This document shows positions 1 through 64,000 of a DNA stretch of 64,000 nucleotides, in pieces. Every line of letters starts with the position of its first letter. Position 1 is the stretch's first letter. The position numbers and the translations under genes are program-made. The notes beneath the pieces are model-generated. The model searched no databases and was not told the DNA's origin. It worked only from the letters and a program-made list of their open reading frames with translations. This DNA is from Octopus sinensis. Lineage: Eukaryota. The stretch lies in assembly GCF_006345805.1 (NCBI RefSeq), contig NC_043002.1, forward strand, positions 18,228,001 through 18,292,000. The letters run 5' to 3'.

Positions 1-518
1 AGCAGGGAATGCAATCCCTGTATGTGAGTGATGAAGCATCTTTTCAGATACATATTACTAAGTTAGCAATGAAATACAGACAGGGGCCTAGATAGATCCT
101 TAGAAGTTTCAGATCGAGTGAAGAGAAAACCGCTATTGTCCACTGGGGGTCATTTGTCCTCAGGAGCTTATATTACTGTTCCCAACTATAGTGCCACACA
201 GTATAAAGTTAATGAATGACGTGAAGCAATTAAGCATAGCTACACAAAGAATATCGTCTCAATTCGACAGGTCACGTATTGGGAAAGGCTGAAAACGTTA
301 AGACTCTTCTCTATAGAACGAAGGCGCAGGAAATACAATCAATGTTACGCAGCAGGAGTGGCTGTGTGGTAAGTAGCTTGCTTACCAACCACATGGTTCT
401 GGGTTCATTCCCACTGCGTGGCACCTTGGGCAAGTGTCTTCTACTATAGCCTCGGGCCGACCAAAGCCTTGTGAGTGGATTTGGTAGACGGAAACTGAAA
501 GAAGCCTGTGTATATATG

Positions 519-557
<39 letters not shown>

Positions 558-1157
558 TTGTGTGTCTGTGTTTGTCCCTCTAGCATTGCTTGACAACCGA
601 TGCTGGTGTGTTTATGTCCCCGTTACTTAGCGGTTCGGCAAAAGAGACCGAGAGAATAAGTACTGGGCTTACAAAAGAATAAGTCCCGGGGTCGAGTTTC
701 TCGATTAAAGGCGGTGCTCCATCATGGCCGCAGTCAAATGACTGAAACAAGTAAAAAGAAAAAAGAAAAAAAAATATGGAAAATCCTAGGACTTGTAATA
801 AATAATGGCATGAAGGTTATACAAACACCTGAATGAGGCGCCACTGCAGAGTGCCAAAGAGCCAAACGTCACTCTCAAGAAACGGGAAAATACTGCAGAA
901 GCTTGAGTTTCAAGTGTCAACAGCTTTGGAATATCTTTCAGAAGTGCCTGAGAGTCCTACATGGGGGGGGGGGATTTAGATGTCTTCAAAACAAAACTGG
1001 ATCTCTAGCTGTAAAGATTCCTGGATAAACCTATCTCACAACTGGAAATGCAAGTGAAGATCCATACCAAACTCACTAATTCACCAACTGTCACTTATCA
1101 AAAAACTAATAGCGTTACCGTAGCTCTCGAGATGAAACTAGGAAAAGAATAAGAAGA
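1..1157 (+). mobile_element. Degenerate 3' portion of a CR1/L2-type LINE (post-RT region), interrupted by a SINE
   Basis: 277-336 translates YWERLKTLRLFSIERRRRKY, resuming as IWKILGL after the SINE at ~775. 973-1002 reads DLDVFKTKLD. These match the YSLERRR and FKxKLD motifs of CR1-group ORF2 C-termini. Many stops and frameshifts. Confidence 0.65.
352..774 (+). mobile_element. tRNA-derived SINE, family A (internal TA/TG microsatellite)
   Basis: A-box-like GTGGCTGTGTGG, B-box-like GGTTCATTCCC, central microsatellite, 3' CATGGCCGCAGTCAAATGACTGAAACAAGTAAAA. Seven near-identical copies in the window. Confidence 0.9.
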
Positions 1158-1171
1158 TATAATATAATATT

Positions 1172-1460
1172 GTTTGTTCCTGCTCAAGCCATGCCTGGCT
1201 CATTAGGGCCGGTTTCCTGGTTTCCTTGGCGTATAGGTTGCCCACCTGGACGCTGGTCCGTCACAGGTGTGCGGCAAGATGAAAGAGTGAGAGAAAGTTG
1301 TGGCGAAAGAGTCAGCAGAAGTTCGCCATTACTTTCTGCCAGAGCCGCGTGGAGCTTACGTGTTTCGCTCATAAACACACAGAACGCCCAGTCTGAGATT
1401 CGAACCCGTGATCCTTCGACGCGAGTCCGCTGCTCTAACCACTAGGCCATGTGCTTCCGC
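1172..1460 (-). mobile_element. tRNA-derived SINE, head B + tail 1
   Basis: Minus strand begins GGAAGCACATGGCCTAGTGGTTAGAGCAGCGGACTCGCG...GGTTCGAATC. 14-bp TSD TATAATATAATATT at 1158-1171 and 1461-1474. Confidence 0.9.
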
Positions 1461-1861
1461 TATAATATAATATTATATATATATATATATATGGGGGGGA
1501 GGGTGTAACATATATATATATATATATAAATAAATAAATAAGTAAATATAATATATAATATGTATATATGTAAATATATATATGTATATTTAAAATTTAA
1601 ACAATTAGAGTAAAAATTGATATTAATTAGATTAATATCAATTTAAACCAGTGGCCTAGCATATTAAAAAAAATCTGAAGATTCATGCTAAATGTAGACC
1701 CCATATGGTCTGACCACTAAGAAAAATTGTTCTCAAGAAAATTCGGCAAAACGCCAGAACGTAAAGCGAGCAGGACAAATGAAAAGATACAAAATAAAGT
1801 GATTAGTCACATACCATTGTTTCATTGTTACCATTTACATTACGTAAATGTCTGCAAATCT

Positions 1862-2055
1862 TGGGGCCTAGCCGTATTTCGTCTGCCGTTACGTTCTGAG
1901 TTCAAATTCCGCCGAGATCGACTTTGCCTTTCATCCTTTCGAGGTCGATAACTTAAGTACCAGTTACGCACTGGGGTCGATATAATCAACGTCATCCGTT
2001 TGTCTGTCCGTGTTTGTTCTCTCTGTGTTTAGCCCCTTGTGGATAGTAAGAAATA
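1862..2055 (+). mobile_element. SINE family C, 5'-truncated, tail C1
   Basis: GTTCTGAGTTCAAATTCCGCCGAG-TCGACTTTGCCTTTCATCCTTTCG core shared by more than 15 copies in the window. The core resembles the Deu/Nin SINE central domain as I recall it. Confidence 0.85.
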
Positions 2056-2136
2056 TATACATATATAGATATATATATATAATATATAATATATAATAGA
2101 GAGAGATATATATAATATATATATAATATATATATA

Positions 2137-2168
<32 letters not shown>

Positions 2169-2169
<1 letters not shown>

Positions 2170-2558
2170 CTCTTTTACTCTTTTACTTGTTTCAGTCATT
2201 TGACTGCGGCCATGCTGGAGCACCACCTTTAGTCGAGCAACTCGACCCGGGACTTATTCTTTGTAAGCCCAGTACTAATTCTGTCGGTCTCTTTTGCCGA
2301 ACCGCTAAGTGACGGGGACATAAACACACCAGCATCGGTTGTCAAGCAATACTAGGGGGACAAACAAACACGCACATATATATATATATACATATATACG
2401 ACGGGCTTCTTTCAGTTTCCGTCTACCAAATCCACTCACAAGGCTTTGGTCGGCCCGAGGCCATAGTAGAAGACACTTGCCCAAGGTGCCACGCAGTGGG
2501 ACTGAACCCGGAACCATGTGGTTGGTAAGCAAGCTACTTACCACACAGCCACTCTTAT
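2169..2558 (-). mobile_element. SINE family A
   Basis: Reverse-complement match to 352-774; its tail abuts a (TA)n tract at ~2040-2168. Confidence 0.9.
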
Positions 2559-2715
2559 GTATGTATATGTCAGTATATACAAACGTATGTTTGTTAGGGA
2601 GTAAGTGTTAGGGGTCAGTGTCAGGGATTTAGTAGTTAGATGGCTAGCTTGAATATGACTGACACCTGAATGTGAGTGTGTATAGTAGAATGAAATTCGT
2701 CTGCATAGCACTGAT

Positions 2716-2850
2716 GTGTATGTATGTATGTATGTATGTTTGTATGTTTGTATGTATGTATGTATGTATGTATGTATGTATGTATGTATGTATGTATGTA
2801 TAAATGTATGTATGTGCGAGTGAGTGAATGAATGAATGAATGAATGAATC
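2716..2850. repeat. (TATG)n followed by (GAAT)n microsatellite
   Basis: Direct reading. Confidence 0.95.
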
Positions 2851-3719
2851 GTTATAGATTCGTGTTTATATCTCTAATAGTTGGTGCACTTAAGTTTGTG
2901 AGTAGATTTTATGTGGTTATCTGAAAAAGCTTTTTTTTGAAAAATAAATCAACCAGCTAAGACGCACATAAGTATAATCTGTAAGGGAACAGTAAAAATA
3001 CGCAAGACTTCTCTCAAGTTAAATATGTGACATTGTTTTCGTAATCTACATTCCAATGGTGGGGCTTTGTATCTTTGTTAGAAGCGAGCTCCATCCTTAC
3101 AGGACGCCAAATAATTAAAAGCGGAGGAGAACACATACATGAATATATACGTGATAGTAAAACTGATTGAATAAAATGTTCGTTCTTATATTCATCAGGT
3201 TTTGTTAGCGTCAATGGCTTTTCACTAAAGATTCTTTAATTTTTGTTTTGAAATATTCCTGAAAATCTATTTATCTTTTAGGTAAGGTGAGTGGAATTTA
3301 TTTCTAGCATGTTTGTTAATCTTATAAACTTGCGAAACTATTGTTTTCTCTTTCCCTAGAAATTTACGAATTTTCTAAAATTCTTTCGACAGAGCTGTTT
3401 CTTTTAAAAGCAATTTAACTTTGGTAATGGAATCGTTAGGTGCTAATATTATGAGCGAAAAACAATCAAATTCAAAAGAATAGACCGCTGAAAGCACAAA
3501 CACTCCAGGTTATCACTTATCAAATGTAGCGCTGATGCTGGCATAGGTATGAATGAGATGGAAAGAAGTAGGAAAATATTATCTACTGTAGATTCATCAT
3601 TGCCCATATCTTTCAATAAAACTTGATAGTTGGAAACTGTGTGGAAGCCTTTCATATGTATATATTTATGTCACTATCATATATGTTCGTCCGTTTATTT
3701 TGTTATGTAATGCCTGTGT

Positions 3720-3980
3720 GTGGAGGCGTGTGGCTTAGTGGTTAGGGTGTCAGCATCATGATCATGAGATTGTGGTTTCGATTCCTGGACCGGGCGACTT
3801 GTTGTGTTCTTGAGCAAAACACTTCATTTCACGTTGCTCCAGTCCACTCAGCTGGCAAAAATGAGTAACGCTGCGATGGACTAGTGTCCCGTGCAGCGGG
3901 GGAATACATACGCCATTGAAACCGAGAAACCGAGCCCATAAGCCTGGCTAGGATTTAAAAGGGCGCATTTTTTAATTATT
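3720..3980 (+). mobile_element. tRNA-derived SINE, head E + tail 1
   Basis: GGAGGCGTGTGGCTTAGTGGTTAGGG...GGTTTCGATTCC head. Tail GCTGCGATGGACTAGTGTCCCGT...AAAAGGGCGCAT is shared with 61716-61830. 12-bp TSD TAATGCCTGTGT at 3708-3719 and 3981-3992. Confidence 0.85.
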
Positions 3981-4199
3981 TAATGCCTGTGTATGTGTTT
4001 TCACATCATTGTAAGCTTCCATCCACCTAATACATCTTCCGTTTCTTCATTGTTACTTCAAAATTAATACTTCCCTTCATCTTTGTCCTTGGATGTATGT
4101 TGGTAGCGGTTATCTCCTTCCTTCATTTTATTTTCCTAAATGTTAAGATCGCACTATTTAAGGTAATTAGTCTTTATACGTATCTTACGTATATTTGGT

Positions 4200-4370
4200 A
4201 TTTTATCTTTTCCTCGAGTATGGTCATGCTAACACACCACCTTGAAGGATTTAGCAGAACAAAGCAACCCCAGTACTTATATGTTCAGCCTTGTACTTAT
4301 TTTATCGGCTTCTTTGCCGAACCGCTATGTTAGGTAAACGTAAACAAATCAGTACCAGTTTTCAAGGGAC
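4200..4370 (-). mobile_element. Decayed 3' half of an older family A-like SINE
   Basis: Degenerate match to the CATGCT..CACCACC..CCCCAGTACTTAT..TTTGCCGAACCGCTA segment of family A. Confidence 0.5.
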
Positions 4371-4385
4371 AGCGGATAGAACTGA

Positions 4386-4704
4386 TACTCCGTCGGTTAC
4401 GACGACGAGGGTTTCTGTTGATCTGATCAACGAAACAGCCTACTCGTATAATTAACTTCCAAGTGGCTGAGCACTCCACAGACACGCGTAAACTTAATGC
4501 AGTTCTCAGAGAGATTCAGCGTGGTACAGAATGTGACAAAGCTGGCCCTTTGAAATACAGGTACAACTCATTTTTGCCAGCTGAGTGAACTGGAGCAAAG
4601 TGAAATAAAGTGTCTTGCTAACGGACACAACGCGCCGTCGGGATTAGAACTTACAACCTTATGATCGTCATGTGAATGCCCTAATCACTAAGCCAAACAC
4701 CTTC
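4386..4704 (-). mobile_element. SINE, head E + tail 2
   Basis: 4565-4704 is the reverse complement of the head at 3722-3865. 4386-4565 is the reverse complement of tail 2 (TGTATTTCAAAGGGCC...GTCGTAACCGACGGAGT) seen at 5210-5388. Confidence 0.85.
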
Positions 4705-5007
4705 AAGCTCCAGATGTGACTGAACCATACCTCTCAGTGTAGAACAACGAACTAACATATCTCCATAAAAGGATAAATGTTGCATAAAAGTGTAACTCCT
4801 CCGTAAACATTCATCGATGAATAAGCACTGGATGAATTATTACAGCTGAGGCAGCAAAATATCAACGCAAACGATTTTTCCACCCCCACACTGTTTGGTC
4901 AAAGATTCCAGAAGGGTGGTTATCAGCTGGGAAGCTATGAGCTTGTCTCAATAAGTTGTTCTCTCCCATGGCTTACTCGCTTATAATTAACATGCTTATC
5001 TCCTCCG

Positions 5008-5391
5008 TTGAGGCGCAATGGCCTAGTGGTTAGGGCAGCAGACTCGCGGTCTTCGGATTGTGGTTTCGATTTCCAGACCGGGCTTTGTGAGTGTTTATTG
5101 AGCGGAAACACCTAAAGCTCCACGAGGCTCCGGCATGGGGCGGTGATGAACCCTGCTGTACTCTTTCACCACAACTTTCTCTCACTCTTTCTTCCTGTTT
5201 CTGTTGTACCGGTATTTCAAGGGGCCAGCCTTGTCACACTCTGTGTCACGCTGAATTTCCCCGAGAACTACGTTAAGGGTACACGTGTCTGTGGAGTGCT
5301 CAACCACTTGCACGTTAACTTCACGAGCAGGCTGTTCTGTTGATCGGATCAACTGGAACACTCGTCGTCGTAACCGACGAAGTGCCATCAA
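5008..5391 (+). mobile_element. SINE, head B + tail 2
   Basis: tRNA-like head GAGGCGCAATGGCCTAGTGGTTAGGGCAGC. 11-bp TSD TATCTCCTCCG at 4997-5007 and 5392-5402. Confidence 0.9.
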
Positions 5392-5603
5392 TATCTCCTC
5401 CGCAAAAACCCTCAACAAATAAGCACTGGATGAATTATTACAAGTGAGGCAGCAAAACGCCAACGGAAGCGATTTCCCCATACCACCACCACCACCACAC
5501 TGTTTGGTCGAAGATTCCAGAAGAGTGGTTATCAGCTATAAAAGGGCTGACAAATTCCGCCTCAGGCTAAAGAGCCACGACACTGTATCTCGGAAGTTAT
5601 ACC

Positions 5604-5831
5604 TATTTCTTTATTACCCACAAGGGGCTAAACATAGAGGGGACAAACAAGGACAGACATAGGTATTAAGTCGATAACATCGACCCAGTGCGTAACTGGT
5701 ACTTAATTTATCGACCCCAAAAGGATGAAAGGCAAAGTCGACCTCGGCGGAATTTGAACTCACAACGTATCGCAGACGAAATACCGCTAAGCATTTCGCC
5801 CGGCGTGCTAACGTTTCTGCCAGCTCGCCGC
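5604..5831 (-). mobile_element. Full-length SINE family C, tail C1
   Basis: 15-bp TSD CTCGGAAGTTATACC at 5589-5603 and 5832-5846. Confidence 0.9.
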
Positions 5832-6288
5832 CTCGGAAGTTATACCGCTTATCTCAATGAGTTGTTCTCACCCCCGACTTATTCACTTTTAAGCAACAGG
5901 CTTAATGTCGTAATCAACAAAAGCCACCAAGCTTTATTTGTAGTGTCCTGTAACACATTAATTATATGGAGTGATTAATTTCCTTTTACTACATTCAATA
6001 CATTATAATGCAAATTATATACAGCATATTCCTAACCTTTAAGTTCACTGAACATTGATCTATTAACTTATTTTATGTACATTTCTAATATAATAAAGCC
6101 GGTACTTATATAACAGTTGGAAATACAAACTTTACTGTGCTCATCGTTTACACACGCAAACTTCCAAACTTGTGAACAGCCTCAGAATATATGACTAACT
6201 ACAACACTAAAAATGAATGTTGATTCGGTGGCGGCAAATTGACACAATCTTGAGAGCATCGGAAAAATGCTTCGAGCATAAGATCTGG

Positions 6289-6715
6289 CTCTTTTACTCT
6301 TTTACTTTTTTACTCTTTTACTTGTTTCAGTCATTTGACTGCGGCCATGCTGGAGCATCGCCTTTAGTCGAGCAAATCGTCCCCCGGGACTTATTCTTTG
6401 TAAGCCCAGTACTTATTCTATCGGTCTCTTTTGCCGAACCGCTAAGTGACGGGGACGTAAACACACCAGCATCGGTTGTCAAGCAATGCTAGGGAGACAA
6501 ACACAGAAACACAAACACACACACATACACATACATATATATACATATATACGACAGGCTTCTTTCAGTTTCCGTCTACCAAATCCACCCACAAGGCATT
6601 GGTCGGCCCGGGGCTATAGCAGAAGACACTTGCCCATGATGCCACGCAATGGGATTGAACCCGGAGCCATGTGGTTGGTAAGCAAGCTACTTACCACACA
6701 GCCACTCCTGCGCCT
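6289..6715 (-). mobile_element. Full-length SINE family A
   Basis: Reverse-complement match to 352-774, including the AGGCGCAGGAGTGGC start. Confidence 0.9.
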
Positions 6716-6829
6716 AATCACGTTCTGAATTCATTGATACCAACTTTGCTTTACCCTAAAAAATTTCGTCCTTGTGCTTAAATTTAGAAACATTTATAAT
6801 GTGACTGTAATTAATATTTGTTATTTACT

Positions 6830-7040
6830 GAGGCGGTGATTTGGTATGGCGGACAGAAAGCTTTGCAGCATTTCGTCTGCCAGCTCGCTGCATATTCAAA
6901 TTCTGCCGAATTCGACTTCGCCTTTCATCCCTTCGGGAACTATAATATAAGTACCAGTTGAGTACTGAGGTCGACGTAATCGACTTACCGACTCCACCGA
7001 AATTGCTGGCCTCGTGCCAAAATTTGAACCAATACTTGTA
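6830..7040 (+). mobile_element. Diverged SINE family C, tail C2
   Basis: Family C core followed by CGACTTACC...GGCCTCGTGCCAAAATTTGAA. Confidence 0.7.
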
Positions 7041-7167
7041 ATTCACTGAGAGGAATTTATTGTTTGCGTATGTGATGTATGTGGGCAAGTGTGTGTCAGC
7101 CATCGATGCACATACGGGCAAGAAAATTTTCCGATAAAGATTTAATCGAACATAAATACTTTTTAGC

Positions 7168-7380
7168 ATTCATTCTGACCGAGTCGCCGAGACTCGACCC
7201 GGTCGCTTTAACCATCAGAAATACAGTGAAACAGTGCTTGGCCTGTTAGAAACACAACCAACGCCGTTAATTTTGCCAAAATCCTCGATGTAAAATAAAA
7301 TAAAAAGAACAATCAAAATGTAGGAAATTTAATTATCTTAAGATAAAATTCTTGAAATAACTTTTTTTTCTTTTCGAAAA
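7168..7380 (+). repeat. Unclassified interspersed repeat with GC hairpin; inverted copy at 9165-9293
   Basis: ATTCATTCTG.CCGA.T.GCCGAGA.TCGA...GGTCGCTTTAA and AATTATCTTAAGATAAAATTCTTGAAATAA occur in both copies, in opposite orientation. Confidence 0.65.
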
Positions 7381-7539
7381 TGATATTTACGTCTATGTTG
7401 AGTAGGGAAATGACATTCAAAGGTGAAAAAAGTAAATTCCCATGAAACGGTGAAGTCTGACAAACAAAAGTTTAAGAATTTTGTTTTAATTAACTTATTT
7501 GGAATTCAGCAAATTTGTTTAATTACCTTAATTATAAAT

Positions 7540-7603
7540 TCCTCCATCTCTCTCACTCTCTCTCTCTCTCTCTTCCTTTCACTTACATACATACATATGT
7601 GTG

Positions 7604-7664
<61 letters not shown>

Positions 7665-7668
7665 TATG

Positions 7669-7701
<33 letters not shown>

Positions 7702-7864
7702 TATATGTATATATATATAGATATATATATATATATAGATATATAGATATATAGATATATATACATATGTATATTTGTATAAATGTATGTATGTATATAA
7801 GTGTATATACGTATATATTCATGCATATATATATGTATATATACATATACATATATACATATAT

Positions 7865-7902
<38 letters not shown>

Positions 7903-7960
7903 CTTGCAAACACATATACATATATTGTATATGTACGTGTGCACTAGTTTGTGTATATGT
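7540..7960. repeat. Compound (CT)n/(TA)n/(TG)n microsatellite
   Basis: Direct reading. Confidence 0.95.
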
Positions 7961-8044
7961 ATGTACCTAACTACATTTATGTATGAGTGTGGGATTAGTT
8001 CTCTGAGTCAATACTTTTACCAAACTATTTTGCATTCAGCCTTC

Positions 8045-8630
<586 letters not shown>

Positions 8631-8631
<1 letters not shown>

Positions 8632-8822
8632 AAGGTGACGAACTGTCGGAATCTTTAGGACGCGAAACAAAATGTTTATTATTTATAAACAAAATGTTTA
8701 TTATTTATAAACAAAATATTTATAAATGCCGCTATTTAACAAAATGTTAAATAGCGGCATTTTGTCTGTCTTCGTGTTCTAAGTTCAAATTCCTCCGAAG
8801 TCGACTTTGACCATCCTTTTGG
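8631..8822 (+). mobile_element. Diverged SINE family C head containing a templated insertion
   Basis: AAGGTGACGAACTGTCGGAATC head and GTTCTAAGTTCAAATTCCTCCGAAGTCGACTTTG core, with extra locally copied sequence at 8665-8744. Confidence 0.65.
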
Positions 8823-8829
8823 CACCCAC

Positions 8830-9620
8830 CTCCCCGTGATTGTAGAGGGTAGAAGGCCAACGTTCCCCACATGTGGGGCAAAAGAGCACCTAAAGTCTTT
8901 CTACCCTCACCAGACCATCAAACATATTCGGTACCCAGCTCTCCTGCCTACGCCACAACCCACGCTGGCACCATCAACGGTCACATTACCACCAAAACCG
9001 CTACCAAAATCAACAACAGCAACAGCAGTAACAGTAGCAAGACCTGTATCACCATCTATCAACACCAACATGCATAGCAACCCCACAAATAGAGGACGTG
9101 GCCCTCCCCGACTTAGCACAACCAGAGACATGGTATGTAGCAGTGAGGGGAAGAAACGAAAAAAATCGCGAAAAAAAAATATTATTTCAAGAATTTTATC
9201 TTAAGATAATTATATTTCCTTTGTACATTTTTATCGTTTTTATTCTATTTTAAAGCGACCAGATCGAATCTCGGCAAGTCGGGCAGAATGAATAAAAACG
9301 AAAAACAAGAAAAAAGTAGACAATTCGCCCATAAAATAGGCAAGTTAGAAACACAGAAATATATGACACACAACACCAACACCATTCTCCACAGCACAAT
9401 CTGATTCACCATCACCACCACCACCACCATCAGCAACACCACCACCACAATCAGCAGCACTACCAAGCTGACCTCCACAACCAGAATCAACATCGCAACA
9501 GACAACATCCGGAACCCATCAAAAAATCTTCGTCTACAACAAAAACGACAGCAAATACAACAAATTGACACAAACTTCACACACTACACAGCAATAACCA
9601 TTAACAACAACACATTATCA
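8830..9620 (+). pseudogene. Possible LINE ORF1/gag-like relic: degenerate zinc knuckle plus Pro/Thr/Gln/His-rich region
   Basis: ORF 8836-9204 has IVEGRRPTFPTCGAKEHLKSFYP, spaced like Cx2Cx4Hx4C with two Cys lost. Low-complexity sequence follows. Adjacent to RLE retroelement fragments. Confidence 0.35.
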
Positions 9621-9639
9621 ATCACAGACTAAGGGTGGC

Positions 9640-9860
9640 ATTTATACCAGTTAGCAAGTGTGTCGATTTGGCAGTGCTCACAAAAACAAAACAATCTCGA
9701 ATATTGTAAGTGGGTGTAGCAAGCTGACCCAAAAACACTACAAAAGGAGGCACGATAGCGTGGCTAAGTTTGTTCAATGTACGGCCTCGATAGACCACGG
9801 AAATGTTACGAATATGAACCAGAAGGAGCCACCAGGAACAAGAAATATAAGATACTGAAC
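9640..9860 (+). mobile_element. RLE non-LTR retrotransposon fragment (CCHC/RHD region)
   Basis: ORF 9658-9858: CRFG..TISNIVSGCSKLTQKHYKRRHDSVAKFV. Confidence 0.75.
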
Positions 9861-10500
9861 GCTCGGTCATGTTTGCTCTGGTTGATTCTGTGAGAGCGGA
9901 CAGCAGCCTGTTGTTAAGGGTCTCTCAGGGTCCCTTTCCGTACAATATAGCTCTGATAATTGGTTGTTAATTATGGTAGAAGACATTCGACACCCATGTC
10001 AAAGTCCTAGTTGTCCCCAGCAGAATAGTATTTTAGGCTTCTTCTGCTCTCATGTCAATTCCAGTTTCTCTTACATATTTCTCTAGCATATTTGTTAGTG
10101 TACCGAGTGCCCCTACAACTACTAAGATGATAGACACACTACTCATAGTCCACATTCTTGCATTTACGTCTTTTAATAGTTTGTACTTTCCCATCTTTTC
10201 GAGTTCTTTGTCACATATGCGTGCATCCCCAAGTATTGCAATATCCATAATCTTGATTCCCTTTTTTCCTTCATCTACCACACCAATGTCTGGTCTTTGA
10301 GCATCGTTTAGGGAGCCACATTGGATTCTAAAATCTCGCAGTATTTTATATTCCTTGTTCTCGATGGCTTTTTCTGGTTTATATTCGCATCGTTTCCGTG
10401 CTGTCCACAGTGAACGAGCTTAGCCACGTTATTGTGCCTCCTTTTGTAGTGTTTTTTCGGCCAGCTTGCTACACTCACTCATAATATGCGTGATCGCTTA
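9861..10500 (-). mobile_element. RLE non-LTR retrotransposon 3' fragment (endonuclease and 3' UTR)
   Basis: Minus strand reads KHYKRRHNNVAK, QRPDIGVVD..IMDIAILGD..KELEKMGKYKLL..MW..VVVGALG; PD-(D/E)xK-type motifs. Confidence 0.8.
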
Positions 10501-10733
10501 GTATTTGCTGTCACATATCCTACAAAGGGGGCGATTCGCTGCTCCGATCTATTTGGAATTTGGTGCAATTAGCTCTATTATTATTATTCCTGTTATTGTT
10601 GTTATCGTTGTCGTTGTTGTCAGGAGAATTATTATTATGCATCAGGACAATTATTATTATTAATATTAATATCATCACCATTATCGTCGTCGTCGTCTTC
10701 GTTGTTGTTGCTGTTGTTATAATCAACATTATC

Positions 10734-10771
<38 letters not shown>

Positions 10772-10821
10772 AAACAGTAGTAGTTTTATTTTTATTATTA
10801 TTATGAATATTATTATTATTA

Positions 10822-10931
<110 letters not shown>

Positions 10932-11485
10932 GAGTGAGAGAGCAGTTCATGCCATCAAAGTGACACTGGGGTAAAATATACGAAGCCCAATATACCCATC
11001 ATGACTACCCGTCTGATAAAGGTACACCAGGCACATGCATCACAACCATATGTGCGCGACATGGTGATCTCATATCAAGATAAACAGCACATGACCTTGC
11101 AGGTGGGGCCCAGTTAGAATTTTCTTCAGGTTGAGTAGCCCATCCTGCTCAAAAGGTCCCTGATTAAGGGTTGCTTTAGGATGATGAACGAAACACCTAT
11201 GTTTCCAGAGGTGAACCATTCAAACTCCAAAGAATCCCTCTCAACACATGGCTATGATGCTCCCCCACTACTTCTGCTCGTGATCAGAGATGCACGTATT
11301 GTCAGCCACTAAGGGACATGCTCAACTGGTTACGGTCAAACAACTGACAAGCAAATCTGTGGTATTGAGCAGAATATTTGCTGTAGCCCATCTTTTATAC
11401 CAAGACAAAACAATGTACATGATAACACTTCCAATCAGTTAAGATCAGAAGCCATGAGAGCCACTGCCTGGTACTGCATCAGGGC
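10932..11485 (-). mobile_element. Family F: ~555-bp interspersed element embedded in (ATT)n
   Basis: Four homologous copies (10932, 25701, 52281, 58225), each flanked by ATT-type tracts. Strand is inferred from the truncation pattern. Confidence 0.8.
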
Positions 11486-11516
11486 ATTATTATTATTATG
11501 AATATTATTATTATTA

Positions 11517-11568
<52 letters not shown>

Positions 11569-11608
11569 TATTATTATTATTATTATTATTGTTATTATTA
11601 TTATTATA

Positions 11609-11643
<35 letters not shown>

Positions 11644-11663
11644 TACTATTATTATTATTATTA

Positions 11664-11709
<46 letters not shown>

Positions 11710-12211
11710 TATTATTATTATTATTGTTATTATTATTATAATAATTATTATTATTATTATTATTACTATTATTATTATTATTATATTATTATTATTATTA
11801 TTACTATTATTATTATTATTATTGTTATTATTACTATCATTATTATTATTATTGTTATTATTATTATAATAATTATTATTATTATTATTATTTGTACATT
11901 CTTGGGTAGTGCACGTTTTAAATTTGGAATGACACAGACAAATTTAACATGGCCTCTGCGTAATGGTGACATGCAAATACGTGAAGCGTTCCATTCAGGC
12001 AGCGAGCTAGAGAAGCCGTTACCACGGGGAACAAAATATTTAGCGGCAGTTCTTCCGGTTTTAGGTTTTGAATTTTTTTCGAGGCCAATAAAATAAAGTA
12101 GCACTTGATAGCTGGATCCATGTAATCGACAAGCCCCTTTCCCCCGAAAATTCCAAGCCTACAGTAGTAGTTTTATTTTTGTTATTATTATTATTTTTAT
12201 TATTATTATTA

Positions 12212-12264
<53 letters not shown>

Positions 12265-12267
<3 letters not shown>

Positions 12268-13924
12268 TAGTTTTATTTTTATAGCGTGCTTTCACTTCAC
12301 TACCGAGCGCAGCTCTGTGTGCCTTGGGTATGTTCTGTGATTTGTTGTGATGCTCTGATGGTTATTGTATGGAAAGTGTTCTGCGTAGGATGTGTGCAGT
12401 GCCTAGTAGTGCAATTTTCTGTATGTTATATGTGTTTGTAAGTCCTGGTGTTTTTGTTATGTATTTATCTGAATATTTTTTTATCATGCCTAATGCACCT
12501 ACTATGATAGGAATTGTTTCTGTTTTCAGGTTCCACATTCTAGTTATCTCTATTTCCAGGTCTTTGTATTTTGAGAGTTTCTCCATTTCTTTTAGAGACA
12601 CGTTGTCATCTGCCGGTATTGATACATCAATTAGAAAGCATTTTTTTTCTTCATGATCTCTAACAACTATATCTGGTCTGTTGGCCTTAATTTCTCTATC
12701 TGTGTGTATCGGCATATCCCAGAGTATGGTTGCTTTCTCGTTTTCTGTGACCTTTTCTGGTGTGTGCCTATACCATCTTTTTTCTGTTGTTATTCCATAA
12801 TGTTGGCATAGCTTCCAATGTATGTAGGTTCCAACTCTGTCATGTCTGTGAATATATTCCTTCTTAGCCAGGACTGAGCAGCTAGAGATAATATGATTTA
12901 TTGTTTCTTGTCCATCTCCACATATTCTGCAGTTACTTGTAATATTTCTTTTTATTACATGTTTTTGGTAATTTCTGGTGGGGAGACTTTGGTCTTGTGC
13001 TGCAATTAAAAATCCCTCTGTTCCTGCTTTGAGTCCTGAGCTTCTCAACCATTGCTGGGATTTTTCTTTGTCTATTTCTTTTGCGTTTAGTTTAGTGCAG
13101 TATTTACCATGAAGGGGCTTTTCTTGCCATCGTTTTATCATGGCTCGTTGCTGTTCTATTTTTAGTTTGGATTTCATTTGTTTTATAGCTTTTGTTGTTT
13201 CTTCATCATCTCTTCTTCTTCTTTGTGTTTATTAGGTGGTATGATTTCTTGTTTGTATTTGTCAGCTTCCTTAAATACTGAGAACAGTTTTTTGTTTTGC
13301 TCGTGTTTTGCTGCTATCTGGATCAGTTTTCCTTCCTTCTGAAGTAGGTATTTTTGCAGTCCTATGGTGGTTATTTTATAGTAGTTTTCCAGCTGTATAA
13401 GGCCTCTACCACCTTCTATACGTTGTATATATAGTCTTTCTATGTCAGATTTTGGGTGATGCATCCTAGATCCTGTCAGTATTTTTCTTGTTTTCCTATC
13501 TATTTTGGACAGTTCATTCGTGTCCAGTTACGGATATTGTAGCTGTAACTTATAACTGGGACAGCTAAAGTGTTGATACCTATTATCTTGTTTTTAGCAT
13601 TGAGCTCTGTTTTTAGTATTGATCTAACTCGTCTATATATTCTTTTTTTATTTTCTCTTTCATTTGTGTGTTTTGTGTCTTATCTAGTTCATGGATTCCT
13701 AAGTATTTGTAAGTTTGGCTTTGGTCTAATTCTTTTATTTCATTGGTTTTATCTAGTGTGATGTTGTTACTCTTAACTAGTTTTCCTCTTTTCATGGTTA
13801 CTTTGGCGCATTTTTCTAATCCAAATTTCATATCTATTTCTTTGGTAAATCCATGAACTGTCTTTAATAGTGTTTCCAGCTGTTTGTCATTTGCAGCGTA
13901 TAGTTTTAGGTCATCCTTATATAA

Positions 13925-13925
<1 letters not shown>
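12265..13925 (-). mobile_element. 5'-truncated R4/Dong-type RLE non-LTR retrotransposon in a (TAA)n tract
   Basis: RT motifs LYKDDLKLY, FGLEKC, YKYLG, HPKSDIERLY..GGRGL; CCHC knuckle CRICG..ETINHIISSC; RHD; endonuclease NRPDIVV..LIDVSIP..KYKDL. About 3 frameshifts and a ~95-bp 3' UTR. ATT tracts on both sides. Confidence 0.9.
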
Positions 13926-14001
<76 letters not shown>

Positions 14002-14015
14002 CATCATCATCATCA

Positions 14016-14074
<59 letters not shown>

Positions 14075-14129
14075 GTTGTTGTTGTTATTATTATTATTAC
14101 TATTATTGTTATTATTATTATTATTATTA

Positions 14130-14280
14130 CGGCAGCGGTATTTCGCCAATCACTATGTTCTGAGTTCAAATCTCGCTGAGGTCGACAAAATAAGTACCAG
14201 TTCAACACTGGGGTCGATGTAATCGACTCATCCTCTCCCCGAAAATTGCTGCTCTTGTGGAAAAATTTTAAACCATTATT
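14130..14280 (+). mobile_element. SINE family C fragment, internally deleted, tail C2
   Basis: GCGGTATTTCG..GTTCTGAGTTCAAAT..GAGGTCGAC/AAAATAAGTACCAGTT..GGGGTCGATGTAATCGAC. Confidence 0.75.
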
Positions 14281-15253
14281 ATTAGTGTCGTTGTTGTTGT
14301 TATTGTTGTTGCTGTTGTTGTTGTTGATTTTAAGTTTAAAGGAGTGAATGCATTGAGACAACTGTGAAGAATCCTCTCGCTGCTAACTTATTTCCTGCAA
14401 ACTTCATTTAAAATTGATTCTTAACCTTGTTTGCTTCATGTCCCCTTTCAAATATATGTGAAAAAGGTTCCCTAATATATTTCATTGCATTTTATCACTC
14501 AATAATTATAGAAATGTAATGAAATATTATGCAAGTCAAAGCCTTACTGTTATCTACGTATGTGTACGCAAAAATTAGTTACTTTCATCCAAGTTTCTTT
14601 TTAACTAACGAAGATAGGCCGAACTCCTTACTGAAAATCAAAAACATATATACTACGCATTTAATGTACTTTTATATTTAAATAGTTATCCGGTGCCTAA
14701 TATAGGCTTCCGATATTTAGTTCATTGTTTTTTGTAGCTTCTTGTTTGTTTGTATGCTTTTTTGTTTCTGTTTTTTTGTTTTTTGTTTTTTGGTTTTTTG
14801 CCAATGGCTCAAATCTTCTTGTACAATCATTTATAATCTATTAATTATCAAATACATGAATCTGAAACAGTTCTAGGCCAAATATAAAGGGAAAATAATA
14901 CTTCCTTTGTATCTATGGGTGGAAGTCTATTAATTTAGTTTAGTGTATTTATGAATGCAAGTCTATTAATCTAGTGTTTTAATCTAGTTTTACAAATAGG
15001 TTTATTTGAGCAGAATGTGCAGTAATAAGATATCAGATTTATGTCAAGCAGTGGTATTTTCAATTCATCAAAGATTTTTATACTTGCTCATCATGTTATC
15101 GTCTTTCAGTTCCTGTAGATGAGAATAATTCTCCAGATTTGTATCTAACATCCATTTACTGGCATTATTTTTTTATTATTTGTATATTCGGAAGCCGCTG
15201 AAAATTTTGTCTTACATCGCCATTAATGTCACATGTAATTCTACTGATAAAAA

Positions 15254-15284
<31 letters not shown>

Positions 15285-15954
15285 CAATTCTTTTGCTTTT
15301 ATAAGGTTCACTTATTTTTCTTGTAATTTTGTGGTTACCTCATTTCATTTGTTGCAGATGTCAGAAAGATAAGCGAAGTGAATCCTTGGCTTTTTCAGCT
15401 CATCACACATTTTCTTATCGTACAACTTTGAAACATGTAAAATAGCATTGTTTTGATCATAAAAGTGTTGCAACTAGTTTCCTTTAGAAATACCTCAAAC
15501 TCCATTTATGTAGTAAAAGACACAACTTCTTGATGATTTTCATGGTAAAGTTTCTTTTTTTTTTTAAAAAAATTATACGATTATTCAACAGGCGAGCTTT
15601 TATCTTATTCACTATTTAAAAAACATTGCGCAAAGTTTTATGCAGTCGACTGCTGAGATGTTTTGCAGCTAATACAGTGAGTCTCATAGTTGAAACTGAT
15701 TCTTTTAAATGTGCGTCAAATCCACATGGCAACTACTCGTGGAAGCTACATCATTAGTTGTAATACAACGGCATTTGTAAGATGAGTATGTTTATCATTA
15801 AAAAGTGCTCAAATACATTAGAAATTGTAGAACATTTTTATGTACGTTTACAACTGTACAACAAATAGGAACTCATCTATAATTGTTTGATTACTATTTG
15901 GATTATGCCCGAAGGACAACAGCGATCATTCATTGTGATACGGAAATATACTTT

Positions 15955-16347
15955 CTCTTTTACTCTTTTACTCTTTTACTTTCAGTCATTTGACTGCGGC
16001 CATGCTGGAGCACCGCCTTTAGTCGAGCAAATCGACCCCCAGGACTTATTCTTTTTAAGCCTAGTACTTGTTCTATCTGTCTCTTTTGCCGAACCGCTAA
16101 GTTGCGGAGACGTAAACACACCAGCATGGGTTGTCAAGCGATGTTGGGAGGACAAACACAGACACACAAACACATATATACATACATATATATACACATA
16201 TACGACGGGCTTCTTTCAGTTTTCATCTACCAAATCCACTCACAAGGCTTTGGTCGGCCCGAGGCTATGGTAGAAGACACTTGCCCAAGGTGTCACGCAG
16301 TGGGTCTGAACCAGGAACAATGTGGTTAGCAAGCAAGCTACTTACCA
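15955..16347 (-). mobile_element. SINE family A, slightly 5'-truncated
   Basis: Reverse-complement match to 352-774. Confidence 0.9.
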
Positions 16348-17344
16348 TGTGGTTTTCTATCACTTCTTGTGATTTTAGTGGCATTTGCCATTTTGTTGAT
16401 TTTTCTTGATTCTGAAGTATCTCTAAGAGGAATTAGCGATATTATATTGCTTTGATCAGAGCCTTTCATACTTATTAATAACTTCATTACAGCTCGTAAG
16501 ACGAGTTACACCAAGTGTAGATGTTTTCTACATTTCACCATTAATTTGAAATTTACTAATTCCCCTCCTTTCCTGCCACCTCTTTCTCTCCGTTACTTTT
16601 TCCTTCTCTGTCTTTCTCTCTTTCTTTCTTTCTCTTTCTTTTTATCTATCTATCTATCTCTCCCTGCTTGGCTATTTTGTTTTCAATCAACTCATTAATT
16701 GTAGATCGATTTCAAAATTTATTTTACAAACACTGAAAGTTGGATGGTTTGTTTGTAAATGATCAATCATTCTTGATAGCTTTAGTCCTTCATTTGTGAA
16801 TTTTCCTTTTCATTTTTCTTTTTTTTTTCTCATGATAAATATATTGGTAACATCTCACTATTAATGGATGGAATACTTCTCTATTTTAAATATTTACTTG
16901 AATATCGATGACACTTTCCTGCTTTCACTTCTTTTTTATGAACCTAACTATAATAGCGATATTTGTATAAAACCCTTTTATCTTAACGTAGGATTAAAAT
17001 AAAAGACATTCCAAGCTTCGGTTGATTGTTGCATGAAATAAAATGAAGGATGCTTCTCTGATAGTGGTTTACATATAATAGTGATAAAAATTAATTAAAA
17101 GCAAAACTTAAGAATTGACACTTAGAAAATAGAAGTCTTTTTTTTTCTGATGACTTCGAATTTAACAAAAGTACAAGGAAATGACAACAAAACAACGAGC
17201 TTGTTGAGTCATTAGCGTGTCGGAAAACTACTTAGCGGCGTTTCTTTACATACTGTTTGCGTCCTGAGTTTGAATAACTATACAATTAGTACCAGCCAAG
17301 TACTGAGTTCGATGTGATCGACCAAGCTTCGGATCTTTACCTTT

Positions 17345-17570
17345 TGACCGACAGATTTAAAAAATGATTTTATGTAACTAAACACTTTCAAACTTCGTAT
17401 ACTGGTAGAATGTGTCACATAAAACATCTTTTACTCTTGGCGTTGTTGAGAAAATTCTGTATTTTGGAAGTTATTTTTTGTTAAAGTTGTCGTATTTCGG
17501 TAATTTCAACCAATCAATGACGTGTATTCAGCTGAATAAAATTACGGCTGTTGTTTGTCAACAATAACTT
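17345..17570 (+). mobile_element. Solo diverged copy of the long-TIR arm seen at 33608 and 38327
   Basis: Shares TTTCAAACTTCGTAT..GAATGT.TCACA and GTTAAAGTTGTCGT.TTT.GGTAATTTCAACCAATCAA with 33650-33785. Confidence 0.7.
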
Positions 17571-18759
17571 GAAGCAATAACTACAATAAGTACCAGTTAC
17601 TTATTGTAATCACCTGTCTTCCTCCCCAAATATTTCGGGCCTTGTGCCTAGAGTAGAAAAGAATATCAACAACATGCTAGGAAGCAGTAGAATCGCCCAT
17701 GTTGAGAAACACTGACCTAACTATACACACGCTGCTTCAATGTCACCGTTTCAAAGTAGCTGCAAATTCGTTTTAATCGATTAGTTCTTTAATCTTTTGT
17801 TTGTTTTAACCATCACATTTAAGGCCATGCTAGAGTATGAAAATATTTTAAATTATAGAACCAAGAGATAAGAAAATAATCCGTCATTAAAATTCTTCAA
17901 ACAGGATGCAGAAAGTGTTGAATACAAAACTGACGAATCAATCTAGAAAACAGTTTTTAAAAAGAATATTGATTTCGCACTTAGATGCGGGAACACAAAA
18001 ATGAATTGAAATGACAATAGATGGCGCTAGACGGTTTCATTGGAAACCGGAGTTAATACTCGGACTAACAACTGACAGAATACTCTGACAAATGCTTTGT
18101 GCTCGATGTTTCAGTTATTCAGTTTCTGAGTTCAAATCCTGCTGAAGCTGATTTTGCTTTTTTATGCTTTCGGAGTTTATAAAAGTACCCGCCAAACACT
18201 AGATCTCATTCTTCTCTCTTACTCTCCTCTCTCTCTCTCTCTCACTCACTCACTCTCACTTTTCCTCTTACTCTCCAAGGATCAACAATGCTACACAAGA
18301 TGTACTCACTATGTGCCTTGACTCCAAAAAAATGTACTAGCTTTCAGTAGGGACTACCAATTTCTCATCATTTAGCATACATTTCCCAAATCCGTCCAAA
18401 TGAAACCAAATGGATGTACTGACGTGTAGTACAACACAGACTGATGAAATAAGAAAAATATAATGAGTTCTAAGGGCACACATTCATATATTGGTTGCAA
18501 TAAAGTAATCGGTTTCGTCGTTTCCAGAAAGATAAGGAAACATTAGAAGCAAAATCGCCCTCTTTAGGATTTGCCTCCATTACTATACGAACACAAAAAC
18601 TATATGAGATTTTCGCTGCACACCATACAGATTCTACCAATCCACGTTCTTTTCCCATATAGACCTCAAATTCGAGTAATATGTAATTCATTATATGGAA
18701 ATTGAGTAGTTTTTTGCTTTATCAAGTAAAAAGCAAGCATCATTTAAAATAATTCTTTC

Positions 18760-18930
18760 CAATTTTGGCACAACGCTAGCAGTTTTAAAAGGAAATGCTC
18801 AACTGGTACTTATTTCATCGACTCCAAAACGATTAAAGGCGTTCTTGACCCGGGCGGAATTTGAACTCACAACGTGTTGGATAAACTGCTGCAAATCACT
18901 GTGTCTGGCGCTCAAATAATTCTGCCAGTG
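18760..18930 (-). mobile_element. Decayed SINE family C
   Basis: AACTGGTACTTATTTCATCGACTCC..GGCGGAATTTGAACTCACAACGT. Confidence 0.7.
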
Positions 18931-20504
18931 GGACCTCAGGCTTAGTTATAATAGTGGCATAAATATATTGAAATTAAAATGGCTTGAGGGATTTTCAATT
19001 CTGGAATTTCAATCTATGATGTTCAGCATTATAAATACAATTTAGGTGTCCCTGTATTTAGTATTAGTGTTTATCCCCAATTCAGCTCTGATCGAGAAGA
19101 CCGGTGTTCCGTTGATACCCCAGCTAAGAACTGCTAGAGATTTCCTGTCTATTTTGTACACCGGTATCTACTTTGAAAAATACATCCTCCCTACTTTGAG
19201 GGATTAAGAAGTGAAATGAGTAATGTTTGGTTGCTAAATCTAGAAAACAAATTTTAACTAAGCTGATCCATTGTGTTTATGAAGACACTTTGGTTTTTTC
19301 ATACATGTTCAGAAGATTTCAGAAATACCGTAGATTGATTCTTACTCGAAAACGATAAGGTTTTTTTTCGTTTTCTAAGATATTAACGACACGGAAGCCA
19401 TTTAAAATTAAGATGAATGCAATGACAAATAAGATATTTAAAATTGAAGGCTACGGTGCTTATCAGTTTTTACTTCCCTCTTCAAAGACTGCTGAATACC
19501 GTTTGCATCTTAAAGATAATCCCCAATGAAAGAAAAAAGGCATACATGCTGTAATTTTGGTTATATCACAGAGAAATTGTATTTTCTATTCCAAACACGC
19601 GAAAAAGAAATGGAAAGACATGGAAAACTACACATAAAAGAGAATGTTTCTAGCCTGTAAATTCATTTCTAAATTTAGGCAAACACACATACACATATGT
19701 GAGTGTGTGCGTGCCTGTGTGCTAGCATATATCCCTAGATGTATATATGTGCATCGAAATCCAGTGTTTCAAAAAAGAATGATTTCGCGTTCTCTCGAAC
19801 GTTTACACAGGTAGCCTTCCATGGTTTCTGTGAAAAATGATTTTTTTTTTTCAATCCAATATTTACCTGCTATTTTTTGTAGCTTTATATGATGTACTTC
19901 GAGGTACAATGTTCTGAAAAAGAATTTATTCATCATTGCTATCTTTATAATCATCATCATCATCGTCGTCATCGTCCTCCCCCTCATCATCATGATCATT
20001 ATCATCGACATAATCCTCTTCATGATCACCACTCTTAACACCACCACAACCATCATCATCATCATCAACATTATCATCATTATTAGCATCACTGTGTTCG
20101 TCATCGTCATTTTCTTTGTTTTTTTATATATTTCTGATTTTCATATTACAGAATTTTTTTTTTCTTTTCCTTTCTTCAGAACTATTTTCTGATTTAAAGG
20201 TGTAAAGAGAAGAAACAATACAGTGTTGTAATGAATATCGACAGGAAATCTTTGTTGGTTTGTGTTCAGTTTTTTTTTCCTTTCCAAAAATCAATACTTG
20301 TCGAAGTGTTATGAATATAGTCTCGAGATAGAGCTAAAGTTATGCGATTCCTCTAGTTTCTTTCAGTGACAACGATAAAGTTTACTTTTCACTTTCAAGT
20401 AAAACATGCCAGTTGTCAAGTTTGTAACCATTTCTTTTAAGTCTTTGTTGTCTGTTTCCATTAGTTTCGAAAGAATTCAGAAATAAGGCATGATATTTTT
20501 TTAT

Positions 20505-20583
20505 TCATATATATATATATATATATGTGTGTGGTGTGTGTGTGTGTGTGTGTGTGGTGTGTTGTGTGTGTGGTGTGTATATT

Positions 20584-20621
<38 letters not shown>

Positions 20622-20900
20622 GTATGTATGTATATATATATTTATATATGTATATATATATATTATATATATATATATATTATATATATATTCATGTATG
20701 TATGTATATGTATATGTGTATATAAATATGTGTTTTGTATATATGCATTTATTCTGTTCTTCAAATATTTGCTTCCTTGTTTTATCTGCAGTAGTGATTT
20801 TCTGTGTGTGAGCATGTGTGCATGCGTGTGTGCGTGTTTGCGTGTGTGCGTGTGCGTGTGTGTGAGTATGCGTATGTCTGTGTATGTGTGTGTGTGATTC
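20505..20900. repeat. Compound (TA)n/(TG)n/(TGCG)n microsatellite
   Basis: Direct reading. Confidence 0.9.
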
Positions 20901-22716
20901 TTTTCATTGTCTTTGACCAATGTAAGACAGTCAAGGAATCAAACTGACAAGCTATATTTACTGAATCTCGTTTTTTCTCGTTTACTAGTTGCAATTACGA
21001 CGTAACGATTTGTCAGAAGAAATTCTAAGCCTTTTTATTCAGCCGACAGAACAGTCTTTCTTTCTCTTATTTCATTTTATTTTATTTTCGATTAAGCAAA
21101 GAAAAATTATCTTTACAAGGAACTAACATTGCTTGTTGAATTTCCCTTGATACATTATAGAGAATAAATGTGTTCTGTTGTTTAGCTAGCTGATGGTGCT
21201 TTATATCACTCTATCAACATTTCTTGTTATTTTTAATCCCCTGTGCGGATACTCTTCAGAATCAAGAGAACTGTTATCTCTGAGTAATGTAATTCCCAAT
21301 ACACTATACATAGATTAATTTATTGAGGTGTCCTATTTAAGAACGGAGAGTATTTCACAACAGGATGTAAAAAAACGCTGCTCAATCTAAAATTAAAATT
21401 AAGATTAATTTTGCCTACTACAATAGTATCTGTTTACAAAGTTTGTCGCATATTTCTCAATAAAGTTGGAAACATGGCCAATATACACACGAGCTGTCTC
21501 AGTCAGTACAGATGATTGGTAATATCCATGCTATTTTATGTTACTGATAATTTTTCTTTCTCATATCATTTTATTTTTCAAATTTTAGAATGATGATGTT
21601 TGGCTTGAATACATAATTTTGGATGGAAATAGAAAAAGAAATAAAAGAAGCCAGTTTAGTTTCGATAAGAACATAGAATTGAAGATATGACTCGCAACCA
21701 GTCAAAATTTTAAATGGCTTTCAACACTACTCGTTTTGCAAGCTATGTTAATGGTATTATTTTCGGTAAGAATAAAATCGTATAGCGGAGATTGTACAAG
21801 ACATTAGTTCCCAACTGCTATACATTTGCCGGTGAATCATATATCTCTGTCTTGTCTGTTAATAGTTGTTAATAGTTTCATAACAAAATATTATTTGAAA
21901 AAACAATTATCAGTAGTATATGAACAGCAAACAATTTCTTGCGATGAATATTTCATCGTAAACAGATCTCGTGTCGATTTCGAAAGTTAGAATTCTAGTT
22001 GTTCAACCAACAGAAGTGCCTACACGTTGAATGATTATCTAAGTGACTGGATATTCCACAGACTAGCACTGGAACGCAAGCTCAAATATAAGAAGCGTTG
22101 TTACAATCGTGTTGTAGCGTGCGATAAATTTCGCTCCTGGTATAACATACATATTCCCTTACTCATCCAATAATCTTTCTACAGTACCAAAAGCTGATGG
22201 GATGTGCTTCTCCTCCCTAACTACTGAGAGAGATAGAAACCAGGACATTATTTCGCAGCCTCATCCCGTTACTATGGTTCAGAAGATGTGTGTTCCATTT
22301 GGCCATACTAACTTGTAAGAATTTGGAGATGACAGGAGAGATCTTATATATTTCAACGGCCTTGAGTATCCAATTATGTGAGATACTATCAAACGTTTTC
22401 CAGTAGTCTAATTATTATTATTATTATTGTTGTTGGTGGTGGTGGTGGTGGTGGTGTTGTTATATTGCCTTTGCACAGCTACGGTGTCAGCTGCTCACTA
22501 CTAGTGAACTAAGGTAACTTCCCTTATTTTTCGAGCACCATCTGGAGTTAATTTTTTATTACCTATAAAAGGCTACACACAAAAAGCTTATCGACGAATA
22601 CAACATATAAAGACAATATAAAACGAGACATAGCATAAATCATCTGGACTATTCGAGCAGTTCCATTTTTATCATCATCATCATCATCATCATCATCATT
22701 ATTATTATTATTATTA

Positions 22717-22758
<42 letters not shown>

Positions 22759-22762
22759 TATT

Positions 22763-22803
<41 letters not shown>

Positions 22804-22839
22804 TTATTATTATTTTATTATTATTATTATTATTATTAT

Positions 22840-22897
<58 letters not shown>

Positions 22898-23172
22898 GAT
22901 ATGTTTGTTTGTTTTTTCCTTTGTATCTGTACAAGTTGACTCAAAGTCTCACCCAGAAACCTCAAGGTACAGGAAGTTAGTGGTTCAAGTTGGTATTATG
23001 ACTAGGGGGCAATAATTATGGTTTTCCATAGAGTATTGTTCTTAGAGAATGCCTGTCAAAACAAGAGAATTTGAAATTTGCTTTAAAAAACAAACTCCTA
23101 ATTTTCTTATGTTTTGACTTCTAACTTGTTGTCTCTTGAGGTGAGACGTACAATACAAAACAAAAGCCAGAC

Positions 23173-23174
<2 letters not shown>
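22898..23174. mobile_element. Two ~140-bp RLE-like 3' ends joined head-to-head, each running into a TAA tract
   Basis: Minus 22898-23040 and plus 23041-23174 both read CTTGAGGT..GTGAGAC..GTACA.ATACAAA..ACAT then (AAT)n. Confidence 0.55.
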
Positions 23175-23175
<1 letters not shown>

Positions 23176-23231
<56 letters not shown>

Positions 23232-23478
23232 GTAGTAGTAGTAGTAGTAGTCAAGACGAAAAGCGCGATTCGATTGTAATAGATATTTTATTGGTTGAAC
23301 GATATTTCGACAGTAAACCTTCTTTGCCGAGTTCATCTGTGAAGAGTTACATGAATCTTTTTAAAAATAGAAGAAGAAGAAGAAGAAGAAGAAGAAGAAG
23401 AAGAAAAAGAAGAAGAAGAAGAAGAAGAAGAAGAAGAAGGGGGAGGAGGAGGAGGAGGAGGAGGAGGAGGAGAAGAAG

Positions 23479-23510
<32 letters not shown>
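23176..23510. repeat. (AAT)n/(AGT)n tract and (GAA/GGA)n tract
   Basis: Direct reading (23176-23250 and ~23370-23510). Confidence 0.9.
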
Positions 23511-23589
23511 GTAGTTCAGATTGTACTTACCAAAAACTACCAGCCTAACGTTCTTCAAAAAGGTTTTGCCTTAATTGCAGATTCTGCGA

Positions 23590-24064
23590 AAAACTTGATA
23601 AAACATTAGACCATCTCGTCTCATGATGTCCTGTGCTGACATCAAATGAATGCAAAAATCTCCACAATAGAGTAGGTCAGTGTTTACACTGGAAAATATG
23701 TAAACACTACAAAATCAGCATTCCTGCTTACTGACATCATCCTGACCAGCCGTTGAAGGTAAAAATGTCACTATCCTCTGGTCAACACCGACAGAACAAT
23801 TCTGGCTATTCGACCAGACATAGTCATTAAAGACGGAGAAGAAAATTCTTGTAGAATAATAGATGTAAGTCTTCCCACTGATAAAAATATATCTGTAAAG
23901 AAATTTGACAAACTAAGTAAATATAAGGACCTGGAAATTGAAGTACAAAATATGTGGCATCTTGAAGCGATAACTGTTCTTGCTATTGCGGAAGCCTTAG
24001 GTATGATAAGAAAGGGATGTCAGAAACATCTAGATAAGATCCCAAGAGAACCATGTCTCACAGA
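23590..24064 (+). mobile_element. Degenerate RLE non-LTR retrotransposon C-terminal fragment
   Basis: LHNRVGQCLHWKICKHY and IRPDIVIKD..IIDVSLPTDKN..KLSKYKDLEIEVQNMW..ALGMI. Confidence 0.85.
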
Positions 24065-24070
24065 AATCCA

Positions 24071-24650
24071 ATAGATTGTGCTGCCATGTTCTGCCTACAT
24101 CTTTCGAAAAAAACTATCAACTTAAATGTACAGGGGTTGGACAAAATAATAGAAACACCTTAAAATGTCAAACAAAATTATTCTAATATGGGGTAGGACC
24201 GCCTTTGGCAGTAATTACAGCTTGAATTCTACCAGGTATGGATTCGTACAAAGTTTGAATTTTTTCAGCTAAAACAGTCCCCAGTTCTTGTAGTGATGAT
24301 AATGGAGAATATCGATTTCTTACTTGTTTTTCTAAAATACACCCTAAATGTTCAATAATATTGAGATCCAGGGACAGTTGTGGTCAGATAAGATGTTCAA
24401 CTTCACTAGAATGTTACACGTGCTATTCAGTAACAACTTTAACTGTGTAAATTTGTGCATTATCATCCTGGAAGATTGCGTTTCCCCGGAAACAGTTCCG
24501 CAAACATAGGATGAATTTGATCAGATAAAAGGCTTAAATAGTCTTGATTATTAATTCTGCCATGAAGGGAAACCATTGGGCCGGCGCATTTCTAAGATAT
24601 AGACCCCCAGATCATCACATATCCTCCTCCATGTTTAACAGTTGGAAGAA
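24071..24650 (-). mobile_element. Tc1-like DNA transposon 3' fragment with TIR
   Basis: TA + CAGGGGTTGGACAAAATAATAGAAACACC terminus. Minus strand reads PQLSLDLNIIEHL and IQTLYESIPGRIQAVITAKGGPTPY*. Confidence 0.85.
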
Positions 24651-24763
24651 AGGAAGTCTGGATCAAAGGATTCTTTTAGCTGTCTCCACACATATACTCG
24701 GCCGAGAAACTAACATTCTTCCACTGCTCTAGGGACTCCAATCCTAACGCTTTGCAACGTTTG

Positions 24764-24811
<48 letters not shown>

Positions 24812-24830
24812 TGTATGTGTGTGTGCTTAT

Positions 24831-24872
<42 letters not shown>

Positions 24873-25700
24873 GCAAATGTACGCTAGGTATGAAAAACAA
24901 ATCTCATAAATTACAAAGAGTAATTAAAAATTCCTTAATATTTCAGACACCTACGTGATTTTTTCTGACCTATACGTATGCGCATATATATGTATGTCTG
25001 TGTGCGTATATACATAGGTACAAATATAGATAGATAGATAGATACAGAGAGAGACAAGCAGACAGACAGACAGTGACGGGCAGGCAAGCAGAAAGACAGA
25101 GAGATTGATAAAGAAATAGATAGCTATGTATATGTTTATGTTTACATCGATGTAAGTGTAAATAGTCTCTCTCTCTGTTTCTTTCTACATATATATATAC
25201 ATGTAAATATATAGATATACATGTACATATACGTGTGTGTGTATGTGTTTACGTGTGTGTGCTTGTGTGTATGTGTATGTGTGTGTGTTTCTTTGTGTGT
25301 GTGTGTGTGTGTGTATGTGTGTTTCTCTGTGTGTATGTGTGTGTGTTTCTCTGTGTGTATGTATGCACTGAAATATGATTCAAAACAAGGCAACACGCAC
25401 TCATTTGTGTCCATTATTCTATTATATAACCATTGTGTGTATCCCTATATTGCGGTATTATTCACAGAAAATTCCTTCTAAAATAAGATATTCAAAATCA
25501 ATACTGCTCGCCAACTGAATGAAGTTCTCTTTCAAAATTCGATTTTTTAAAATATTTTTGGATTAAAAGGAATAATTATATATTTTTTCTGACAATTCTT
25601 GCTCGTTGTAAACTATTCTAGTTTTCAAACATATTTTTAGAATGACACATTGATTATCATTCTTTCTAAATGTCGGTAACTTCATTGATTATTATTATTA

Positions 25701-26202
25701 CAAGAAACGCATGCCATCGAAGTGACATTGGGGTACAAATATACGAAGCCCAATATACCCGTCTGATAACGGTACCCCATGTACATACATTATAACCATA
25801 TATGCGTGACATGGTGATCTCATATTAATATAAGCAGCGCATGACCTTGCACCTGGGGGGCCACTTAGAATTTTATTCTGGTCGAGTAGCCCATCCTACT
25901 CAAAAGATTCCTAAATTATATTTGTTTAAAGATGATACAGGAGACACCTATATTTCCAGCCGTGAATTATTCAAAACTCAAAAATTCCTCTCAAAACATG
26001 GCCATGACGCCCCCACCCATTACTTCTGCTCTCGATCAGAGATGCACTTAAGGGACATACTTAAATGGTTAAGGTCAAGCAACAGACAAGCAGATCTGTT
26101 GTATTGAGCACAATATTTGCTGTAGTTCGTCTTTTAGACCAAGGCATGGTACATGGTAACACTTCCAATCAGTTAAGATCAGAAGCCATGAGAGCCTCTG
26201 CC
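25701..26202 (-). mobile_element. Family F, diverged copy
   Basis: Colinear with 10932-11485; short ATT runs on both sides. Confidence 0.8.
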
Positions 26203-26211
26203 TATTATTAT

Positions 26212-26810
26212 CATTAAGGTGGTGAGCTATCATGGGAAGCACTCCGTCGGTTACGACGACGAGGGTTCCGGTTGATCCGATCAACGGAACAGCCTGCTCG
26301 TGAAATTAACGTGTAAGTGGCTGAGCACTCCACAGACACGTGTACCCTTAACGCAGTTCTCGGGGATATTCAGCGTGACACAGAGAGTGACAAGGCCGGC
26401 CCTTTGAAATACAGGTATAACAGAAAAAAAGTAGTAAGAGTGAGAGAAAGTTGTGGTGAAAGAGTACAGCAGGGATCACCACCATCCCTGCCGGAGCCTC
26501 GTGGAGCTTTAGGTGTTTTCGCTCAATAAACACTCACAATGCCCGGTCTGGGAATCGAAACTGCGATCCTACGACCGCGAGTCCGCTGCCCTAACCACTG
26601 GGCCATTGCGCCTCCACAATGGTGAGCTATCAGAATCAGTAGCACGCCAGACAAAGTGCTTAGCGTCATTTGGTTCAAATTCCTAAGTCCAAATTCCCTG
26701 GAGATCATCCCTTTGGCGTCGATAAAATGAGTAGCAACTCTCTACTGGGGTTGATGTAATTGAATATCCATTCCCCTCAAAAAATTGTTAATCCTGTGCC
26801 AAAAGTTTGA
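26212..26810 (+). mobile_element. Decayed SINE family C interrupted in its head by a B/tail-2 SINE
   Basis: AAGGTGGTGAGCTATCA resumes at 26620 as TGGTGAGCTATCAGAATCAGTAGCACGCC. Confidence 0.6.
26233..26619 (-). mobile_element. SINE, head B + tail 2
   Basis: Reverse complement of 5008-5391. 13-bp TSD TGGTGAGCTATCA at 26220-26232 and 26620-26632. Confidence 0.9.
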
Positions 26811-27039
26811 AACCATCATAATCATCATCATCATTGTCATCATCTTCATCATCATCGATCAAATTAGCTGTCAATGCGGAACTGGCATCGATGTTATTGA
26901 TTTGTCTCCTACTCTCCGTGTCTTCCTGACACCTAGAGCATAGAAACTCACTGTATACATTGATAGGTCATTAAAATACACACACCAGATTTCACAAAAT
27001 CAAATGTAGTAATGTGGAAAAATGTTATTTACCTATATG

Positions 27040-28620
27040 GTAATTGTTGTCGGAGGGACAGTGCTCTTCTCAATACGTGTGACGTACAACCTAAGGCAAT
27101 CTTTCGTGTTTCTTGCACAGATAGTAAGCCAGGTATAATTTTCGTATAATTTTCAATTCCTTTTTTCATCATTCCTAGTGCTCCTACAATCACCCATATT
27201 GTAACCGCCTTTAGATGCCATATTTTTTTCGATTTCAATGAGAAACTCTTTATATTTTCTGAGCTTGCCAAATTCTTTTGCCGAGATATTATGAACACAA
27301 TATTCATGTCGATTTCTGAACAGACTTCGTTATTCTGGTCTTTTGCAACAATATCCGGTTTATCCAGCTTTGATGATTCTGTCTGTATGCACTACAAAGT
27401 CCCATAGAATCAATACATTTTCTCCCTCAGTTACAGCTTAATGAGACAATCAATGCCGCCATTCAATTGCACAAGGTCTGATTCAGCCCAGATTTTCAGA
27501 TGTGCAGAAATTGGGAGGAACAGGTTACCAGCTTCACTCGGAAATGTGAGAAGCTGTCCCTGACAGGTTAAGCAGTGTTTAATCCTTGCACTGCCTCCGT
27601 CCATAACTTACTGCCTGATAGCCATGTCTTGTCCTAAACCTCTCTGACCAGTTTAGAGCGTCTGCTCTTCTCTTAGTTTTCGTGTTCACATTGTCCATCA
27701 AGCTAGAAGATGAGCTTGCTATGTCATGGCTGCTGATGCATAGACACGCTAAGGCAGTACAAATTGTAGATGTTTCAGGACATCGACAGGTATCCTCTTG
27801 TAAGGCACGCTTTTCTGCATGTCATTCTGGGTGAATAATGACCAAGATTAGTTGCCTGACTCATGGAGTGATGCCCTGCACTCTCTACAAAGCGGAAAAT
27901 TTAGCTGATGGAAGATTAACTTTAATAATATGTAAAGATCTAGAGGTGAGTAAGAGCGGTGCAGTTTTTGAGGTAAAGTTTACTCAGTAGTGCTTCGGAG
28001 AGAGAACTGCCGGTTAAGGATAAACACTTTACAGGCACCAGAAGTACTGCAAAGCGGGACTGTGCGAGATGCGAGCAAAGCGACGAAACCAAACAGCATG
28101 TAATTGTGCAATGTCTAAACACTGCTTGCTGAAGTTACGTCGAATAGCTTATGTCAAATGTTGGACAGATCTGCCAATCAGCCGAGTTCATCGCGAAAAT
28201 CGCCTCTCCACCCTTCCTTAACAAAGCTGGTTAGGTAATGTCCTTATGTCTGGATCTATGGCTGAAGAGGTTGTATGGTAAACCGGCTGAAAGGATTGAT
28301 AGCAGGCAACTTTCTCATCAGGCAAGCCCAAATCTACATTTTCAACTTAGCCTTGGAAAGGAAATGGAGGGTCGAAAATGAAGTATTCTCATCAAGCAAA
28401 TTTCTCAAAAGAGAAATGACTGCTGCGAAAATAGTTTAGGTAAATGAAGCTACTCTAAGCATGTACCTGGGGATTGGATAAATACCTCCACGTACATGAT
28501 AGGGCTCGTGCTGTTTGTGGTTACGTTGAACTTGGATCTTCGGGTTTCTTGCTTGACCCTAAATGAAGGCTCTCTAATATGAAGACTTCATTATATAGAT
28601 GTTCAGCAACGTGTATACCA
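27040..28620 (-). mobile_element. Heavily degenerate RLE non-LTR retrotransposon (3' half)
   Basis: ORF 27029-27307 has IWHLKAVTIWVIVGALGMMKK..SHVLRRALS. Upstream minus frames give KPDIVAKD and VTEGENVLILWDF. The high-coordinate boundary is uncertain. Confidence 0.6.
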
Positions 28621-28645
28621 TCTATACATCTATACAACTTGTATG

Positions 28646-28878
28646 CCTATTTCTTTACTACGCACAAGGGCTAATCATAGAGGGGACAAACAAGGACAGA
28701 CAAATGGATCAAGTCGGTTACATCGACCCCAGTGTATAACTGGTACTTAATTTATCGACCCCGAAAGGATGAAAGGCAAAGTCGACCTCGGAGGAATTTG
28801 AACTCAGAACGTAACGGCAGACGAAATACGGTTACGCATTTCGCCCGGGGTGCTAACGGTTCTGCCAGCTCATCGCCT
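28646..28878 (-). mobile_element. Full-length SINE family C, tail C1
   Basis: Matches 5604-5831. Imperfect flanking repeat TATACCATC.ATA.AACTTGTAT.CC. Confidence 0.9.
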
Positions 28879-29104
28879 TATATACCATCCATAAAACTTG
28901 TATACCATCACTCCTCTCTACTTCCGCTTCTTGTATTTCACTCTCACCGTTTTCATGTAAACACCCACACAAACAGTATACTATCTTTGAATGTCCCTTC
29001 AGAGGACATTCAGCAGCAAACAAAGGACATAGTTGTTGTTGGTGGTGATGGCGGCGGCCGTGGCTGGGGTGGTGATGGTGGTGGTGGTGGTGGTGGTGCT
29101 TGTG

Positions 29105-29148
<44 letters not shown>

Positions 29149-29298
29149 ATGATTTTATTTTTCTGCTACCGGTGGTGTAGTACTCCTATTGTTCTGCTAT
29201 TGATTATTTTGATGTTTATGACATGAAAACTGGGTGCTAAACTGAGTCGGTGAAGCAGAAATAGAGGGAGAAAATGAAAACTGAAATTGTACAAATAC

Positions 29299-29834
<536 letters not shown>

Positions 29835-31699
29835 AAAAGTTAAAGACAAAGGAAAAAATGGAGATGATGAGGATGATGATGATGGTGGTGGTGGTGATGG
29901 TGATAACGATTATCCTCATCACAATCATCGTCATGATCAAGAAAAACAGATCATGAAATAAAAAAAAAAATAAAAAACAGAATAAAGAAAAGCGCGCAAG
30001 TTTATGAATAACTTAGCAAAAACTGACAGCATAGTGTCAGTATCAACATGGCAGCCAATTTGAATGTAAGAATTTAAGAAGAATAGGATTGTAGTTTTCC
30101 AGAAAGGAAGAAAATAAAAAAAACGGACAAAAATGGTAGAGAATCAGGAGATAAAAAGAAAAGAGAGAGATGAGAGAAAGAATGAGATTTTTCAACATAT
30201 TATTTTTAAAGCTGCATACAAGATTTGATTTTCTGAGTTAAATAAGACACTTTTTATCTTCCTCACATTCGGTATTGTTAATATCATTTCAAAATGAATA
30301 AATATTTATTTTCTTTTGCCTTTGAAAGGCTTTTATAGCTCTCGAGGAAATAATATATTTAATGGAAATTTAGAGAAATATGTTTAATACAAATCTACCA
30401 AATACATTTTGAAAATACAGCGTTGTAAATTAAAATTTTTATAACATTTACATGTGTTTTCCATTTTATAAAGGGATAGAATTCTTCAGGTTTAGCTATA
30501 TGTCTTGCTTCAGTTAACTCGCGGGATATGATGTACAATTACATAAGGGAGCCACCGCATAGTGAGCAGAAGTGCTAGAAATAGCAGCCAAATCTCCCAC
30601 ACATTATCCCTACCAACTTAAAAAAGGAATGATTCATTATTATTGGTAATAATAGATATATATAAAAACAAGGAGTGATCACGGAGGAAATGTCATTTAG
30701 CACTGATCTGCTCGACAGAGCTTACTTAGAAGTGAATAAAGTTAACTAGTATTTATGGGAGCTAATGAAGGAGTTCTATGTGGAGTAGGTCAAGAAAATC
30801 CCACAAAATTTACATCACCCTAACAACGAAGCGTATGTCGTTTCCGTTGACGTTTCTCTCGTCATTTCTAGGCCTAGAGGCACCCACGCCTATTTGTCAG
30901 CAACTTCCTCACTAAATTTAACCAAGAAAGAAAGTATCTTTCTTTCCGAGTTAAATTTGGTGCAATCCTTCGAGCCTCGTCCACTACACAAAACTTTCAC
31001 TACTGCCAACAGACACGAAAAACACCTGCCTTCCCCAGCCAAAAGAAAACGACAGAATCCTCTTCATGGAGATCCCAACCGTTATCTTGATGCGTACTAC
31101 ACTCAAAAAGAGCGACAATATTCGCCGATCAGAAATGCTCGGAGGAGAGTGGATTTTCCAGAATGTTGTCGCGTTTCTTCACCACTAATCCCGTAGAAAA
31201 TACTAACTTGGAACTTCCACCTACCGCATTGAGAATCTGGTAGAGTGCTGGCGTGCCTGTAAACTTTCCCGATGCCAGGTGGTCAATCTTGGCCTTCACT
31301 CGACCCACGCCTGTAACTCCATGAAAAGCAAATTATGGAATTACGATAGATCATAGTATAGGAATATCTGTAGCTACCACAGTCCAGAGCTTGCCTGAAC
31401 ATCAGCATCTACAGGTTACAGAGCCCATATGCAATCTTACACAGCTAGGTAATTCAACATGGATCGTCAAGCCAGTAAAACTCATCCTCTTTCACAAGAA
31501 CAGAAAGAAAAGACACTTCAATCTGGTCAGAGAAAAATTAAAGCATAGCATGATGGTCAACTGGTAATAAATAACGGAGGAAATATATGCAATCACCACA
31601 TCGGCCTGATCTATCAGACATAGATTCATCTCAGCCCATTTCTCAATGAGACATATCATCTTAGTGAAATTAACTCTACTCTACAATACGATGCAGAAC

Positions 31700-31930
31700 A
31701 TGCATGAGAGGAAGAGAGCAGAGTACCAGAAATAAGTGGAGGACTGTCTTAGAAACGGGTGCATGACCAGGTGTTTTACGGTACGGAATGAGCGTTTGAG
31801 GATACGCACTCCTACCTTGAGTGTGATCTATGAAGTACTGGGCCATGCAAGATTGAGAACAGGAGGCATCAAGAACAACGTAGAGAGTTTTGAGAAAGCA
31901 TCTAGACGTTTCCGACAACACCAGGTGAAC
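31700..31930 (+). mobile_element. Possible HERO-type RLE retrotransposon C-terminal relic
   Basis: AEYQK*VEDCLRNGCMTRCF...IKNNVESFEKASRRF resembles my recollection of HERO-clade C-termini (KYxELVExCRxxGWxxRC...AEKASRWLW). Confidence 0.4.
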
Positions 31931-32351
31931 GGTGGTGCGGTAGGGAGAATAGAATGTCACTTATATTCACACCTAGGCATCATCAACCTACATCCAGTTG
32001 CCTGAATGAGGGTGTGGTGTGTTGTAAAACCTGAAACACCAAGTGACAGCAGGCTACAACACTGACAGTGTGTTCAAGTATTGCATTTCTAGACGGATGT
32101 CGAACCACTTGCACAAATAATTGTGCGTGCGTGCGCGTGTGCGTGTGAGTATGTCCGTATATGTACATGCGCGCACACGCACAGATACGCACACAACTAC
32201 ACACATGTATTATGTACGTCTAAGCGCCATATAAAAGTGTGCATAGCTATACAGACAATACATATATATGCGTAAGAAGCTACCAGTTATATGTGTGTTT
32301 ATATGTACACACACACGCAGTTTCTGTTTTTTTTATAGCAGAAAATTAGAC

Positions 32352-32353
32352 GA

Positions 32354-32393
<40 letters not shown>

Positions 32394-32529
32394 AGGAGGA
32401 AGGAAGGAAGGGAAGAAAGAAAGAAGAAAGAAAGAAAGAAAGAAGAAAAGGAAAGGAGGAAGAAGGAAAAGAAAGAAGAAAAAAGAAAGAAAGAAAGAAA
32501 GAAAGAAATGAAGAAAGAAAGAAAGAAAT

Positions 32530-32582
<53 letters not shown>

Positions 32583-32657
32583 AATGAAGAAAGAAAAGAA
32601 GAAAGTAAGAAAGTAAGAAAGAAAGGAAGAAAGAAAGAAAGAAGGGAGAGAGAGAGA
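32352..32657. repeat. (GAAA)n/(GGAA)n polypurine tract
   Basis: Direct reading. Confidence 0.95.
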
Positions 32658-34450
32658 GCGGTTTTGAATTAATCTTTGTATGATATGCTACGTGTGAGCT
32701 GTCATCAAATGTTTTTAGTGTCTGCGCCAGATTGAGACAAAAAAAACTTATCTTAGACAAACGTTGTCAAAACGTTCAGCTCTATGTCAAAAATATTTCC
32801 GATATACAAACAATAATACATCTTATTTCATAAATGTTTGTTGTTACTGTTATTGATGCCGTCATCGTCATATTATCATTTCTTAAATATTTTCTTTAAT
32901 ATCTTTTTTTTTTTTTCAATTTTGACTATGTATTTTTCTTTTCTATTTATTTATTTTTTCTTGTTTTTTTTTATGTTTAACGTTTCATGTTTTGTTTGTA
33001 TGAGTTTTTGTTTCTTCAATTATTTATCTATTTACTTTTGAAATGTGTTTACCTTCCGAAAAATAAAATGGACGAATAGATACAATGTATTGATACCTGA
33101 TAAAAGTATACGGTCTTAAATTTAAAGCAGAGATAAAAATCGAATAAATCCACTTCACTGGTGCTTAGCTTTTCTCTCCTTCTAACATCCCTGGAGGAGA
33201 AAGAAGCAAAGCTCATCAAAACGAGAAATGACCTCAACTCTTAACGAGTCGTAACCAAAAACCGGAAGTCTTTTCTCGACTATCAATACCATCGGCTACT
33301 ATACCATCCAAGGAAGGTGCTAAATATCAACGTAGAAATAAATACAATGCTTCTTTTAAGTATTTTGTTTCTCATTATTGTTCTTGTTCGTGTTGTTGCT
33401 GTTCTTCTCGCTGAAGTGTTGTCTTTTATTTTCTGGAAGAAAGACAGACGTAGATGAATGTCGCTTCACATTTACGAGTTTTGTAGTTCTCTTTTTCATT
33501 TTTTTCGGGTTTTTTTATATTCTTTTAATGTCTTACACATGGCTCTTTTCAAGACTCCTGATATCGACGAGATGAAGTAGGAAGCTATATTTAGACATAA
33601 GTCCTTGGCTTACAGATTTTTTAATTAATTTTGTTTTAAATAAACAGTTTCAAACTTCGTATGCTAACGGAATGTCTCACACAGAACACGGTTTACTTTG
33701 AACATTTTTGACAAAATTTGGTATTTTAGAAGTTACTTCGTGTTAAAGTTGTCGTGTTTGGGTAATTTCAACCAATCAACAACGTATATTCGGTTGAAGA
33801 AAGCTACAGCTGTTTGCGATAGTAATCGAAGAGGAACAACCTCCGGTTCATCTCTACTAAATGTCACCACTCTCTTCTATTTAGTTTATTGTTTAAAGCC
33901 TGTGTTGCATATTACACGCTTTTGGGGGGGGGGTCTCGCGTCAGAGTAACCAGTAAACATCGAAGTATCAACACCAAGAAGGTAGAAATATCATTTACAT
34001 ATATTTATTCGTTTGCCCGACATCGGTGTTTTATCCACGCATAAAGCGCACCGGTGTTTAAAAGACCTATAGAGCTACGAGTCTGCAGCGAGGTTTTTTG
34101 TTGTTGACGTATATGTACGTATATGTAGTTTCAAAGTGCCTTATTTTACAACTACGAGATGTATTGTTATTGCCATGAGTTCATCTTATTATAATCAACA
34201 ACAAACAAAATTAGATTAAAAATAACATTATCAAAACATGAATGTAACACAAAACAAATAGCGACATATACACCTGTAAATAATAACTGTAGTGGCAATG
34301 ACAATTTCGCTCGCTGGTTACTAGTTGACAATGTAGATGGGAGGGAAAGAGTAAGGAATGCACAGTACTGACTAGAAAGGATAAAGGATAAAGGTGGCAT
34401 CGTCTTCGTTCAACATACCAATAGAACAGAGTAGTGACATTTATTAGAGA

Positions 34451-34845
34451 CTAGCAGTATCGCCCGGCGTTGCTCGGGTTTGTAAGGGAAATAACTATAT
34501 AAGCATTTTTAGAGAGTTATAGCCAAAAAATAGGAAAAAAATGCATTAAAAATGGAAAAAAAATTAAGGTAAATTTCTTTTTAAATCGTTGACACATCGT
34601 AGATATTTTTAGAGAGTTACTTCCCTTATATAATAGCGAAAAAATGCATTAAAATGGAAAAATATGATGGTAAATTTTTTAAATCGTAGACTCATCGTAG
34701 ACGCGCGCTAATACCCAGAAGGGCTCGATATGACTCACGACTATAAGATACCCGGTTTTGGTTACACTGCACCGCAAAATGTGGGAGTAGTTAGGAATCT
34801 AAATCGTAGGAGACAGACACACAACTTCACTCTTATATATAAAGA
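34451..34845 (-). mobile_element. Small non-autonomous Helitron (395 bp) forming the 3' end of the composite
   Basis: 5' TCTTTATATATAAG, 3' hairpin + CTAG. An independent homolog lies at 54950-55346. Confidence 0.9.
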
Positions 34846-34952
34846 TATAAGCCACGTAGTTATATACATATACTTTGTTATATACGCATTCTTAAAAGAA
34901 AATGTTATTTTGAATACAACATTTATAAAGAATAAAATATTTTTGGTTTTTC

Positions 34953-35181
34953 TTAACCCTTTCGTTACATAATTCTGACCAAAATACACCCCTTATGTGT
35001 TTCAATTAATTTCTAACGTAATCATAAATTTAGTCTGGTTTCATTAAACAACTATAACTTTTTTAGTTATCAATATATTAATGTGATTTTTGGAAGATAA
35101 TTAATGAAATGTCCTCAACCAATTCTATACTATAATTTTTGTCACAAAGTGACTCTAATTGCAGGTAAATTCAACAATATA
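34953..35181 (-). mobile_element. piggyBac-like terminus (3' end of the element)
   Basis: TTAA + CCCTTTCGTTAC, the canonical piggyBac end pattern, lying downstream of the minus-strand transposase relic. No partner terminus found. Confidence 0.65.
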
Positions 35182-37703
35182 TAAAATTATTAAAATTTTG
35201 TTCAAACATCGCTATAGAAAATGGTTATTAGCTAATATTCAATTGGGTATACAACAAAATTTTATAATAGAATTTGTTATTCTGGGTAACTTTCTGTAAA
35301 ATTATTAAAATTTTGTTCAAACATCGCTATAGAAAATGGGTTATTAGCTAATATTCATTGGGTATACAACAAAATTTTACAATATAATTTGTTATTCTGG
35401 GTAACTTTCTGTAAAATTATTAAAATTTTGTTCAAACATCGCTATAGAAAATGGGTTATTAGCTAATATTCAATTGGGTATACAACAAAATTTTACAATA
35501 GAATTTGTTTTCTGGGTAACTTTCTGTAAAATTATTAAAATTTTGTTCAAACATCGCTATAGAAAATGGGTTATTAGCTAATATTCAATTGGGTATACAA
35601 CAAAATTTTACAATAGAATTTGTTATTCTGGGTAACTTTCTGTAAAATTATTAAAATTTTGTTCAAACATCGCTATAGAAAATGGGTTATTAGCTAATAT
35701 TCAATTGGGTATACAGCAAAATTTTACAATAGAATTCTGGGTAACTTTCTGTAAAATTATTAAAATTTTGTTCAAACATCGCTATAGAAAATGGGTTATT
35801 AGCTAATATTCAATTGGGTATACAACAAAATTTTACAATAGAATTTGTTATTCTGGGTAACTTTCTGTAAAATTATTAAAATTTTGTTCAAACATCGCTA
35901 TAGAAAATGGGTTATTAGCTAATATTCAATTGGGTATACAACAAAATTTTACAATAGAATTTGTTATTCTGGGTAACTTTCTGTAAAATTATTAAAATTT
36001 TGTTCAAACATCGCTATAGAAAATGGGTTATTAGCTAATATTCAATTGGGTATACAACAAAGTTTTACAATAGAATTTGTTATTCTGGGTAACTTTCTGT
36101 AAAATTATTAAAATTTTGTTCAAACATCGCTATAGAAAATGGTTTATTAGCTAATATTCAACTGGGTATACAACAAAATTTTACAATAGAATTTGTTATT
36201 CTGGGTAACTTTCTGTAAAATTATTAAAATTTTGTTCAAACATCGCTATAGAAAATGGGTTATTAGCTAATATTCAATTGGGTATACAACAAAATTTTAC
36301 AATAGAATTTGTTATTCTGGGTAACTTTCTGTAAAATTATTAAAATTTTGTTCAAACATCGCTATAGAAAATGGGTATTAGCTAATATTCAATTGGGTAT
36401 ACAACAAAATTTTACAATAGAATTTGTATTCTGGGTAACTTTCTGTAAAATTATTAAAATTTTGTTCAAACATCGCTATAGAAAATGGTTTATTAGCTAA
36501 TATTCAACTGGGTATACAACAAAATTTTACAATAGAATTTGTTATTCTGGGTAACTTTCTGTAAAATTATTAAAATTTTGTTCAAACATCGCTATAGAAA
36601 ATGGGTTATTAGCTAATATTCAATTGGGTATACAACAAAATTTTACAATAGAATTCTGGTAACTTTCTGTAAAATTATTAAAATTTTGTTCAAACATCGC
36701 TATAGAAAATGGGTTATTAGCTAATATTCAATTGGGTATACAACAAAATTTTACAATAGAATTTGTTATTCTGGGTAACTTTCTGTAAAATTATTAAAAT
36801 TTTGTTCAAACATCGCTATAGAAAATGGGTTATTAGCTAATATTCAATTGGGTATACAACAAAATTTTACAATAGAATTTGTTATTCTGGGTAACTTTCT
36901 GTAAAATTATTAAAATTTTGTTCAAACATCGCTATAGAAAGTGGTTTATTAGCTAATATTCAACTGGGTATACAACAAAATTTTACAATAGAATTTGTTA
37001 TTCTGGGTAACTTTCTGTAAAATTATTAAAATTTTGTTCAAACATCGCTATAGAAAATGGGTTATTAGCTAATATTCAATTGGGTATACAACAAAATTTT
37101 ACAATAGAATTCTGGGTAACTTTCTGTAAAATTATTAAAATTTTGTTCAAACATCGCTATAGAAAATGGGTTATTAGCTAATATTCAATTGGGTATACAA
37201 CAAAATTTTACAATAGAATTTGTTATCTGGGTAACTTTCTGTAAAATTATTAAAATTTTGTTCAAACATCGCTATAGAAAATGGGTTATTAGCTAATATT
37301 CAATTGGGTATACAACAAAATTTTACAATAGAATTTGTTATTCTGGGTAACTTTCTGTAAAATTATTAAAATTTTGTTCAAACATCGCTATAGAAAATGG
37401 GTTATTAGCTAATATTCAATTGGGTATACAACAAGATTTTACAATAGAATTTGTTATTCTGGGTAACTTCTGTAAAATTATTAAAATTTTGTTCAAACAT
37501 CGCTATAGAAAATGGGTTATTAGCTAATATTCAATTGGGTATACAACAAAATTTTACAATAGAATTTGTTATTCTGGGTAACTTTCTGTAAAATTATTAA
37601 AATTTTGTTCAAACATCGCTATAGAAAATGGGTTATTAGCTAATATTCAATTGGTATACAACAAAATTTTACGATAGAATTTGTTATTCTGGGTAACTTT
37701 CTG
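35182..37703. repeat. Tandem satellite, 22 units of 116 bp
   Basis: CATCGCTATAG recurs at 35207, 35322, 35437, 35552, 35668, 35777, 35893, 36009, 36125, 36241, 36357, 36471, 36587, 36695, 36811, 36927, 37043, 37152, 37267, 37383, 37498 and 37614. Confidence 0.97.
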
Positions 37704-38008
37704 ATACCCATAATAATATTTATGGCAAAATAGGCCTTAATTTCATTTAAGGTTGTGGGAAATAACAAACTATCCTTTCTTTCGTTTTCTTTACGTTTAG
37801 CGTAACGTTTCGTTTCTGCCGTAATGATGTCAAATGGGCTCATTCGAAAAAGTAAATAGAAATAGTCTAAGGCGTTACTCTTCTGGGAAAGTCTGTGGCT
37901 TGGTGCAGTTTCTTCAGAAAAATCACCGAAAGAAACAGTTTTTAAATTTTCACTCCATTCAGGTACCAATTCGTTTTCTTTATCGCTGTCGGATTCACTG
38001 TTTTCACT
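37679..38008 (-). pseudogene. piggyBac transposase N-terminal fragment
   Basis: SENSESDSDKENELVPEW...ALDYFYLLF..DIITAETKRYA..FPTTLNEIKAYFAINIIMGIRKLPRITN: acidic leader followed by the conserved IVxETNRYA / TTxxEIxxF..MGxxxLP pattern of piggyBac transposases. Confidence 0.85.
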
Positions 38009-39311
38009 TTAATAGCTGCCAACTTGCAAAGACAAAGGAGGAGAAGGGTGATAGCGTCAGTGAAACAATTCGCTCCCTTTGTGTGTGTGTGCGTTTGCGT
38101 GTGGTGTAAACCACATTAAGAAAAACATTTGACATACACACCAGAATGTGAGTTTTCTGTAAATTTTGCTTAATTGGAGTTTAAATTTTAAAAACTGGAC
38201 CTGGCATGACGCAATGCATTCTACTCTTAAAAATGCTAGGTAAATTGTAATTGAAGAAATCCTATATTGTAGATTTCTATAACTCCCAAAGGGAGGCAGA
38301 TAAAATCTGCCTTTTATAATAAGAGATGACCCGGAAGTTGTTCCTCTTCGATTACTATTGCAAACAGCAGTAGCTTTTTTCAACAGAATACACGTCGTTG
38401 ATTGGTTCAAATTACCCAAACACGACAACTTTAACACGAAATAACTTTTAAAATACCAAATTTTGTCAAAACTGTTCGAAGTAAACTGTGTTCTCTGTGA
38501 CACATTCCACCAGTATACGCAATTTTAAAATGTTTAGTTTTAAAAAATTAATTAAAACATATGTGGGCCAAACTGAACAGATCCAAAATGATCGCTATAA
38601 ACCCAAAAATATAAGCGGCCCACTTTTCCCACTTTTCTATTGACCAAATTTCGTTTAGAAGTATTTTATTGACCTGTGGCTATGGAAAGAATATACCCAA
38701 AATCCTGCTTAAAGGGACTGGGACTCACACACACAGAGGGACTTAAAGGAGCTGCTTAAAGAGACTGTGTCGTTATTACAAAGTAAACTTAACCAACTGC
38801 TGTTGGTCATTGCACCCATTTGTCACACTACGAAAGGATAGGCAGCTAACCAGACAGACAGATTTGCTAATGGCTGAGTTGATAAGATTCTGTGCTGCCC
38901 ACTGAATAAACAACGTCAACTCTAAACAGGTTATGTCTGGCCAATGTCGTTATGCTGTATCCATGCACAATATATTAAACTCGTATCACTTCAATCCTCT
39001 AACGTTCAAATAAATACGTAGGAGGTATTATATCCATATAAATGTAGTCTCCCTTTGAAATCAATGGCTTTGATTATGCTACTTGGCATCTAGTGAACTT
39101 GGAATGAAGATCAAACAACAACGTTTCGTCTATGTTCTGATTCGTCTAGTTCTCCTCCAACCTACCGAACTATACCGACAGAAAGTTGAACTAGATTGCA
39201 AATTGTGCAACTCAGTTTCAGTGAGCGTTGATGGGACATCAGGTAAGTTGAATTTCGGCGCGATTACAGGCTGTTTTTGAGATTTTTGTTTCTTTTTTTT
39301 ACTTTTCCCAT

Positions 39312-39503
39312 AGGCGCAGGAGTGGCTATGTGGTAAGTAGCTTGCTAACCAACAACATGGTTCCGGGTTCAGTCTCACTGCTTGGTACCTTGGCCAAGTG
39401 TCTTCTACTATAGCCTCGGGCCGACTAAAGCCTTGTGAGTGGATTTGGTAGACGGAAACTGAAAGAAACTCGTCGTGTATATATATATATATATATATAT
39501 ATT

Positions 39504-39549
<46 letters not shown>

Positions 39550-39770
39550 GTGTGTGTGTTTGTGTGTCTGTGTTTGTCCCTCCCAACATCGCTTAACAAC
39601 CAATGCTGGTGTGTTTACGTCCCGGTAACTTAACGGTTCGACACAAGGGACCGATAGAATAAGTACTAGGCTTACAAAGAATAAATTCTGGGGGCGATCT
39701 GCTCGACTAAAGGCGGTGCTCCAGCATGGCCGCAGTCAAATGACTGAAACAAGTAAAAGAATAAAAGAGT
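39312..39770 (+). mobile_element. Full-length SINE family A
   Basis: Matches 352-774. Confidence 0.9.
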
Positions 39771-40305
39771 AAAAAAATAAAATATATAAATGTAAGAATA
39801 ACGTTTGCATTACAACATGTAGGAATACAGTATTTATTTCCTATTGTGTTCTAAGTTTTCCCTTTAATTTTAAAGACCCTAAACACATGACGAAGCGCTT
39901 GCAAGCACGTGATATCCTGATCGATTACCCAACTTGCCGGTAACTTCAACTGGTATTAACATAAGCTAAAAAAAATACTACATTGAATTTTTGTTTCTGC
40001 ACATCTACTACCTTCGCAAAAACAGAAAAAAGTGTTTCTATTTTGGTTATAATTTTGTAAGATCATTAAATGTTTTCTTTATTCAGCAAGACAGCTGTAT
40101 ATTTGGTTATAAAACTTACATTGACAGGATAATATATCACAAGCATACGTCAGCGTGTACTGCGATAGTAAGATTAATATATACCCTTGCACTAAACAAT
40201 ACATCATTTCATATATAGAGAGACAGAGGGAGAGAGAGAGAGACAGAGGGGGTTAGATACATAGATATAACTATAGATATAGATATGTATGTGTATATAT
40301 ATATA

Positions 40306-40353
<48 letters not shown>

Positions 40354-40440
40354 ATGTATGTATGTATGTAGTATGTATGTATGTATGTATCATGTATGTA
40401 TGTATCTATGTATGTATGTATGTATGTATGTATGTATGTA

Positions 40441-40613
40441 TATAAAATGCCCTTATGTAAACAGATTAAAGTGTCATAGCTTACACAAACACACATTATA
40501 TATACATACATATATACAACACACGCATAGGGATATACGTGAGATCATGTATGTGTGGGTTTGCGCGCATAAAATGTGTATGAGTATACTATGATAAATA
40601 TATACACGCATAT

Positions 40614-40645
<32 letters not shown>

Positions 40646-41145
40646 ATATATATATATATATAATATATATATACATATATATATATATATTTAATGTATG
40701 AGTGTACATATATATATATATAATATATATATATATATATACGTGTGTGCGTTTGTGGGTGAGTGTCTGTATGTGTGATATCGATCACAGTGGATGGTAT
40801 GTGTGTATATGCAAGATAAGTCACTTTATGTATGTTTAATAACATAGATAGGCTAATGGGTAAAGGCGCCATAAATGTAATTATATATTCAGACACACAC
40901 AGCTCCACATATATATGTACGGGTAAATACATACCTATATATATAGAGAGAGAGGGGGGAGGGAGGGAGAGATAGAACGTGAGAGAGGATGAGGGAGTGA
41001 GAGAAACATACAAAGACAAGCGCACTATGATTGAAAATGTAGATATTCCATTTATAAATATATTTACCGTGTGCATTGCACACCCATGTTTGTGTGTGGC
41101 AGCAAATGTGTGAATACACACACATACCTATACATACATACATAT

Positions 41146-41199
<54 letters not shown>

Positions 41200-41211
41200 T
41201 ACAATGAATAC

Positions 41212-41242
<31 letters not shown>

Positions 41243-41436
41243 TGTATGTATGTATGTATGTATGTATGTATATAAAATGCCCTTATGTAAACAGATTAAA
41301 GTGTCATAGCTTACACAAACACACATTATATATACATACATATATACAACACACGCATAGGGATATACGTGAGATCATGTATGTGTGGGTTTGCGCGCAT
41401 AAAATGTGTATGAGTATACTATGATAAATATATACA

Positions 41437-41530
<94 letters not shown>

Positions 41531-41958
41531 ATGTATGAGTGTACATATATATATATAATATATATATATACGTGTGTGCGTTTGTGGGTGAGTGTCTGTA
41601 TGTGTGATATCGATCACAGTGGATGGTATGTGTGTATATGCAAGATAAGTCGCTTTATGTATGTTTAATAACATAGATAGGCTAATGGGTAAAGGCGCCA
41701 TAAATGTAATTATATATTCAGACACACACAGCTCCACATATATATGTACGGGTAAATACATACCTATATATATAGAGAGAGAGGGGGGAGGGAGGGAGAG
41801 ATAGAACGTGAGAGAGGATGAGGGAGTGAGAGAAACATACAAAGACAAGCGCACTATGATTGAAAATGTAGATATTCCATTTATAAATATATTTACCGTG
41901 TGCATTGCACACCCATGTTTGTGTGTGGCAGCAAATGTGTGAATACACACACATACCT

Positions 41959-42029
<71 letters not shown>

Positions 42030-42041
42030 TACAATGAATAC

Positions 42042-42072
<31 letters not shown>

Positions 42073-42100
42073 TGTATGTATGTATGGTATGTATGTATGT
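40441..42100. repeat. Near-identical 830-bp tandem duplication bounded by (TATG)n tracts
   Basis: TATAAAATGCCC at 40441 and 41271; TTCATACAATGAATAC at 41196 and 42026. Unique parts differ by about one substitution (GTCACTTT vs GTCGCTTT). Confidence 0.95.
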
Positions 42101-43641
42101 ATGTATTATGTATGTATATATGTATGTATGTATGTATATATGCATGTATGTATGTACGTATGTATGTATATATGTATGTATGTATGTATATATGTATGTT
42201 TGTATGTAGGTTGTATGTATGTATGTATATATGCTTGTATGTAAGTATGTATGTATGTATGTATGTATGTATGTATGTATGTATGTATGTATGTATGTAT
42301 GTATGTATGTATGTATGGACACAGGCAACAGACAGCACGTTGAGTTATGTTTGCGGAAACAGAACAGATACGCACCGGTACAAACACAGATTCGTCTGTT
42401 TATGTCTGCATGGGAATGAGTATATGCGTTGCGTGATGTCGGGGTGAGATGCGGGAATATTTTAGCAGACCAATTAATCATAGGAAAATCAGCCGATTTA
42501 GTTCGAGATCAATATTACATTAGAGAAGATTACTAATTAATATTTTTGTGTGAAAGTAGAGAAAAAGAAGGAGAAAGAGAGAGTGAGATACATATACTGA
42601 TAGTGTGGTAGACAGAAGTAGAGAGGACAACAAATGCACAGACAGATAGTGACGGTGCGAAATGAATATCAAAGACAAAGATATTGTCTTCAGTTAAGCG
42701 ATAAGGAAGGGGTGAGTTATTACATTTGAAGACACACAAATTGTATGGTGATAATGCAGTCTAAATATTGTATTTGTAGAAGTTTATGGCAGCGAATTAG
42801 TAGAAATGGTAGAGTGTCAGATGAAACACCTTTTATTATTGAAGTATGACTTGAAGTGTGAAGTATGCGTCGTTGTTTCAAATCAAGTCAATATTGATGA
42901 CGTTGTTTATTAGATATGGCGTTATTAAAAAGCATGCTTTGCAATCACGTGTTTCCGGGCTCTATTCAAATACGCAGCAATAACAGGAAAAGTATCTTCT
43001 AGAATAGCTTCCGCTCGACCAATGGGAAATTGCTGGCAAAACCATTTAGAAGGAGAGCATGTAGAAGGAAAGCTGATGGGTGAATTAAACGGGTTTTAAG
43101 TATAAAAATAAAACCGTCGCTCGATTTAACACCCACACTTCGTTCTGAGAAACATTCATCAAAATAAATCTTGTTACGAGTATTCACTCCAGGCCACCAA
43201 AGACGAGATTTCTTTCTCACTTTTCCCAAAACTAGTCTCGAAGGCTTTGCATAAGAGCATTAGCGATACCCATTTTCCTCTGGTCAAACCCCTCAAAAAT
43301 TAGACTCAATGAAATTTTAATAAATATCAATTATTCATTGAACTCCATAGTGTCCACTGTATCATTTACAATCCCGCACTCTGGAAGTAGGCTATTGATT
43401 TCAGCGAATGCAATCGATAATTCTAGAGAAAAACATTAGGATCTGTATAAATCACTGAAAGTATGCACTGATTAGTAATACAAAATGTCGAATGCAGTTC
43501 TAGAAGTTGCTGTTCCTCTCAAAGGACAGCAGTGACTCACTTACACGTATGAGTTGCTGTTAAAGAGATTCTATGAATGGTTAGAATGCAACAAAGCAAG
43601 GTATAGCAGAATGGTATGGAGCAGAGACTTTTAGACTCTAT

Positions 43642-44051
43642 AGGTGCAGGAGTGGCTGTCTGGTAGGTAGCTTGCTTACCAAACACATGGTTCCGGGTTC
43701 AGTCCCACTGTGTGGCACCTTGGGCAAGTGTCTTCTACTATAGTCTCGGGCCGACCAAAGCCTTGTGAGTGGATTTGGTAGACGGAAACTGAAAGAAGCC
43801 CGTCGTATATATGTATATATATGTGCTTGTGTGTTTGTGTGTCTGCGTTTGCACCCCCAACATCGCTTGACAACCGATGCTGGTGTGTTTACGTCCCCGT
43901 AACTTAGCGGTTCAGCAAAAGAGACCGATAGAATATGTACTAGGCTTACAAAGAATAAGTCCTGGGGTCGATTTGCTGGACTTGCTCGACATGCGGTACT
44001 CCAGCATGGCCGCAGTCAAATGACTGAAACAAGTAAAAGAGTAAAGAGTAA
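43642..44051 (+). mobile_element. Full-length SINE family A
   Basis: Matches 352-774. Confidence 0.9.
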
Positions 44052-44238
44052 ATAGATAATTGCTCTGCTAATAGACAAAGCAGATTTAATAAAGCAACGT
44101 CAAAAATTTCTAATAATCACACAATCACAGGTGCAAATATACGTGTGTGTAAATGAGTGTGTGAGTGTCTACTTTTGTGGAAGTGTGTTTGATGGCTCAA
44201 TAATATATATTTACCTTTTCGTCAAATTTCATATAGAT

Positions 44239-44400
44239 CGGTGGTTCTCAACCGGGGTCCATATGGCCCCTGACGGTCCACATAAAATTCTGGAGGTCCA
44301 AGCAACCAAATAGTAAATTGGGAATCCACAAAATCATTTTAAGGGCCCCTGAAAAAAACCTGCTTTAGATGTATGTATTATAAGAAACAGCTAGGTATCT
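44239..44400 (+). mobile_element. Possible hAT-type MITE fragment
   Basis: Starts CGGTGGTTCTCAACCGGGGTCC, close to the CAGTGGTTCTCAACC terminus of hAT elements. No second TIR seen. Confidence 0.4.
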
Positions 44401-46224
44401 TTCTCTAATGCCATACATAGTTCAACATGCTTCCAGTTGCTGAAACAATTTACAATGTGACATGTAGAGACATGCATAATTACATCTGTACAAGTTCCGT
44501 TTTCTGCAATAACCGGAAGTGGGTCAGGGGAAATCTTTAATGAACACTTCTCGTATGCATGTATGCATGCATGTATGTATTTGATAAAGCACAGACGTGC
44601 AATAGACATTTTTACAGGGAAAGCGAAAAGACAGCAAAAACGGTCGTGAAGAATTCTCAATCAGTTGTCAACTGGCAATCATTGCAATTTCAGCATCCAA
44701 GACAATATTGTTCATTCTAACGGTACCTACAACCTCTCGTAGTTGGCAAAGTACAGTTACGTTCAGACGGGAGAAGTATTACAAGCACAAAATATGTGTA
44801 TGTAAGATGGGTGACGGAAAAATGCAAAACGAAAGGCAGAATATAAAATCAAAAAAGACGCTAAGAGGCAACTTGTGAGAGGCATAGAGAATGTAAAAAA
44901 AAATAATAAATGAACGGGGTAATATAAAGATAAGTAAGTATACGGCTTAACAGGAGATTTAAAATGCTAAAATACAAAGTGAAACGAACAATAGAAATAA
45001 ACAATTTAATATAATTCATGAACAAATGTGAGATCGGGGTGAAGAAGAAGCCAAGAACAATAAGAGGAAATAGGAGACATTTCTTTATTCGCCGTCTGTG
45101 CTACTTTCTGCTATTTATGTTTTATATTTGGAAGTGCAAGTTCTGGAACTATATCGTCCTCTATCAACAGAAGAACTCAAAGTATTTATTGTTGAGAAAA
45201 GATATCTGTGAAGAATATTTTACGATATTCTGTAATAGTGTTTCGGTCTTAAGTATCTTGTCATGCTTAATAATAAAAAGATGATAGATATGTTTTTAAA
45301 TATGCATATATGGTGTTTTATACAGAACAACTTAGATGGATTTAGAGGGAAATAGATGGCAGCTACATTTCATAATAAGATGTATGAAAACTTCCAGGTT
45401 GTGAAGCAAGAAATTTTTCAATAAAGTTGTTTATTTTGCAAAATTTATACTATATTATCGAAATAAGCAATGATGACGATGGTAAATGGTTGTGACAGTA
45501 AATAGACAGTTAAAGAGAAGAACTATTATACAGATTTAAGAAAGTGTGAAAAAATATGCCAGAGCTTTCTGTCGTTGAATATGGTTCATGTTGTTATAGT
45601 CTAGAGTTAAAACCATGGAGGATAGATAGTGAGATGTATGTGAGAAAATAGATTAGAACATTCTAAAGTAATGACACGACTAGGAAGTAAACATTAAGGT
45701 TACAGATAAAGGAATAAGAATTTATTTTTGTAGGGAACTGTTTTGTTGTAGAAGTAAATAAAACTGTTAAGGAATGGTACAAAATAATCTGGAAGTTTTG
45801 GAAGCCAAAAGAATTTGTGTGCATTAGGTGAAAGTTAAATATATAATTTTAAAATAATGTTGTGCTAGTAGGACGTATGTAAAAGTGGGCGTTTTGGTAG
45901 ATCATATACGATTTATAATAGAAACTAAATACTTTAGTACAGTCATGTGTAAGATGATTGAAACTCAGATAAGTACACAGAGGTGGAATCGATGAAAGAT
46001 TTGGCGTTACAGACTTTTAATCTGAACGGGTTTTGCTGATTCAGCTTTGCAGAACAAATGACGAACGATCGCGTTTGTTTCTATTTCTTAACTTCACAGA
46101 AGGGAATATCATAGTATCAACCTAAGATATTAACAGATATGACCTTTCAAAAATTTTACGTATCGGCATATTAGCATACAGCGTTTAGATATACCACTTT
46201 CTGAATACCAGGAAGGAGGATGTA

Positions 46225-46269
<45 letters not shown>

Positions 46270-47895
46270 ATATATACATATATATACATATATATACACA
46301 CACACACACACACATATATATATATTATATATATATATATACATATATATACATATACACATATACATTTATATGCATATATACACATACATTTATATAT
46401 ATATATATATGAGAATTATTAAGTGAAATTCATACATAGGGCATGAAAGATGGCTAATACTGATGTAAACTGATATATATGGGAAGTTGTTTAGTGCGAT
46501 TAAACAGAAGTGGTTGGATAGGTATGTCTTAATTGTGGTGGGAATATAGATGGGCTAATTGTTAACCTAGATAACTAATTGTGGACTTTGATTAGAAGTT
46601 GATCAACGGCAGAGTTTATTGAAGAGCTAACGGTTAACTGCGAACGAATATGGCTTGGTAACATGTAGCAAGTTTCTGGTAGTTCATTTAAGTGTCAGTG
46701 TTGACGCGAGCAGACATAGATACCAACTCCATTCTCTCACACTTTGACCCCTTAATACACGCAGGATCTGATCGCTGCAAGGAGAGAGCATTCAGTTAAG
46801 TAGACTGTGGCTATGTCAAATTAATTGCTTTACTCAAAAACAAAAGTTACTGTCCGATCCAAGAATTGAACCGGCATTGTGGCTGCGCGCTTTCGCTCTG
46901 GGTTTACTATTAAATAATGTAATGTAATCACACAAATTCACTAGATTTTTGATAAATTGCTTTAAAAAAACGCTGACAATCTTAATTCATCTAAGAATGC
47001 TGATTCACACAAAACTTTGCAATAAAGCTAGTTGGAAGATGGCTCAAGTTAAATTTCATAGAATTGCGCAAAAAAAATTAGTTCACCATAAATGAAATGC
47101 TATAAACGCTAAAAAATGATACTGTACAACTTAAATGATTACTCTAAATTAAGTATTTTTCCTTGTCAGTTTTGTTTTGCTTCTTTCAATGTCTGTTGCA
47201 GTATTTGGTAATATACAATATAATATTCTTAGTTTTTTGTGTCTGTCTGGGGACTAGTCAGTGTCAGTCCAAACAGTACTGTATCCATTCTCAATACGTT
47301 GTGGTAGGTTCAAACATGAACATGTGACCGCTGCTTTTTTTTCTTTTTTCCCCTTTTTTCTTCATTAAGACAACGTCAAAGCTACATAGCCTATTGCTAT
47401 TTGTCAGCGAAAGATGTTCCCCTATAGGATCTAGTGTTTTTCTTTCACAAAAAGTACATTTTTTAAAAGGAAGTAAAAAATTCTGGATATCGGCTTTAAT
47501 AATATAGCTTAGTCTCATTGCTTTGAAGATATGATGCTGTGGAGAAGAAAAAAATGGAGAAAAAAGTTACTGGATATTTTTAGCCAATAGTGGAACAGAA
47601 GTTTTATGAGTTTAACGGAGCGGTGTCAACTGTAAGGTTGTACCCTGTGAAATTTATAGTTTAGCGTCTGACCTGTTCATTGTAAGTTTCTAAATAAACA
47701 GAAATACCTAATAAAATCAATACGTATCATCATACTGTTTCTTTTGTCTCTTCATTGATTGTGTGTTTTTATAATTTTTTAAAATTTGTTATATTAATAT
47801 ATTTGTCTGCATGTGTTTAATTTACGCGTACTTCAGTATTATGTATACCTACCATGTATTTATGTACATCATTAATATATAAGTGCGTGCGTATC

Positions 47896-47929
<34 letters not shown>

Positions 47930-49807
47930 TGTGTGTGTGTTTGTGTGTGTGTGAAAAGGGGACGTCGTCTCCAAAACTCCAAATCTTGTATTTGTAAACT
48001 ATGATAAGAATAACACTGGTCAACAAAGAATTTGTCCCAAGGAAAAGAATACCTGTATCTTATACGCTTTTGCATGCAGAATTCAAAAATAATGTCAAAT
48101 TATCTGGATCAGTCACAGTTTCTCTGTTCCACCATATCCCTCTCAGTTTCTGTTACGTGTACTAAATTTCAGTTAAGCTGTTGAAATGTGAAGCTAACGA
48201 TTTAAGAAATACTCCTAATCTAATTTTTTATGAAAAGAATTAATCTAGTGAAATCATAAATCCAGCTATCTGAGTCAATGAGTCCCAAAAATAAATGAAA
48301 TGAAAAATATGTAAAGATACCAAATGTGAAAAATCAACATAGACAACAGTGAACTACAACACAGCGTGCAGTTGTCATGGTAACAAGCTGCTAATGCCAG
48401 GCTGTCTGTTGATTGGCTAAATTACCCAAATTTCCCAACTTTAATGCCAAACAGCATCAGATGCTTTGATTTACGACATAAAGTAACTGGTTGATCGTAA
48501 TCAAAATTCAGAGTTGCATCGATACACTAAAATTCAAAGCAATCTGATCAAAATTAAGGGGAGCTCATTTTGCGAATGAGAAAGAATAGATATATACATA
48601 TATTATTGCATACATTTAAGCATGTATTTATATTTATATTTTTTGACAGAGTTCATCAGCATATATATATATATATATATAAATGCTAAAATAATTTTAT
48701 CCTGAAATACATTTTGTAAAGATTAGAACCGGTTTCAGCCTTTTTCTACTTTTATAACAAAAGTAAAATAAGAAGAACAATTCAATTGAAGAAAATATTA
48801 AATGACATGTTTTGTACATATTTCCATAGTCTTCAAATAGGGAGGACATTTTCCTGTTTTCTGTCTCTCTCTTTATCTTTTCCTCTATGAAGGATCGGTA
48901 GGTACTGGCAGATCTGAAGAAATACCGTTTATGGGTGCAGAGAAATGTTTCGTTCTGAAGTTTGATGGTTTAAGCATCAGCAATATCGACATTTGCGCCA
49001 CTAATGAACAACGCAATTTTAGAATATTTTCCCCTCAATAAATTCAGTGACAATGCAACCTGTAATCAGCGCATTAGAAAAGAATCATATTCTATAGCAA
49101 AATATAAACCCCTTTTGAATGCTCCCACCACAGATTACAATACTACAAGGATCTTAGAATAATGCTCACGCAAATATTAAAAACGATAGATATGTTAAGA
49201 ACAGTCGCTACCCTTGAATTTATTTTGAACACTACTACTGCTACAACCACAATTGGTCACTTTTAGGTCCATTGACCATTGAAGAAGATTCCACGAAGAG
49301 CTCTTCTACTGGGTCATACCACCCCCGTCTTTTTCTTTAATTTTTCTTATTCTTCTTCTTTTCCGTCTTCTTCTCCTTTCTTTCCTTCTTCTGCTTCCCC
49401 GTCTCCTTCCTCGGCTACTGCTGCTTATACCATCAAACTTCAGGACCACACATTTCTCTGCACCCACAAACACTATTTCTTCAGATTTCCTACTACCTAC
49501 CGAGCCTTCACAAAGGAAAAGATAAAGAGAGAGACAGATAAAAGAAAAATGTCTTACCTATTTGAAGACTATGGAAATATTTACAAAACATTTAATTTAA
49601 TTGTTTCTTCAATTTAATTGCTTTTCTTGTTTTATTCTTAGCTGAAAATGTCGAAGAGACTGAAACCAGTACTAATCTTTACAAAATGTATTTCATGATA
49701 AAATTATTTTAACATTTTGTACCTTGTCTTATTTTCCTTATATATATCAAGTCGTGTGTTGCTTTTCAACCTTCAACACACACACACAGACACTAACACA
49801 CACACAC

Positions 49808-49860
<53 letters not shown>

Positions 49861-50373
49861 ATATATATACAAGCATACGGTTACAAAACGGTAAGTTAAT
49901 ATTTTGAACGCATGTAGTTTCGAGTATCTACGTAATATAACCTTTATATAATATAACGCTCCTCGGTTGACAGATGTATATGTATCTATTTATATACACA
50001 GACAGACAGACAAATAGATAGATAGATAGATAGATAGATATAAACAAAAGAGAATTCTCCGCCTCTATCGTCTTACATACTTATATACATATACACATAC
50101 ATTCACTTTTATGTATCATTATAGTGCCTCTCCAAGATGTGCTTTGATTATATTTGATAATTTATTTTACAAAACAATTGCCTTTCGGAATTTTCAAAAT
50201 AATTCTATTATCCGTCTATATGTTTTAATAGAAATAAACACTCATTCTAAAACAACTTGTGTTTCATTTAATGTATTTTTAAAAAGAATTCGAGTAGTGG
50301 GTGCTATGCAAAATGTACAGTTATAAGCTTTATGATTCCTTTATCACTTTTCCTTGTTTTGGTTTGAAAAATA

Positions 50374-51295
50374 CAGGATGGCCATAAAGACACAAACTAT
50401 CCTGCAATGGAGGTGCAATGGCCCAGTGGTTAGGGCAGCGGACTCGCGGTCATAGGATCGCGGTTTCGATTCCCAGACCGGGCGTTGTGAGTGTTTATTG
50501 AGCGAAAACACCTAAAGCTCCACGTTGCTCCGGCAGGGGATGGTGGTGATCCCTGCTGTACTCTTTCACCACAACTTTCTCTCACTCTTACTTCCTGTTT
50601 CTGTTGTACCTGTATTTCAAAGGGCCGGCCTTGTCACTCTCTGTGTCACGCTGAATATCCCCAAGAACTACGTGAAGGGTACACGTGTCTGTGGAGTGCT
50701 CATCCACTTACACGTTAATTTCACGAGCAGGCTGTTCCGTTGATTCGGATCAACAGGAACCCTAGTCGTCGTAACCGACCGAGTGCTTCCATCATCATCC
50801 TGCAATATGTAAAATTGCTAACATTTTTTTCTCTCTCTGAACATGCTTGGCAACAAGAAGGTGCCTCACGTGAAAGGGAAACCCTATCTGGCTTCAGCAG
50901 GATGGGGTTCCGCTCCACTATCCATTAAAGGTTCGTGATTTTCTGAATGAACTTTTTCCAGGGAGATGGCTTGGGCATCGCGGCCAATTGAATGGGCACC
51001 ACGGTCACTAGATTTAACCCCCATAAACTTTTTCTTCCGGGGCTACATCAGATTGCTTGTGAATTCTGAAAAGATTCGTGACCAAGGACATCTTCAAAGA
51101 ATTGCCGAAACGTGTGAACAAGTCAACAGCAATGAAGAGCTATTAGAGAAGGTTCATTGCAATTTCGAAATCCGTATGAACACTTGTTTTGAGCTACATA
51201 GCCAACACTTTCAACATCTGTAATTAATAACCTACTTCGCTGTCAATAGAGCATACCTGATATCTCCCATGGTGCATGACTTTGTGATCACCCTG
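50374..51295 (+). mobile_element. Internally deleted IS630/Tc1/mariner element (C-terminal transposase relic) with a SINE insertion
   Basis: TA-flanked degenerate TIRs (CAGGATGGCCATAAAGAC vs CAGGGTGATCACAAAGTC). LQQDGVPLHY..FPGRWLG and EWAPRSLDLTPINFFFRGY motifs. Confidence 0.75.
50409..50796 (+). mobile_element. SINE, head B + tail 2
   Basis: Matches 5008-5391. 10-bp TSD ATCCTGCAAT at 50399-50408 and 50797-50806. Confidence 0.9.
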
Positions 51296-51958
51296 TATAA
51301 TAATTGGGGAAATGTTACTTAGAGAAGTTGTGCACCATTAACCAACTCCCCATAAAATTTATCGATTAATTCTCCACATTATAAATGCAATATACCTACG
51401 CAACCCAATACACGGAAACAGGTCAACTTCTTCAGTTGCATAGTTACATTAATAGTTGGTATATTTGCATCCTTATCATAATTAAAATATATCACTCTAA
51501 TCTTCCTTTTCGCTAAATTTTACCACATAACTTATCTATCATTTTATGTCCTTATTGATAATATAAGTCATTTAAATAATCTTCTATTAAAGACTCTCAA
51601 TTCCCTAAATCGATACCTGATTTTTCGCTTATTTTCTTCTAATTGCTTATTACAATTTCCATTACTGATTGTCTGAATATCTACGCCACTACTAAACCAT
51701 ACTTAATCTGTTCTTTAAACTCTTAATTCTCCTCTTTATGAGTTTCTTATCCTCATAAATTATAAATCTATGCTTCTACAACTTTGCCTTTGTCCATTAT
51801 CGTTATGTGTCAATTATTCCTCATTAACGACTTGCCTTCATTTAGGTTACTTTATATCTTAAGTCTAAAAGATATATTGTGTATATGACGTAAGAACTAA
51901 ACTATTAATATTACAACTACAATTTTGTCGCGGCTGCTGCTGTTTTTATTTTTGTTGT

Positions 51959-52172
51959 TAAGATGGCGTGCTAACAGAATCGTTGGAATGCCGGGTAAGC
52001 TACTTAACGGTATTTCGTTCGTGTTTTTGTCTGAGTTCAAATTCCACCGGGGCCGTCTTTTATCCTTTCGAGGTCGATAAAATAAATACGAGTCGAGCAC
52101 TGAAGTCAGTTTAATCGACTTACCCCTTCTCCCAAACTTTCTGGTCTTGTGTCTATAGTAGAAAGTATTATT
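51959..52172 (+). mobile_element. Diverged SINE family C, tail C2
   Basis: Head, core and CTTGTGTCTATAGTAGAAAG tail, followed by (ATT)n(AGT)n. Confidence 0.75.
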
Positions 52173-52207
52173 GCTGTTGTTTATATTATTATTATTATTA
52201 TTATTAT

Positions 52208-52280
<73 letters not shown>

Positions 52281-52281
<1 letters not shown>

Positions 52282-52804
52282 AGTGAGAGAGCAGTGCATG
52301 CCACCATCAAAGTGACACTGGGGTAAAATATACGAAGCCCAGTATAACCATCATGACTACCCGTCTGATAATGGTACACTAGGCACATGCATCACAAACA
52401 TATGTGCGCGACATAGGGATCTCCTATCAAGATAAACAACACATGACCTTGCAGGTGGGGCCCAGTTAGAATTTTCTTCTGGTCGAGTAGCCCATCCTGC
52501 TCAAAAGGTCCCTGAATAAGAATTGAATTATCCAAAAAGCAAGACTTCCTTTCAACACATGGCTATGATGCTCCTCCTCTACTTCTGCTAGTGATCAGAG
52601 ATGCACATATCGTCAGCTACCAAGGAACATGCTCACTGGTTAAGGTCAAACAACTGACAAACAATCCTGTGGTATTGAGCCGTAGCCCATCTTTTATACC
52701 AAGAAAAAAAAATGTACGTTATAATACTTCCAGGCAGTTAAGATCAGCAACCATGAGAGCAACTGTCTGGTACTGCATCAGGGCAATAAGTACTGCATCA
52801 GGGC
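52281..52804 (-). mobile_element. Family F copy with duplicated terminus
   Basis: Colinear with 10932-11485. GTACTGCATCAGGGC is repeated at 52770-52784 and 52790-52804. Flanked by (AGT)n and (ATT)n. Confidence 0.85.
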
Positions 52805-52842
52805 TATTATTATCGTCATTATTATTATTGTTATTATTATTA

Positions 52843-52902
<60 letters not shown>

Positions 52903-52913
52903 TATTATTATCA

Positions 52914-52947
<34 letters not shown>

Positions 52948-52952
52948 CATTG

Positions 52953-53007
<55 letters not shown>

Positions 53008-53010
<3 letters not shown>

Positions 53011-53200
53011 GGCGGTGAGCGAAACGCTTAGTGGTATTTCGTCTGTCTTCACATTCTGAGTTAAAATGCCACCGTGGTCATCTTTGCCTTTAATTCTTTC
53101 GGAATTGATAAAGTAAGTACCAGTTACGCACTGTGGGTGATATAATCGACTTAATCCTTTCCCACAAATTTGAGGTATTGTGCTTCCAGTAGAAAGGAGT
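53008..53200 (+). mobile_element. Diverged SINE family C, tail C2
   Basis: AAGGCGGTGAGC head, AAGTACCAGTTACGCACTG core. Confidence 0.75.
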
Positions 53201-53210
53201 ATTATTATTA

Positions 53211-53256
<46 letters not shown>

Positions 53257-53300
53257 TAGTAGTAGTAGTAATAGTAGTAGCAGTGGTGGTGGTGGTGGTG

Positions 53301-53336
<36 letters not shown>

Positions 53337-53410
53337 GTTATTGTTGTAGTAGTAGTAGTAGTAGTAGTACCATCATCATCATTATAATTATTATTATTAT
53401 TATTAATATA

Positions 53411-53813
53411 CTCTTTTACTTCTTTCAGTCATTTGACTGTGGCCATGCTGCAGTATCGCCTTTAGTGGAGCAAATCGACCCCAGGACTTATTCTTTGTAA
53501 GCCTAATACTTATTCTATCGGTCTCTTTTGCCATACCGTTAAGTTACGGGGACGTAAACACACCAGCATCGGTTGTCAAGTGATGTTGGGAGGACAAACG
53601 TAGACACACAAACATACACACACACACACACAAACATACACATATATATATACATATATACGACGGGCTTCTATCAGTTTCCGTCTACCAAATCCACTCA
53701 CAAGGCTTTGGTCAGCCCGAGGCTACAGCAGAAGACACTTGCCCAAAGTGCCACGTAGTGGGACTGAACCCGGAACCATGTGGTTGGTAAGCAAACTACT
53801 TACCACACAGCCA
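53411..53813 (-). mobile_element. SINE family A
   Basis: Reverse-complement match to 352-774. Confidence 0.9.
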
Positions 53814-53821
53814 TATTATTA

Positions 53822-53879
<58 letters not shown>

Positions 53880-53885
53880 CATTAA

Positions 53886-53942
<57 letters not shown>

Positions 53943-54949
53943 CTAATAACCACATACCGATATATTTATTACACTTTTCCAGTGTTGTTAACATTTTTTT
54001 TTTCCTAATCCCAGAAAAATATAGTTACTTTCCGTAATGTCTGAACTTTACCATCTTGATCTATCAAACTTTTACAAACTGTCTCTCTTATTGCATTAAT
54101 TCTTTCTTCAAAAACACAACTATACTCTGTCACTTCCTCGCTTAAACTAATAAACTAATAAAAACTGACGAGATGAAAAGAGTGTGGCACTATATATTTT
54201 TTAAACTACTTACCAATATGTATTTATTTGTTTGCCTTTCACACTTTGTAAACTTATTTAACTATATTTAGTTTCTTTCATAAGTTTCATATTTCTTTGC
54301 CTCTGCTGTTTACGCATATACAGTATATATATATAAAAAAAACAGTTTTCAAACGTGAACCTTTTGACAAACCTTCGCTTTAATTTAATATCTAAACTTC
54401 ATGCAATTTCTTTTCACACAATTTTTCTTTTTCTAAACTTTCCATATTATTTCTGCCTTGCCTCTAACGTTTTATTTTCTCCAACAACAAAATTAGCTCC
54501 TACGAAAATAACTTCTCCTTGTACCTTCACCAGCAACGTTTCTCAATGTTCACTTCCTAGGAGCCATATTATCTAATATGCTTCTACCTACTTTTCACAA
54601 ATAAATTTCACTGTCTTCCTCTCACAAGCATCAATTTAAGCATATTATATTTTTAAGCATGTAATATTTTTAACCAGTTTCAAATTCACGAATCTCTGAC
54701 AGTCACCCATTTTCATTTTCTAATAAGCTTATTTCGTCTTCGTTTTAATTATCTTCCTATCTGTCACACTACAAACACCAACACCTCAACTGCTAGCTCG
54801 TTTCGGTAATGTAAACTTTAATAATTGCAAAATTAATACATTATTATAAATTTCCCTCCTTTATAAATCTGAAAATATTCATTCTTATTAGGAAATTTAA
54901 CTGTCATTCATTTTACATTAACTCCACTTGAGTTTCATTATCGAATAAA

Positions 54950-55346
54950 TCTTTATATATAAAAGTGAGTTGTGTGCTGTCTGTCTCCTACGATTTAGAT
55001 TCCTAACTACTCCCACATTTTGCGGTGCAGTTGAACAAAAACCGGGTATCTTATAGTCGTGATTCATATCGAGCCCTTCTGGGTATTAGCGCGCGTCTAC
55101 GATGAGTCTACGATTTAAAAAAAAATTTGCCATCAATTTTTCCCATTTTTAATGCATTTTTGGCATACATAAGAGAAGTAACTCTCTAAAAATTTATTAT
55201 TAAATCTCAGAACGTAAAACGCTACAGTAACACCCCCCCCCTTTGTGGTTAGCCATATTGAGATGGCTATTATATTTTACATCTCTAAAAATGCTTATAT
55301 AGTTATTTCCCTTACAAACCCGAGCAACGCCGGGCGATACTGCTAG
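54950..55346 (+). mobile_element. Small non-autonomous Helitron (397 bp)
   Basis: A | TCTTTATATATAAAAG ... CCCGAGCAACGCCGGG CGATACTG CTAG | T; no TSD. Confidence 0.9.
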
Positions 55347-55699
55347 TATTTTCTATATTTAAAGACGTACCAACTGAATCTTAATCGCTAAGCTTGCTAA
55401 AATTTGTTCTAACGGAAACACCTTTGCAAACTTTGGCACTCAATATTTTATACGGGCACACACATGTAAATTACATACATACATTGCGCGCGCACACACA
55501 CACACACACATACACACATATACGTGTGTGTGTGTGTATATACATATATATATATATATATATATTCGCCATCTTATATCAATTTCGCGCTTGCGCATTC
55601 TTTCTTTTGAATTTTAGCGACTACACAGTCTAGTAGGGTACATCGGGCACCGTCTGTTAGAGAAACAGCAGCATGATGCAATTGACTCTACCAGGAATT

Positions 55700-56640
55700 T
55701 GGAAACGACATGCTAAGCTGCTTGACTTTCACACCGGAAGCTCCAATACAAACAGATGGTGAACACACAGAACAACCGTTGGCTTGCTGTGTCGCCAAAA
55801 CAAATACCGAATGATTAAAGTCAAACTTCCAGTCAACATCATGTTATTTCGAGGGATCACTAATGATGGAGACGTTATGCCTCCATTCAACTTCTCACAC
55901 GGCGACACTCAACTTGGATGCCTACATTAAGTGCCTGGAGGAGGTAGTGTTGCTCTGGGTAAAGTGGGTGGCTGCTGGAAGACCTCATGTCTAGCAATAG
56001 GACTCTCCATCATGCCACACAAGCGGGAGAACCTAGTCATGACTGTCAGACAATTTCATTTTTTTTTTTGCCTACAAGGGGCTAAACATAGAGGGGACAA
56101 AGAAGGACAGACAAACGGATTAAGTCGATTACATCGACCCCAGTGCGTAACTGGTACTTAATTTATTGACCACGAAAGGATGAAAGGCGAAGTTGACCTC
56201 GGCGGAATCTGAACTCAGAACGCAGCGGGGGATGAAATACCACAAAGTATTTCGCCCGGCGTGCTAACGTTTCTGCCAGCTCGCCGCCTTAAAAGCAATA
56301 TATGTGACCACATCACCCCTAGCATCTGGTCAACTAACTCCCCAGACTGCAACCCCCTTGATTATTATATTCTGGAACACAGTTGAGTGACAGATCAACA
56401 AAACTCCTTGTAACACCAAAGATGAACTGAAGGCAAGAATTGTGGTAACATTCACCACCTTAAACGAGGAGACGCCCAGAAGAGTTGCAGACGATACCGA
56501 AGCCGTCTGGAGGCCGTCGTTGAAGCCAATAGCGATTTTATTGAATAAGTTTACTCTTTAGTATTTCAAGATATTTTTATATAATTTTGGTAACTATATC
56601 TGGTAAAATGATATGTCAGTGTTATTTTCTTGTGTCTGAG
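55700..56640 (+). mobile_element. Degenerate Tc1/mariner transposase (maT/DD37D-like), interrupted by a SINE C at ~56060-56290 (minus)
   Basis: VNTQNNRWLAVSP, GDVMPPF, YIKCLEEVVLLWVK, WSTNSPDCNPLDYY, SRLEAVVEANSDFIE*. Confidence 0.8.
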
Positions 56641-56846
56641 GAAAGCCGTTCTCTTTTATTGCCTTATTAATTCAACACATTCACCGGTCTGATTTCGACT
56701 CATTAACTTATTTATTTTTACTAAAATTTTCGTTGCGTCTTGCAAACTTTTCAATAGTCATTGAATCTGTCCGTTATCGGAATTGCGTTCTTATTTTTTT
56801 GTTTGTTCGTGCGCATGCGTGTGCGTGAGTGTGCGTGCGCATACAC

Positions 56847-56877
<31 letters not shown>

Positions 56878-57559
56878 TGTATGTATGTATGTATGTATGT
56901 ATGTATGTATGTGTGTGTATGCATATGTGTGTATGGATGTATGTGTGCGTGTATATATATATATATGTATATATAAATATTTTTTCCTTGTTAACAATTA
57001 ACACGGAAAAAATAGATAAATAGTTACCAGGGTACCGAAAAATCACACAAGTAAAAAGGTTGTAACTCTTTGTTTTTAAAGGTAGAAACTCCGGGTTTAC
57101 GTAAAATATTTTGCATAATATATATAAATAAATAAATGGAGTTAAACGCAGGTGTTACTCAAATTCTTTTACTTCCGACACATGTTTCGAAGATATCACT
57201 GGTATTATACCAAATGAATAAAATGGTGTAAAACAATGTAATCTTTTCTTGTTTTGATTATCGTTTCGTTATACATTTATACTTATTCAAATACAGTGTT
57301 CCTATGTGAGTATTCTTCATGATTTAAAATGTTATCCACCTTTTATAAGGTCATTCGCTCATAAGTTTGTCTCTGTATAACTTGTCAGTTTCAACGTACA
57401 CACACACATATACACGCATACACAAACACACACACACAAACACGTCTTTATGAGCCCCTGTTCAACGTTTCTTTTTGCATTTTCCTGTATCTCTTCGATA
57501 GTTAGCGACTAGTAAGGAAATCGTAATTTTGCATTTCATTTGTCAGAGCTTGCGATTTC

Positions 57560-57730
57560 ACTTCCTCCGGCTAATTCAGTAAGCTGCTGTCAAGGTTCTC
57601 ACAAGATCTTCTTCCAATATATTTAACACCCGGGTACCAGTCTCAAAGTCCTCGCTGTTCCCGATAAAGCAGTTTTCTGAGGATGTTCTACTCACATGTC
57701 AATCCCGATTTCTCCAACGAATTTCTACCA
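57560..57730 (-). mobile_element. RLE retrotransposon 3'-end fragment, same family as 9861-10500
   Basis: Minus strand VGEIGIDM*VEHPQKTALSGTARTLR parallels VRETGIDMRAEEA*NTILLGTTRTL at ~10030-10075. Confidence 0.55.
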
Positions 57731-58004
57731 CTCAGAGCTCAAATTCTGCTGTGGTCGACTTTGACATTCATCCTTTCGAAGTCAATAAAAGGAAGTGCTA
57801 GTTTTGTACTGGGGTCAGTGTAAAAGTTGATCCCGTGCCAAAATTTGAAACAATCATGAGGTAAAAAATGGTGCATACAGTAACTCATTTGTGAAGTTTC
57901 TTTCGTTGATATTTACCTTGACAGTTTATCGATTTACACTCACCTCCGACATTGCTAGCCTTGTGCCTAGAGTAGAAAGATTATTATTATTATTATTATT
58001 ATTA

Positions 58005-58063
<59 letters not shown>

Positions 58064-58146
58064 GTTATTGTTGTTGTTGTTGTTATTGTTATTATTATTA
58101 TTTATTATTATTGTTGTTGTTGTTGTTATTGTTGTTATTATTATTA

Positions 58147-58182
<36 letters not shown>

Positions 58183-58224
58183 TATTATTATTGTTATTAT
58201 TATTATACAATTATTATTATTAGT

Positions 58225-58512
58225 GAGTGAGAGCAGTGCATGCCATCAAAGTGACACTGGGTTGAAATATACGAAGCCCAGTATATCCATCATGACTACC
58301 CGTCTCATAAGGGCACACTAGGCACATGCATCACAACCATGACCTTGCAGGTGGGACCCAGTTAGAATTTTATTCTGGTTGTGTAACCCATCCCGCTCAA
58401 AAGGTCCCTGAATAAGAGTTGTTTAAGAATGAACGAAACACCTAGATTTCCAGAGGTGAATTATTCAACCCCAAACAATCCCTCTCGAAACATGCCCCTG
58501 ATGCTCCCCTAC
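58225..58512 (-). mobile_element. Family F, truncated copy
   Basis: Retains the GAGTGAGAGCAGTGCATGCC end, lacks the other half; (ATT)n on both sides. Confidence 0.85.
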
Positions 58513-58576
<64 letters not shown>

Positions 58577-59051
58577 CATCATTATTTTTTTTTTCACTGC
58601 GGAATACGTAACACATTTTTTCGAACAGGCTTCGTAAGTTATGTGTTTTTTACCCTATCTTTAGAAATATATGTTATTAATTTTTGTTCTAAACTGACAA
58701 TAAGAAGACCAGGACACTTTTGGCAGGTGTTCGGTGGTTGTTTCTACTCCGTAAGGGGCAGCATTTATTCATTTAATTATTTATTGCACTCATAAAATGC
58801 CCTACCTTGTGTAAAAAAAAGAAACACAGATACGCAAGATAGCATCATCATTATCGCCATTACCATCAGCGTCAGCGATCATCATGGGCGCGTTGAGGGA
58901 GAAAGCCGTTCCTCCTGCCACCCTTCCTACTGAAAAAGATTACCCCCATCCATATCAGTCACACTCAGCAACAACAACAGCAGCAGCAGCAGCAGGAGCA
59001 GCAGCCCAAGCAATGTAAGGGCTCGCGAAATCAGCAGCAGCAACAGCAATA

Positions 59052-59740
59052 TCCCGGTGGTTAGGGCAGTGGAATCGCGGTAATAAGAAGGCGGTTTCGA
59101 TTCCCAGACTGGGCATTGTGAGTGCTTATTGAACAAAAACACCTAAGCTCCACGAAGCTCCGGCGGGTTTGGAGGGGGTGAACCCCGCTGTACTCTTTCA
59201 CCACAACTTTCTCTCACTCTTTCTTCCTACTTCTGCGACAAAGCATAGGGACCATGATGTAACCCACTATGGTGTGGTAAACTCTCATACCCTAGTCTAG
59301 ATTGCGAATCCTCTTTACCCCAGGATGGTTCAGCTCTCCACCCGTTAAAAGCTGCCGTTTACAGAATGAAGATAACAACGTAGCTTTCGGGCCCGTGATA
59401 TTATTATTTGTGGCTAATGGCTTGAGTCCTGATTGGAAGAAGAAGAAGAGAAGAAGAAGAAGAAGAAGAAGAAGAAGGAGGAGGAGGAGGAGGAGGAGGA
59501 GGAGAAAAGAAGAAGAAGAAAAGAAGAAGAAGAAGAAGGTGGAGGAGGAGGAGGAGGAGAAGAATAAAAGAAGAAGAAGAAGAAAAGAAGAAGAAGAAGA
59601 AGGAGGAGGAGGAGAGAGAAGAAGAAGAAGAAAAGAAGAAGAAGAAGAAGAGAAGAAGAAGGAGAAGAAGAAGAAGGAGGAGGAGGAGGAGAAGAAAAGA
59701 AGAAGAAGAGAAGAAGAAGAAGAGAAGAAGAAAAGAAGAA

Positions 59741-59787
<47 letters not shown>

Positions 59788-59808
59788 AGGAGAAGAAGAA
59801 GAAGAAAA
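59052..59808 (+). mobile_element. Chimeric SINE: head B + a third tail + (GAA/GGA)n run, flanked by ~55-65-bp direct repeats
   Basis: Head B 59052-59230, unrelated segment 59232-59436, purine run 59437-59808. AGCAGCAGCC.AAGCAATGTAAGGGCTCGCGAA...ATCAGCAGCAGCAACAGCA at 58997-59051 and 59810-59876. Confidence 0.65.
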
Positions 59809-59879
59809 CAGCAGCAGCCTAAGCAATGTAAGGGCTCGCGAAGCATGTGAAATCAGCAGCAGCAACAGCAGCAATACGA

Positions 59880-60648
59880 GGGGGCAAGTCAATTAGATCG
59901 ACCCCAGTATGCAATTGATACTTAAATTATCGACCCCGAAAGGATGAAAGGCAAAGTTAACCTCGGCTGAATTTGAACTCAGAACGTAGACAGATGAAAT
60001 ACCTATTTCTTTACTACCCACAAGGGGTTAAACACTGAGAGGAAAAACAAGGACAGACAAACGGATTAAGTCGATTATATCGACCTCAGTGCGTAACTGG
60101 TACTTATTTAATCGACTCCGAAACTATGAAAGGCAAAGTCGACCTCGGCGGAATTTGAAATCAGAACGTAGCAGTAGACGAAATACCGCTAAGCATTTCG
60201 CCCGGCGTGTTAACGTTTCTGCTAGCTCGCCGCCTTTTTAAAAGAATAATCTTTTCTACTCTAGGCACAAGGCCCTAAATTTTGGGGGGGATGTGGCCAG
60301 TCGATTATATCGACCCCAGTGCGTAACTGGTACTTAATTTATCGACTACGAAAGGATGAAAGGCGAAGTCGACCTCGGCGGAATTTGAACTCAGAACGTA
60401 ACGGCAGACGAAATACCTATTTCTTTACTACCCACAAGGGACTAAACAAAGAGAGGACAAACAAGGACAGACAAACGGATTAAGTCGATTATATCGACTC
60501 CAGTGCGTAACTGGTACTTATTTAATCGACCCCGAAAGGATGAAAGGCAAAGTCTACCTCGGCTGAATTTGAACTCAGAACGTAAACACAGACGAAATAT
60601 CGCTAAGCATTTCGCCCGGCATGCTAACCTTTCTGCCAGCTCGCCGCC
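59880..60648 (-). mobile_element. Two tandem dimeric SINE C elements
   Basis: 59880-60236 and 60245-60648 each read head-core-tailC1-core-(tailC2), with the same junction GAAATACCTATTTCTTTACTACC. Confidence 0.8.
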
Positions 60649-60889
60649 GTCTGCCTTTTTATATTCTGAAATCAAATTCAGTCTCGGATTTAAAAGTATA
60701 ACAATTCGATTAGAATGATAACTATTCGATGTGATTCGATCAAGTTTGTCTTAACGTGGAACATGCGTCTTCAATGCTAACGACAAGAAAATAAATTAAG
60801 TACCAGTTGCATACTGGAGTCGATCTAATCGACTGCCACAAACTTATCCTCGTTTCTATGTTCTGCTTTCATAAAGGATGATTTTATAT

Positions 60890-61050
60890 TATTTTCTACT
60901 GTAGACACAAGGCCCGAAATTTTGGGGAAAGGGTCCAGTCGATTATATCGATCCCAGTACGCGACTGGTACTTAATTGATCGACGCCGAAAGGATGAAAG
61001 GCAAAGTCGACCTCGACAGAATTTGAACTCAGAACGTAAAAACAGACGAA
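60890..61050 (-). mobile_element. 5'-truncated SINE family C, tail C2
   Basis: TTTTCTACTGTAGACACAAGGCC...GAATTTGAACTCAGAACGT. Confidence 0.8.
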
Positions 61051-61715
61051 GGATGATTATATATTATAAAACGAAAGACAATCTTTGATTTAAAGTGGAA
61101 CTAAAAAAACACAAAATAATTTTCAAACTTCACCTCAACATTGAAAGCAATTAAAATCAGTGTCTAGCAGAATAAAAAGAATTTTTTCGTGTATCTATAT
61201 GTCTATATGTCTATGTGTATCTGTTGTCTAGCAGCTCTTTGCCGGTTTTTTTTTTCTCTTAAGCCTGAATATTTATAACTTAAAACGATTTATCTGTTGC
61301 TTCTTTTTTCTTACTTATTCAAACAATAATTTTTTTACTTATTCAAACAAATATTACCAAATTTGAAAGTAAGGTAATCTCTCAGACACACCTGTGGTTA
61401 GGATTTAGAAAATGTCACAAACTGCCTATTGGCAGAACTGGTTCACTTTGCATTATCCGTTAAATAAAATCTAATTTTACACAAAACGTTACGCTTGTTT
61501 GGGTATAAATACATTACAAATTCCCAACTATTTGTAAAGGAAATTGCTATTCAGTGTAATTCGTATTAAAAATAGGGTATAAACAAAAAGAAAAACGGCA
61601 ATAATACATTATCTCAACTGGGATATTTGATATAAAGTCTGTTGTTGTGGAATAGCTGAAATGAAATAAAACCAAAATTTAACAAAAAACTTTTTGAAGA
61701 GCCGTACGCCCCAGA

Positions 61716-62044
61716 GTTTATTTATTTATGCGCCCTTTTCAAGCCTAGCCAGGCTCAAGGGCTTGGTTTCCCAGTTTCTATGGCGTTTGTGTCCCCCCCC
61801 TCCCAGCTAGACGGGACGCTAGTCCATCGCAGCATCACTCAAGAAACAGGAAAAAATAGTGTGAGAAAGTTGAGGCGAAAGAGTACAACAGGGGTCGCCA
61901 CCACCCTCTGCCGGAGCCTCGTAGACATTTTAGGTGTTTTCCCTCAATAAACACACACAACGCCCACGCCCGGTCAGGGAATCAAAACCGCGATCCTCCG
62001 ACCGCGACTCCGCTGCCCAAACCACTGGGCCATTGCGCCTCCAC
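61716..62044 (-). mobile_element. SINE, head B + tail 1
   Basis: Head matches 5008-5200; tail matches 3865-3970. Confidence 0.9.
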
Positions 62045-62636
62045 AACGTCCCCAGTATTGGAAGATAAACCAACCTCAATTTGTATATTACCGTCTCGTA
62101 AAAGTAGTACATATTGCATATTGTTCCTAAAATAAGTAAAAGGAGATAATCTGAACTCGACCGACATTGATTATAAGTCTTAACGTTAAGATTTGACTGG
62201 TCAATAAATATCATTAACGACAACAGGCATCAATAATCGAGTAAGCCTGCCAGGGGACTTGTAAGAGGTCATTCAGCTTGCTAGAAATAGTCTCCAAATA
62301 TCCTTCACCTCAGACTCTTCAAAATAAGATCATATAATATTGCCCAAGATATACTTTGCCTAAGATAAGGATGGAATGGCCACGTCTTTAGTACTTTAGA
62401 TTAAATGTTTACTTGATCAGGGTATAATCTGGGTCAGACAACAACATCGGCAAAAAGAAATAGAAAATAGTGTCTCAGAATATTTATTAATCTAAATAAT
62501 AATCGTCGACAACGTGTCTCTAATATTAGAGTATATTCCTGCTTTTCAGAGCAAACTATTAACAGGGGTACAAATAAGACAGAGTACATATTTGAAGACA
62601 ATCAGCAAGCATGATTTGCATCACGGATTGGTAATA

Positions 62637-63536
62637 CGTGGTCTGATCAATAAGTATCTGGACTGTTGCTATAATCACGAAGCTGAGGCACAGAGAGTGA
62701 AGCCGCTAGGCACAGATTGACCTTGAACTATACTGTGCATGCGCACTAAATTTTAACGTTGTAGCTCCCTTCTGCTGTTTACAGCAGTGCTTGGAAGAAA
62801 CGTGTGTGGCGTGTGATCGTCGCATTGACCATGACAGGGAAAGTTGTGCAGAGAATCTGCATCAAATTTTGCCAAAAGCTTGGTGATATCTGATCAGAGA
62901 CTTATGCAATGTTTTCAAACAGTTTTCATCGTTCTCGACACAATTAATCTCGACACAATCTTGTGCACATGAAACCCGAATATCTTTCTGGTCAGCTAAA
63001 AGGAGTTTTGGCACAAGCTTCGCAGACACGCGTCTCAAGCACAAACTGTCAGTGATAATAGACTGAACTGAACCGTAACTAAACTGCACATGTTCTGATA
63101 ACTTACATATGGTGATTCGACGATTTCCCCTCACCGCTGGAATCACATCTGCGATGTTTTCTTAGTTCTGCTGGTTGCGGGTCTCTCAGAACGTTCGTCA
63201 ATATCGACATTTTTTCGGCCATTCTGGAAACGTCTGAATCACTTGTACACTTGTGTGTGACTCTTACACTCTTCTCCATACACTTTCTACAACTTTTTGT
63301 AGGCTTCTTAACAAGTGTCGCCATGACAACTTGCACTGTCATTGTCAATGCGACGATCGCACGCTACACACGTTCCTTCCAAGCACTCCTGTAAACAGCG
63401 TAAGTGAACCAGTACGTTAAAACTTAATGCGCATACACAGTAGAGATGAAGGTCAATCTGCGTCAAGCGGCATCACTCTACGTGTTTTAAGTCCATTACT
63501 ATGGCAACAGTCTGGATACTTAATGAACAGACCTCG
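62637..63536. mobile_element. Mariner composite of two convergent 5' ends
   Basis: Plus 62637-62909: TIR, 5' UTR, MTGKVVQRICIKFCQKLG. Minus 62910-63536: TIR, 5' UTR, HTH region ..DERSERPATS..VRGNRRITI..SYGSVQSII..RRVSAKLVPKLL..ENDENCLKT. Confidence 0.85.
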
Positions 63537-63931
63537 AATATCCAAAACATGCCGGTAAAGAAAATAAAACAAACGCAAGAACAATGGAATTTAATCTGAA
63601 ATGAAATTATCGAACAAGTTCAGTATTTCGGTCTGATCCCTTTCCTCAAGAGATGGACTAACTGAAAGCTGTGCTACAACAGATTCGAATAATGGATCTT
63701 TGTCAAGAAACATAATATGAAGAACCATATCAGATAATGGCCAAGAGACGTAAAAGAGCGGCCAGAGTTTTCTCAGCAGAAGAAATTACATTTACAGAAG
63801 ATAATAAGCATAAGCTCGCGCGCAGGTGTGCATATTTTTATGTACATATTTCCGAGTGTATGTAAACAAGTTTATACCACTTGTCATATTTGAGGAGAGC
63901 GGGGGTCTGTTATTACGGGTGTGTGCGTGCA

Positions 63932-63937
<6 letters not shown>

Positions 63938-63998
<61 letters not shown>

Positions 63999-64000
63999 GT
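63938..64000. repeat. (TG)n microsatellite
   Basis: Direct reading. Confidence 0.95.

What the first reader, a model, noticed from the sequence alone, without database searches (positions are those of the whole stretch)
34451..38326. A 3.9-kb composite Helitron carrying a piggyBac relic and a satellite array, with exact junction evidence
Seen: the host right TIR is cut between A and T. Its outer part ends ...CCGGGTCA at 38327 (minus) and its inner part resumes TCTCTAATAAATGTCACTACTCTGTTCTAT at 34450, matching the intact left arm (33851-33880) at 27/30 nt. The intervening DNA starts TCTCTTATTATAAAAGG (14/20 identical to the small Helitron start, followed by the palindrome AGGCAGAT-AAA-ATCTGCCT), ends in hairpin+CTAG, and has no TSD. 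The 5' module has no CTRR terminator of its own at 34846, so the terminator is that of an intact 395-bp Helitron. Established: Helitrons insert at A|T, run TC...CTRR, and are proposed to capture DNA by bypassing a terminator. Inference: an end-bypass capture product in which a rolling-circle element transports another transposon class and a satellite seed.
Basis: partly seen in the sequence, partly recalled or inferred. Interest (0 to 1): 0.8.

Follow-up and report, generated by a model that had tools for sequence, protein, structure and literature searches.

The report
Composite octopus Helitron carrying piggyBac relic
A 3.9-kb rolling-circle transposon (Helitron) in an octopus-type genome is built from a borrowed start and a complete small Helitron as its stop, carries a dead piggyBac transposon with part of it amplified 22 times, and a sister copy elsewhere shows that the frame moves as one unit; this is a clear example of a known process, not a new kind.

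Summary
Window 34451-38326 (minus strand) splits the right arm of a long-inverted-repeat transposon exactly between A and T. It starts TC, ends hairpin+CTAG and has no target duplication. The rejoined arm aligns without a gap to the intact left arm.

Its last 395 bp are a complete small Helitron, which also occurs alone at 54950-55346. The cargo is a piggyBac relic that lacks its left ~410 bp, plus 22 copies of a 116-bp unit. That unit is an internal piece of a short piggyBac derivative, spanning its deletion junction.

The 5' module is not the piggyBac left end. Octopus sinensis holds a second copy of the same frame: the 245-bp 5' module, then the piggyBac tail, spacer and small Helitron, at 97-99% identity. 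It lies at a different A|T site, and the orthologous O. bimaculoides site is precisely empty. That copy has a different middle, with no piggyBac ORF piece and no array.

Mobility as a unit and transport of a piggyBac relic are therefore supported. Transport of the array is not shown. TTAA on both sides of the relic suggests piggyBac entered by its own insertion rather than by read-through. This is a compound Helitron of the type already described by Tempel and others: a new member of a known kind, of moderate interest.

The parts
33593..33881 (+). Left arm of the host element, a non-autonomous long-TIR DNA transposon. It holds the intact paralogous 'empty site' ...GGTTCA|TCTCTACTAAATG at 33850/33851. 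The outer end is approximate.
33882..34419 (.). Inner, non-repeated part of the host element (538 bp).
34420..34450 (-). Inner 31 nt of the host right arm, cut off from the rest by the Helitron. On the minus strand it starts with the T of the A|T target.
34451..34845 (-). Complete small non-autonomous Helitron (395 bp), TCTTTATATATAAGAG...CTGCTAG. It serves as the 3' terminal sequence and terminator of the composite. The hairpin CCCGAGC-AAC-GCCGGG lies at 34463-34478. The element has two ~100-bp internal sub-repeats.
   Evidence: It is 99% identical to L001 14800-15195.
34846..34952 (-). 107-bp spacer. It is the DNA that flanked the piggyBac right end and into which the small Helitron had inserted; on the minus strand it ends ...GGCTTATA|TC.
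   Evidence: It is unique in the window and 96% identical to L001 14691-14798.
34953..34956 (.). TTAA target duplication at the piggyBac right end.
   Evidence: The L001 composite has TTCA here.
34957..35181 (-). piggyBac 3' region with the right TIR (CCCTTTCGTTAC on the + strand, 34957-34968).
   Evidence: 92.5% identical to L001 6325-6680 and 84-91% to other copies. TIR identity is shown.
35182..37703 (-). Tandem array of 22 x 116 bp. It is an amplified internal segment of the short piggyBac derivative and spans its internal-deletion junction.
   Evidence: TRF and the monomer table with recurring variant blocks. A single unit sits at L001 6325-6431 at 97% identity.
37704..38009 (-). 5'-truncated piggyBac transposase region (open piece 37643-38008, DDE_Tnp_1_7 positions 2-58). 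About 410 bp of the left end, including the left TIR, are missing.
   Evidence: It is 92% identical to L001 6010-6431. The true left end is absent.
38010..38013 (.). TTAA directly abutting the truncated piggyBac. It is the probable left target duplication, retained after a deletion flush with it.
Evidence: Read directly from the sequence.
38014..38081 (-). 68 bp specific to this copy, lying between the (CA)n tract and the TTAA. It is probably the other half of the DNA into which piggyBac inserted.
   Evidence: No homology in the L001 copy and none elsewhere in the held sequence.
38082..38326 (-). Conserved 245-bp 5' module, the left terminal sequence. It reads A|TCTCTTATTATAAAAGG with the palindrome AGGCAGAT-TTT-ATCTGCCT and ends in a (CA)n tract.
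   Evidence: 97% identical to L001 12472-12716. See for the terminus comparison and the fold.
38327..38584 (-). Outer part of the host right arm. On the minus strand it ends with the A of the A|T target.
54950..55346 (+). Solo copy of the small Helitron (397 bp), AATAAA|TC...CTAG|TATTTTC.

Best explanation
Window 34451-38326 (minus strand) is a compound, non-autonomous canonical Helitron that arrived as one piece at an A|T dinucleotide in the right arm of an older long-TIR transposon.

How it moves. Its mobile frame has three parts: a 245-bp left terminal module (TC...), a short stretch of once-flanking DNA (68 bp + TTAA + 107 bp), and a complete 395-bp small Helitron. The small Helitron's hairpin+CTAG acts as the terminator. 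A RepHel transposase supplied in trans by an autonomous Helitron would nick at A|TC of the 5' module, unwind 5'->3', and run through the internal small-Helitron start. It would stop at the small Helitron's hairpin/CTAG and integrate the strand between A and T (inferred from Helraiser biochemistry).

How the frame arose. The best fit is the Tempel-type end-bypass or compound route. A 5' end without a working terminator of its own uses the next same-family Helitron downstream.

How the cargo arose. The cargo is passive. A ~1.1-kb short piggyBac derivative integrated at a TTAA between the two Helitron ends. It then lost its left ~410 bp flush with the TTAA, which immobilised it. A 116-bp internal segment of it was amplified to 22 tandem copies, by slippage or unequal exchange.

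What is shown: the anatomy, the A|T junctions, the piggyBac origin of the array unit, a second copy of the frame, and an orthologous empty site.

What is inferred: the trans-acting RepHel, the order of events, and when the array expanded.
For: - Precise A|TC...CTAG|T insertion, with a gap-free reconstituted host arm.
- The 3' 395 bp are a complete Helitron that also exists solo with its own A|T flanks.
- The 28-nt hairpin+CTAG end is identical in 4 copies, against 0 expected by chance.
- The 5' terminus is related to the small Helitron start (14/20; 9 other such 20-mers in 128,000).
- Second copy: O. sinensis L001 12472-15195 has the same 5' module (97%, 245 bp). It also has the same piggyBac tail + spacer + small Helitron (97.9% over 628 bp), between different flanks, GCTAA|...|TAACATT.
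- O. bimaculoides has the exact empty site GCTAA|TAACATT, with no duplication or deletion.
- The 5' module is not the piggyBac left end.
- piggyBac identity rests on Pfam, a complete short relative with 12-bp TIRs and TTAA, and that relative's own empty TTAA site.
- The array unit equals a single-copy segment of that relative.
- TTAA lies on both sides of the relic.
- Published mechanism: the left terminal sequence is essential, the hairpin ~11 nt from the end is the terminator, and bypass transduces downstream DNA (PMC4778049). A neighbouring Helitron used as terminator gives compound Helitrons such as HelibatN539 (PMC4224331).
Against: - Only two copies of the frame were seen. The second lacks the piggyBac ORF piece and the array, so the full 3.9-kb module order has been seen only once.
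- No progenitor locus and no piggyBac-free precursor were found.
- No autonomous RepHel partner was looked at.
- The 3' hairpin is not thermodynamically remarkable on its own.
- The left TTAA could be chance, roughly 1-3% in this base composition.
- The L001 copy can be explained either by bypass of an internal terminator or by nested insertion followed by recombination between two 5' modules. It therefore does not prove bypass.
- Array length rests on the assembly alone.
Confidence: 0.82

Rival explanations
1. The array grew at this locus. The Helitron delivered a piggyBac relic with one or a few 116-bp units, and the 22-copy array expanded after insertion. On this reading the Helitron did not transport a satellite array.
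For: - All other copies of the unit seen are single: L001 4964-5056, 6325-6431, 9061-9158 and 11637-11729.
- The sister composite has no array.
- Monomers are 96% alike.
- Variant pairs recur 4 monomers apart: deletion 15-21 followed by 53G/72A, in monomers 5-6 and 9-10. This is the signature of recent block duplication.
Against: - Nothing dates the expansion relative to the transposition.
- The sister copy has lost that whole region, so it says nothing about the ancestral state.
Confidence: 0.5
2. Stepwise assembly at this locus. The small Helitron inserted first into the host arm, and the remaining 3.5 kb arrived later at its 5' junction, either as a second Helitron using the same A|T or through other insertions.
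For: - The small Helitron is complete, and its 5' junction (A|TC) is itself an A|T site.
- Helitrons of this family do nest in one another (L001 13933-14569).
Against: - The upstream 3.5 kb has no CTRR or hairpin at 34846-34900.
- The same spacer + piggyBac tail precede the small Helitron at an unrelated locus, and the same 5' module bounds that insertion. The O. bimaculoides site there is cleanly empty.
- piggyBac has no TTAA junction with host DNA.
Confidence: 0.04
3. Not transposition at all. The 3.9 kb is a patch copied into a double-strand break in the host arm (filler DNA or ectopic conversion), or it is an assembly chimera.
For: - A 5-nt TCTCT microhomology lies at the junction.
- The array could mislead an assembler.
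Against: - Both ends coincide to the base with Helitron termini.
- The same termini bound an independent insertion with a verified empty site and no microhomology.
- The host arm has lost or gained no base.
Confidence: 0.03
4. True read-through capture of piggyBac. The piggyBac relic, already truncated, simply lay in the genomic interval between an upstream Helitron 5' end and the downstream small Helitron. It was transduced at the first compound transposition, rather than inserting into an already mobile composite.
For: - The structure fits the Tempel-type model (PMC4224331; PMC4778049).
- The piggyBac tail is shared by both composites, so it was present early.
Against: - This differs from the best explanation only in timing.
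- The two TTAAs show that piggyBac reached that interval by its own integration.
- Whether that happened before or after the first Helitron move cannot be told from two copies.
Confidence: 0.4

Closest known systems
Compound or chimeric Helitrons formed by end bypass with a neighbouring Helitron as terminator (Feschotte & Wessler 2001; Tempel et al. 2007; HelibatN539 in bats, Thomas et al. 2014, PMC4224331)
   Same: The 5' end comes from one element and the 3' end from another, complete, same-family element in the same orientation, with the intervening DNA carried along. The ends are TC...CTAG and the target is A|T.
   Different: The intervening DNA here holds a relic of another DNA transposon rather than a host gene fragment. 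The progenitor locus has not been seen. The same 245-bp 5' module is paired with two independently inserted small Helitrons.
Helraiser / Helibat read-through transduction (Grabundzija et al. 2016, PMC4778049)
   Same: The ends are TC/CTAG, a palindrome lies ~11-12 nt upstream of the 3' end, and the target is A|T. An internal complete terminator inside the L001 copy is compatible with bypass.
   Different: There is no experimental evidence here and no transposase was identified. The L001 structure also has a non-bypass explanation.
Tandem-repeat-bearing rolling-circle elements of molluscs and flies (oyster Helentron-borne satDNA-like arrays, PMC7492417; Drosophila DINE-1/DINE-TR1, PMC4067079)
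   Same: A non-autonomous rolling-circle element in a mollusc with an internal tandem array, and a possible route for dispersing satellite seeds.
   Different: Those are Helentrons, with a T-T target, subterminal inverted repeats, and arrays that are a regular family feature. Here the element is a canonical Helitron. The array derives from a piggyBac passenger and has been seen in one copy only.
Short internally deleted (MITE-like) piggyBac elements
   Same: The passenger matches a 1.07-kb element with 12-bp TIRs and a TTAA duplication that was recently mobile in the O. sinensis lineage.
   Different: The passenger has lost its left TIR and 410 bp, so it can no longer move as a piggyBac. It also carries a 22-fold internal amplification.

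Membership tests
Canonical Helitron (non-autonomous) | 5' terminus TC and 3' terminus CTRR | tested here: met
   The ends read TCTCTTATT...CTGCTAG in the window and in L001. The small Helitrons read TCT(T/A)TATATA...CTGCTAG.
Canonical Helitron (non-autonomous) | Insertion between A and T without target-site duplication, shown by an empty site | tested here: met
   Paralogous test: the rejoined right arm aligns to the left arm without a gap. Orthologous test for the sister copy: O. bimaculoides reads GCTAA|TAACATT. All five 5' flanks end in A and all four 3' flanks start with T.
Canonical Helitron (non-autonomous) | G+C-rich hairpin about 10-12 nt upstream of the 3' end | tested here: met
   CCCG(A)GC-AAC-GCCGGG ends 12 nt before the terminus and is invariant in 4 copies. 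Its folding energy alone is not significant (z = -0.8).
Canonical Helitron (non-autonomous) | A RepHel-encoding autonomous partner with matching termini in the same genome | not testable with these tools
   No eukaryotic genome search was available. The literature lists 8 recently active Helitron families in O. vulgaris (PMC13282606).
Canonical Helitron (non-autonomous) | Several copies at unrelated loci | tested here: met
   There are two composites (window and L001) and four small Helitron units in ~100 kb of O. vulgaris/sinensis-type DNA. None occur in 30.7 kb of O. bimaculoides.
Helentron / Helitron2 | Insertion between T and T, with subterminal or asymmetric terminal inverted repeats | tested here: not met
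   The flanks are A and T at every junction. No terminal inverted repeat of the insert appeared among the longest pairs.
End-bypass / compound Helitron (Tempel type) | A complete downstream Helitron, with its own A|TC start, forms the 3' end; the upstream part has no terminator of its own | tested here: met
   The junction is ...GGCTTATA|TCTTTATATATAAG at 34846/34845. There is no CTRR or G+C hairpin in 34846-34900.
End-bypass / compound Helitron (Tempel type) | A progenitor locus with the two parent Helitrons flanking the captured DNA | not testable with these tools
   The precursor junction is absent from the window and from L001, L003 and L004. No genome-wide search was possible.
piggyBac (passenger) | Transposase of the DDE_Tnp_1_7 family | tested here: met
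   Pfam PF13843, E = 1.3e-7, 31.7 bits against a cut-off of 22.4, N-terminal 57 profile positions only. Identity to O. sinensis piggyBac-derived proteins is 73-91%.
piggyBac (passenger) | Both TIRs flanked by a TTAA duplication | tested here: not met
   The right TIR + TTAA are present (34953-34968). The left TIR and ~410 bp are absent, and a TTAA abuts the truncation. The intact relative, L001 5597-6676, has both. This is a relic, not a functional member.
Satellite DNA | Long head-to-tail array of a fixed monomer | tested here: met
   22 x 116 bp, 96% matches.
Satellite DNA | The same monomer forms arrays at many loci or makes up a sizeable genome fraction | not testable with these tools
   Only single units were seen elsewhere. 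It is safer to call this a local tandem array.

The most novel reading that the evidence does not exclude
The 245-bp 5' module may be an 'orphan' Helitron left end with no terminator of its own. On this reading it habitually borrows the hairpin/CTAG of whichever abundant small Helitron lies downstream. That would repeatedly package whatever sits in between, and so act as a shuttle for dead DNA transposons and for tandem-array seeds across the octopus genome. Two packaged cargoes have been seen: a piggyBac relic in this window and a Mos1-type mariner relic in L001. The 116-bp piggyBac-junction repeat would then be a satellite family spread by rolling-circle transposition.
Probability: 0.2. Interest if true: 0.55.

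Novelty: new member of a known kind. Interest (0 to 1): 0.35.

Why it matters
This is a clean, base-resolved case in a cephalopod of one transposon class moving the dead remains of another, with a rigorously empty orthologous site for a sister copy. It matters in three ways.
- It shows how compound Helitrons form from a borrowed start and a neighbouring element's stop.
- It shows how a tandem array can be born from the deletion junction of a piggyBac derivative, at a place from which a Helitron could spread it.
- It is a practical warning for repeat annotation in octopus genomes. Automated consensus building would merge Helitron, piggyBac and 'satellite' into one chimeric family, and gene predictors already turn such relics into 'uncharacterized proteins' (LOC118764908).

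It does not change what is known about Helitron mechanism.

Tried and rejected
1. I first suspected that CCCTTTGGGAGTTATAG at ~38295 was a degenerate piggyBac left TIR, which would have made the Helitron 5' part only 31 bp. This was rejected. The family's true left end (L001 5601-6009) has no match in 38010-38326, and the 245-bp module recurs without any piggyBac next to it.

2. I tested whether the L001 copy keeps cryptic piggyBac homology just after its (CA)n tract (AAAGTGAAAC). The local alignment scored no better than shuffles, with 115 of 300 shuffles at least as good.

3. A protein-level search with the 148-aa ORF spanning host arm + 5' module, meant to catch other copies in read assemblies, gave no hits.

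4. Exact-pattern scans for the 5' end in metagenome contigs and for the 3' end in metagenome and viral contigs gave 0 hits.

5. I looked for a host gene within 10 kb of the insertion to fetch the window's own orthologous locus. Only transposon-like and low-complexity ORFs were found, so the empty-site test was done on the sister copy instead.

6. I searched for a piggyBac-free precursor junction (GGCAGCTA-TTAA-GAAAAACC) in all held sequence. None was found.

7. Extending the O. sinensis locus by 13.7 kb gave no further copies.


Full report
**Setting**

The window is AT-rich, microsatellite-rich eukaryotic DNA with no evident host gene near the finding. The only close protein relatives of the piggyBac piece are from Octopus sinensis (91% over the shared part) and from one read assembly. 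Transposon copies in O. sinensis chromosome CM016867.1 are 97-99% identical to those in the window. I therefore treat the window as coming from an octopus of the O. vulgaris/sinensis group. This is an inference; the species was not identified.

**Observation**

- A long inverted repeat has arms 33620-33855/38322-38557 (236 nt, 86%) continuing in 33851-33881/34420-34450 (31 nt, 90%).
- The right arm is therefore split by 3,876 bp (34451-38326).
- When the two flanks are joined, the right arm aligns to the left arm without any gap across the junction (...GGGTCA|TCTCTAAT... against ...GGTTCA|TCTCTACT...).
- On the minus strand the insert reads A|TCTCTTATTATAAAAGGCAGATTTTATCTGCC......CCCGAGCAACGCCGGGCGATACTGCTAG|T.
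- The 5' palindrome folds well (-7.6 kcal/mol, z = -2.5). The 3' hairpin is a 6-bp G+C stem with one bulge ending 12 nt from the end. It is weak by energy (z = -0.8) but identical in every copy found.

The window alone cannot exclude a 5-nt duplication. The sister copy settles this (see 'A second copy and a true empty site').

**The 3' module**

34451-34845 is a complete 395-bp small Helitron. Its start is TCTTTATATATAAGAG, preceded by A at 34846.
- A solo copy lies at 54950-55346 (+), between AATAAA| and |TATTTTC. It is 81.5% identical overall and 100% identical over the last 67 bp.
Only 9 other 20-mers of 128,000 in the window do as well. The two 5' ends are therefore related.

**The cargo**

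A stop-free 122-aa piece on the minus strand (37643-38008) matches Pfam DDE_Tnp_1_7 above threshold (E = 1.3e-7, profile positions 2-58). The array is 22 x 116 bp (35182-37703).

Fetching the O. sinensis locus of the best protein hit (L001) gave several copies of this piggyBac family.
- The key copy is L001 5597-6676. It is a 1.07-kb short derivative with perfect 12-bp TIRs (CCCTTTCGTTAC), TTAA on both sides, the same N-terminal ORF piece, one copy of the 116-bp unit and the same 3' region.
- It is absent from the orthologous TTAA of O. bimaculoides, so it moved recently.
- Full-length relatives read ...GIRKLPRITNYW..., whereas the short derivative and the window read ...GIRKLPRITNSIVKFCC.... 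The 116-bp unit therefore spans the internal-deletion junction of the short derivative.
- The 'satellite' is thus an amplified piece of the piggyBac passenger.
- Variant monomers recur as pairs four units apart: a 7-bp deletion followed by the 53G/72A variant, in monomers 5-6 and 9-10. This indicates growth by block duplication.

**The 5' module is not the piggyBac left end**

Homology to every piggyBac copy starts at window ~38010. The family's real left end and 5' leader (L001 5601-6009) have no match in 38010-38326; the only hit is the 16-nt TTAA+TIR at the other end, 34953-34968. The relic has therefore lost its left TIR and ~410 bp.

At the truncation the sequence reads GCTA-TTAA-AGTGAAAAC, and at the right end ...GAAAGGG-TTAA-GAAAAACC. 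A TTAA exactly at the truncation is expected if piggyBac integrated at a TTAA and later lost its left part flush with the duplication. By chance it would occur in roughly 1-3% of cases (my estimate from base composition).

**A second copy and a true empty site**

By chance L001 also contains, 0.5 kb from another piggyBac copy, a second element with the same frame.
- L001 12472-12716 matches the window's 38326-38082 (97%, 245 bp, ending in the (CA)n tract).
- L001 14570-15195 matches the window's 35073-34451 (97.9% over 628 bp). This covers the last ~115 bp of piggyBac with its TIR, TTCA in place of TTAA, the spacer and the small Helitron.
- Its flanks differ from the window's: ...TTCTAATGCTAA|TCTCTTATT.....CTGCTAG|TAACATTATAAATC.
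- It lies in the last intron of the mitochondrial ATP synthase beta gene.

I used the conceptual exon translation to find the O. bimaculoides orthologue and aligned the loci. O. bimaculoides reads ...TTTTAATGCTAA|TAACATTACAAATC. This is a base-perfect empty site, with no duplication and no deletion. The result does three things:
- It proves that elements bounded by this 5' module and this 3' end insert as Helitrons do.
- It fixes the element's first bases as TCTCTT, so the TCTCT identity in the window is coincidence or microhomology, not a duplication.
- It shows that the piggyBac tail travelled inside the Helitron to at least two loci.

**What the second copy does not show**

Its middle (12717-14569) is unrelated to the window's.
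- After the (CA)n tract there is no significant similarity.
- It contains microsatellites, a Mos1-type mariner relic (HTH_48, E = 1.5e-19) and another complete small Helitron (13933-14569, A|TC...CTAG|T).
- The CTAG of that small Helitron abuts the piggyBac sequence at an A|T that is intact in the window (ATATA|TTGATAA).

So L001 consists of [5' module + other cargo + small Helitron no. 2] followed by [piggyBac tail + spacer + small Helitron]. There are two routes to this structure, and the data cannot separate them:
- A transposition started at a nested element's 5' module, bypassed that element's own terminator and stopped at the next one.
- A nested insertion was followed by recombination between the two 245-bp modules.

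Either way the piggyBac ORF piece and the array are missing there. Transport of the array is therefore unproven.

**Mechanism**

Published work provides the basis.
- The left terminal sequence is essential.
- The hairpin ~11 nt from the CTAG end is the terminator.
- Bypass of the terminator transduces downstream DNA (Helraiser, PMC4778049).
- A neighbouring Helitron can serve as the new terminator, giving compound elements such as HelibatN539 (PMC4224331).

The window element has exactly that architecture: a same-family 5' end with no CTRR or hairpin of its own at 34846-34900, then intervening DNA, then a complete downstream Helitron.

My best account is as follows.
- The frame arose by compound or end-bypass transposition.
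- piggyBac entered the interval by its own TTAA integration, before or after the frame first moved.
- It lost its left end.
- Its 116-bp segment expanded.
- The whole element was mobilised in trans into the host arm.

The two copies differ by 2-3%. On the published octopus calibration (JC 0.09 ~ 25 My, PMC13282606) that is a few million years. This is consistent with absence from O. bimaculoides, which split 13-33 My ago. The dating is a rough inference.

**Comparison and novelty**

- Helitrons and piggyBac elements are already catalogued as recently active in O. vulgaris.
- Compound Helitrons and read-through capture are established.
- Rolling-circle elements carrying tandem arrays are well known in oysters and Drosophila, though those are Helentrons.
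- This element passes the tests for a canonical Helitron and fails those for a Helentron.
- The passenger is a piggyBac relic, not a functional member.

It is a new, well-documented member of a known kind. The less ordinary points are these:
- The same 245-bp module is paired twice with independently inserted small Helitrons.
- Relics of two other transposon superfamilies ride in the two copies.
- A tandem array was born from a piggyBac deletion junction.

**Limits**

- No eukaryotic genome-wide DNA search was available, so copy number, the progenitor locus, a piggyBac-free precursor, other array-bearing copies and the autonomous partner are all untested.
- Array length rests on the assembly alone.

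Noticed in passing
L001 5597-6676 (O. sinensis CM016867.1) versus L003 ~24235 (O. bimaculoides): A 1.07-kb short piggyBac derivative with perfect 12-bp TIRs and a TTAA duplication is absent from the orthologous single TTAA in O. bimaculoides. It is a recently mobile MITE-like piggyBac and the source type of the passenger and of the 116-bp unit.
   Followed up: yes
window 33593-38584 and 17328-17552; L001 15866-16609: The 'host' is a family of non-autonomous DNA transposons with ~260-bp TIRs starting GGATCTTTACCCTTTGA. The L001 copy is absent from O. bimaculoides and has a 9-bp duplication, AAGCTTCCA (Mutator- or Merlin-like size). The superfamily was not determined.
   Followed up: partly
L001 13400-13880 (inside the sister composite): A Mos1-type mariner N-terminal relic (Pfam HTH_48, E = 1.5e-19) rides inside the second composite Helitron. 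This is a second transposon superfamily carried by the same frame.
   Followed up: partly
L001 10001-11670 (O. sinensis LOC118764908, XP_036362000.1): The annotated 'uncharacterized protein' is a spliced model over a piggyBac relic. Its C-terminus, ...SSIVKFCCIPN, is translated from the 116-bp unit that forms the array in the window. It is probably an annotation artefact of a dead transposon.
   Followed up: partly
L001 12472-15195: The sister composite Helitron sits in the last intron of the mitochondrial ATP synthase beta gene of O. sinensis, on the antisense strand, together with a host-family TIR element. Both are absent in O. bimaculoides, and that intron is several kb longer in O. sinensis.
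   Followed up: partly
window 34505-34603 and 34605-34701: The small Helitron itself contains two ~100-bp internal sub-repeats (80% identical). The solo copy at 54950-55346 differs most in this region.
   Followed up: no
window 38322-38326 and 34446-34450: TCTCT is shared by the Helitron start and the host sequence just 3' of the insertion. It is absent at the L001 site. It may be chance or microhomology at integration.
   Followed up: partly
window 12365-13527 (-), 10036-10419 (-), 23763-24071 (+), 27032-27391 (-): These are related ORF fragments ending ...IVGALGMIKK..., one with a weak zf-RVT match (E = 2.5e-5, below cut-off). They are tails of a retroelement family present in several degraded copies in the window.
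   Followed up: no
whole window, e.g. 8065-8292, 11486-11892, 13925-14129, 22698-22897, 52805-53009, 57980-58222: There is an unusually high density of long (ATT)n, (TA)n, (GT)n and (TATG)n microsatellites. The conserved 5' module of the Helitron ends exactly at a (CA)n tract, where the two composites diverge.
   Followed up: no
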